Of a stretch of 32,000 bases of DNA, positions 1 to 32,000 are shown in pieces. The notes beneath the pieces were generated by a model. The model saw only the letters and a program-made list of their open reading frames with translations, was not told where the DNA came from and did not search any database. The position numbers and the translations under genes are program-made. Origin of the DNA: Sulfolobus acidocaldarius DSM 639 (lineage in GTDB: Archaea > Thermoproteota > Thermoprotei_A > Sulfolobales > Sulfolobaceae); assembly GCF_000012285.1 (NCBI RefSeq), contig NC_007181.1, positions 240,001-272,000 on the forward strand, written 5' to 3'. Within the stretch, counting starts at the first letter, position 1; each line of letters opens with the position of its first letter.

Positions 1-1
1 T

Positions 2-311
<310 letters not shown>

Positions 312-322
<11 letters not shown>

Positions 323-680
323 TAACGTGATGAGCTACACACTTAGAGTTGGTGTAATAATAAGCATTGCGTTGATAATTCTTGGATTCATATTATTAGC
401 CCAAGATCCCACAGCTCTTCAACGTCTAGCATCAAGGCATTCAACATTTAACACATCAAGAGTGAGTCCTATACAGGTTTTGCAAGGTTTAAATCGTTTC
501 GATGGCGTAGACTATATTCTATTTGGTCTAATAATATTAATAGCAACTCCGGTCATTAGAGTTATTTTAGGGCTAGCTGGATTCATAGCAGAAAGGAATA
601 AGCTCTACATAGTGATTACTTTTATAGTATTGTTAGATTTGCTTATTGCAATCTTCATAATCCCCTTAGTGTACAAATAA
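312..680 (+). CDS. DUF1634-like small membrane protein
   Basis: The ORF is open from GTG 303. I prefer ATG 312 because GAGGTG (300-305) lies 6 nt upstream as a Shine-Dalgarno match. It overlaps the TauE stop by 11 nt. There are three predicted TM segments, and SYTLRVGVIISIALIILG is DUF1634-like. Confidence 0.7.
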
Positions 681-683
681 ATA

Positions 684-1187
684 ATGGTATTAGAGATTTG
701 TACTGATGGAAAAAGAATAGGAGTTAAATTAGAATCAGAAGTAATTAGTGTAGAGAGTAACAAGCCCATAAAACTGAAGGAAGTATATTGTTTAAAATTT
801 GAGAACTTAAGATATGATGGGGACAAGCTTAGATACAAAGATATTGTTATTCCTTTACCAAATTTGCCTGGCGATTTGAAATTACTAAAAGTAATTTATT
901 TGGTATCAGGTGAGGCTTCAAACGAGCTTTGGTACTGCTGTTCCTGTGAAATTCACGTGGATACAAAAATAAAAGATATAAAGTTAGATGAGGGTTTATC
1001 TCCTATTTATTCTAGGTTCTGTGGGAATTATGGTTTAATTACTCCAAAACACTGTATTGCCAATGAGACTTTTGCTATTTTCGGTAATGATCATAGAGGA
1101 GTTATCTTAGCTTATCAGGAGTTTATATCGTTTATTAAGGAAATCGGAAAAATTTTATTAAAACTAAAAGTATATTCGCATCTGTGA
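684..1187 (+). CDS. hypothetical soluble protein, 167 aa, Cys-containing (WYCCSCEIH)
   Basis: The ORF starts 3 nt after the DUF1634 stop. Its stop overlaps the next gene start (GTGA). I recognise no family. Confidence 0.55.
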   Translation: MVLEICTDGKRIGVKLESEVISVESNKPIKLKEVYCLKFENLRYDGDKLRYKDIVIPLPNLPGDLKLLKVIYLVSGEASNELWYCCSCEIHVDTKIKDIKLDEGLSPIYSRFCGNYGLITPKHCIANETFAIFGNDHRGVILAYQEFISFIKEIGKILLKLKVYSHL

Positions 1188-1621
1188 ATAATCAAATAGT
1201 TAGTTACTACTCATACGTTCTCATATTTTCATCCATTCTAATAATAATAGGATTGGTATTTGGTGGCTTTACACCAATAAATGAACAAGTGGCAACACCC
1301 AGTTATGATCTAGCATTACCTGTGAGCTTAAGCTTTTCAGCCTTCATACTTCTAATTATTTTCATTTTCTCCTCCATTATCTTGTGGGGCTCCAAGAGTT
1401 TAGCCTCGAACTTAATTATAGATTCCTCTGCACTTTCCTTTTCAATCCTTAACTACGTCAATTTTTATGTCATATATGAGATATGGAGACCTGAAATCAT
1501 TCCATTACCATTATTTTTTTACATACACTACAGCAACATAAACGAGCTTACGGTGGATTTCGGACAAATAGCCTTAATCATATTCTTCTATAGGCTCTAT
1601 AAGAGAAATAAAAGTGTTTAG
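1184..1621 (+). CDS. hypothetical integral membrane protein, 145 aa
   Basis: GTG start overlaps the upstream stop (cTGTGAa). About 4 hydrophobic segments. It is the last gene of a 4-gene same-strand cluster. Confidence 0.55.
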   Translation: MNNQIVSYYSYVLIFSSILIIIGLVFGGFTPINEQVATPSYDLALPVSLSFSAFILLIIFIFSSIILWGSKSLASNLIIDSSALSFSILNYVNFYVIYEIWRPEIIPLPLFFYIHYSNINELTVDFGQIALIIFFYRLYKRNKSV

Positions 1622-1642
1622 AAATCAGTTTAGAAATCAGTT
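1619..1642. repeat. perfect tandem duplication 2 x 12 bp (tagaaatcagtt), followed by an A/T hairpin at 1643-1660
   Basis: Read directly: tagaaatcagtt tagaaatcagtt begins at the stop codon of the 1184-1621 ORF. aagaaaa-atta-ttttctt follows (1643-1660) between convergent genes. Confidence 0.6.
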
Positions 1643-1650
1643 AAGAAAAA

Positions 1651-2223
1651 TTATTTTCTTGATCTAAATAGGGCAATTATGAGTATAGCTATAATGATTA
1701 TGACACCAGCGCCTACTAAATAATATGCTGCTTGCTCTAGTTTTGTTATCAGAAATCCGATTTGATAATAATATATATACCCTAGAATTGCTAAAGTTGA
1801 ATCCCATATTAAATGTCCTAAGAAGGTTAGAATCAAAAAGTTAAAAATGTTCATGGCTGCTAGACCAGCTGGGAAAGATATTAAGGCTCTAATTTCAGGT
1901 ACAAACCTAAAACCAAAGACCGCATAATTACCATATTTTTTAAACCAACCATTTAATCTATCTAGTCTTTTACTGGTCAGCCGGAAGAGCTTACCATATC
2001 TTTTAAGAAAAGGTAACCCTAATTTAAATGCAATATAGTAGTCTATTATTGATCCTACTAGACTTCCCAGAGTTCCCACTATTATACCAAGAAATAGATC
2101 CATGTTTCCTGTTCTAGAGTAGTATCCTGTATATGGCATTATCACCTCACTGGGTATGGGAAATCCTATACCCTCTAATATCATCAACGAGAAAATTATC
2201 AGATAGTTTGTACTTACATTCAT
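1651..2223 (-). CDS. DedA/SNARE-associated family membrane protein
   Basis: GFPIPSEVIMPYTGY..., the amphipathic loop KRYGKLFRL...LDRLNGWFKKYG and FRFVPEIRALISFPAGLAAM are the characteristic DedA core. Confidence 0.8.
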   Translation of the reverse strand: MNVSTNYLIIFSLMILEGIGFPIPSEVIMPYTGYYSRTGNMDLFLGIIVGTLGSLVGSIIDYYIAFKLGLPFLKRYGKLFRLTSKRLDRLNGWFKKYGNYAVFGFRFVPEIRALISFPAGLAAMNIFNFLILTFLGHLIWDSTLAILGYIYYYQIGFLITKLEQAAYYLVGAGVIIIIAILIIALFRSRK

Positions 2224-2409
2224 TAACCTCAGTACATAAATTGGCTTTAAATATTTTTTGAGAAATAGAATTATTATAGATGTTAATAATGTTATGAAAG
2301 AGTACTTGCGGAGAAACTCTATATATCTGTAGTTACTACGAAGAGGCTTAAACCTTGAATCTGATATCAGCAGTTTAAGAATGACAGAGTCCCTGAGGTA
2401 TAAGATATC

Positions 2410-2919
2410 TTATAACTGGAGGGATTTTTGAGCAATGCTAAGTGCAGTTTCTTCCTGTGCCTCAATAATTTTATAGTAAAGCCTAAACGCATTAAGGATT
2501 AACTTTAACCCACTTTTTATGTTGGTTTCATTTACTCTAATGGATACACAGCAGTCCTTAATTCTTAACTCAAAATTATCTCTTGCTACGTTATTTATTA
2601 GATCCATCCCTGGAAATGGTTGAAGGCATAATTCATAGGAGGTCTCTACGTAACTCTCAGCTATTTGAAGTGGTAATATGTTCCGAAAATTTCCAGGCTT
2701 CCATAGTACCTCATGAAAACTCCCTATGTCAAGTTCTTCCAACTCTTTAAGCCTATCCTTAGGAAAAGTGCTCTCTACTACAACGGCGTATCTCCCAAAC
2801 TCCTTAGCAAGATAACCTCCCTCCAACTCCATCCATCCTTGTAATATCCTTTGAACTTTAAACTTGGCTATAGAGTTTCGAAATTCATAAACGTTGATGT
2901 ATATTTCTAGGCGGGTCAA
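2410..2919 (-). CDS. hypothetical protein, 169 aa
   Basis: Long ORF with coding-like composition. No family recognised. Confidence 0.5.
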   Translation of the reverse strand: MTRLEIYINVYEFRNSIAKFKVQRILQGWMELEGGYLAKEFGRYAVVVESTFPKDRLKELEELDIGSFHEVLWKPGNFRNILPLQIAESYVETSYELCLQPFPGMDLINNVARDNFELRIKDCCVSIRVNETNIKSGLKLILNAFRLYYKIIEAQEETALSIAQKSLQL

Positions 2920-3004
2920 TACGTCTTCCCAGTTTTAAATACTTTGATCTAGTCTAAATTTATTGGTATCTCCTTAACTTAAGCACGATCCATCAGTTGG
3001 GCAA

Positions 3005-3014
3005 TTAATAAATA
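3005..3014 (+). promoter_or_regulatory. TATA-like box for the leaderless CBS gene
   Basis: ttaataaata is centred about 26 bp upstream of GTG 3036, the expected archaeal TATA-to-TSS spacing for a leaderless mRNA. Confidence 0.4.
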
Positions 3015-3035
3015 CTTACAATAGTTATATTAGTT

Positions 3036-3431
3036 GTGCTCGTGTCCCAATTAGTTTCGAGAAAACCAGTCACCGTTGACCTCAAGACTAGTATAAAGGA
3101 TGCCACAAAGGTAATGAGGAGGGAAGGGGTTGGTTCCTTAGTTATTGTAGACAATGATTTTCGACCAGTAGGGATCGTCACTGAAAGGGATATAGTTTAT
3201 GCTATAGCTCAAGATATTCCTATAGACACTCCAATAAGCGAAATAATGAGCAGAGATCCGGTTTCAATTAATGGGGGCTCAGATGTAAGTGAGGCAGTTG
3301 CACTGATGACATCTAGGGGAATCAGACACTTGGTGGTTATTAATAACGAGGGCAGGACAATAGGAGTAATTTCAGTAAGAGATGTGGTGAAAGCAGTTGG
3401 AGCTATAGCACTAGACTTAGCGTTTTGGTAA
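3036..3431 (+). CDS. CBS domain pair protein
   Basis: Two CBS repeats are visible (VMRREGVGSLVIVDNDFRPVGIVTERDIV and LMTSRGIRHLVVINNEGRTIGVISVRDVV). 131 aa. Confidence 0.85.
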   Translation: MLVSQLVSRKPVTVDLKTSIKDATKVMRREGVGSLVIVDNDFRPVGIVTERDIVYAIAQDIPIDTPISEIMSRDPVSINGGSDVSEAVALMTSRGIRHLVVINNEGRTIGVISVRDVVKAVGAIALDLAFW

Positions 3432-3670
3432 AAAATGTCTGATTTTCACTCTTATCAAGTAGTTATTACCCACTCCTAAACTATTGATCTCACCTAAAAC
3501 TACGTCCTCTAAATTATCCATGTATTTGTAATAAGGTAATTGAAGATTGGAAAAAGTTAGTTAAGGGCTGTTTCTATTAAGTGTTCATAAACTCACGTTT
3601 TTACTTTGTTTACCTTTTCTTTGAGGATTGAAACACTGCGTCAGTGATTATTTTGCTAAATGAGGAAAGT

Positions 3671-3690
3671 CTCCCCTTCAGGGCGGGGAG
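3671..3690. other. GC-rich hairpin (ctcccc-ttcagggc-ggggag) inside a 345-bp convergent intergenic region
   Basis: Perfect 6-bp G/C-rich stem read directly. It is the only GC-rich structure I saw in any intergenic region of this AT-rich window. Function unknown. Confidence 0.3.
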
Positions 3691-3776
3691 GAACTCAGAA
3701 TGTTTATATGTCAACGTTAAAATCAAATTCAATAAATTCATACTATGTTCCGTGTTATTTCAACTTTGACTTTTTC

Positions 3777-4823
3777 CTATTTTTCATTTAAGATCAACTT
3801 GTACATAGGGTCGATAATCCTGTAACCATTAACATCCTTCTTAACTAATCTAGCATTTACCAACTGCTTTAGAGCATGATTAAATACCCAATCCTTAAAC
3901 TCCCTCTTCGTCAAACCCTCTGTTAGGTTCTTGAGTTCCTTCCATGAAACCTCTTCTACTAGACATAGGGATCTAAGTATTGCCCTCTGGGTGTCGCTTA
4001 GTCGTCCTAGCTCCTCCTTTATTACCCCTTCAGCTACCTTTTTCACCATATCTTTAGCCTTGTTATGACTATAACCAAGGTTTCTAAAGCTACCATAGTA
4101 CGTTAACCACCCCTGTATTCCCCTATATGTCGTTACGCTTTCTTCAATTTCATCTTCGCTCAGTTTTATACCACATCTCTCCGAGCCAATTTTAAGAAAC
4201 CTTCTACCTAATTCTTCTGAGAAAGGATAGATTTCAATTGATAGTATAGGTTTACCTTTGAGTACACTACTAACTTTTCCTTTTCCCTCGCCTGACAGTG
4301 CCTTTGAGAGCCCTATCATTGAACCTGTGAACACAAATCTAATTTCGGATTCGTTGTAGACATTCGATAGGAGTGTCAAAAACCACGGCGAGACTACGTT
4401 TTGAACTTCATCTACTAAAATAATTTTATGATCAAGTTTTTTTAGAAGTGACCTCACTCCCTTTAGGGGAGTTTTCTGTATCTCTATCCTCAGTACTTTC
4501 AAATCCAACGAGAGCCTCAAGGATACGCTAGATTCTATCAGTTCTTCACCGAACTGTTTTATGGATCTAATATTTGTAGCATCAACATATATTCCGTTTA
4601 GTTCGTTTGCCACTATCTTAAGTATTGATGTCTTTCCAGTCCTCTTTGGACCTATAAGTAGAGGCCAAAATTTTCCTTGAACGAGTTTCTCGACTTCATT
4701 TAGAATTTCTTCAGAGTCAAAGAAGTCTTCCCTGGTGGATTTCGGGTAAGGATCAAAAATTTTGCAGATAGCCATATTAGTTACTAATATAGCTTTATCC
4801 ATATTTATTTTATCCCGTCTCAT
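3777..4823 (-). CDS. archaeal ATPase family protein (AAA-type P-loop NTPase with C-terminal winged-helix/DUF234-like region)
   Basis: Walker A GPKRTGKTS and Walker B-like KIILVDEVQ. The C-terminal LSDTQRAILRSL...LVNARLVKK is wHTH-like. Coordinates give the longest ORF. An alternative start at ATG 4775 (MAICKIFDPYP...) is plausible. Confidence 0.8.
   Translation of the reverse strand: MRRDKINMDKAILVTNMAICKIFDPYPKSTREDFFDSEEILNEVEKLVQGKFWPLLIGPKRTGKTSILKIVANELNGIYVDATNIRSIKQFGEELIESSVSLRLSLDLKVLRIEIQKTPLKGVRSLLKKLDHKIILVDEVQNVVSPWFLTLLSNVYNESEIRFVFTGSMIGLSKALSGEGKGKVSSVLKGKPILSIEIYPFSEELGRRFLKIGSERCGIKLSEDEIEESVTTYRGIQGWLTYYGSFRNLGYSHNKAKDMVKKVAEGVIKEELGRLSDTQRAILRSLCLVEEVSWKELKNLTEGLTKREFKDWVFNHALKQLVNARLVKKDVNGYRIIDPMYKLILNEK
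4774..4796. promoter_or_regulatory. proximal copy of a 22-bp repeat containing a 17-bp perfect palindrome (atattagt-t-actaatat)
   Basis: tattagttactaatatagcttt at 4775-4796 is identical to 4875-4896. The palindrome at 4774-4790 abuts or overlaps the alternative ATG (4775-4773, minus strand) of the ATPase gene. Confidence 0.5.
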
Positions 4824-4874
4824 GAGAACTATTTCTCCCTTATAATTTCCTGTTTTTATAGATTATAGAAACCC

Positions 4875-4896
4875 TATTAGTTACTAATATAGCTTT
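4875..4896. promoter_or_regulatory. distal copy of the 22-bp repeat (15-bp palindrome tattagt-t-actaata)
   Basis: Perfect 22/22 identity with 4775-4796, offset by exactly 100 bp. It lies upstream of the ATPase ORF in the 425-bp divergent intergenic region. Confidence 0.5.
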
Positions 4897-5248
4897 TACG
4901 GAGGGCTATCAACTTATGTGTTTTAGCTTAAGAGTTGTGATTCAAGTTCAGGAAATGTAAGCTAACATGAGTTTTGTTTCAATGTTTATTATTTTGTAAT
5001 TTTCCTGCTTTTATGTATTAAATAAAGATTTATTTTTAACTCTTATCTCTAGGTGAAACTGACTTTTTTTAAATATATATGCATGAGTTTTCATTAGAAA
5101 TATAGATAAGACTTCTTTTAGTTAAAATTTTTTTATATTTATAATTTAGAGCATTATTCATGGTATTAGATATATCTGTAACAATATTACTTAACTAATT
5201 TCTTATCGTATCAACAAAATATATTAGTTCCTAGGATAAATATAACGT

Positions 5249-5980
5249 GTGAACGTAGTAGCCCTTTTTAAGATAGTCCCAGATGATACTTTAATAAAAA
5301 TAACAGGAAGCACTCTAGATCTAAATGTACCAGCAAAAATAAGCACATACGACAAGAGCGCAATTGAAGAGGCTATAAGAATAAAAGAAAAACATGGTGG
5401 AAAGGCAATAGGTATAACAGCAGGTAATACAGATAGAAAGGCTATTAGAGAAGCCTTAGCAATGGGTCTAGACGAGGTTATAGCTATAGATATGAAAGAA
5501 CAAGATATTTACAGTACAGCAAATATGATAGCAGATCAATTAAAACAACTCAATCCTGATCTTGTGATAGGTTCAGAGGCTACAACAGATAGTAGCGGTG
5601 GTATATTTCCTGCATATCTAGCTGGTTTACTTGGACTGCCTTTAATAAGTTATGTTAAGTCCATAACGATAGAAGGAAAGAAAATAAGAGCTGAAAGAAA
5701 CTTAATCTCGTCTACTGAAATAGTTGAGGCAGAGTTACCACTTGTAATTTCAGTAGTAGGAGAGATAAACACGCCTAGAATACCTACAGTCAAGCAAATA
5801 CTTGAGTCCTCTAAAAAGCCTGTGAAGAGCGTAAATGCAAATGTAAAGCCATTGGTAAAGTTAGCGTCAGTATCTCCTTATGTAATCCAGAGGAAAAAGA
5901 TAATAATAGATGGCTCTAAGATGGAAGAAGCTGTCGATAAACTACTTTCATACTTGAGGCAAGAAGGGGTGATTTCATGA
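5249..5980 (+). CDS. etfB: electron transfer flavoprotein beta subunit (FixA-like), module 1
   Basis: The N-terminal VALFKIVPDD matches the ETF-beta beta-strand/VPD motif. AIEEAIRIKEKHGG...AIREALAMGLDEVI is typical. GTG start. The stop overlaps the etfA start (ATGA). Confidence 0.85.
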   Translation: MNVVALFKIVPDDTLIKITGSTLDLNVPAKISTYDKSAIEEAIRIKEKHGGKAIGITAGNTDRKAIREALAMGLDEVIAIDMKEQDIYSTANMIADQLKQLNPDLVIGSEATTDSSGGIFPAYLAGLLGLPLISYVKSITIEGKKIRAERNLISSTEIVEAELPLVISVVGEINTPRIPTVKQILESSKKPVKSVNANVKPLVKLASVSPYVIQRKKIIIDGSKMEEAVDKLLSYLRQEGVIS

Positions 5981-6822
5981 ACATAGTTGTCTATTCAGAA
6001 GATCCTGAATATATAAAGGTAGCATCAAGCTATTTTCCAAATGAAAAGATAGTAGCAGTCTCCACATCAGATACAAAGTATGCAGATGAATTGCATGTTG
6101 TAGATAAGATGGATGAGGAAGCCATAGCAAAATATCTCGCATCACTTAAGCCAGATTTACTTATAACGGGAAGCACAAAAAGGGATAAAGTAGTAGGAGC
6201 CTACGCTGCTGGTTTATTAAAATACCCAATTTTACCTGATGTAATTGAGATATCTGGCAACAAAGCTAAGAGAGTAGTCTATAGCGGAATGGGGATTGCT
6301 GAGCTTGAGTTCAATACCCCAATTGTGGTCTCCATATCCAAGAAGAACGTTGAAGCAAAAGAGAGACAAACACAGAAAAAGAACGTTAATTTAGAGGAGG
6401 GTAAGGTTAAGAAAATTGAGGTTAAGCAAAAAGGTGGAGAAGGAGTAGATCTATCGTCTGCTCAGATAATAGTCTCAGTTGGGAGAGGGATAGGCTCTAA
6501 GGAGAATATAAAGTTCGCTGACGAGTTGGCTAGAGCCATAGGAGGAGCTTTAGGTGGAAGCAGACCTATTACTGCTGATCTGGGTTGGTTACCAGAGGAT
6601 AGACAAATTGGTTTGTCTGGTCTAAAAGTAAAGCCAAAAGTATACTTCGCTCTAGGAATATCGGGTCAGCCACAGCACTTAGCTGGTATAAAGGATTCTA
6701 AGATAATTGTAGCAGTAAATACAGACAAGAATGCACCTATAGTCGAAAACGCTGATTACATAGTTGTGGGGGACGTAATAAAATTCTGTCAAGAAATGGT
6801 GAAAAAAGTGGGTAAGAAATGA
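5977..6822 (+). CDS. etfA: electron transfer flavoprotein alpha subunit (FixB-like), module 1
   Basis: The C-terminal FAD-binding signature PKVYFALGISGQPQHLAGIKDSKIIVAVNTDKNAPI matches the ETF-alpha pattern. At 281 aa the N-terminal domain is shorter than usual. Confidence 0.85.
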   Translation: MNIVVYSEDPEYIKVASSYFPNEKIVAVSTSDTKYADELHVVDKMDEEAIAKYLASLKPDLLITGSTKRDKVVGAYAAGLLKYPILPDVIEISGNKAKRVVYSGMGIAELEFNTPIVVSISKKNVEAKERQTQKKNVNLEEGKVKKIEVKQKGGEGVDLSSAQIIVSVGRGIGSKENIKFADELARAIGGALGGSRPITADLGWLPEDRQIGLSGLKVKPKVYFALGISGQPQHLAGIKDSKIIVAVNTDKNAPIVENADYIVVGDVIKFCQEMVKKVGKK

Positions 6823-8042
6823 GTTTTGATGCTGATGTAATTGTAGTTGGTGGAGGCTTAGGCGGACTATCTGCTGCAATAACAGCAGCCAAAGAAGGGT
6901 TGAGTGTCATTGTATTAGAGAGGGGAGACTATAGTGGTGCAAAAAATGTATCAGGAGGAAGAATGTACATACATGCCCTACAGAAACTTATACCAGATGC
7001 GTTAGAGAGAGCCCCCCTAGAGAGACCTATAACTAAGGAAACATTTGAATTTTATTGCAGTAATGACAGGAAACTGTCTTTTTCTTTTGAGGAAAAAGGA
7101 AAGAAGAATAGTTACTCTATATTAAGAGCAAAATTTGATAGATGGCTTGCAAGTGAGGCAGAAAATCTGGGCGTATTGATTTCATATTCAACGTTAGTCA
7201 CAAATGCTCAAAGAGAAACTGGAGGGATTAATCTAGAGACCAACAGAGGAAACCTGAGAGCACCGTTGGTGATTGACGCATCAGGTGTTACGTCTGTCGT
7301 GTTCAGGTATCTAGGTTTAAGAAAGTTTACCCCTGATAAGTGGATGTTAGGAGCAAAAGAGATAATAAAGACTGACGTAAATCTACCTGAAGATGAAGGT
7401 GAAGTTAGAACAATAGTTGCTGCCGTGAAGGGCGTCAAAGGGGGAGGTTTTGTTTACACTAACAAAGATACTTTGTCAGTGGGTATGGCTGTAACTTTTG
7501 ATTCCCTACCTAAATCTGAAGTACCTGCAAAAGATTTAGTTGAAGCATTTAGGGAGAAGTTGGGTATAGAGGGAGAAATTCTTGAGTATTCTGCACATGC
7601 GATTCCATATTTCGGATACAGAAATCTTCCTCCACTCTATGATAACAACCTAATAGCTGTAGGGGATTCAGCTGGTTTTCTAATAAATGATGGATTTACC
7701 ATAAGAGGTATGGATCTAGCTATAGGCTCAGGTATGATAGCTGGACTAGCTGCAAAGAAACTAAAAGAGATTAATGACTACACAAAGACTGACGTCTATT
7801 ACCAGATGCTTAAGGAGAGCTTCGTATTAAGGCACCTAGAGTTAGCATACAACAGGTTTTCAGTAATAAATGACCCTAGGACTTTAGTGTCATATCCAGA
7901 GGTTCTATGCAATGTATTAACGGACATGTTTACAGTAACAGAGGAGAGGAAACCATTAATGGAGGTAGCCCTTCAAAGGCTTAAGGAGAAGGATATTTCG
8001 TTAACCAAAGCATTAATGGACTTAATGAGGGCTAGTAAGTAA
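6819..8042 (+). CDS. fixC: FixC-like FAD-dependent oxidoreductase (ETF:quinone oxidoreductase-type), module 1
   Basis: Dinucleotide-binding motif DVIVVGGGLGGLSAA...VLERG, then NVSGG. ATGA overlap with etfA. Confidence 0.85.
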   Translation: MSFDADVIVVGGGLGGLSAAITAAKEGLSVIVLERGDYSGAKNVSGGRMYIHALQKLIPDALERAPLERPITKETFEFYCSNDRKLSFSFEEKGKKNSYSILRAKFDRWLASEAENLGVLISYSTLVTNAQRETGGINLETNRGNLRAPLVIDASGVTSVVFRYLGLRKFTPDKWMLGAKEIIKTDVNLPEDEGEVRTIVAAVKGVKGGGFVYTNKDTLSVGMAVTFDSLPKSEVPAKDLVEAFREKLGIEGEILEYSAHAIPYFGYRNLPPLYDNNLIAVGDSAGFLINDGFTIRGMDLAIGSGMIAGLAAKKLKEINDYTKTDVYYQMLKESFVLRHLELAYNRFSVINDPRTLVSYPEVLCNVLTDMFTVTEERKPLMEVALQRLKEKDISLTKALMDLMRASK

Positions 8043-8274
8043 CATTTCCTTTTTCTTAGGTTAGGAAGATTACAAATCATGTTTTTTATGTTCTTGGATT
8101 TCCTAAGTGAGAGATTACAATACTCTCGACATATAGAATTTGTAGGTTTTAAGTGAAATAAATATATGTTAAGACGGTGTTATGGGTAGCGTAATAGATT
8201 TCGTGGTATGTGAGAAAAAGTAATGCCGGTAATTAAAAAACTCCGTCATCTACAGAACTTCTTTCACAAGATCT

Positions 8275-8544
8275 TTATCCATACCTATACGAAATTCCTC
8301 CCTCAGGGAAGTTAAATGTTATAGCCCCGAATGGACAAATGACTATCGCTCCTCCACATTCCAAGCATCTCTCGTAATGAACAATTATCCTGCCATCTTC
8401 AGAAGGTTCGTATGTCCCTGCTGGACACGACGCAACACATGGTTTATCTTTGCAAGTTAAACATATGTCAGTATTAACTTGAATGTGAGATTTGTTATTT
8501 ACTGTATACGTATTCAGCCCCAATCTTTTAAGTAAAGGTATCAT
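8275..8544 (-). CDS. fixX: FixX-like ferredoxin, module 1, encoded on the opposite strand
   Basis: CLTCKDKPCVASCP and CLECGGAIVICP cysteine motifs with a C-terminal ISYRYG, paralogous to the 30799-31089 product (VAFRYG). Confidence 0.8.
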   Translation of the reverse strand: MIPLLKRLGLNTYTVNNKSHIQVNTDICLTCKDKPCVASCPAGTYEPSEDGRIIVHYERCLECGGAIVICPFGAITFNFPEGGISYRYG

Positions 8545-8680
8545 ACTTGATATTTAGTAAAATGCTAAATAAAAATATTTTTTGTAATGTCACTTACAAG
8601 CAATTTATTGTAGATATGTCTACTCTATTATTGATAAATAAACTAATCAAACTCTCTCAAAACCCTAACTAAATGACAGA

Positions 8681-10162
8681 CTAGGTTATCACTTTGTCCA
8701 TAACCCTCTTTATGTCACAGAATTTAATAAATGACGAGAACGTATTTTCACTTAAATTTTTGAACCAATCTCTATCAGATTCAGCCTTATTTATTATGTA
8801 AAGGAATTTATTGACAAAATCAACGTAATCTCTGCTATCTATCTCTTTAGCTTTAGGCGAGTTATATATATCCACAAATTCCCTAATATCCTCTCCAAAG
8901 AAATATCCGTTATAACCATCCTTTATTATCTCCAATGTTCCCCCATCTTTTGATGAAAGTGTAGGTACACCATTTATACCAGCCTTCATGTAACTAGTCC
9001 CACAGGCTTCCCACCCAGAGAATGGGGTGAATAACAGCAAGTCTCCCCCTGACAATATATACTTTGCATTGGTTAAGGAGTAGTCGTGAATGTATATAAC
9101 GTTCTTCAGCTCCTTACTTAACCAATTAAACTCGTTCATATACACTATTCCTTCAGCATCCCTAGGATGAGCCTTTCCTGCTATCACAAATACTACGTTC
9201 AAGTCCTTGCCCATCTCTCTGATTAACCTGCTCACGAAATAAGGTCTCTTATATCTAGTCATTCTTCTAGCCCAGACTACTATCAACTTATCTTGATCTA
9301 TCTCTTTGTACTTTCTCAGTAGACTCAATAAATCGTTCCTGGCTTTAACTCTAGCCTCTCCAAATGAGCCCTTACCGGTATTGTAGATCTTTTTTACTTC
9401 TTCATGCATCCATCTATCAAAGCTTACACCATTGGTAAGAGGTGAAGGACTAGACTCAGGAAACATAATTTTGGTCAGGTCATTATGTTTTACCGACACT
9501 GTGTGAAAATAATTAGAGTAGTTCAAAAGTAGTTTTGTAAGCATTACATCCTCCACATCCACATGAATTCCAAACTCCTCCCTTAATGTCCTGGAGGAGA
9601 AATAGGGATGACCCCATGGACCTGGAGTATGAGTAACCAAATGAGTTTCATATTTACCATAAAGCCCTATCAATGCTAAGCCAGCAAGTGATTCATGCGC
9701 GTATACAGCCTTAACGTTATCTAACTTCTTTACATATTCCTCTGAGGCTTTAGCCAGAATGATGTACTTATACTCATAATCAAACTTACTGTCCTCGACG
9801 TATAGTCTACTAGTAGCCCTTACTGCCCAATCTGGACTAATTGTCTTAAAATACACAACTTTTGCATTTCCTCTCGCTATAGACAGTACTTTTAATTTTA
9901 CATTTCCTGGTCGAGCCTGTATCTCGATATCTCCTTCATTTACCATATTTTCCTCTAGGTAAGAATAATCCACTACCTCTTCCCTTATTTCGTTATTAAC
10001 GTAATATCTTGAGTGACCATTTGGATAAAATAATGTTAACACTACGTACTTTTCATTATATTTTGATGCCTCTAGATATTTGTCGCCCTCTAGTATTCCT
10101 AATCCTCCTGCATAAATTGGAACTTCATCAGTGGCTATTTCTGGTGTTATTGATATTATCAC
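8681..10162 (-). CDS. glgP: alpha-glucan (glycogen) phosphorylase-like glycosyltransferase (GT35-like, short archaeal form)
   Basis: N-terminal PIYAGGLGILEGDKYLEASK resembles the GT35 YSGGLGxLAGD motif. C-terminal WEACGTSYMKAGINGV resembles the EASGTSxMK PLP-lysine motif. GTG start. A GT4/GT5-type glycogen synthase relative cannot be excluded without alignment. Confidence 0.6.
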   Translation of the reverse strand: MIISITPEIATDEVPIYAGGLGILEGDKYLEASKYNEKYVVLTLFYPNGHSRYYVNNEIREEVVDYSYLEENMVNEGDIEIQARPGNVKLKVLSIARGNAKVVYFKTISPDWAVRATSRLYVEDSKFDYEYKYIILAKASEEYVKKLDNVKAVYAHESLAGLALIGLYGKYETHLVTHTPGPWGHPYFSSRTLREEFGIHVDVEDVMLTKLLLNYSNYFHTVSVKHNDLTKIMFPESSPSPLTNGVSFDRWMHEEVKKIYNTGKGSFGEARVKARNDLLSLLRKYKEIDQDKLIVVWARRMTRYKRPYFVSRLIREMGKDLNVVFVIAGKAHPRDAEGIVYMNEFNWLSKELKNVIYIHDYSLTNAKYILSGGDLLLFTPFSGWEACGTSYMKAGINGVPTLSSKDGGTLEIIKDGYNGYFFGEDIREFVDIYNSPKAKEIDSRDYVDFVNKFLYIINKAESDRDWFKNLSENTFSSFIKFCDIKRVMDKVIT

Positions 10163-10404
10163 GGCTGAAAGATTATATGGATTTTGCTTATAAGTTTTGA
10201 CCCTAAAATATTTTTACAGATGAAAAGTTGATCATATATTATACTAATGTGTTGCAGTATGAAAAATAGAGGGATTGGGGTATTAAGTAAAGAATTAAGG
10301 TAAATAGAGGCGCTTAGGATTTATAATGTTAAATTGCAATAACCAGGTTAACCGTGATGGAGAAATTTGATTAAGGAAAGTATACGCAAAAACTATTGTA
10401 ACGT

Positions 10405-11655
10405 TTATTGGGAAGATAGGTAAGCAAATATTCTAGAGCATATTATCAATAGTACGCCTGCTATCATAAAATCAATGCCATAACTAAAGTAATGTGTTAT
10501 GTAACCAGAGATAAGCGAGCCTGCAAATAGTGCTACTCCCACAACGGTGCTGTAAATACCTAATCCTGCACCCTGATGTCTTCCCCCTAAAATTTTAAAT
10601 ATCAAGGTAGTTGACGAGGAGTAAAATATAGCATAAGCTATTCCAGCAGCTAAAGGATACGACGTTAATCCTGCTAGTAGTACTGGTATTCCTACAAAGA
10701 ACTGCATTATTAGTCCTATTATTATGTAATTTCCTCCCCTAAGTAAAAGGGATAGGTGTGCTAGCTTTTCTTCCTTTCTATTCTCTAATAACCTTGATGA
10801 AAATTGAAAACCGACTATCTGTATTAACATACCTACTAAGGTCACCAGCAGTACCTCATTCTCAGTTAGACCTCTCTTGTATAGTCCTGCAGGATATACA
10901 GTGTTAAATATTCCACTACTAATGTAAAATATTATTAGTCCTATGTAAAGTAAGGGAACATAATTAACGTGCGGAGTCTTAAGACGCTTTAACGAAAAAA
11001 TCTTAAATGAGTGAATACTAGGTAAATGAAGAAAGATTAAAGGGATCTGCCTGATTCTACTGAAAAAAGACTCCTTATTATGTATTAAGGAAGTCCTCTC
11101 AAAGGATACTTGAGGCTTAGGAATGAACCTAAAACAAAGGATAAATGTAGATAGGGATATTATGGCTAATATCCCTTCAATCAAGCTAATCTCTAGATAC
11201 GTGATTAAGAAAGTAGATATGAGGAGACCAACTAGAACTCCTATTGACGAAAACAGGGAATACCTAGAAAATAGTGAACCCCAGTGTTTTTTATCTGTAG
11301 TCTCCATTACAAGTAGATTAAACGGAGTGGTAGATGCTGTACTCATGAATACTGCAAATGCATAGTTCAATGAAATCAGAGGTATTGAGCGTGACATCAT
11401 CATTAAAAATAGGGGCAGGGAAGTTCCTCCCGTGCTTATTAATATCTGCTTCCTCCTATCGAACCTATCTGCTACATATCCCCAGAACATGGAAGCAATG
11501 ATTAAGACCAGGTTGCCTAATGACACTGTATACGCTACTTCAATTGCGTTTCCTCCCAGATTGAGTATTTGAAGAGTGATCAGTGTGGACAAAGGACCAG
11601 TAGAAGCGTTAAAAGGAATTACAAGATACATCCATTTTACGTTAGGCTTAATCAT
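10405..11655 (-). CDS. MFS-type transporter
   Basis: About 12 hydrophobic segments. The loop 2-3 motif GYVADRFDRRK matches the MFS signature G-x3-D-R-x-G-R-R/K. Confidence 0.75.
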   Translation of the reverse strand: MIKPNVKWMYLVIPFNASTGPLSTLITLQILNLGGNAIEVAYTVSLGNLVLIIASMFWGYVADRFDRRKQILISTGGTSLPLFLMMMSRSIPLISLNYAFAVFMSTASTTPFNLLVMETTDKKHWGSLFSRYSLFSSIGVLVGLLISTFLITYLEISLIEGILAIISLSTFILCFRFIPKPQVSFERTSLIHNKESFFSRIRQIPLIFLHLPSIHSFKIFSLKRLKTPHVNYVPLLYIGLIIFYISSGIFNTVYPAGLYKRGLTENEVLLVTLVGMLIQIVGFQFSSRLLENRKEEKLAHLSLLLRGGNYIIIGLIMQFFVGIPVLLAGLTSYPLAAGIAYAIFYSSSTTLIFKILGGRHQGAGLGIYSTVVGVALFAGSLISGYITHYFSYGIDFMIAGVLLIICSRIFAYLSSQ

Positions 11656-11844
11656 TATAAAGTATCAGAATATCTTCTAGTTAAAAAGTTACCTAAAATA
11701 AAATAAATTGCGTAAACGTTCCTAACTGATTTAAAAATTAGAGTTAAATGAACTCACTACATTATAGATAAACCTACCATTGAGAGATAGTTTATTCGAT
11801 GAAGAAACTTATGAGATCAACACTGAATTTGACTTATTTTACCC

Positions 11845-12864
11845 TTAATTCCACTTTACAAAATTTGAGACATACCCTAAAATGTTATTCACTATTCTCT
11901 CGTTCACCATATTAAAGTTGGTCCAACTAAAAAGAGAAGGCTCCAAATAACAGGCTAATGCACATTTGTTACACTTTTCATATTGTTCCCACGGGTAACT
12001 GTTCCATAGTTTAACTATATTAGTCTCCCACACTAACTTGTCTCCGTTATACTCATTAAGCACATAACAGGGTAAAACTATTCTTCCCTGAGGATCTATG
12101 TTTATTAACATCCAGGGCTTGCATCTCCAATTCACTCCCTTATACCAGGAATTTATTATGGATTGGAAGTACTCAGGAGACTCAACAATCGGATAGCCTT
12201 TCCTCTTCAGTTCGATAAGTAAATTCAATACTTCCAGCAATTTTTTCCTTTCAGGGCTAAGTTTCTCAGCAGTTGAATAGTCGTATTCTACCTGTACGCT
12301 TACTGTTACACCTAATTTTCTTGACAACTCCAGTACATCTAAAACTTGATCGTAGTTCTCTCTAGTTATGGTAAAGCTTAACGAGACTGGAAGATATCTT
12401 ACAGCTTCTTTAATGCCCTCAACAGCTCTGTCGAAAGAGCCTGGTATACCTCTTATTCTATCATGTACTTCTCCTATACCGTCAATAGATACAAACAGAT
12501 AATCTAAATATTCTGAAATGTACTTTACCCTGTCCCTTAACAACCAACCGTTGGTTACTAAGGAAGTATAAAATCTACTGTAAGATTCCTCCAATATCTG
12601 GTCCAAATCTCTCCTCAGTAATGGTTCACCTCCTTCGAATCCCATAAATAGAACTCCTGACTTCTCTAAGGTCTTTAACATAAGGATTTCTTCCTCTAGT
12701 GATAATAGTTTTTCATCTTTTCTCCTCCAGAACGGACACATTTTGCATCTAAGGTTACAGGTGTAGAGTAACTTATGACCTGCTATGAGAGGTAACTTTT
12801 TCACTCCCCTGCCTAAGAAAGCCCTCTTGATATTTCCTAATGTCATGGGCTTAAGTTTTGACAT
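11845..12864 (-). CDS. radical SAM enzyme with C-terminal Cys-rich (SPASM/twitch-like) extension
   Basis: CNLRCKMCPF is the CX3CX2C motif and GGEPLL a SAM-binding GGE motif. C-terminal cysteines are WRCKPW, LPCY and CNKCALAC. Confidence 0.8.
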   Translation of the reverse strand: MSKLKPMTLGNIKRAFLGRGVKKLPLIAGHKLLYTCNLRCKMCPFWRRKDEKLLSLEEEILMLKTLEKSGVLFMGFEGGEPLLRRDLDQILEESYSRFYTSLVTNGWLLRDRVKYISEYLDYLFVSIDGIGEVHDRIRGIPGSFDRAVEGIKEAVRYLPVSLSFTITRENYDQVLDVLELSRKLGVTVSVQVEYDYSTAEKLSPERKKLLEVLNLLIELKRKGYPIVESPEYFQSIINSWYKGVNWRCKPWMLINIDPQGRIVLPCYVLNEYNGDKLVWETNIVKLWNSYPWEQYEKCNKCALACYLEPSLFSWTNFNMVNERIVNNILGYVSNFVKWN

Positions 12865-13147
12865 TATTAAAACTTCTGTTAGGTTATTAATAAATCATTT
12901 CATAACATTTGAAAAAATATCATTTATAAGAATAATGCAAATGTTTGTAAAAAATAAATATAACTAACTGGTTTATAACATATGTATTCCTGTATTATAA
13001 GCCTGTTTATCTTAATTTGGGAGTTTAAACAAGTAGATCCAGTTAATCTAAGTTATTGATTGTGTTCGGCTATTTTATAAAAATATTACCATGATAGCCT
13101 AAACTCGCCATAATCTTTATAAAGTAGAAGTAATAAGATAGGATGCA

Positions 13148-13456
13148 ATGAACTTCAGTAATAATGATAAGAGCAAGTACGCATTAGCGTTGGGTGCTTT
13201 GAGTGGTGTTACAACGCTTTTCTTCTTTCTCTCTCTCGACCTTTATGCATTATTATATGGACCAATAATGTTACTAATAAGCCCCTTAACCAGATTTGTA
13301 CTGCCTGTTATTATAGGTTCATTTATAGCATACTTCCTGACCAAAAAATTCAAATTCAGTCTGAGACTATCCTCAGTCCTAGTATCTTGCGTAATTTCCT
13401 TGAGTAGTTATTTTGTGATAAATTTGATTATATTATCTATTCTGGGAATGGTTTAA
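13148..13456 (+). CDS. small hypothetical membrane protein, 102 aa
   Basis: ORF with about 3 TM segments. No recognised family. Confidence 0.45.
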   Translation: MNFSNNDKSKYALALGALSGVTTLFFFLSLDLYALLYGPIMLLISPLTRFVLPVIIGSFIAYFLTKKFKFSLRLSSVLVSCVISLSSYFVINLIILSILGMV

Positions 13457-13487
13457 AGAAATTTTAAATAAAAAATTTTTCTCTTTA

Positions 13488-14336
13488 TTACAAGTAGGAG
13501 TAGATTTCATTCACGCTAACACTAGAATTTGATACTATAATGACTCCGGTGATCATGTCATTATGATCCTCTGCTCCGAGCAGGGCATATGTAGTGTTGT
13601 TTACGTTTAAGGAATATATTACAAAAGTCGAGTTCTTATAAACGAAGTTACCTGTTATGGTCAAATTGTCCGTTTCAAACAAGAATCGTTTCAGTAATTT
13701 AGTCAATTTATCGAAGTTATTACCTGTATAGTTAAAGTTCAATATTACCTGGTTGTTAACTAATTTACCCGTAAAATTCAGCTTTGGTAAGTTTCCGCTT
13801 ATAATCAAGCCTTTTTCAGTAGTTGTAGGTAACTGCTTATTTGAGTTATACAGTGATATTAATAAGTTCACGTTAATAGTTGAGTTAGTAGAGTTAGTAT
13901 GTACCACGTATATATATCTTCCATCGAAGCCAACAGCAGTTTTTGTCTTATAGTCGTAAATAAGGGAACCGTATGAACCTTGCTGGAAACCGTGTCTAAC
14001 AAGAGTCTTGTTTATATATTGAAATATCATACTGGCAAGTGGTCCCTTAACTTGTATATAACCCATTACTCCTTTGCTCTGGTTTACTGAAATAGCATAA
14101 AATACTCCTGATCCGAATGTATTTATGTACTTAGTGACATTAGGGTTCATAAAGTAATTTGAGAGATAACTGACGTTATACACGTATATTGTCCCCAGAA
14201 CCTTATAGGTAACTTGGCTGGCACTAGATTGATCATTGGAAGGTGATTGGGAGTGAATGAGCATTACTCCAGCTATAACAGCAATTACAAGTATTGCACC
14301 TATTATTCCTACAATTGGTTTGCTAATCATTACCAT
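13488..14336 (-). CDS. N-terminally anchored extracellular protein, probable glycoprotein
   Basis: One N-terminal TM/signal anchor (IVGIIGAILVIAVIAGVMLI), then an S/Q-rich linker. I counted 13 N-x-S/T sequons in 282 aa. Confidence 0.6.
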   Translation of the reverse strand: MVMISKPIVGIIGAILVIAVIAGVMLIHSQSPSNDQSSASQVTYKVLGTIYVYNVSYLSNYFMNPNVTKYINTFGSGVFYAISVNQSKGVMGYIQVKGPLASMIFQYINKTLVRHGFQQGSYGSLIYDYKTKTAVGFDGRYIYVVHTNSTNSTINVNLLISLYNSNKQLPTTTEKGLIISGNLPKLNFTGKLVNNQVILNFNYTGNNFDKLTKLLKRFLFETDNLTITGNFVYKNSTFVIYSLNVNNTTYALLGAEDHNDMITGVIIVSNSSVSVNEIYSYL

Positions 14337-14512
14337 AGGTTTACTATTGTTCTAATAAAAACCTTTTTACGATATATTCGTTTATGGCAAATAATAAGTT
14401 GTATTATTAAGCTTTGGAGATGTTGTTTTGTAAATATAGTAAAAGAATTAAAGAAGTAGTAATGAATATTTTTTCTGATAAAGAATATAATTCAGAGGGG
14501 AGATAAATAAGT

Positions 14513-15835
14513 GTGATCCAAGGTATTGAGTATGAGGAACGAGTTGAAAGAGAAGATTTCGTAGGATTCAAAATAAGACCAAAGATGATAGTATACCCAA
14601 GAACTGAAGAAGATGTTGTGAAAATAGTTAATTACGCTAGGGAGACTAAAACTCCAATAGTTACATGGGGTGCAGGTACAAGTCTTTCAGGTCATTTAAT
14701 ATGCGACGGATGTATCTTGCTCGATATGAAATACATGGATAACATCATAGAGATAAATGAAATAGACTGGTATGCGAGAGTACAAGCAGGAGTGAACCTA
14801 GAGAGGCTAGATAAAGAGTTAGAGAAGAGAGGGTTCTTTCTACCCCCAGACCCAGCTAGTTTCTTCCTATGTAGTGTAGGCGGCGCAACAGCAAACTCAT
14901 CTGGGGGGATGAGAGGAGTAAAATACGGCACATTTAAGGACTGGGTTCTAGCACTAAAGGTAGTTCTTCCGAATGGTAAAGTGGTGAAAATCGGAGAACC
15001 GTTCACTAAGAATAGGGGAGGATACGATCTAGTGCACCTATTTGTGGGGAGTGAGGGAACACTAGGAATAATAACAGAGATATGGTTCAAAATAATACCA
15101 TTACCCAGAAGGAAAAAGTATACAATTTTAGCATATACCGACAGCCTCGAGGATACCGCTGAAGTAATTGTAAGTCTAAGGAAAAATAAGATAATGCCTG
15201 AGTTAGCTGAATTCGTAGATTATCAGGTAATTAATGCTCTAAATAAACATCTTAATGCAGGTCTCGAAGAAGTAAGGGATGGGGGAGCTTTAATTATATC
15301 CGTTGAAGAAGACTATTTGGAGGAATTAAAGAAAATACTTGGTAACAAAAAATATGTAGTTGCTGAAGGGGAAGAGGCTGAAAGAATATACTCACTTAGA
15401 GCACAAGCTGCCATAGCATTAAAGGCTGAGGGGAAAACAATGTACATAGAGGATATAGTGGTTCCGGTATCTAGACTTGTAGAGGCAATAAGGAGATTAA
15501 GGGAAATAGAGAGAGCATATAACGTTAAGATGCCAACTATTGCCCACATAGGAGACGGAAATCTCCACCCTAATGTTATTTATGACGATCCAAAAGTAGG
15601 GAAGAAAGTGTTTGAGGAAGTAGCTAAAGTTGCAATAGAGTTAGGTGGATCTGTATCTGGAGAGCACGGAATTGGAATACAAAAGGCGAAACTGCTTGGT
15701 GATCAAATAATTTCCCACAACGGTAAGGAGGTACTAGAGTTAATGAAGAGGATTAAAGATCTGTTTGACCCTTACGATATTATGAACCCTAACAAATATG
15801 TAGAACTAGCATATAAATTGAGTGAAAATAGATGA
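14513..15835 (+). CDS. FAD-linked oxidase (GlcD / D-lactate dehydrogenase family)
   Basis: PCMH-type FAD-binding domain ([43 protein letters not shown]). C-terminal [11 protein letters not shown] and [15 protein letters not shown] start. Confidence 0.85.
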
Positions 15836-16359
15836 GAGCATTATTCCCAGGAAGATTTCAACCATTTCACTTAGGTCACCTTCAAGTAGTCAAATGGTTG
15901 TTGGATAGATATGAGGAATTAATAATTATGATAGGAAGCGGTCAAGAAAGCCATTCACCTTACAACCCATTTACAGCCGGAGAGAGATTAGTTATGGTTA
16001 AGGAAAGTCTAGCCGAAACGGGGATCGATTTAAGGAAAGTTGTAATATTTCCTGTGATGGAGTCCTTTACAAGTAAAAACTGGATAAGAATAGTGGAGAT
16101 GTATTCTCCTCACTTTGATGTAATAATAAGCGGAAATCCTCTAGTTTACACAGTTGCTAAGGAGGCTGGGTATATGGTAGAAAGAGTGCCTATGTTTAAC
16201 AGGGATATATACAACGCTACCAGAATAAGGAAGCTAATTATGGAAAATGATCTAAAGTGGATGGAATGCGTTCCAAAGAGCGTTAGTCAATTTATAAGAG
16301 ATATAAAAGGTGATGAAAGGATAAGGGATGTAACAAAGAATGATTATACAGAGGATTGA
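15832..16359 (+). CDS. nadM: nicotinamide-nucleotide adenylyltransferase (archaeal NMNAT)
   Basis: [11 protein letters not shown] is the (H/T)xGH nucleotidyltransferase motif in the archaeal NMNAT context. ISGNP and RIRKL motifs are present. ATGA overlap with the upstream gene. Confidence 0.9.
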
Positions 16360-16422
16360 GAAAAGATCACATCTATTTTTACGTTCTAAACTAGTTTAAA
16401 AAGGGAAAAAAGAAAAAATAAC

Positions 16423-17034
16423 TTAAAGGAAAGGCGTCCAATGGGCGAAACCACTTAGATGTGCTGGGACTGCCTCCAATGCTATATATCCTGCTAATAA
16501 GGCACTAAGTATTAGGAATACAGAGTCGATGATCAAGAATATTTTCCCTTTTGATGCGTTATCTACAAATATGGACACTGGGTAGAAGAAGAACGAAGCT
16601 AAACCTACTAATGTGTAAAGACCCAACAGTGCTATAGGTTCAGTGGTTAAACCTTTGAAGTAGCCCTGAACGCCGTAATATATGGTAACTAAGCCTAGTA
16701 TTAGAGCCAAAAATCCGAATAACTCTAATTTGTAATTGTTCTTTAAACTAAAGGCTATACCCATTAAGCCTAAACCAAGTATTGGGTAAAGATCATAAAA
16801 TAGTATATTATAACTTCCAGGCAATGGCCAGACCAATAAACCATATAATCCCGTTATAGCCATAAATGACCCCATTACAAGTAATGGCATGTAAAGAGAT
16901 CTTAAGGATTCACGATATTCTTGAATTGAGCTGTGGACAGTGAAATACGTCTTTATAAATCCATAAGCTAAAACTAAAAATGAAGAGGCTAGAACTATAA
17001 GTTGACTTGTTAATGGATCTATGAATAATGCCAT
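16423..17034 (-). CDS. polytopic membrane protein (possibly DUF981-like)
   Basis: About 6 TM segments. The ORF is open to TTG 17046, but ATG 17034 is preceded by GGTGA at 5-nt spacing (SD-like), so I call 17034. Confidence 0.6.
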   Translation of the reverse strand: MALFIDPLTSQLIVLASSFLVLAYGFIKTYFTVHSSIQEYRESLRSLYMPLLVMGSFMAITGLYGLLVWPLPGSYNILFYDLYPILGLGLMGIAFSLKNNYKLELFGFLALILGLVTIYYGVQGYFKGLTTEPIALLGLYTLVGLASFFFYPVSIFVDNASKGKIFLIIDSVFLILSALLAGYIALEAVPAHLSGFAHWTPFL

Positions 17035-17423
17035 TTTAATCACCAAGTTATATTATACATTATCAGAATATAACTGGTGTGTGTTTAAGTAGATACTTTT
17101 GTGAACATTTATAATGATAATTTTTTAGGTAAAGGGGATAACGAGCAAATAAATGGAATAATAACTAATACACATAAAATATTAATAATACATTTTTATT
17201 TCAATCTTATCAACTATGTTCTTGTTAACTTATAAATGTTATGTGTGAAAATGTTTATTTTTCACCACGGTAGATGGAAAAATATAATGACAATATGCAG
17301 GAGACCTAACTAAATGAGGTACTTAGATTTGTAGTAACTGAGTTCATGGTAAGGTTATTATAGCAGTTTCAGATTATTATTATTTTATAAACAATTAAAT
17401 ATAAGGAAAAACAGTAAGAAAGT

Positions 17424-18044
17424 ATGAAGAGGTTAAATTTCGTTCTTGCCTTTGATGTTTTCGGGACAATTCTCGATCTCTCATCAATTATTCAGGAATT
17501 TAGAAGGAAGCAACTTGAATATACATGGTTACTCACTATTTTAGGTAAATTTGCCACCTTTGAAGAGATAACTAAACTGGCGTTACAAAGTACGTTAACA
17601 AGTAGGGGTGAAATGGAAAAGTTTAATGAGGAGTTAAACAAGTGGAATAATTTACGATCACACTCAGACGCTAAGTACTTACAAGACATGTCTGAAATAG
17701 TCGATATCTATGCCTTAAGCAATGGTTCGATGAAGGAAGTTTCAATGCACCTTGAACATAATGGATTACTAAAGTTCTTTAAAGGAGTAGTTAGTGCTGA
17801 GGAGGTAAAAGTATACAAGCCTTCTCCGTTAGTTTACAAACACTTCATGAAGAGTGTAACTCCTAATGCTTATCTGGTCTCATCAAATCCATTTGATGTG
17901 ATAGGAGCTAAAAATGCCGGCATGGGTGCAATTTACGTGAATAGATTTAACCAGCCAATAGATCCGTTAGGTTATCAACCTGATTTAGTAGTAAAAGATT
18001 TCCATGAGTTACATGATTGGCTAAAAAGAAAATTAGTATCTTAA
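17424..18044 (+). CDS. L-2-haloacid dehalogenase (HAD superfamily, type II)
   Basis: Nucleophile motif AFDVFGTILD, then QLEYTWLLT, YALSNGS, KVYKPSP and SSNPFDVIGAKNAGM. These are the canonical HAD motifs and closely resemble my recollection of the characterised S. tokodaii enzyme. Confidence 0.85.
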   Translation: MKRLNFVLAFDVFGTILDLSSIIQEFRRKQLEYTWLLTILGKFATFEEITKLALQSTLTSRGEMEKFNEELNKWNNLRSHSDAKYLQDMSEIVDIYALSNGSMKEVSMHLEHNGLLKFFKGVVSAEEVKVYKPSPLVYKHFMKSVTPNAYLVSSNPFDVIGAKNAGMGAIYVNRFNQPIDPLGYQPDLVVKDFHELHDWLKRKLVS

Positions 18045-18053
18045 AAACAAAGG

Positions 18054-18365
18054 TTATTTGGTTAGCTTTTTCATTAACTCGTAGAAGTTATCATAAGGAT
18101 GTATTGGGAAGACGTCAACATTCACTGAATGACCTAACTCCCTTGTAATTGGTAGAGTTTCCAGTATCTCATCTAATTCCTCATGGGAGCTAACATCTAG
18201 GATAGCTACAACTTCTCTTTTACCACTTACCTTATATAAGCCCTTAATTTTCCCACCCTTCACGGCTGAAAGCGCAGCCTCTGCTTCTTTAGTCCAAATT
18301 TCCATGAGCTTCTTTTGGTCTATACTTTCAGGTTGCTTAACTTTGAACCACAAGAGGAATAACAT
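18054..18365 (-). CDS. muconolactone delta-isomerase-like (ferredoxin-fold) small protein
   Basis: MLFLLWFKVKQP...EAEAAL...GKIKGLYKVSGKREVVAILDVSSHEELDEILETLP...VDVFPIHPY follows the MIase family pattern. 103 aa. Confidence 0.65.
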   Translation of the reverse strand: MLFLLWFKVKQPESIDQKKLMEIWTKEAEAALSAVKGGKIKGLYKVSGKREVVAILDVSSHEELDEILETLPITRELGHSVNVDVFPIHPYDNFYELMKKLTK

Positions 18366-18505
18366 TTTACATCATATTATAAACAATGTCATAAAATAAA
18401 AATAATTAGTTATATTTTATAATTGAATATACACGGAGAGAGCGATTTGGATAAAATTACTACAGGAAGAAGGATACAAACTTGCCCTTTTCCTTCCCAT
18501 CACCC

Positions 18506-19060
18506 TCAACTCTGAAGTAACACAGCTAACGCTAAGATCAACAGTGTTACAGAATAAATATAGTCAAAGTTGAACTTAGTTAAAAGTACTAGTACATTGT
18601 TTTTCTTTAGCACGATAAAGTAAGTGACTTCTCTCACTATAAATACTCCCACAGGAAGGAATACGAATAATGTATTCACTATTATCGCCAAAATTATCAA
18701 AAGGATAACATTCATCTGCAGGATGGAGTTCAGAAATGTGGATTTAACCAAGTTATAAACTGATACTCTCATACTTCCTGTGTAATGGAGCAACTTTCCT
18801 AAAAACATCTTCATCAAAATGTGAATTATGACGAGAAATATCACTATGACTTTGGTTGAATTGGAACTTTGAAGACTAGAAAATGTGAAAAACACTACAA
18901 GTATACCTAAGGAATAGTAGGAAAGAGTAGAGAGAAGAGGAACTACGAAGGACTCCTTGACTTTCTTGAAACTGTAAAAGTAATATGAAAAAAGCAATCC
19001 CTTGTAAGGATCTAGACCTTCAATTAGACTAAGGATAACAATAAGAATCTGAGGAAGCAT
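18506..19060 (-). CDS. hypothetical polytopic membrane protein, 184 aa
   Basis: About 5-6 TM segments. Its ATG lies 32 nt inside the 3' end of the upstream SBP56 gene on the same strand. No in-frame ATG/GTG/TTG lies closer to the SBP56 stop. Confidence 0.5.
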   Translation of the reverse strand: MLPQILIVILSLIEGLDPYKGLLFSYYFYSFKKVKESFVVPLLSTLSYYSLGILVVFFTFSSLQSSNSTKVIVIFLVIIHILMKMFLGKLLHYTGSMRVSVYNLVKSTFLNSILQMNVILLIILAIIVNTLFVFLPVGVFIVREVTYFIVLKKNNVLVLLTKFNFDYIYSVTLLILALAVLLQS

Positions 19061-20429
19061 CTCCTCCTCTTAACCTCGTCTGATGTGCTCTAGCCTCTCC
19101 AAAATCCACGAAAAATTCCTTATCTATATCAAGTCCTCCCTCGGGGTTCGCATTTAGTTTGACTAGCCATCCTTTGACTCCCTCAGGGTAAAATTGATTG
19201 TCCCAAGAACTGTAAAGCGAGTTAGTAACGTAAATCCTTCTACCATCTCTACTTATTTCCACCATCTGAGGGGCTCCTGTAAGTTTATTACCTGAGGGGT
19301 GATCAGCTCTGTACAGGATTCCCCCTAACTTCACTTTACCTGTGAGAACGGGCTTAAATGGGTTACTTACGTCGTACTGCCTCAGTTCCCCTGTGCCCCA
19401 TAGACTAACATATAGAAACTTATCATCTAGACTAAGGTCAATATCGGTTACTAGAGGAGGGACTGCCTTAAAAGGTTTAAGTATATCAGGTAAATTACCC
19501 TCTGCAGGCTCTGCTGGTATATCGATGACCTTTTGAGCCTGCCATTTTCCGTCTTCGAAAAACCAGAGCCATATGGAACTGCTGAGATCTTTAAGGCTAA
19601 CTACTAGATTGATAAATCCCATCAATTTAGTAGGGTCATGTAAGGGTCGGAGTTCTAAAGCCATCCTGTTTTCCTCTCCCAGAGTTATGCTCGAAATCTT
19701 CTTTCTCTTCCTTAAATCCCAAAAATGAATTCTGTTGCCGTATTTCTCCTTCAAATGTTCAGGATTTAGACCATTTTCGATCGTCGTTGGGGTAGCCCAT
19801 TCACTAGTCACCATAATCTCATTGGGAAGATTCCACCAGAAGTCATATGATAGCTTTTGATCCTCCCTGTAAATTTCCCATTTTCCTAAGGGTTCGAAAC
19901 TATAGTGGTCAAGCATTAATATTCCTCCAGGTTCTTCACCGACTTCGTTACCCAGTGCGCTGATATATATAGCATCAGGTCCACAATGAACCGTATGAAG
20001 CCTTGAGTAACCAGTGACTTTCTTTATCTCCTCTGGTTGTATAACTTTAACGATATTTGGTTTTCTAGGATCTAGTTTTGTGTCTATTATGTAAATTCTT
20101 GAAGAACGTAATCCTGGAACCACTAGAAACCTTCTCTCAACATTTGGTCTCCCATTTGGACAGAGTGAGGAGCTACACGCGTTCCAGCCGAAGTGGTGCA
20201 GTTCATCTCCAGTGTATGGAAGCTCAACCTTAGCTACTACTTTCGTATAGGTTTCAGATTTTGGGTTAACATCTACAACCGCTATATAATCTGGTCTATT
20301 GATCTTTGTTCCTACGTAGAGACATGCGACATAAGCCAGATCCTCAGGAGGTGAGTTGATAGCCATTTTAGGAGATGGGTAAAATGTGGGATCTCTCTTA
20401 AATGGTGCAAATACCTGAGGTAATCCCAT
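19029..20429 (-). CDS. selenium-binding protein 56 (SBP56) / methanethiol oxidase family beta-propeller protein
   Basis: Family-typical stretches include ELHHFGWNACSS, RLHTVHCGPDAIYISALG, PLVTDIDLSLDDKFLYVSLWGTGELRQYDVS and RIYVTNSLYSSWDNQFYP. The ORF is open to TTG 20444. ATG 20429 is preferred because a TATA-like tttataac sits about 27 bp upstream. Confidence 0.85.
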   Translation of the reverse strand: MGLPQVFAPFKRDPTFYPSPKMAINSPPEDLAYVACLYVGTKINRPDYIAVVDVNPKSETYTKVVAKVELPYTGDELHHFGWNACSSSLCPNGRPNVERRFLVVPGLRSSRIYIIDTKLDPRKPNIVKVIQPEEIKKVTGYSRLHTVHCGPDAIYISALGNEVGEEPGGILMLDHYSFEPLGKWEIYREDQKLSYDFWWNLPNEIMVTSEWATPTTIENGLNPEHLKEKYGNRIHFWDLRKRKKISSITLGEENRMALELRPLHDPTKLMGFINLVVSLKDLSSSIWLWFFEDGKWQAQKVIDIPAEPAEGNLPDILKPFKAVPPLVTDIDLSLDDKFLYVSLWGTGELRQYDVSNPFKPVLTGKVKLGGILYRADHPSGNKLTGAPQMVEISRDGRRIYVTNSLYSSWDNQFYPEGVKGWLVKLNANPEGGLDIDKEFFVDFGEARAHQTRLRGGDASSDSYCYP

Positions 20430-20643
20430 AATTAAGTATATCAATCTAAAAGTTATAAACTTACATTATTAATGCAATAAAAGTTCATGTTATTAGTTAG
20501 GATACCGATATTTTAAAAATTTTCAACTTATGATTTACATTATCCTTCCCTAAAACTCAATTGGATGCAAAAATATCACATAAAATAAAAGGGTAAAAAA
20601 GAGATAAGGAGAAAAATACTTTAAATTACATATCAGAAGATAT

Positions 20644-22641
<1,998 letters not shown>

Positions 22642-22774
22642 ACCATTATAAATATTTAATTGAGTAATATAAATTTTACTTATATTAGTGTATATATAAA
22701 TTCAATCTTTAAAAATATTTTTATTCTCTCGCGTTATTAAAATCGTACTATAAAAAGTGACTTAAATATATTTA

Positions 22775-23521
22775 TTAAATCTTAAATATATAGTTAGGAT
22801 TTGCATATCTGTCTCTTACTAACATAGATGCCAGTTCTAACTCATTCTTAGTTATCTCGTCTACATAACTGTCTACACTTAAAATTTCCTCAAAAGCCTT
22901 TGTAAACGATGAAATGATTAAATCTAGTTGTATATCCCTTCCAAGAAGATATGATAGATTGTTAACCCTGTACTTGATCATGTTTATCCCCTTATTTCTC
23001 AGACTCTTGGGCGGTATAATCAGAGTTTTGTGTAGTAAATCAAGGTCTGAGTTTATCAGCAGAGTTCCGTGAAGTAGATACTTGTTATTAGATATGTAAC
23101 CAGCATTTCCTGAAATCTTATAGTGCTTGTAAGCAATATCAGTTTGATTGTAAGTCTCTACCCTATCCCCTATTATACGCTCTAAAGCATTTATTGTACC
23201 CTTTAAAAGGAACCCGTAAAGGAAATCTATACCCTTAACTTTCACATCTTTATTTTCAAGAATTACTGTGTAGTTAAAATTCCCCATGTCATGATAAACT
23301 GTCCCTCCTCCCGTGATCCTACGAATTACGGGAATTCCCAACTGATTAGTTACCTCAATATTCACTTCATCCTTAACCCTCGATAGTACTCCCAAAACTA
23401 CACTGGTACTATTTCTCCACAGTCTCAGTACTATACTGTTATAGGCGAATAGAGCCTCATCTATGGCTACATTTAAATAAGGATCGTTAGGATACTCACT
23501 TATCAGAACGCGTAATTTCAT
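22775..23521 (-). CDS. lplA: lipoate-protein ligase A, catalytic-domain-only form
   Basis: LRLWRNSTSVVLG, RRITGGGTVYHDMGNFNYTVI (lipoyl-AMP binding signature) and YKISGNAGY...HGTLLINSDL (catalytic Lys). At 248 aa it lacks the C-terminal accessory domain. Confidence 0.85.
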   Translation of the reverse strand: MKLRVLISEYPNDPYLNVAIDEALFAYNSIVLRLWRNSTSVVLGVLSRVKDEVNIEVTNQLGIPVIRRITGGGTVYHDMGNFNYTVILENKDVKVKGIDFLYGFLLKGTINALERIIGDRVETYNQTDIAYKHYKISGNAGYISNNKYLLHGTLLINSDLDLLHKTLIIPPKSLRNKGINMIKYRVNNLSYLLGRDIQLDLIISSFTKAFEEILSVDSYVDEITKNELELASMLVRDRYANPNYIFKI

Positions 23522-23556
23522 TTAAGTTTTAATTTTAACTATGCTTTATATATCAT
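23522..23556. promoter_or_regulatory. 35-bp divergent promoter with two interleaved TATA-like boxes
   Basis: ttttaatttta (23527-23537) is centred about 25 bp upstream of GTG 23557. ctttatatat (23544-23553, read on the minus strand) is centred about 27 bp upstream of the lplA ATG at 23521. Confidence 0.5.
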
Positions 23557-23805
23557 GTGCAGTACGAGATTAAGGTACCAGAGGATATTTGGCCAAGGAG
23601 GAGGGATTGGGACGGAGAAGTAGTGTCGGTTTATGTAAGAGAGGGGAGTTATGTAGATTTCGACGACCTAGTTGCTGAAGTGGAGATTGAAAAAGTGGTA
23701 CTGAAAATTTTATCCCAAGTTAAGGGAAGGGTTCTGAAGGTGTTAGTCAACCAGGGAGATAAAGTAGGACCGGGGTCCATATTAGCGTTAGTAGAAGTGA
23801 GCTGA
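23557..23805 (+). CDS. stand-alone lipoyl(/biotinyl)-attachment domain protein, 82 aa
   Basis: The whole protein is a single hammerhead-type domain: YEIKVPE...[61 protein letters not shown]. The candidate modified Lys is K46 (nt 23692-23694) in EIEKV. It is not the biotin AMKM motif. GTG start. Confidence 0.75.
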
Positions 23806-23806
23806 G

Positions 23807-24667
23807 ATGAAAAGCGAAGTGGTAGTAAGGATTAATGAGAACTTCAAGAAACTTAGCAGGATAGTGTCTGAGAAAGGGATATCCACTGTATGCGAGGAAG
23901 CTCTATGTCCAAATATCATGGAGTGTTGGGGATCAGGAACTGCTACGTTCATGATAATGGGAGATATCTGCACAAGAGGTTGTAGGTTTTGTTATGTAAA
24001 AAAGGGTAAACCAGTCCTACTAGACCATGAGGAGCCAATAAAAGTAGCAGAGGCAGTAAGGGAAATGGGTTTAGACTATGTTGTCATAACCAGTGTTGAC
24101 AGGGATGATTTAGCAGATGGGGGAGCTTCTCATTTTTCTCAAGTTGTTAAAGCCGTGAAAGAGATGAATCCTGACGTCATAGTTGAGGTCCTTACACCAG
24201 ATTTTATGGGGAATAAAGAACTAGTGGAGAAAGTAATAGGGTCTGGCGTAGACGTATTTGCACACAACGTGGAAACGGTAAGAAGCCTGACTCCATTAGT
24301 GAGAGACGCAAGAGCATCATACGAACAAAGTTTAAGAGTACTTAGTTATGCTAAGAACGTTGTCAAAAAATCCTCTATTCTTTTAGGTCTTGGGGAGAGC
24401 TTAGAGGAAGTAGTTGAAACCATGAAGGATTTGAGAAATGTCGGTGTAGATATTTTAGTCCTTTCCCAGTACATGAGACCTAGCATTAAACAACTGGAAG
24501 TTAAGAAACGTTATAACATGGAAGAGTACAAGGAACTTGAAAAAATAGCTTATTCTTTAGGTTTTTCATATGTCGTTGCACTACCTCACGCTAGAACTTC
24601 CTACAGGGCAAAAGAGGCATATTTGAGGGCGATGGCAAATGTTAAGAATAATAATAGATGGTCCTAG
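23807..24667 (+). CDS. lipA: lipoyl synthase
   Basis: Auxiliary-cluster motif [12 protein letters not shown] (CX4CX5C), radical-SAM motif CTRGCRFC (CX3CX2C) and a C-terminal RTSY (RSSY-type) motif. It starts 1 nt after the upstream stop. Confidence 0.9.
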
Positions 24668-25436
24668 GGATCCGCATTATAATATGGCAATTGACGAAGC
24701 CATAATGGGTCTCAGACCATATGTAAAATATGATACACTGAGAATTTACATGTGGTCTCCTTCAGGTGTTAGTATAGGGAGATCACAAGACGCTCTAAGA
24801 GCAGTAAAGATAGAAGAAATAAAGAGGTTAGGGTTTAAGCTAGTGAGAAGACCTACAGGAGGCGGAGCACTTTTACATCCTGAAAATGACGAGATAACCT
24901 ATAGTGTTGTATTATCACTGGATAACCAATTAGCTAAAATCCCTGTGGATGAATCTGCATCGTCCATAGCCAAAGGTATAATTGATGCTCTACAAATAAT
25001 AGGTTCTAGTGCTAAGGTAAAGGATTTTGGAGATAAGGAGAAACACGATCTCTGCTACTTGAGAAGAGGATCCAGCGACGTAATCTTAGGAGGGAAGAAG
25101 ATCTCTGGATCAGCTCAGGTTAGGAACGATAAGGCACTTCTACAACACGGTACACTTCTGCTCAGATTTGAACCTGAGGTTTGGCTAAGGGTTATTAATG
25201 CGCCAGGATATGACCACGAAATGCTCAGAAGTAGGATAGCAGGCTTATATGAGTTCATGGACGTAAAAATAGAGAAAATAATTGACAGCTTAGTTAAAGG
25301 TTTTTCGAAAGAGTTAGGGGATGAAACTTTTATAGGAAGCCTAACTCCTGAAGAAGTTCAACTATCACTAGAGCTATATCAGAAAAAATATTCTAACGAT
25401 TTATGGAATCTTAAGGGCTCCCTAGAACAATTTTGA
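24639..25436 (+). CDS. BPL/LplA/LipB-family protein, candidate LipM/LipL-like octanoyl/lipoyl (amido)transferase
   Basis: [38 protein letters not shown] (lacks the HDxGN ligase signature) and KKISGSAQ...QHGTLLL. C139 (nt 25053-25055) lies exactly 15 residues before conserved K154 (nt 25098-25100). It overlaps the lipA 3' end by 29 nt. Confidence 0.75.
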
Positions 25437-25589
25437 ACCTCCTAGTTCTCTAAGATCCCTCAAGGAGTAATGAGAGTCCTTTGTCACCTCAAGGTAAGTG
25501 AAAATAATACTACTTTAAACATGTTAGATATTTTCTCTTATGATGTTTACAAAAAATTATTTTTTAACTTAAAAGACACATAGATACAC

Positions 25590-25811
25590 GTGAGAGAAGA
25601 CTTTGATCAATTGCTATTTGGACTAGCTGGTGTTATCTTTTTAGAAGGGCTAGGTATAGCTCTGGATGTAGTAGGACAGTATGCCATAGGAAGTGTTCTT
25701 ATTGTTATTGCAACAGTCTGGATCTTATCTATTTACTTCTTCATGAAGTACATCGAGAAAAAAGACTCAGAAAATGAGGAAAACGAAGATAACTCCTATA
25801 ATAATTTCTGA
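25590..25811 (+). CDS. small hypothetical membrane protein with acidic C-terminal tail, 73 aa
   Basis: GTG-start ORF with two TM segments followed by KKDSENEENEDNSYNNF. Weak support. Confidence 0.35.
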   Translation: MREDFDQLLFGLAGVIFLEGLGIALDVVGQYAIGSVLIVIATVWILSIYFFMKYIEKKDSENEENEDNSYNNF

Positions 25812-25897
25812 TTGATCTCTCTCAGTCGATGATAAATTCCGTCTGTAAGCTGTATCTTTAATGTCTCCTTTAAATTATAAAGTTTTTAACACTATCA

Positions 25898-26725
25898 GTG
25901 GTTATTATGAATATGATTAGAAGATCTCAGTTATATGTGCCTTCAATATCTGAAAAGATGATAAGAAAATCCATTGAGCTCAAGGCTGACTCTATAGTAT
26001 TTGATCTTGAGGACGCAGTGCCACCAGAGGATAAAGAAAAGGCTAGAGAGTTACTGGTAAAGCTGATCAATGAACTGGAATGGGGAAAGAGGGAGTTATG
26101 TGTTAGGATGAATTCGCTTCAACTAGTGGACGCATATAGGGACATTGTCACCATTTCTAGGATAGACAAGATCTCTTGCATAGTTGTTCCTAAAGCAGAG
26201 GGTGACTTATCATTCCTGCACAAAGCTACAGGAAAAGATTTAATTCCCTTGATAGAGACAGGAAAGGGTTTGATAAGAGTAGAGGATATAGTTAGATCTG
26301 AGGGAGTTGTAGGCGTAAGCTACGGTATAGCAGATTTATCCCTCTCAGTAGGGGGAGATTATAACTTTTACGAGAAAAATGAGTTTGTTAAAACTTATGT
26401 TGTGACCACTGCTAAGGCTTACGATGTCGACCCCATAGATAAGGTGTATTTCGATCTAAAGAACGTAGACGGTTTCAGGAGAGAATGCGAGGAGGCAAAA
26501 AAACTGGGTTTTGTGGGCAAACAGGTAATTCACCCCACACAAGTTGAAATAGCTAACCAGGTGTTCTCCCCAACTGCAGAAGAGATAGAATGGGCTAGGA
26601 GGGTTATTGAGGCTTATGATAATGCAAAGAGAGAGGGAAGGGGGGCAATAAGGCTTGATGATAAACTGGTAGACTATGTGCATTATAAGATAGCAAAGAG
26701 GATACTTGAGTTTCAGAATCTATAA
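25898..26725 (+). CDS. HpcH/HpaI aldolase / citrate lyase beta (CitE)-like acyl-CoA lyase
   Basis: RRSQLYVPS...KADSIVFDLEDAVPP, IETGKGL and GFVGKQVIHPTQV are the CitE/malyl-CoA lyase family motifs. Confidence 0.8.
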   Translation: MVIMNMIRRSQLYVPSISEKMIRKSIELKADSIVFDLEDAVPPEDKEKARELLVKLINELEWGKRELCVRMNSLQLVDAYRDIVTISRIDKISCIVVPKAEGDLSFLHKATGKDLIPLIETGKGLIRVEDIVRSEGVVGVSYGIADLSLSVGGDYNFYEKNEFVKTYVVTTAKAYDVDPIDKVYFDLKNVDGFRRECEEAKKLGFVGKQVIHPTQVEIANQVFSPTAEEIEWARRVIEAYDNAKREGRGAIRLDDKLVDYVHYKIAKRILEFQNL

Positions 26726-27117
26726 ATAGACCATGTCCCTAGACCCACAGCACAGAGCTCTTTATCTCCGTCGTAAGCGTAAATTTGGACAGTGACCAAT
26801 TTGTTTCCCTTATTTACTACTTTAGCCTCAACTGTAAATGGACCTTTGTTCATCGGTTTGAGGAAATTGACTTTGAGCTCTGCAGTGACTTCATCTTTAA
26901 CTTCACTCAACGAAAGCACTGCCATACTTCCTGCATAGTCCATAGCTGAAAACATTATACCACCGTGTAACATTCCTCCTAGTCTAGTAAGTCTCTTGTC
27001 AAAATCGAATTTGAGGAGGGAGTAACCATTCTCAACTTTTTCGAATCTTATTCCTATAAAATTAAATACGTCTTCTTGTTTTAACCTCTCATTTAGTTCC
27101 TCTGGTGATATAAGCAT
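26713..27117 (-). CDS. PaaI/4HBT-type hotdog-fold thioesterase
   Basis: GGMLHGGIMFSAMDYAGS followed by a long central-helix/beta-sheet pattern. 134 aa. It overlaps the convergent CitE-like gene by 13 nt. Confidence 0.8.
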   Translation of the reverse strand: MLISPEELNERLKQEDVFNFIGIRFEKVENGYSLLKFDFDKRLTRLGGMLHGGIMFSAMDYAGSMAVLSLSEVKDEVTAELKVNFLKPMNKGPFTVEAKVVNKGNKLVTVQIYAYDGDKELCAVGLGTWSIYRF

Positions 27118-27218
27118 ACGATATCTTTTCGTAGCTAAAGAATATAAATCTGAAACTGGATTGCACGAATATCATAGCTTATTAGGATTGGCGAGAAAAT
27201 TATATTTAATGACCTAAG

Positions 27219-27641
27219 ATGCCACCCTTAACAATATTAGCTGATGTGGTACTTAATGAGATACGTGATGAGATTAAAAGAAGATTAGGTAAACAAACGC
27301 CTGAAGAAGTTACAGTTAGATTTGTAGAATATTTACCGCCACAAATTTTAGGATATGTGAGGGACGGAGATTACACTATATATGTAAACCTTCAACAATA
27401 CACTAGAGCTAGGTCTTCTGGCTACGAATATGAGTATCTATATGTCATACTGTTGCATGAATATCTTCACCTCATTGGTATAGCTGATGAAAGAGAGGTT
27501 AGGAGAATAGACCTGGAAATAATAGAGGAGAGATTTGGTCAAAATAGTAGGGCATACAGAATAGCCTTGGAGTTAGCTGATCCCAGAGATGTGTATTTAA
27601 AGAACTCACAAAAATTCGGTAGACCCAATACGTATATCTGA
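27219..27641 (+). CDS. hypothetical small protein with HExxHxxGxxD zinc-metallopeptidase-like motif
   Basis: ILLHEYLHLIGIADE contains H-E-x-x-H-x-x-G-x-x-D. 140 aa with no TM segment. Confidence 0.5.
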   Translation: MPPLTILADVVLNEIRDEIKRRLGKQTPEEVTVRFVEYLPPQILGYVRDGDYTIYVNLQQYTRARSSGYEYEYLYVILLHEYLHLIGIADEREVRRIDLEIIEERFGQNSRAYRIALELADPRDVYLKNSQKFGRPNTYI

Positions 27642-27784
27642 AATCATATAGTCATACTACAATTTTATTATGATACTGTTTGTCATTTTAATCCGTGATA
27701 GATAATGTTTATTCTTGTTTATTTATCACTATACCATATTACTAAACTTTAAAAATATGGAGACTGTTTATATCTCGAAGAGAT

Positions 27785-29614
27785 TTGGCAGAGCTTAAAA
27801 TTGTCGTTAGTATAAAGCAAGTTCCAGACGCTGATGACCTCAGAATAGATCCAGTAACAAATAACCTAGTCAGAGAAGGTGTACCAGCCGTAATAAACCC
27901 ACCAGACTACCATGCAATAGAGGAGGCAATTAGACTGAAGGAAAGGTTTGGCGGAAAGACTATGGTCTTGACTATGGGACCAGGACAGGCAGAGGTAGCT
28001 CTTAGAGAAGCACTAGCCATGGGAATTGATGAAGCTTACCTAATAAGTGACAGAGCGATGGCTGGTGCTGATACATGGGCTACATCTTATACTGTGGCTA
28101 AAGCAGTTCAGAGACTAGGAGGGGCTGATATAATCCTTTTTGGTAGAAGAGCTGTAGATGGAGAAACGGAGCAAGTAGGTCCACAAACAGGTAAATGGTT
28201 AGGAATTCCAGTTGTAGCTTATGTTAGAGAGATAAGAAGTATAGAAAATGGTAAAGCAGTTGTAGTGAGGACAACAGAATTTGAGGAGGAAGTTATTGAG
28301 GTTCCATTACCAGCCGTATTCACAATTTTAGAGACAGCAAATAAGCCAAGACAACCTGATATACTCTCTCTAATAAAGGCTAAGACTGCTAAGGTAACAG
28401 TATGGAATAAAGACGATATTAAGGCTGAACCAACAAAAATTGGTCTTGCAGGTTCTCCCACTAAGGTCATAAAAGTAAGCCCACCACCAAAGACGAGAAA
28501 GCCTGAAATCATAGACGGTAAGAAAGATCCTGAGAAGGCAGCTGAGTGGTTCTTAAACAAGATATATGAGTCCCTCAAGGAGGCTGAAAGTTCTCTTAAA
28601 GAATACGTTAAGCCAAAGGCTAAGGTCAAGGTGAATTCTGAGATTTGGGTTTACATAGACCATATTGGTGATAGGATTAACAAGGCATCTCTAGAAATTT
28701 TGAGCGAAGCCAGGAGGATAGCAGACTTAATGGATACCTCAGTTGCAGGAGTAGTTATAGGTGGAGAGAGCGTAAAGGGTATAATTAACGAAGTTTATGA
28801 ATACGGAGCTGATAAGGTATATTTTGCCGAGACAAAGGGATATGACAGATATGATAATGAGGTTTACACTAAGGCTCTAGCAAAGTTAGCTAAGAAGTAT
28901 AAGCCAGAGGGAATATTCTTCCCTGGTACTAGAGCTGCTAGGGAATTGGCATCCACGTCAGCAATAGAGATTGATACTGGATTGATTGCTGATTGTACGA
29001 ATTTTGATGTTGATGATAAGGGAGTGTTATTGGCAACTAGACCTGACTTCGGAGGAAAGGAAATGTCCACTATAGTGTGTCCAAGACACAGACCAGTGAT
29101 GGTCACTACCAGAGCCGGTGTATTTATGCCATTACCCAGAATGCCTGGAAGGACAGGAGAATTAATAAAGGAGGAAATAGAAGATTTGTACAGTAGGTTA
29201 AAAGTTCTAGAATATAAAAACATAGAGAAAAGGAATATATTGACTGAGGCTGATATAGTTGTAGGTGTAGGTAGAGGTATAAAGAGTCCAGAGAACATAA
29301 AGAAGTTTGAAGAGTTTGCTACAGCGTTAGGTGGTGTTCTAGGTGTGTCTAAACCATTAGCCGACATGGGTTGGTATCCAAAGGATAGGCAAATAGGTCA
29401 AACAGGAACTACTATAAGACCGAAAGTTTATATTGCACTAGGCGTTTCAGGCGCTGTACAGCACTTAGTGGGTATTTTATCTTCAAGGAAGATCGGTGCT
29501 ATCAATCTTGACCAGTCTGCCCCAATATTTGACAACTGTGACTTCGGAGTAGTAGGAGATATATTTGAGATTGTTCCAAAAATGATGGAGTTAATTAAAA
29601 AGAAGGGGGAGTGA
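27785..29614 (+). CDS. fused electron transfer flavoprotein, EtfB (N-terminal) - EtfA (C-terminal), module 2
   Basis: The N-terminal half is ETF-beta (KIVVSIKQVPD, AIEEAIRLKERFGG, VDGETEQVGPQ). A K/E-rich linker lies around aa 260-285 (nt about 28560-28640). The C-terminal half is ETF-alpha with PKVYIALGVSGAVQHLVGILSSRKIGAINLDQSAPI. TTG start. Confidence 0.85.
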   Translation: MAELKIVVSIKQVPDADDLRIDPVTNNLVREGVPAVINPPDYHAIEEAIRLKERFGGKTMVLTMGPGQAEVALREALAMGIDEAYLISDRAMAGADTWATSYTVAKAVQRLGGADIILFGRRAVDGETEQVGPQTGKWLGIPVVAYVREIRSIENGKAVVVRTTEFEEEVIEVPLPAVFTILETANKPRQPDILSLIKAKTAKVTVWNKDDIKAEPTKIGLAGSPTKVIKVSPPPKTRKPEIIDGKKDPEKAAEWFLNKIYESLKEAESSLKEYVKPKAKVKVNSEIWVYIDHIGDRINKASLEILSEARRIADLMDTSVAGVVIGGESVKGIINEVYEYGADKVYFAETKGYDRYDNEVYTKALAKLAKKYKPEGIFFPGTRAARELASTSAIEIDTGLIADCTNFDVDDKGVLLATRPDFGGKEMSTIVCPRHRPVMVTTRAGVFMPLPRMPGRTGELIKEEIEDLYSRLKVLEYKNIEKRNILTEADIVVGVGRGIKSPENIKKFEEFATALGGVLGVSKPLADMGWYPKDRQIGQTGTTIRPKVYIALGVSGAVQHLVGILSSRKIGAINLDQSAPIFDNCDFGVVGDIFEIVPKMMELIKKKGE

Positions 29615-29617
29615 AAA

Positions 29618-30802
29618 GTGGAGTTTGATGTTATAGTTATAGGAGCAGGACCAGCAGGATCAGCTGCTGCTCTTACTGCAGCAAAAGGAGGAGCTAAAGT
29701 ACTTCTCCTGGAAAAGGGACCTGAACCAGGATCAAAAAATGTCTCCGGAGCGATGATAAGGACAGAGGAAATCGCAAAAGTATTTGATACATCATCAATG
29801 CCATTTGAGAGAAAAGTGAAAAATGTTGATTTAATATTCATGGACTCTACAGGGAAAGTGAGAATCAGTGTAGATATATCATCAGGTCTAATAAACGTAG
29901 GTAGACTTAAGCTCGATAAATGGATGGCTCAACAAGCTGAGAAAGCTGGTGCAGTTTTAGTGACTAAGACCACTGCTTTGGGTGTAGAAAAAGATGGTGA
30001 AAAGTACAAAGTAGTTACTGACAGGGGAAGTATTAGTGGAAGCAAGGTTGTTTTAGCTGAAGGAGTTAATGCGTTAATTTCCATGGGAATGAAAATTAGA
30101 CCTGATCTAGAGCCTGAACATTCAGTTCAAGCTGTAAAGGAAGTATACAATTTGAATAAGGACGAAATAAATAAGAGGTTAGGATTTAAGAGCGATGAAG
30201 AGGGTTCCAGCTGGAGAATATTTGGCACTAACCCAGTTCCTTATGCTGGATTCCTTTACACATACAAGGACGCTATTGCAATAGGTGTAGGTATTCCAAT
30301 GTCTATACTAATAAAGAAGAAGATCTCTCCTTACACAGTATTGGATGAACTTAAAGAGAGACTAGGAATTAATGAACTTGTTAAAGGCGGGTCTCTTAGG
30401 GAGTATTCTGCAAAAGTCATACCAGAACAGGGATTCCCTTCATATAGAGCCTGTTCTGGTAAAATATACCTCGCAGGTGACTCCATAGGTTTAATTAACG
30501 CATTAACATTCAATGGCATAGGACCGGCAGTTATTTCTGGATCTATAGCAGGTAAAGCGGCTCTAGAGGGATATGAGTGTTTCAAGTACGAAGAAGAGCT
30601 TATGAAAGACAAGGAGATTAAAGGAGTTGTAAAGGCTAGACCTCTGATACAAGAGTTAACTAAGGAAGAGAACTTGAACTATTATGTAAACTTCCTGGGG
30701 GATGCACTTCATTCATGGGCTTATGGTTCCCTTTCCCTTAATTTAGATATGCCCAGACTTATTAAACACTTAATGTTAGGTATGGGGGTGTTAAAAGCAT
30801 GA
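29618..30802 (+). CDS. fixC: FixC-like FAD-dependent oxidoreductase, module 2
   Basis: DVIVIGAGPAGSAAALTAAKGGAKVLLLEKG followed by NVSGA. GTG start 3 nt after the fused ETF stop. Confidence 0.85.
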   Translation: MEFDVIVIGAGPAGSAAALTAAKGGAKVLLLEKGPEPGSKNVSGAMIRTEEIAKVFDTSSMPFERKVKNVDLIFMDSTGKVRISVDISSGLINVGRLKLDKWMAQQAEKAGAVLVTKTTALGVEKDGEKYKVVTDRGSISGSKVVLAEGVNALISMGMKIRPDLEPEHSVQAVKEVYNLNKDEINKRLGFKSDEEGSSWRIFGTNPVPYAGFLYTYKDAIAIGVGIPMSILIKKKISPYTVLDELKERLGINELVKGGSLREYSAKVIPEQGFPSYRACSGKIYLAGDSIGLINALTFNGIGPAVISGSIAGKAALEGYECFKYEEELMKDKEIKGVVKARPLIQELTKEENLNYYVNFLGDALHSWAYGSLSLNLDMPRLIKHLMLGMGVLKA

Positions 30803-31089
30803 GAATTGAGGAAAGGTTATATACTTTAAGATATAAGAGAGACGAAAAACCACACTTATCAATAATTGAGCCCAATAAGTGTCAAAAGTGTGCTGAAATT
30901 AATGGAGTACCTGAACCATGTATCGTTGTTTGCCCAGCAAATGTGTACTCATGGGTAGACAACAATAGAATAGTAGTATCCTATGAGAACTGTGTTGAGT
31001 GCGGAGCCTGTAGAATAGCATGTCCATTCGATAATATTTCCTGGAAGTATCCAAGATATGGTCTCGGAGTAGCATTTAGATATGGGTAA
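30799..31089 (+). CDS. fixX: FixX-like ferredoxin, module 2
   Basis: CQKC...CIVVCP and CVECGACRIACP cysteine motifs with a C-terminal AFRYG. ATGA overlap with fixC. Confidence 0.85.
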   Translation: MRIEERLYTLRYKRDEKPHLSIIEPNKCQKCAEINGVPEPCIVVCPANVYSWVDNNRIVVSYENCVECGACRIACPFDNISWKYPRYGLGVAFRYG

Positions 31090-31191
31090 CAACGAGATAT
31101 AAAAGACAAGTTTAATGATGTTTTTATTTAATTTATTTTAAACGTTCTAACCCCTTTGCTTTAAAACTAATATTTTATTCCTCTACGCGTT

Positions 31192-31959
31192 TTAGAGATC
31201 GATTCTTTCGGGGTGAGTATACACATTAAAGCTATTCCCTCTGACAAAACCAACAAGTGTTGCACCTGCGTCCTCTGCAATTTCTATAGCTTTACTCGTT
31301 GGTGCTGAAATACCGCTTATAATCGGAATTCCTGCTTTTATTGCCTTACTTACAATTTCATAACCTATTCTACCACTAACCTGAAGTATACCTTCAGTGA
31401 AAGGAAGTCGCCTCTTGTGGATTAAACTTCCTATTATCTTATCAACAGCGTTATGTCTCCCTACGTCTTCATATATACTTATTAATTCTCCACTAAGTGT
31501 AAACAGAGCAGCTGCGTGTAAACCACCAGTAATATTAAATACTCCCTGATTACTCCTCAGTTTCTCAGGAAGGGAAATAATAACCTCATTACTGGTCTTT
31601 GCGTCAGATTTTAGTAATTCAATAGCATTAAGAAAGCCTCTACCACAGATTCCACAACTAGAGTTAATAACAAAATTTCTCGTCTCTACAAATTTACCAT
31701 TGGTTAGCCTTACATGTATTTCGTTATCAGATAGCATACTGATTTCTTCAACATCCCTTAAACTATTAATGTAATCCTCGTAATAGAGAAACCCTAACGT
31801 GAGCTCTAAGTCATTACCAGGAGTCCTCATTATTATGGCTAAATTTTTTTCGTTTACAAAAATTTGAAGGGGCTCCTCAACAGCCACAAAATCCTCGGAA
31901 CTGGCTCTGTAACCGTCCTTAACCTTACTGATCTTGACTTTCCTTATTTGCACTACCAA
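31192..31959 (-). CDS. fdhD: FdhD-type sulfurtransferase (formate dehydrogenase/molybdoenzyme accessory protein)
   Basis: SSCGICG catalytic Cys loop, GGLHAAAL, GRHNAVDK and ISGISAPTS are FdhD family motifs. TTG start (GTG 6 nt downstream is an alternative). Confidence 0.85.
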   Translation of the reverse strand: MVVQIRKVKISKVKDGYRASSEDFVAVEEPLQIFVNEKNLAIIMRTPGNDLELTLGFLYYEDYINSLRDVEEISMLSDNEIHVRLTNGKFVETRNFVINSSCGICGRGFLNAIELLKSDAKTSNEVIISLPEKLRSNQGVFNITGGLHAAALFTLSGELISIYEDVGRHNAVDKIIGSLIHKRRLPFTEGILQVSGRIGYEIVSKAIKAGIPIISGISAPTSKAIEIAEDAGATLVGFVRGNSFNVYTHPERIDL

Positions 31960-32000
31960 TCGCCTTTAATAATTTCAACAACAAGTATAAGCCTCTCCTA

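What the first reader, a model, noticed from the sequence alone, without database searches (positions are those of the whole stretch)
22775..25436. Compact lipoate-assembly cluster built around a stand-alone 82-aa lipoyl-domain protein: candidate dedicated-carrier lipoyl relay
Seen in sequence: four genes form one unit. The operon lipoyl-domain protein (23557-23805), LipA (23807-24667, 1-nt spacer) and a second BPL/LplA-family protein (24639-25436, 29-nt overlap) diverges across 35 bp from a catalytic-domain-only LplA (22775-23521). The two LplA-family paralogs differ at diagnostic positions. The upstream one keeps the ligase signature GGGTVYHDMGN and has no Cys near the catalytic Lys. The downstream one reads [11 protein letters not shown] and has Cys139 exactly 15 residues before the conserved Lys154. 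As I recall, that is the Cys-Lys spacing of the LipM acyl-enzyme octanoyltransferase of Bacillus subtilis. The 82-aa protein is nothing but a lipoyl domain, with its Lys in an atypical EIEKV turn (not E2-type DKA, GcvH-type SVKA or biotin AMKM). Established knowledge: Firmicutes use a relay of LipM to GcvH to LipA to LipL. Thermoplasma LplA needs a separate LplB subunit, and none is visible next to this ligase. Inference: this archaeon may octanoylate a dedicated mini-carrier, insert sulfur on it with LipA and then relay the lipoyl group to target proteins. Alternatively the mini-protein is itself a terminal lipoyl-dependent redox or sulfur carrier. I know of no described pathway using such a mini-carrier encoded inside a lipA operon.
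Basis: partly seen in the sequence, partly recalled or inferred. Interest (0 to 1): 0.72.

Follow-up and report, generated by a model that had tools for sequence, protein, structure and literature searches.

The report
Archaeal lipoate operon with mini-carrier
Sulfolobus acidocaldarius and related hot-spring archaea carry a conserved four-gene unit that appears to build the cofactor lipoate on its own 82-residue carrier protein, using an enzyme that published surveys filed as a ligase but that has the catalytic cysteine of a LipM-type acyl-transferase.

Summary
The window is S. acidocaldarius. The genes are Saci_0307 (Cys-less LplA catalytic domain), Saci_0308 (82-aa lipoyl domain, LD), Saci_0309 (LipA) and Saci_0310 (LplA-type, Cys139/Lys154).

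New here:
- Cys139 is invariant in 45 orthologs. It aligns with the sole Cys (C150, 15 residues before K165) of the positional Bacillus LipM ortholog. Thermoplasma LplA has Ser there, and the Saci_0307 family lacks the loop.
- LD-lipA-Cys-paralog recurs in all 13 Thermoprotei loci examined, with the Cys-less paralog adjacent in 11 of 12. Flanking genes differ each time.
- The LD is an E2-type lipoyl domain. K46 sits at the hairpin tip and Glu is invariant at -3.

Three published surveys list Saci_0307/0309/0310 but call both paralogs ligases. None discusses the Cys or the operon-encoded LD.

The relay idea is only partly supported. Published surveys found no LplB, E2 or GcvH in this genome, so the LD is more likely the module's own client than a hub.

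Most likely mechanism: octanoyl-CoA to Cys139, then to LD-K46, then LipA. This is inferred, not shown. Verdict: a new variant of a known kind, moderately interesting and directly testable.

The parts
22775..23521 (-). Saci_0307 (Q4JBV6), called lplA1 here: a 248-aa LplA-type catalytic domain with no accessory domain and no cysteine. It keeps the ligase motif RRITGGGTVYHDMGN and Lys135, and lacks the Cys loop.
   Evidence: Ortholog alignment A4 shows RRxxGGGxVYHDxGNxN and the Lys invariant. The loop is deleted in all lplA1 orthologs. Locus tag.
23522..23556 (.). 35-bp divergent intergenic region. Two A/T-rich TATA-like boxes each lie about 25-27 bp upstream of the opposing start codons, which suggests leaderless transcripts in both directions.
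   Evidence: Sequence read. The promoter reading is an inference from general knowledge of Sulfolobus promoters and was not tested.
23557..23805 (+). Saci_0308 (Q4JBV5): a stand-alone 82-aa E2-type lipoyl domain (LD). The predicted lipoyl-lysine is K46 in VEIEK(V/A). E43 at -3 is invariant, and a WPRRxxWxG loop (residues 12-20) is conserved.
   Evidence: The profile favours E2 lipoyl domains over biotinyl carriers. The AF2 model has pLDDT 94.4 with K46 in the turn between strands 38-44 and 47-52. Top fold matches are E2 lipoyl domains at TM 0.80-0.85. Accession.
23807..24667 (+). Saci_0309, lipoyl synthase LipA (286 aa). It carries the auxiliary-cluster Cys29/34/40, the radical-SAM Cys55/59/62 and a C-terminal RTSY motif. 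It lies 1 nt after the LD stop codon.
   Evidence: (NF004019, 1.3e-109, above cutoff).
24639..25436 (+). Saci_0310 (Q4JBV3), called lplA2 here: a 265-aa LplA-fold protein with the LipM-type Cys139/Lys154 dyad and no accessory domain. It overlaps lipA by 29 nt.
   Evidence: C139 and K154 invariant in 45 sequences. One search aligns it with Bacillus LipM. One search gives C150/K165. One search finds Cys in 82 of 82 LipM-type sequences. One search gives the NJ tree. One search gives an AF2 model at pLDDT 96.1, and the fold matches.

Best explanation
This is a self-contained, ACP-independent lipoyl-assembly module of Thermoprotei (Sulfolobaceae, Desulfurococcales, Acidilobaceae, Aeropyrum). Its own first gene encodes its substrate.

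Proposed steps:
1. Saci_0310 is a LipM-type Cys/Lys acyltransferase, not an ATP-dependent ligase. It takes an octanoyl group from a thioester donor onto Cys139. The donor is most plausibly octanoyl-CoA made by the CoA-dependent archaeal fatty-acid synthase.
2. It passes the octanoyl group to Lys46 of the co-translated 82-aa lipoyl domain Saci_0308.
3. LipA (Saci_0309) inserts the two sulfurs, giving lipoyl-Saci_0308.
4. Saci_0307, a Cys-less catalytic-domain-only LplA paralog, supplies a second acyl-transfer activity. This could be salvage, or a LIPT1/LipL2-like transfer from an activated or protein-bound lipoyl group.

In S. acidocaldarius the lipoylated mini-protein is more likely the end user of the module, with a so-far unknown dithiol, acyl or sulfur-carrier role, than a way-station to E2 or GcvH.

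Shown here: the gene content, the conserved Cys and Lys, the lipoyl-type fold and the operon conservation. Inferred: the donor, the order of steps, the role of Saci_0307 and the fate of lipoyl-LD.
For: Cys-paralog as a LipM-type transferase:
- Cys139 and Lys154 are invariant in 45 orthologs.
- Cys139 aligns with the sole Cys (C150, with K165) of the B. sonorensis 278-aa protein. That protein sits between gcvT-gcvPA-gcvPB-rhodanese and mntR, so it is the positional ortholog of lipM.
- Across 92 family members the Cys column is C in all 82 LipM-type sequences, S in Thermoplasma LplA and deleted in lplA1.
- An NJ tree puts the Thermoprotei clade as sister to bacterial LipM-like proteins.

No route to a canonical ligase:
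- No LplB is in the window, and none is reported in the genome.

Donor:
- A Cys/Lys dyad with a thioester intermediate is established for LipB. LipB and mouse LIPT2 accept octanoyl-CoA.
- S. acidocaldarius makes C8:0 and C10:0 de novo through a CoA-dependent, ACP-free pathway.

LD as the cognate client:
- LD-lipA-lplA2 is present in 13 of 13 Thermoprotei loci, with abutting or overlapping genes and unrelated flanks.
- The LD is lipoyl-type, with K46 at the hairpin tip and invariant Glu at -3, a ligase-recognition determinant.

LD as end user:
- No E2 or GcvH was found in DSM 639, which is the one such genome with a lone lipoyl domain.
- LbpA has its own LipS1/S2 plus ligase cluster.
Against: - No biochemical data exist for any of the four proteins.
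- By sequence and fold, Saci_0310 is about as close to the true ligase Thermoplasma LplA (30% identity, TM 0.82-0.90) as to bacterial LipM (33%).
- Tanabe's HMM scheme assigned it to cd16443_LplA rather than HAMAP LipM.
- B. subtilis LipM uses octanoyl-CoA poorly.
- The NJ tree has no bootstrap support.
- The 'no GcvH' statement comes from a 2014 survey that also missed the GcvH-like LbpA proteins. A real GcvH may exist, and I could not scan the genome.
- Species with the module often do have an E2 (S. solfataricus, most S. islandicus, A. pernix), so a relay remains possible there.
- Saci_0307 keeps all ligase motifs and could simply be an octanoate/lipoate ligase that works without LplB.
Confidence: 0.5

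Rival explanations
1. Dedicated-carrier relay. Lipoate is assembled on Saci_0308 and then moved by one of the two LplA paralogs onto other apo-proteins (E2, GcvH, possibly LbpA). This would mirror LipM-GcvH-LipA-LipL in Bacillus or LIPT2-GCSH-LIAS-LIPT1 in mitochondria.
For: - The module contains two different acyl-transfer enzymes plus a carrier plus LipA, which is the part list of known relays.
- No functional partner gene (E1, E3, redox enzyme) is conserved next to the module, unlike LbpA or GcvH-L systems.
- Many module-bearing species have an E2.
- The Cys-less, LplB-less Saci_0307 resembles LIPT1-type transferases in architecture.
Against: - S. acidocaldarius DSM 639 and S. islandicus REY15A keep the module although no E2 or GcvH was found.
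- No LipL homolog is present.
- LbpA maturation is covered by a separate LipS1/S2 plus ligase cluster, and relatives manage without LipA.
- Nothing shows that lipoyl leaves the LD.
Confidence: 0.28
2. Ordinary ligase plus LipA system, as catalogued in the literature. Both paralogs are ATP-dependent octanoate/lipoate ligases that load free octanoate on any lipoyl protein, and LipA finishes the job. The conserved Cys would be structural, and the small LD just one more substrate.
For: - The best HMM and PDB matches of both paralogs are LplA catalytic subunits.
- Three surveys classify them as LplA.
- Tanabe counts 70 'LipA + Lpl' Thermoproteota genomes.
Against: - Thermoplasma LplA needs LplB for adenylation (recalled, and stated), and no LplB is found.
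- The Cys is invariant, lies at the LipM catalytic position and is the protein's only Cys.
- The true ligase has Ser there.
- The clade groups with LipM-type proteins.
- Strict operon coupling to a dedicated LD is not expected for a general ligase.
Confidence: 0.15
3. The 82-aa protein is a biotinyl carrier or an unmodified structural or regulatory partner of LipA, and not a lipoyl acceptor.
For: - Several database records name it 'biotin attachment protein'.
- Biotinyl domains share the fold and appear among the fold hits.
Against: - The profile matches E2 lipoyl domains at 1e-14 to 1e-25 against about 6e-9 for the best biotinyl carrier.
- There is no Met flanking the Lys. The motif is E-x-E-K-A/V with Glu at -3, as in lipoyl acceptors.
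- It is invariably co-encoded with LipA and two LplA-family enzymes and never with a carboxylase.
Confidence: 0.04

Closest known systems
Bacillus subtilis lipoyl relay (LipM, GcvH, LipA, LipL)
   Same: - A LipM-type Cys/Lys acyltransferase, with Cys 15 residues before Lys in the same alignment column and about 33% identity.
- A small carrier that receives octanoyl.
- LipA acting on the protein-bound octanoyl group.
- A second LplA-superfamily enzyme.
   Different: - The carrier is an E2-type 82-aa lipoyl domain, not GcvH, and is encoded inside the operon.
- There is no ACP, so the donor must differ (probably octanoyl-CoA).
- The second enzyme has no catalytic Cys and is not LipL.
- Downstream acceptors are not evident in S. 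acidocaldarius.
Thermoplasma acidophilum bipartite ligase LplA-N/LplA-C (PDB 2ARS, 3R07)
   Same: It is the best sequence and structure match of both paralogs (E 1e-25 to 1e-29; TM 0.82-0.90). It shares the catalytic-domain-only architecture, the RRxxGGG motif and the Lys.
   Different: - No LplA-C/LplB partner was found.
- Saci_0310 has Cys where the Thermoplasma enzyme has Ser.
- Thermoplasma has no LipA, whereas here both paralogs are operon-linked to LipA and a carrier.
sHdr-associated LbpA with sLpl(AB) and LipS1/LipS2 (Cao 2018; Tanabe 2023)
   Same: A dedicated small lipoyl carrier is co-encoded with its own assembly enzymes. S. acidocaldarius has this system too, about 30 kb away (Saci_0343-0351).
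   Different: - There the carrier is GcvH-like, the sulfur insertion is done by LipS1/S2 and the loader is a full-length ligase. The functional partner (sHdr) is known.
- Here the system has an E2-type domain, canonical LipA and a LipM-type transferase, and no known partner.
Mitochondrial pathway LIPT2, GCSH, LIAS, LIPT1; Plasmodium LipL1/LipL2 (recalled)
   Same: A Cys-type octanoyltransferase works with a carrier, a lipoyl synthase and a Cys-less LplA-fold transferase. LIPT2 accepts octanoyl-CoA in vitro.
   Different: - LIPT2 is LipB-type, not LipM-type.
- The carrier is the H-protein.
- The components are not operon-encoded.
- The analogy for Saci_0307 is architectural only.

Membership tests
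LipM-type octanoyltransferase (for Saci_0310) | LplA-fold catalytic domain without a C-terminal accessory (LplB) domain | tested here: met
   The protein is 265 aa, and PF21948/PF03099 cover residues 11-222. No PF10437 hit. The AF2 model is a single domain.
LipM-type octanoyltransferase (for Saci_0310) | Catalytic Cys about 15 residues N-terminal of the conserved Lys (B. subtilis C150/K165, recalled) | tested here: met
   C139 and K154 are invariant in 45 orthologs. They fall in the same columns as C150 and K165 of the B. sonorensis lipM positional ortholog. The column is C in 82 of 82 LipM-type sequences.
LipM-type octanoyltransferase (for Saci_0310) | Phylogenetic or HMM assignment to LipM rather than LplA | tested here: inconclusive
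   The NJ tree places it as sister to bacterial LipM-like proteins, but without support values. Identity is 33% to LipM and 30% to Thermoplasma LplA. NCBIfam has no LipM-specific hit even for Bacillus LipM. Tanabe's scheme gave cd16443_LplA rather than MF_02118, and Borziak called it LplA-N.
LipM-type octanoyltransferase (for Saci_0310) | Octanoyl-ACP donor and thioester acyl-enzyme intermediate | not testable with these tools
   [quoted passage not shown] The donor would have to be octanoyl-CoA or similar, which needs biochemistry.
ATP-dependent lipoate-protein ligase LplA / bipartite LplA-N:LplA-C (for Saci_0307 and Saci_0310) | RRxxGGGxx(F/Y)HD motif and catalytic Lys | tested here: met
   Saci_0307 has RRITGGGTVYHD plus K135, invariant across its orthologs. 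Saci_0310 meets this only partly: [12 protein letters not shown], and the Asp is not conserved in its family.
ATP-dependent lipoate-protein ligase LplA / bipartite LplA-N:LplA-C (for Saci_0307 and Saci_0310) | Accessory adenylation domain (LplB/LplA-C), fused or separately encoded | tested here: not met
   No PF10437 hit in any ORF scanned in the window or next to modules elsewhere. Cao 2018 reports 'no lplB', and Borziak 2014 leaves the LplA-C column empty for DSM 639. I could not scan the whole genome myself.
E2-type lipoyl domain (for Saci_0308) | Flattened beta-barrel with the acceptor Lys at a beta-hairpin tip, and an acidic residue at -3 | tested here: met
   The AF2 model has pLDDT 94.4 with K46 between strands 38-44 and 47-52. 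TM is 0.80-0.85 to E2 lipoyl domains. The profile gives E=1.4e-14 to 1LAB. E43 is invariant, and the role of Glu at -3 is documented.
E2-type lipoyl domain (for Saci_0308) | Part of an E2 chain, with a subunit-binding and an acyltransferase domain | tested here: not met
   All family members are 78-104 aa stand-alone proteins. The exhaustive HMM search found no fused full-length matches.
E2-type lipoyl domain (for Saci_0308) | Actually lipoylated in vivo | not testable with these tools
   Needs mass spectrometry or an anti-lipoate blot.
GcvH / LbpA (for Saci_0308) | Match to the H-protein family model | tested here: not met
   PF01597 scores 17.4 bits against a cutoff of 22.2, and only over residues 20-62.
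Lipoyl synthase LipA (for Saci_0309) | CX3CX2C radical-SAM motif, CX4CX5C auxiliary-cluster motif, C-terminal R(S/T)SY, and a family HMM score above cutoff | tested here: met
   Cys 55/59/62, Cys 29/34/40 and RTSY. NF004019 scores 365.9 bits against a cutoff of 203, and TIGR00510 scores 331.9 against 310.
GcvH-type lipoyl relay (LipM-carrier-LipA-LipL) | Cys-dependent amidotransferase LipL and downstream E2 or GcvH acceptors | tested here: not met
   LipL models do not match above noise. Borziak found no archaeal LipL, and no E2 or GcvH in DSM 639. Acceptors do exist in other module-bearing species.

The most novel reading that the evidence does not exclude
Aerobic Thermoprotei maintain a complete ACP-independent lipoate synthesis module (a CoA-fed LipM-type transferase, LipA and a second LplA-fold enzyme) whose sole client is a free 82-aa lipoyl protein. 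That protein would work outside any 2-oxoacid dehydrogenase, glycine-cleavage or sHdr complex. It would be a sixth kind of lipoyl-dependent function, for example a soluble dithiol redox, acyl or sulfur shuttle recognised through its conserved WPRR..W loop.
Probability: 0.3. Interest if true: 0.8.

Novelty: new variant of a known kind. Interest (0 to 1): 0.6.

Why it matters
- How ACP-less archaea obtain the octanoyl group for lipoate is an explicitly open question (Tanabe 2023). This module gives a concrete, testable answer in a genetically tractable model organism: octanoyl-CoA from the newly described archaeal fatty-acid synthase, passing through Cys139 of Saci_0310.
- It suggests that a whole clade is misfiled. 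Three surveys count it as 'ligase plus LipA', and 70 Thermoproteota genomes are binned that way, whereas it is really LipM-type.
- S. acidocaldarius reportedly lacks E2 and GcvH yet keeps LipA and this carrier. The mini-protein may therefore reveal what lipoate is for in such organisms, either a minimal relay hub or a new lipoyl-dependent function.

Tried and rejected
- I looked for a LipM-specific model. NCBIfam has none that fires even on Bacillus LipM, so HMM membership could not be decided.
- The PDB holds no LipM structure. Foldseek only confirmed the LplA fold and ranked LipL-like 2P0L/2P5I (TM about 0.70) below Thermoplasma LplA, which does not discriminate.
- I could not retrieve Christensen & Cronan 2010. 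The LipM C150 assignment therefore rests on memory, on the B. sonorensis numbering, and on the cited LipL C150 and LipB Cys/Lys data.
- The exhaustive HMM search with the LD profile was swamped by multi-domain E2 proteins and revealed no informative fusions.
- I searched for LplB, GcvH or E2 in the window and beside modules and found none.
- I tried to settle whether S. acidocaldarius has a glycine cleavage system through the literature.
- I rejected the biotinyl-carrier reading.
- I rejected a functional link to the neighbouring ACS, CitE-like, thioesterase and ETF genes, because the flanks differ in every other locus.
I rebuilt it as A5.
Full report
**Observation.** The window is from Sulfolobus acidocaldarius. 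The 82-aa protein is identical to Q4JBV5/AAY79724.1, and ETF Saci_0315 lies at 27785-29614. Using the locus tags in Cao et al. 2018 source data, the four genes are:
- Saci_0307, 22775-23521 (-), 248 aa
- Saci_0308, 23557-23805 (+), 82 aa
- Saci_0309, 23807-24667 (+), 286 aa
- Saci_0310, 24639-25436 (+), 265 aa

This covers the 35-bp divergent spacer, the 1-nt LD-lipA gap, the 29-nt lipA/Saci_0310 overlap, GGGTVYHDMGN with no Cys in Saci_0307, [11 protein letters not shown] with a single Cys139 fifteen residues before Lys154 in Saci_0310, and K46 in EIEKV. Pfam and NCBIfam confirm two LplA catalytic domains, a biotin/lipoyl domain and a canonical LipA with both cluster motifs.

**The Cys-bearing paralog.** Saci_0310 has orthologs throughout Sulfolobales, Desulfurococcales, Acidilobaceae and Aeropyrum. 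In 45 of them (37-68% identity) Cys139 and Lys154 are invariant.

A pattern scan of GTDB genomes brought in Bacillota relatives at about 30-34% identity over the full length. The B. sonorensis protein is 278 aa. Its only Cys is C150, and its Lys is K165. It lies between gcvT-gcvPA-gcvPB-rhodanese and mntR, which is the yqhI-N arrangement I recall for B. subtilis lipM. In a joint alignment its Cys and Lys share columns with C139 and K154.

Across 92 family members the Lys is universal. The Cys column is C in all 82 LipM-type sequences, S in the true ligase Thermoplasma LplA, and deleted in every Saci_0307 ortholog and in two Cys-less archaeal relatives.

A rough NJ tree places the Thermoprotei clade as sister to bacterial LipM-like proteins, with Thermoplasma LplA outside and Saci_0307 orthologs as a separate deep clade. 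That fits Tanabe's published topology.

The limits of this evidence are as follows:
- The tree has no support values.
- Identity to LipM (33%) barely exceeds identity to Thermoplasma LplA (30%).
- The best PDB sequence and fold matches are Thermoplasma LplA.
- No LipM-specific HMM or structure was available.

The catalytic role of C150 is cited for LipL, and the Cys/Lys thioester mechanism for LipB. For LipM itself I rely on memory, because the primary paper is not held.

**The Cys-less paralog.** Saci_0307 orthologs keep RRxxGGGxVYHDxGNxN and the Lys, almost exactly as in Thermoplasma LplA. They have no accessory domain. No LplB domain was found in the window or beside modules elsewhere. Two surveys report none in the genome. 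A canonical bipartite ligase is therefore not evident. Its role (salvage ligase, lipoyl-AMP transferase or amidotransferase) is open.

**The mini-protein.** The LD family comprises at least 120 clusters. All are 78-104 aa stand-alone proteins, and all named ones come from Thermoprotei.
- K46 is invariant, and the motif is VEIEK(A/V).
- E43 at -3 is invariant. That position is experimentally essential for recognition by LplJ-type ligases.
- The family profile prefers E2 lipoyl domains (1LAB at 1.4e-14; Thermoplasma E2 LD at 7e-11) over biotinyl carriers (about 6e-9).
- The AF2 model (pLDDT 94.4) is all-beta with K46 in the hairpin turn, and its best fold matches are E2 lipoyl domains.
- A conserved WPRRxxWxG segment (residues 12-20) occupies the loop between strands 1 and 2. 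In E2 domains that loop lies beside the lipoyl-lysine and contributes to partner specificity (recalled). This suggests a dedicated interaction surface.
- E2 proteins match only profile positions 19-82, and no fusions were seen.

**Synteny.** I started from the transferase side and from the LD side, including the most divergent members. Every Thermoprotei locus shows LD-lipA-Cys-paralog, usually abutting or overlapping. The Cys-less paralog is immediately downstream on the same strand. The exceptions are Sulfolobaceae, where it is inverted upstream, and HS-7, where it is convergent. In total 13 loci carry LD-lipA, and the Cys-less paralog is adjacent in 11 of 12 evaluable loci. Flanking genes are unrelated from locus to locus. 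LipM-like genes of Nanoarchaeota, Woesearchaeota, Bathyarchaeia, Baldrarchaeia and Paenibacillus have no LD. The four genes are therefore a self-contained module. In the window it is bounded by T-rich non-coding DNA.

**Prior knowledge.**
- Cao 2018 lists Saci_0309 as LipA and Saci_0307/0310 as 'archaeal LplA, no lplB'.
- Borziak 2014 lists Q4JBV3 and Q4JBV6 as LplA-N and Q4JBV4 as LipA. It finds no LplA-C, E2 or GcvH in DSM 639, and remarks that this is the one such genome with a potential lipoyl domain. It also defines a class of single-domain lipoyl proteins.
- Tanabe 2023 classifies both paralogs as ligases, does not call gene _311 (the LD), and stresses that the octanoyl donor for archaeal LipM homologs is unresolved because ACP is absent.
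- None of the three mentions the conserved Cys or the conserved operon with the LD. Text searches for the locus tags, APE_2347.1 or stand-alone lipoyl carriers found nothing. The library lacks most subscription journals.

**Mechanism.** The best-supported reading is an ACP-independent assembly line. Octanoyl-CoA acylates Cys139 of Saci_0310, the octanoyl group moves to K46 of Saci_0308, and LipA inserts the sulfurs. Three published points support the donor:
- S. acidocaldarius makes C8:0 and C10:0 de novo through a CoA-dependent fatty-acid synthase.
- LipB and LIPT2 accept octanoyl-CoA.
- B. subtilis LipM does so only poorly, which counts against it.

All of these steps are inference.

**What happens to lipoyl-Saci_0308?** The relay idea has the right part list. 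It fits species that possess an E2 (S. solfataricus, most S. islandicus, A. pernix). However, S. acidocaldarius and S. islandicus REY15A retain the module without a detected E2 or GcvH. LbpA also has its own LipS1/S2 plus ligase cluster. I therefore rate 'LD is the module's client and probably an end user' somewhat above 'relay hub'. One caveat applies: the 2014 survey also missed the GcvH-like LbpAs, so its 'no GcvH' is not secure. I could not scan the genome.

**Verdict.** The finding is a new variant of known lipoyl-assembly systems, not a new category. The components belong to known families, and dedicated carriers (GcvH, LbpA) are known. The following have not been described, as far as the library shows:
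- the E2-type mini-carrier encoded in front of lipA;
- the reassignment of the adjacent 'ligase' to the LipM type;
- the strict four-gene conservation;
- the possibility that the carrier is the only client.

Interest is moderate to high for specialists, because the finding turns an acknowledged open question into simple experiments in a tractable archaeon.

Noticed in passing
window 5249-8544 and 27785-31089: The window holds two separate ETF systems. One is split: etfB 5249-5980, etfA 5977-6822, a FixC-like flavoprotein at 6819-8042, and a small 4Fe-4S ferredoxin at 8275-8544 (-). The other is the fused EtfAB Saci_0315 (27785-29614) with FixC (29618-30802) and FixX (30799-31089).
   Followed up: partly
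window 19029-20444 (-): A full-length SBP56 (56-kDa selenium-binding protein / methanethiol-oxidase family) homolog, Pfam E=4e-205, lies two genes from the lipoate module.
   Followed up: no
window 20644-22641 (-); L083 9429-11069; L088 3477-5243: An AMP-forming acyl/acetyl-CoA synthetase (665 aa, with an ACAS_N domain) sits directly beside Saci_0307. AMP-binding enzymes also lie near the lone Baldrarchaeia LipM-like gene and near one Sulfolobales MAG module. This may be a weak link to acyl-CoA supply, but it is not conserved in the other loci.
   Followed up: partly
L002, L003, L084, L086, L087, L088 (lplA1 orthologs; alignment A4 columns about 50-62): Outside Sulfolobaceae the Cys-less paralog family carries a conserved CxxxxC pair (PCEEVxCEEA) just before the RRxxGGG motif, and an RGEVTPAKYNPxN motif. 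Both are absent from Saci_0307, and their significance is unknown.
   Followed up: no
NCBIfam NF053790 hits on window 22775-23521 and 23807-24667: NCBIfam holds a family of bifunctional LplA-LipA fusion proteins (606 aa). Its ligase half matches Saci_0307 (2e-29) much better than Saci_0310 (1.3e-8). This hints that the Cys-less type is the one that physically pairs with LipA elsewhere.
   Followed up: no
S. acidocaldarius SUSAZ homologs P0003 and P0386: In strain SUSAZ the LD is annotated as 92 aa with a C-terminal extension (…SSDEKRSGRED), and LipA as 262 aa. This suggests a sequence or annotation difference at the LD-lipA junction in that strain.
   Followed up: no
window 25590-25811 (+), 25898-26725 (+), 26713-27117 (-): Downstream of the module lie a 73-aa predicted membrane ORF, a CitE/HpcH-like lyase and a 4HBT thioesterase. 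The lyase and thioesterase genes converge and overlap by 13 nt. None of these is conserved next to the module in other genomes.
   Followed up: partly
Borziak 2014 Table S1 versus Cao 2018 / Tanabe 2023: The proteins Borziak et al. called 'LipM' in Sulfolobales (Q4JBR2 and Q4JBR8 in S. acidocaldarius) appear from their accession neighbourhood to be the long sHdr-cluster ligases (Saci_0345/0351 region). Later work characterises these as sLpl(AB) ligases. The LipM and LplA labels in that survey therefore seem to be swapped relative to the Cys criterion.
   Followed up: partly
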